A stretch of 2,330 nt of DNA from Naegleria gruberi (lineage: Eukaryota). Below, piece by piece: positions 1-2,330 of the stretch. The translations under genes and the position numbers were made by a program. Every line of letters begins with the position of its first letter. The stretch's first letter is position 1. The stretch is from assembly GCA_000004985.1 (NCBI GenBank), contig GG739269.1. The stretch is one strand, 5' to 3'. The notes beneath the pieces were generated by a model, which was not told the origin of the DNA, did not search any database, and saw only the letters and a program-made list of their open reading frames with translations.

Positions 1-665
1 TATTTGCAGTGGTCTAGGGCCATTTTGATGACAGGTAATTCGACTGCATCATACGCCCCTTCTATATCTAAATTCACTAAAATAAAAGTCCTTTTCCTTG
101 TTTTCATTGCTAAGGCAGAGAGTAATACACCATGATTCAAAGTATTTCTGTCTGTAATAAATGCTTGTTGTCTAACATTAATATGAGTTGATGCCCAAGA
201 TCTCAATCTAAATGCTATAATATTAAATAATATTCTGTAAAATATTGGTAAAATAGTAATTGGGCGAATATCACTTAAGGTATTAATTTCTCTTTTAGGA
301 ATGAGTTTTACCCATCCTTGTTTCCAATTTTGTGGAATATCACCATCTCTTAAACATCTATTATATTCTTCTAAGAGGATTCCTTGATTAGCTTCTGTAA
401 GATGTTTAATTATATCAAGTGAGATTAGATCAGGCCCAGAAGTGTTTGATTTCATTCGTTTGAGAGCATCTTGTAGCTCTTTAATATGAATCGAATTGCT
501 CCAATCTGGACCTTCTTTGATAGTTGAATTACTTGGTGTGAATGTTGGTTGTTGATTAGTGGAGGTAAATTTGTTTGTAAAGTAATCCACTATTTCTTCT
601 TCTTCAAAGTTAAGGTCTTTCCACATAATTTGGTTAGAGTGTATCATTTTATCAAATTGATACAT
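1..665 (-). CDS. Partial CDS (N-terminal 221 aa, 3' end runs beyond window position 1) for a reverse transcriptase of non-LTR retrotransposon (LINE) type. Hand translation gives MYQFDKMIHSNQIMWKDLNFEEEEIVDYFTNKFTSTNQQPTFTPSNSTIKEGPDWSNSIHIKELQDALKRMKSNTSGPDLISLDIIKHLTEANQGILLEEYNRCLRDGDIPQNWKQGWVKLIPKREINTLSDIRPITILPIFYRILFNIIAFRLRSWASTHINVRQQAFITDRNTLNHGVLLSALAMKTRKRTFILVNLDIEGAYDAVELPVIKMALDHCK...
   Basis: Reverse complement of 1-665 translates with no stop codon. ATG is the reverse complement of +663-665, with A at -3. An in-frame TAA lies upstream (reverse complement of +711-713). Recognisable LINE RT motifs: KSNTSGPDLISLDIIKHL (motif 0, consensus K-PGPDGI), NWKQGWVKLIPKRE (motif 1, W--a-i--IPK), IRPITILPIFYRILFNIIAFRL (motif 2, RPISL----K-----RL), RQQAFITDRNTL (motif 2a, QaGFrpGRs) and ILVNLDIEGAYDAV (motif 3, FLDIEKAFDSV). 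The ORF is absent from the supplied track, presumably because it has no stop within the window. Confidence 0.8.
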   Translation of the reverse strand, partial: MYQFDKMIHSNQIMWKDLNFEEEEIVDYFTNKFTSTNQQPTFTPSNSTIKEGPDWSNSIHIKELQDALKRMKSNTSGPDLISLDIIKHLTEANQGILLEEYNRCLRDGDIPQNWKQGWVKLIPKREINTLSDIRPITILPIFYRILFNIIAFRLRSWASTHINVRQQAFITDRNTLNHGVLLSALAMKTRKRTFILVNLDIEGAYDAVELPVIKMALDHCK

Positions 666-678
666 TCTAGATGAAGAG

Positions 679-695
679 TTGGGTTTGGGTTTGGG
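679..695. repeat. Short telomere-like hexamer repeat TT(GGGTTT)2GGG on the + strand, CCCAAA on the strand carrying the RT ORF. It lies 14-30 nt 5' of the RT start codon.
   Basis: Direct reading: ttgggtttgggtttggg at 679-695. Only about 2.5 units. Confidence 0.4.
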
Positions 696-1314
696 AACCT
701 CGGATACCTCTTACTCCAATCTCTTATTGATTTAAGATTTTGAAATTGTTTATTGTTGATACGAATCAGAAGCTTCTTATTGTGACAACACTTGATAGAA
801 GAATGGGAAAGTGGTTGCATTAATTCAACATATTGAAAGTGAACAAGGTTCTCATCTCAAGATTTGGAACTCTTCTTCATGAAGAGGAGGTTATTGGGTG
901 GTGACTAGAGAGAAACATTTCCTTGTAGCTTTTCTACTAGTAAATGATTAATTGACCAAGATGTTGACCTATAATATGGAAACACAATAAAATTCAATAA
1001 TACTGATAAATACAGTAGTGAATATGAATGGTAATTATAAATCACTGAAAAAATCATGATTGGATCCATTTTGAGACTTTTGGAAGTCAACTTGGATGGC
1101 AATAGGGGAGCTTTTGATGTGGTTAACACTTTTAAGGGATCTGAATATTTTATTAGATAATATATGTCATCGTTTTACTTTATCACTAAATGTTGAATAT
1201 CATGATGTTATGACCTATATTTCCAATTTGCGAAATGTTGCAATGTCAATGTTTAATTGAAATATTGCCATCATACCAATAATTGATTATATATTATAAA
1301 ACTGATATTATACA

Positions 1315-1345
1315 CTATAATTGATATATATATGAATATATAATT
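1315..1345. repeat. TA-rich low-complexity tract / short (TA)n microsatellite: ttgatatatatatgaatatataat.
   Basis: Direct reading: atatatatat at 1324-1333, followed by gaatatataat. Confidence 0.5.
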
Positions 1346-1819
1346 GAAAGATTTGGTTTTAGACATTTATTAATGACGTGGGTAGTTCACTAAGGTAGTA
1401 ACTTTGTCATATGATAACTATCTAAGATGATATTGAAATCATTCCAAAATTGATTCGGTGAGAGTATTTGATGATTATAACTTGGTAGTATTGAATTGGT
1501 GTTGATTATTACCATTCATGACATGTAAGAATGTTACCTTTTTGTCAATTAGGACAGTAGCTTGACAGATAGTCCAATTATATAGATATTGATTTGTATC
1601 ACTCAAATACGTTATGAACATCAATTATAAGAGTATTTGTATGATATTCTATCTTGTTGAACATCTTGATATTGACTTGTCATATTATCATGAGTAGTTA
1701 GTGACATGGTTAAATGGCATGAATACTGAATGATGTCCAAATGATTTGAAACTGATAGAAACCTCATTATATGATGTTAATAACATATTGTATCAATTTG
1801 GTATTGAATCTCATTGTCC

Positions 1820-1849
1820 TTAGGGTACTTCCCTATTGAGGTACCTTAA
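1820..1849. other. Imperfect inverted repeat ttagggtac (1820-1828) / gtaccttaa (1841-1849) with 8 of 9 complementary positions and a 12-nt loop. It contains a GGTACC palindrome.
   Basis: Direct reading. Reverse complement of the right arm is ttaaggtac, against left arm ttagggtac, one mismatch. Confidence 0.3.
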
Positions 1850-2330
1850 TTGACCATCTCTATATTTAAATTGAGATATGATATTTATTTCAATTGTATC
1901 ATTTTGTAAATGATGGATAAGTAGCCAAGTTGTGTATGGTGTAGAATTGGTATAACATTATTTTCAACATTTACAAGTGCCAATTCTCATCATCTGTTGG
2001 ACCAAAACAAAAAATTTTGTTATAGTGGTGGTTTTTTTACTAATATCCACATGTACAATATCGGAACAAGGAGATGCTCTATAGTTGTGCAGAATCATTC
2101 CACCAACAATAAGTTTTTGAAATATTCTTTTCTTAGTGAACTTTGCTTGCATCATAATTATTAAGGAATTGTTTCAAGTAGATGGAAAGTGTTCTAAAAT
2201 TGCTGTAGATGGTAACATTCCGTTACAGCATAGTTAAATTCTAAGAAATGATTGAGATTTGCCATTTTTTCACAACTGTAATCTTTAAAACAATGGTTGT
2301 TATCCAACCCGAGTAAAAACTGTTGAAATG

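Follow-up and report, generated by a model that had tools for sequence, protein, structure and literature searches.

The minus strand of positions 1–680 of the window (the whole 2,330-nt stretch of Naegleria gruberi DNA that was analysed) is very probably the 5' end of an APE-type LINE insertion that is truncated on its 5' side and was dead on arrival. The fragment covers codons 355–580 of a 1228-aa ORF2, comprising the end of the linker between the AP-endonuclease (APE) and the reverse transcriptase (RT) and the N-terminal RT motifs, and continues past base 1. Using blastn, the window (minus strand, 680..1) was found to be 100% identical at the nucleotide level over 680 nt to positions 1277–1956 of L002, a 4083-bp contig that encodes P0155, the uninterrupted 1228-aa ORF2, and with tblastn residues 355–580 of P0155 matched window positions 680..3 at 100% over 226 aa. 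A base-by-base alignment of the junction to L002, in which ORF2 codon 355 starts at position 1277, places the beginning of homology at AACTCTTCATCTAGAATG, with only random-level agreement upstream; homology ends abruptly and the edge of the element lies exactly at 680|681. Among the options of an initial annotation of this DNA was a LINE copy 5'-truncated at about 666–720, in which an internal Met passes for a start codon, and the identity to L002 up to position 680 bears this out and narrows the range to a single point.

The minus-strand ORF opens at an apparent start codon (ATG, 663–665), begins MYQFDKMIHS, and extends for 221 codons without a stop to base 1, where it runs off the end of the window. 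The ATG with an A at -3 (context AGAATGT) and the in-frame TAA at 711–713, which is the next stop upstream and lies in the flanking DNA outside the element, were both found on the minus strand as the initial annotation had described them. In P0155 this codon corresponds to an internal residue, Met360 (IDEFNDNSSSR-M360-YQFDKMIHS), and the junction alignment with L002 identifies five LINE-derived codons (NSSSR; 666–680, minus strand) upstream of the ATG. LINE-derived sequence thus reaches 15 nt upstream of the ATG, to 680, such that the ATG is not the edge of the element. In the family alignment the position is occupied by Met in four proteins (P0155, P0001, P0185, and P0008) and by Ile, Ile, and Leu in P0003, P0006, and P0007, respectively, and Met360 is an ordinary linker residue as opposed to a true start.

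A domesticated or RT-only host gene using this ATG, which had also been proposed, would be compatible with an ORF intact over 221 codons and with the A at -3 of the start codon, but is very improbable given that the DNA is 100% identical to a transposon copy with an intact ORF2, including the 15 nt upstream of the ATG. The candidate gene is therefore neither distinct from transposon copies nor possessed of a start of its own: the Met is internal to the linker, none of the proteins in the 90% identity cluster begins at it, and nothing promoter- or exon-like was identified upstream. Further, with 100% identity no signal of selection is possible yet, so that domestication draws no support from the sequence.

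The SGPD core of RT motif 0 occurs at 429–440 (minus strand; residues 76–79 from the ATG and residues 435–438 of ORF2), in agreement with the spacing of approximately 70 aa noted initially. A match to Pfam RVT_1 at 33–302 (minus strand; E = 3e-8, 34.1 bits against a cut-off of 29.6) corresponds to residues 122–211 of the window ORF and to the first 85 of the 205 profile positions, with the remainder of the RT falling beyond base 1. In a search of the PDB, the 221-aa fragment aligned from motif 0 onward to the RT regions of R2 proteins and human L1 ORF2, with SGPD paired to the PGPD of the R2 proteins, which were the best sequence matches (E = 3.7e-8), slightly above L1 ORF2. The Pfam match, the PDB alignment, and the 100% identity to the ORF2 of L002 all identify a LINE-type RT with motif 0 and motifs 1–3. 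The predicted truncated product is 869 aa.

A word-indexed protein search with the 221-aa fragment returned no match, and an exhaustive HMMER search against 1.8 billion representatives recovered a small, tight family. Two members delimit what is missing from the window: P0001 (1213 aa, 61% identical), in which the fragment pairs with residues 350–569, and P0002 (484 aa), in which residues 276–394 are 99% identical to fragment residues 1–119. Based on these alignments, the relatives possess 230–350 residues upstream of the apparent start. A cluster look-up identified P0002 as EFC44578.1 from N. gruberi and placed EFC49858.1 and other N. gruberi proteins in the same 90% cluster, which consists of five N. 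gruberi members (P0002 and P0151–P0154) on three N. gruberi scaffolds and of P0155 from an ENA contig. As members occur on several scaffolds, the family is multicopy, and the N. gruberi copies are dispersed and often defective, the five including internally deleted and frameshifted copies. The more distant members are Naegleria fowleri proteins. The initial annotation had supposed a yeast-like genome, but the closest named proteins are from N. gruberi, a heterolobosean amoeba. An assignment to the yeast L1 clade (Candida Zorro-like) fails likewise, as all close relatives with a named source belong to N. gruberi or N. fowleri, and no fungal protein was present among the top hits that were looked up. 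The best matches outside of Naegleria were arthropod elements, some of them labelled R1-like, at 26–31% identity. A scan of JGI metagenomes with the RT alignment recovered no relatives, and a literature search found no paper on Naegleria non-LTR families or their clade.

The contig with the intact ORF2 (ENA ERZ929261, PRJEB11402 contig k127_383070) is labelled as metagenomic; its LINE and the window agree at 100% across 680 nt, which indicates that the sample contains N. gruberi or a near-identical strain.

The architecture of the intact protein accounts for the residues absent from the window. In P0155 an AP-endonuclease (approximately aa 1–245) is followed by a linker of approximately 190 aa, the RT, an RNase H domain, and a CCHC motif, and for P0001 and P0155 Pfam assigns Exo_endo_phos_2/Exo_endo_phos at the N-terminus, then RVT_1 and RNase_H. 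For PF14529 the score is above the cut-off of 27.4 bits in P0001 (31.3 bits) and below it in P0155 (22.8 bits). A profile of the N-terminal 250 aa constructed from three members matched exodeoxyribonuclease III (5j8n) over its full extent (E = 3.2e-5) and also a solved chain labelled 'LTX' (2v0r), which we take to be a LINE-1 endonuclease variant. Catalytic-type motifs (NVNGL, TETH, GDLN, SRPDH, and NDH) are invariant in the APE domain of the family. An AP/ExoIII-like endonuclease is thus present N-terminal to the RT in full-length members; a comparison with other copies had been suggested as a check of the truncation, and the APE is contiguous with the RT in P0155 (L002), in P0001 (L001), and in the N. 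fowleri contig L004. An ORF1 lies upstream of ORF2, with 523 aa in L001 and present as a C-terminal piece in L002, in which no recognised domain was found. As judged from these sequences, the full-length N. gruberi element encodes ORF1 and a 1228-aa ORF2 with the order APE, linker, RT, RNase H, and CCHC.

This domain order bears on the last of the initially proposed options, an element in which the RT comes first and a restriction-like endonuclease lies at the C-terminus (R2/R4/NeSL organisation). The slight lead of the R2 proteins over L1 ORF2 in the PDB search and the CCHC motif near the C-terminus of the full-length protein would fit such an element, though it is exceedingly improbable: in full-length copies the same ORF extends upstream into the APE domain, and the similarity of P0155 to R2 is confined to the RT and thumb (residues 415–857). 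It had further been proposed that sequence beyond base 1 be inspected for a PD-(D/E)xK or other restriction-like nuclease. In the full-length ORF2 the RT is followed by RNase H, then by a CX2CX8HX4C motif and only approximately 70 residues, and no PD-(D/E)xK domain was detected in this tail of P0155. The ORF2 of the family therefore departs from restriction-like endonuclease elements (R2/R4/NeSL/CRE) at both ends, with an N-terminal APE and without a detected C-terminal PD-(D/E)xK domain.

The public gene models of the family (L004 4001–6975; L003 879–3260; P0002, P0184, and P0151) are fragmentary: some begin at an internal Met that follows a frameshift, and others splice over internal deletions, with the RT deleted in P0002 and P0184, while P0151 ends in the +1 frame (TLHRECINLIK), which is also the out-of-frame reading of the window ORF at 644–820. 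Two proteins, P0003 from N. fowleri and P0005, were considered as RT-first proteins and rejected, as both lie downstream of APE-coding DNA on their contigs. The annotated 'RT-first' P0003 is a frameshift artefact, and protein entries of this kind are artefacts of annotation.

A full-length relative with defined boundaries was identified in N. fowleri (L004, VFQX01000037.1), where ORF1 and an APE-RT-RNase H ORF2 are present with frameshifts and ORF2 homology starts at the APE domain. Identical 17-bp copies of ATTTTTTTTTGATATTA stand in direct orientation at the two ends of the element (1371–1387 and 6980–6996; chance expectation, ~4e-6) and constitute a target-site duplication (TSD), and only 4 nt follow the ORF2 stop codon, with no poly(A) tail. 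The L004 element is approximately 5.6 kb with a 13-nt 5' leader. The 3' flanks of L002 and L003 also seem to open with ATTT and then a T-run, which suggests a possible unusual preference for the nick site. The N. fowleri family (XP_044565688.1/P0168 and L004) shares with the N. gruberi element the ORF1 and the APE-linker-RT-RNase H-CCHC ORF2, at 42–55% identity in ORF2, and the same linker motif around the Met (MYQFDK/IYQFDK), and its database entries are likewise fragmented 'RT-first' gene models. Species and family differ, and unlike the truncated copy in the window, the L004 copy has its full length and a 17-bp TSD.

By domain composition, the Naegleria elements are APE-type LINEs that possess an RNase H domain. 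The APE-RT-RNase H order and the C-terminal Cys/His motif are shared with the I, R1, LOA, Tad1, and Ingi types, though similarity to any named clade is low, as compared by PDB matches and top hits.

5' truncation is the standard outcome for LINEs, and it best accounts for the window copy. Target-primed reverse transcription (TPRT) would start at the 3' end of the element RNA and fail to reach the 5' end, with synthesis or joining ending at ORF2 codon 355, and the resulting insert is without ORF1, the endonuclease, the promoter, and most of the linker. Met360, five codons inside the element, is the first in-frame ATG left and creates an illusory gene start approximately 70 aa before motif 0; the in-frame TAA further upstream and the frames rich in stops belong to unrelated flanking DNA. 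We infer integration of the window copy by TPRT by analogy with its relatives, as its own 3' end and any TSD lie outside the window. Truncation probably occurred at integration and not by later deletion, and the copy is presumably silent. The 100% identity to L002 argues for a very recent insertion.

The window copy resembles the dead-on-arrival copies of mammalian L1, in which an APE-type element is copied from its 3' end and ORF1 and the endonuclease are missing, and mammalian L1 truncations also share the abrupt breakpoint, with 2 nt of possible microhomology, and the internal Met as a spurious ORF start. Differences from mammalian L1 are the RNase H domain that follows the RT in the Naegleria family, the very short 3' UTR, lacking a poly(A) tail, of the relative in L004, and a heterolobosean amoeba as host.

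Beyond the junction, the flank (696–2330) is AT-rich (~25–34% GC) and not derived from the LINE. No similarity to an endonuclease or a zinc finger was found in 681–2330, in agreement with the initial observation that neither adjoins the RT, and the absence of an endonuclease from the window copy is as expected for a 5'-truncated copy. When full-length family proteins were searched against the window (tblastn), nothing better than E = 0.2 was returned outside of 3–680, and across approximately 1,650 bp of flank there was no similarity to ORF1, APE, or other L001–L003 sequence at either the protein or the DNA level. Neither an ORF >74 aa nor a tRNA nor a credible Rfam match was found in the flank, and scans for tandem and inverted repeats yielded nothing meaningful. 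AT-rich tandem repeats with 19- and 12-bp periods occur at 1279–1348. A stretch of 1.6 kb without an ORF above 74 aa is long for an intergenic region in a genome that is presumably gene-dense, and the flank may correspond to a repeat that has degraded or to a part of the genome with few genes. Multiple stops had been described in all three minus-strand frames of 666–900; this holds for two of the frames, but the third has a single stop at 857–859, with flanking stops at 644–646 and 905–907 and a 58-aa ORF at 644–820.

These properties of the flank are also relevant to whether the 5' part of an originally longer, perhaps full-length copy was removed after insertion, through deletion, recombination, or an unrelated insert of >1.65 kb. 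Only one junction lies within the window, the flank is without recognisable genes and could be another repeat, and the telomere-like tract at the junction (679–695) could mark the repair of a break. Such a secondary loss is nonetheless unlikely, as what remains of the copy matches an intact element at 100% identity, indicating a young copy with little time for secondary events, LINE sequence does not reappear in the 1,650 bp of flank, and 5' truncation is usual for LINEs. An internal deletion could conceivably also have joined an unseen segment of the 5' UTR to codon 355. An assembly chimera, in which a LINE read was fused at 680|681 to sequence of other origin, would account for the abruptness of the junction, and repeats are common sites of misassembly; however, abrupt junctions are expected of truncated LINEs, this one has a 2-nt overlap and a structured repeat as opposed to vector or adapter sequence, and there is no other sign of artefact, making a chimera highly improbable.

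For a truncated insertion, the feature that stands out is the sequence at the breakpoint itself. A telomere-type tract, (TTTGGG)2.8, was identified by TRF at 679–695 on the plus strand, where it reads TTGGGTTTGGGTTTGGG (CCCAAA on the LINE sense strand), directly adjoining the truncated 5' end with a 2-nt (TT) overlap with the LINE homology. The exact 15-mer GGGTTTGGGTTTGGG occupies 681–695, and a match was obtained in none of 200 shuffles of the window with up to 2 mismatches allowed. TTTGGG has been put forward as the telomeric repeat of N. gruberi based on scaffold ends (PMC3622300). The plus strand corresponds here to the antisense strand, the cDNA, so that the G-rich repeat runs on 5' to 3' beyond the 3' terminus of the first-strand cDNA.

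The tract could be an interstitial telomeric repeat that was already in the target, perhaps as part of the TSD. Somewhat doubtfully, it may instead have been absent from the target beforehand and constitute filler added to the 3' end of a prematurely ended first-strand cDNA. Telomerase would extend the cDNA end, or the LINE RT would switch template to a C-rich telomeric or telomerase RNA, and the extended end would then be joined to the chromosome. The addition of filler fits the strand polarity because the G-rich strand continues from the cDNA 3' end, with the 2-nt TT overlap. The two possibilities predict different sequences after the 3' end of the copy: if the tract was pre-existing, that sequence would repeat ...CCCAAACCCAAACCC, with the tract within the TSD, and if the tract is filler the TSD would match ...TCCGAGGTT, without the tract.

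LINEs associated with telomere repeats are known, including TRAS1 and SART1 of Bombyx, as is the insertion of telomeric repeats at repaired breaks. As in TRAS1, a telomere-type repeat adjoins the element in the window, with the C-strand upstream on the sense strand. Compared to TRAS1 and SART1, the window tract is only 2.8 units, interstitial, and visible at one junction, and nothing points to the targeting of such repeats by the Naegleria family, the L004 TSD being T-rich and not telomeric. Two further candidates for an association with telomere repeats were rejected. The sequence AACCCAAAACCCAAACCCA at L003 134–152 was considered as a second CCCAAA junction and regarded as a coincidence, as it lies inside degraded APE coding sequence, where it encodes T-Q-T-H and pairs with the TETH motif (E to Q), and the L003 copy extends further 5'. 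The sequence CCCAAACCC near L004 7959 consists of 1.5 units approximately 1 kb beyond the TSD of that element.

The locus is a routine truncated LINE and not an unusual RT-first or domesticated RT in a yeast, such that the result is mainly a correction, and a truncated LINE copy is in itself already-known biology. For Naegleria, the analysis establishes the full architecture of a LINE family otherwise represented in public databases only by fragmented 'predicted proteins', traces several Naegleria gene models annotated as 'RT-first' to truncation or frameshift, and provides, from the N. fowleri relative, an example of an element with a 17-bp TSD and no poly(A) tail. The tract at the junction is the only unexplained element of the locus and its only point of wider interest; if it was added as filler, it would be the footprint of telomerase or telomeric RNA resolving a LINE integration intermediate in a deep-branching eukaryote.
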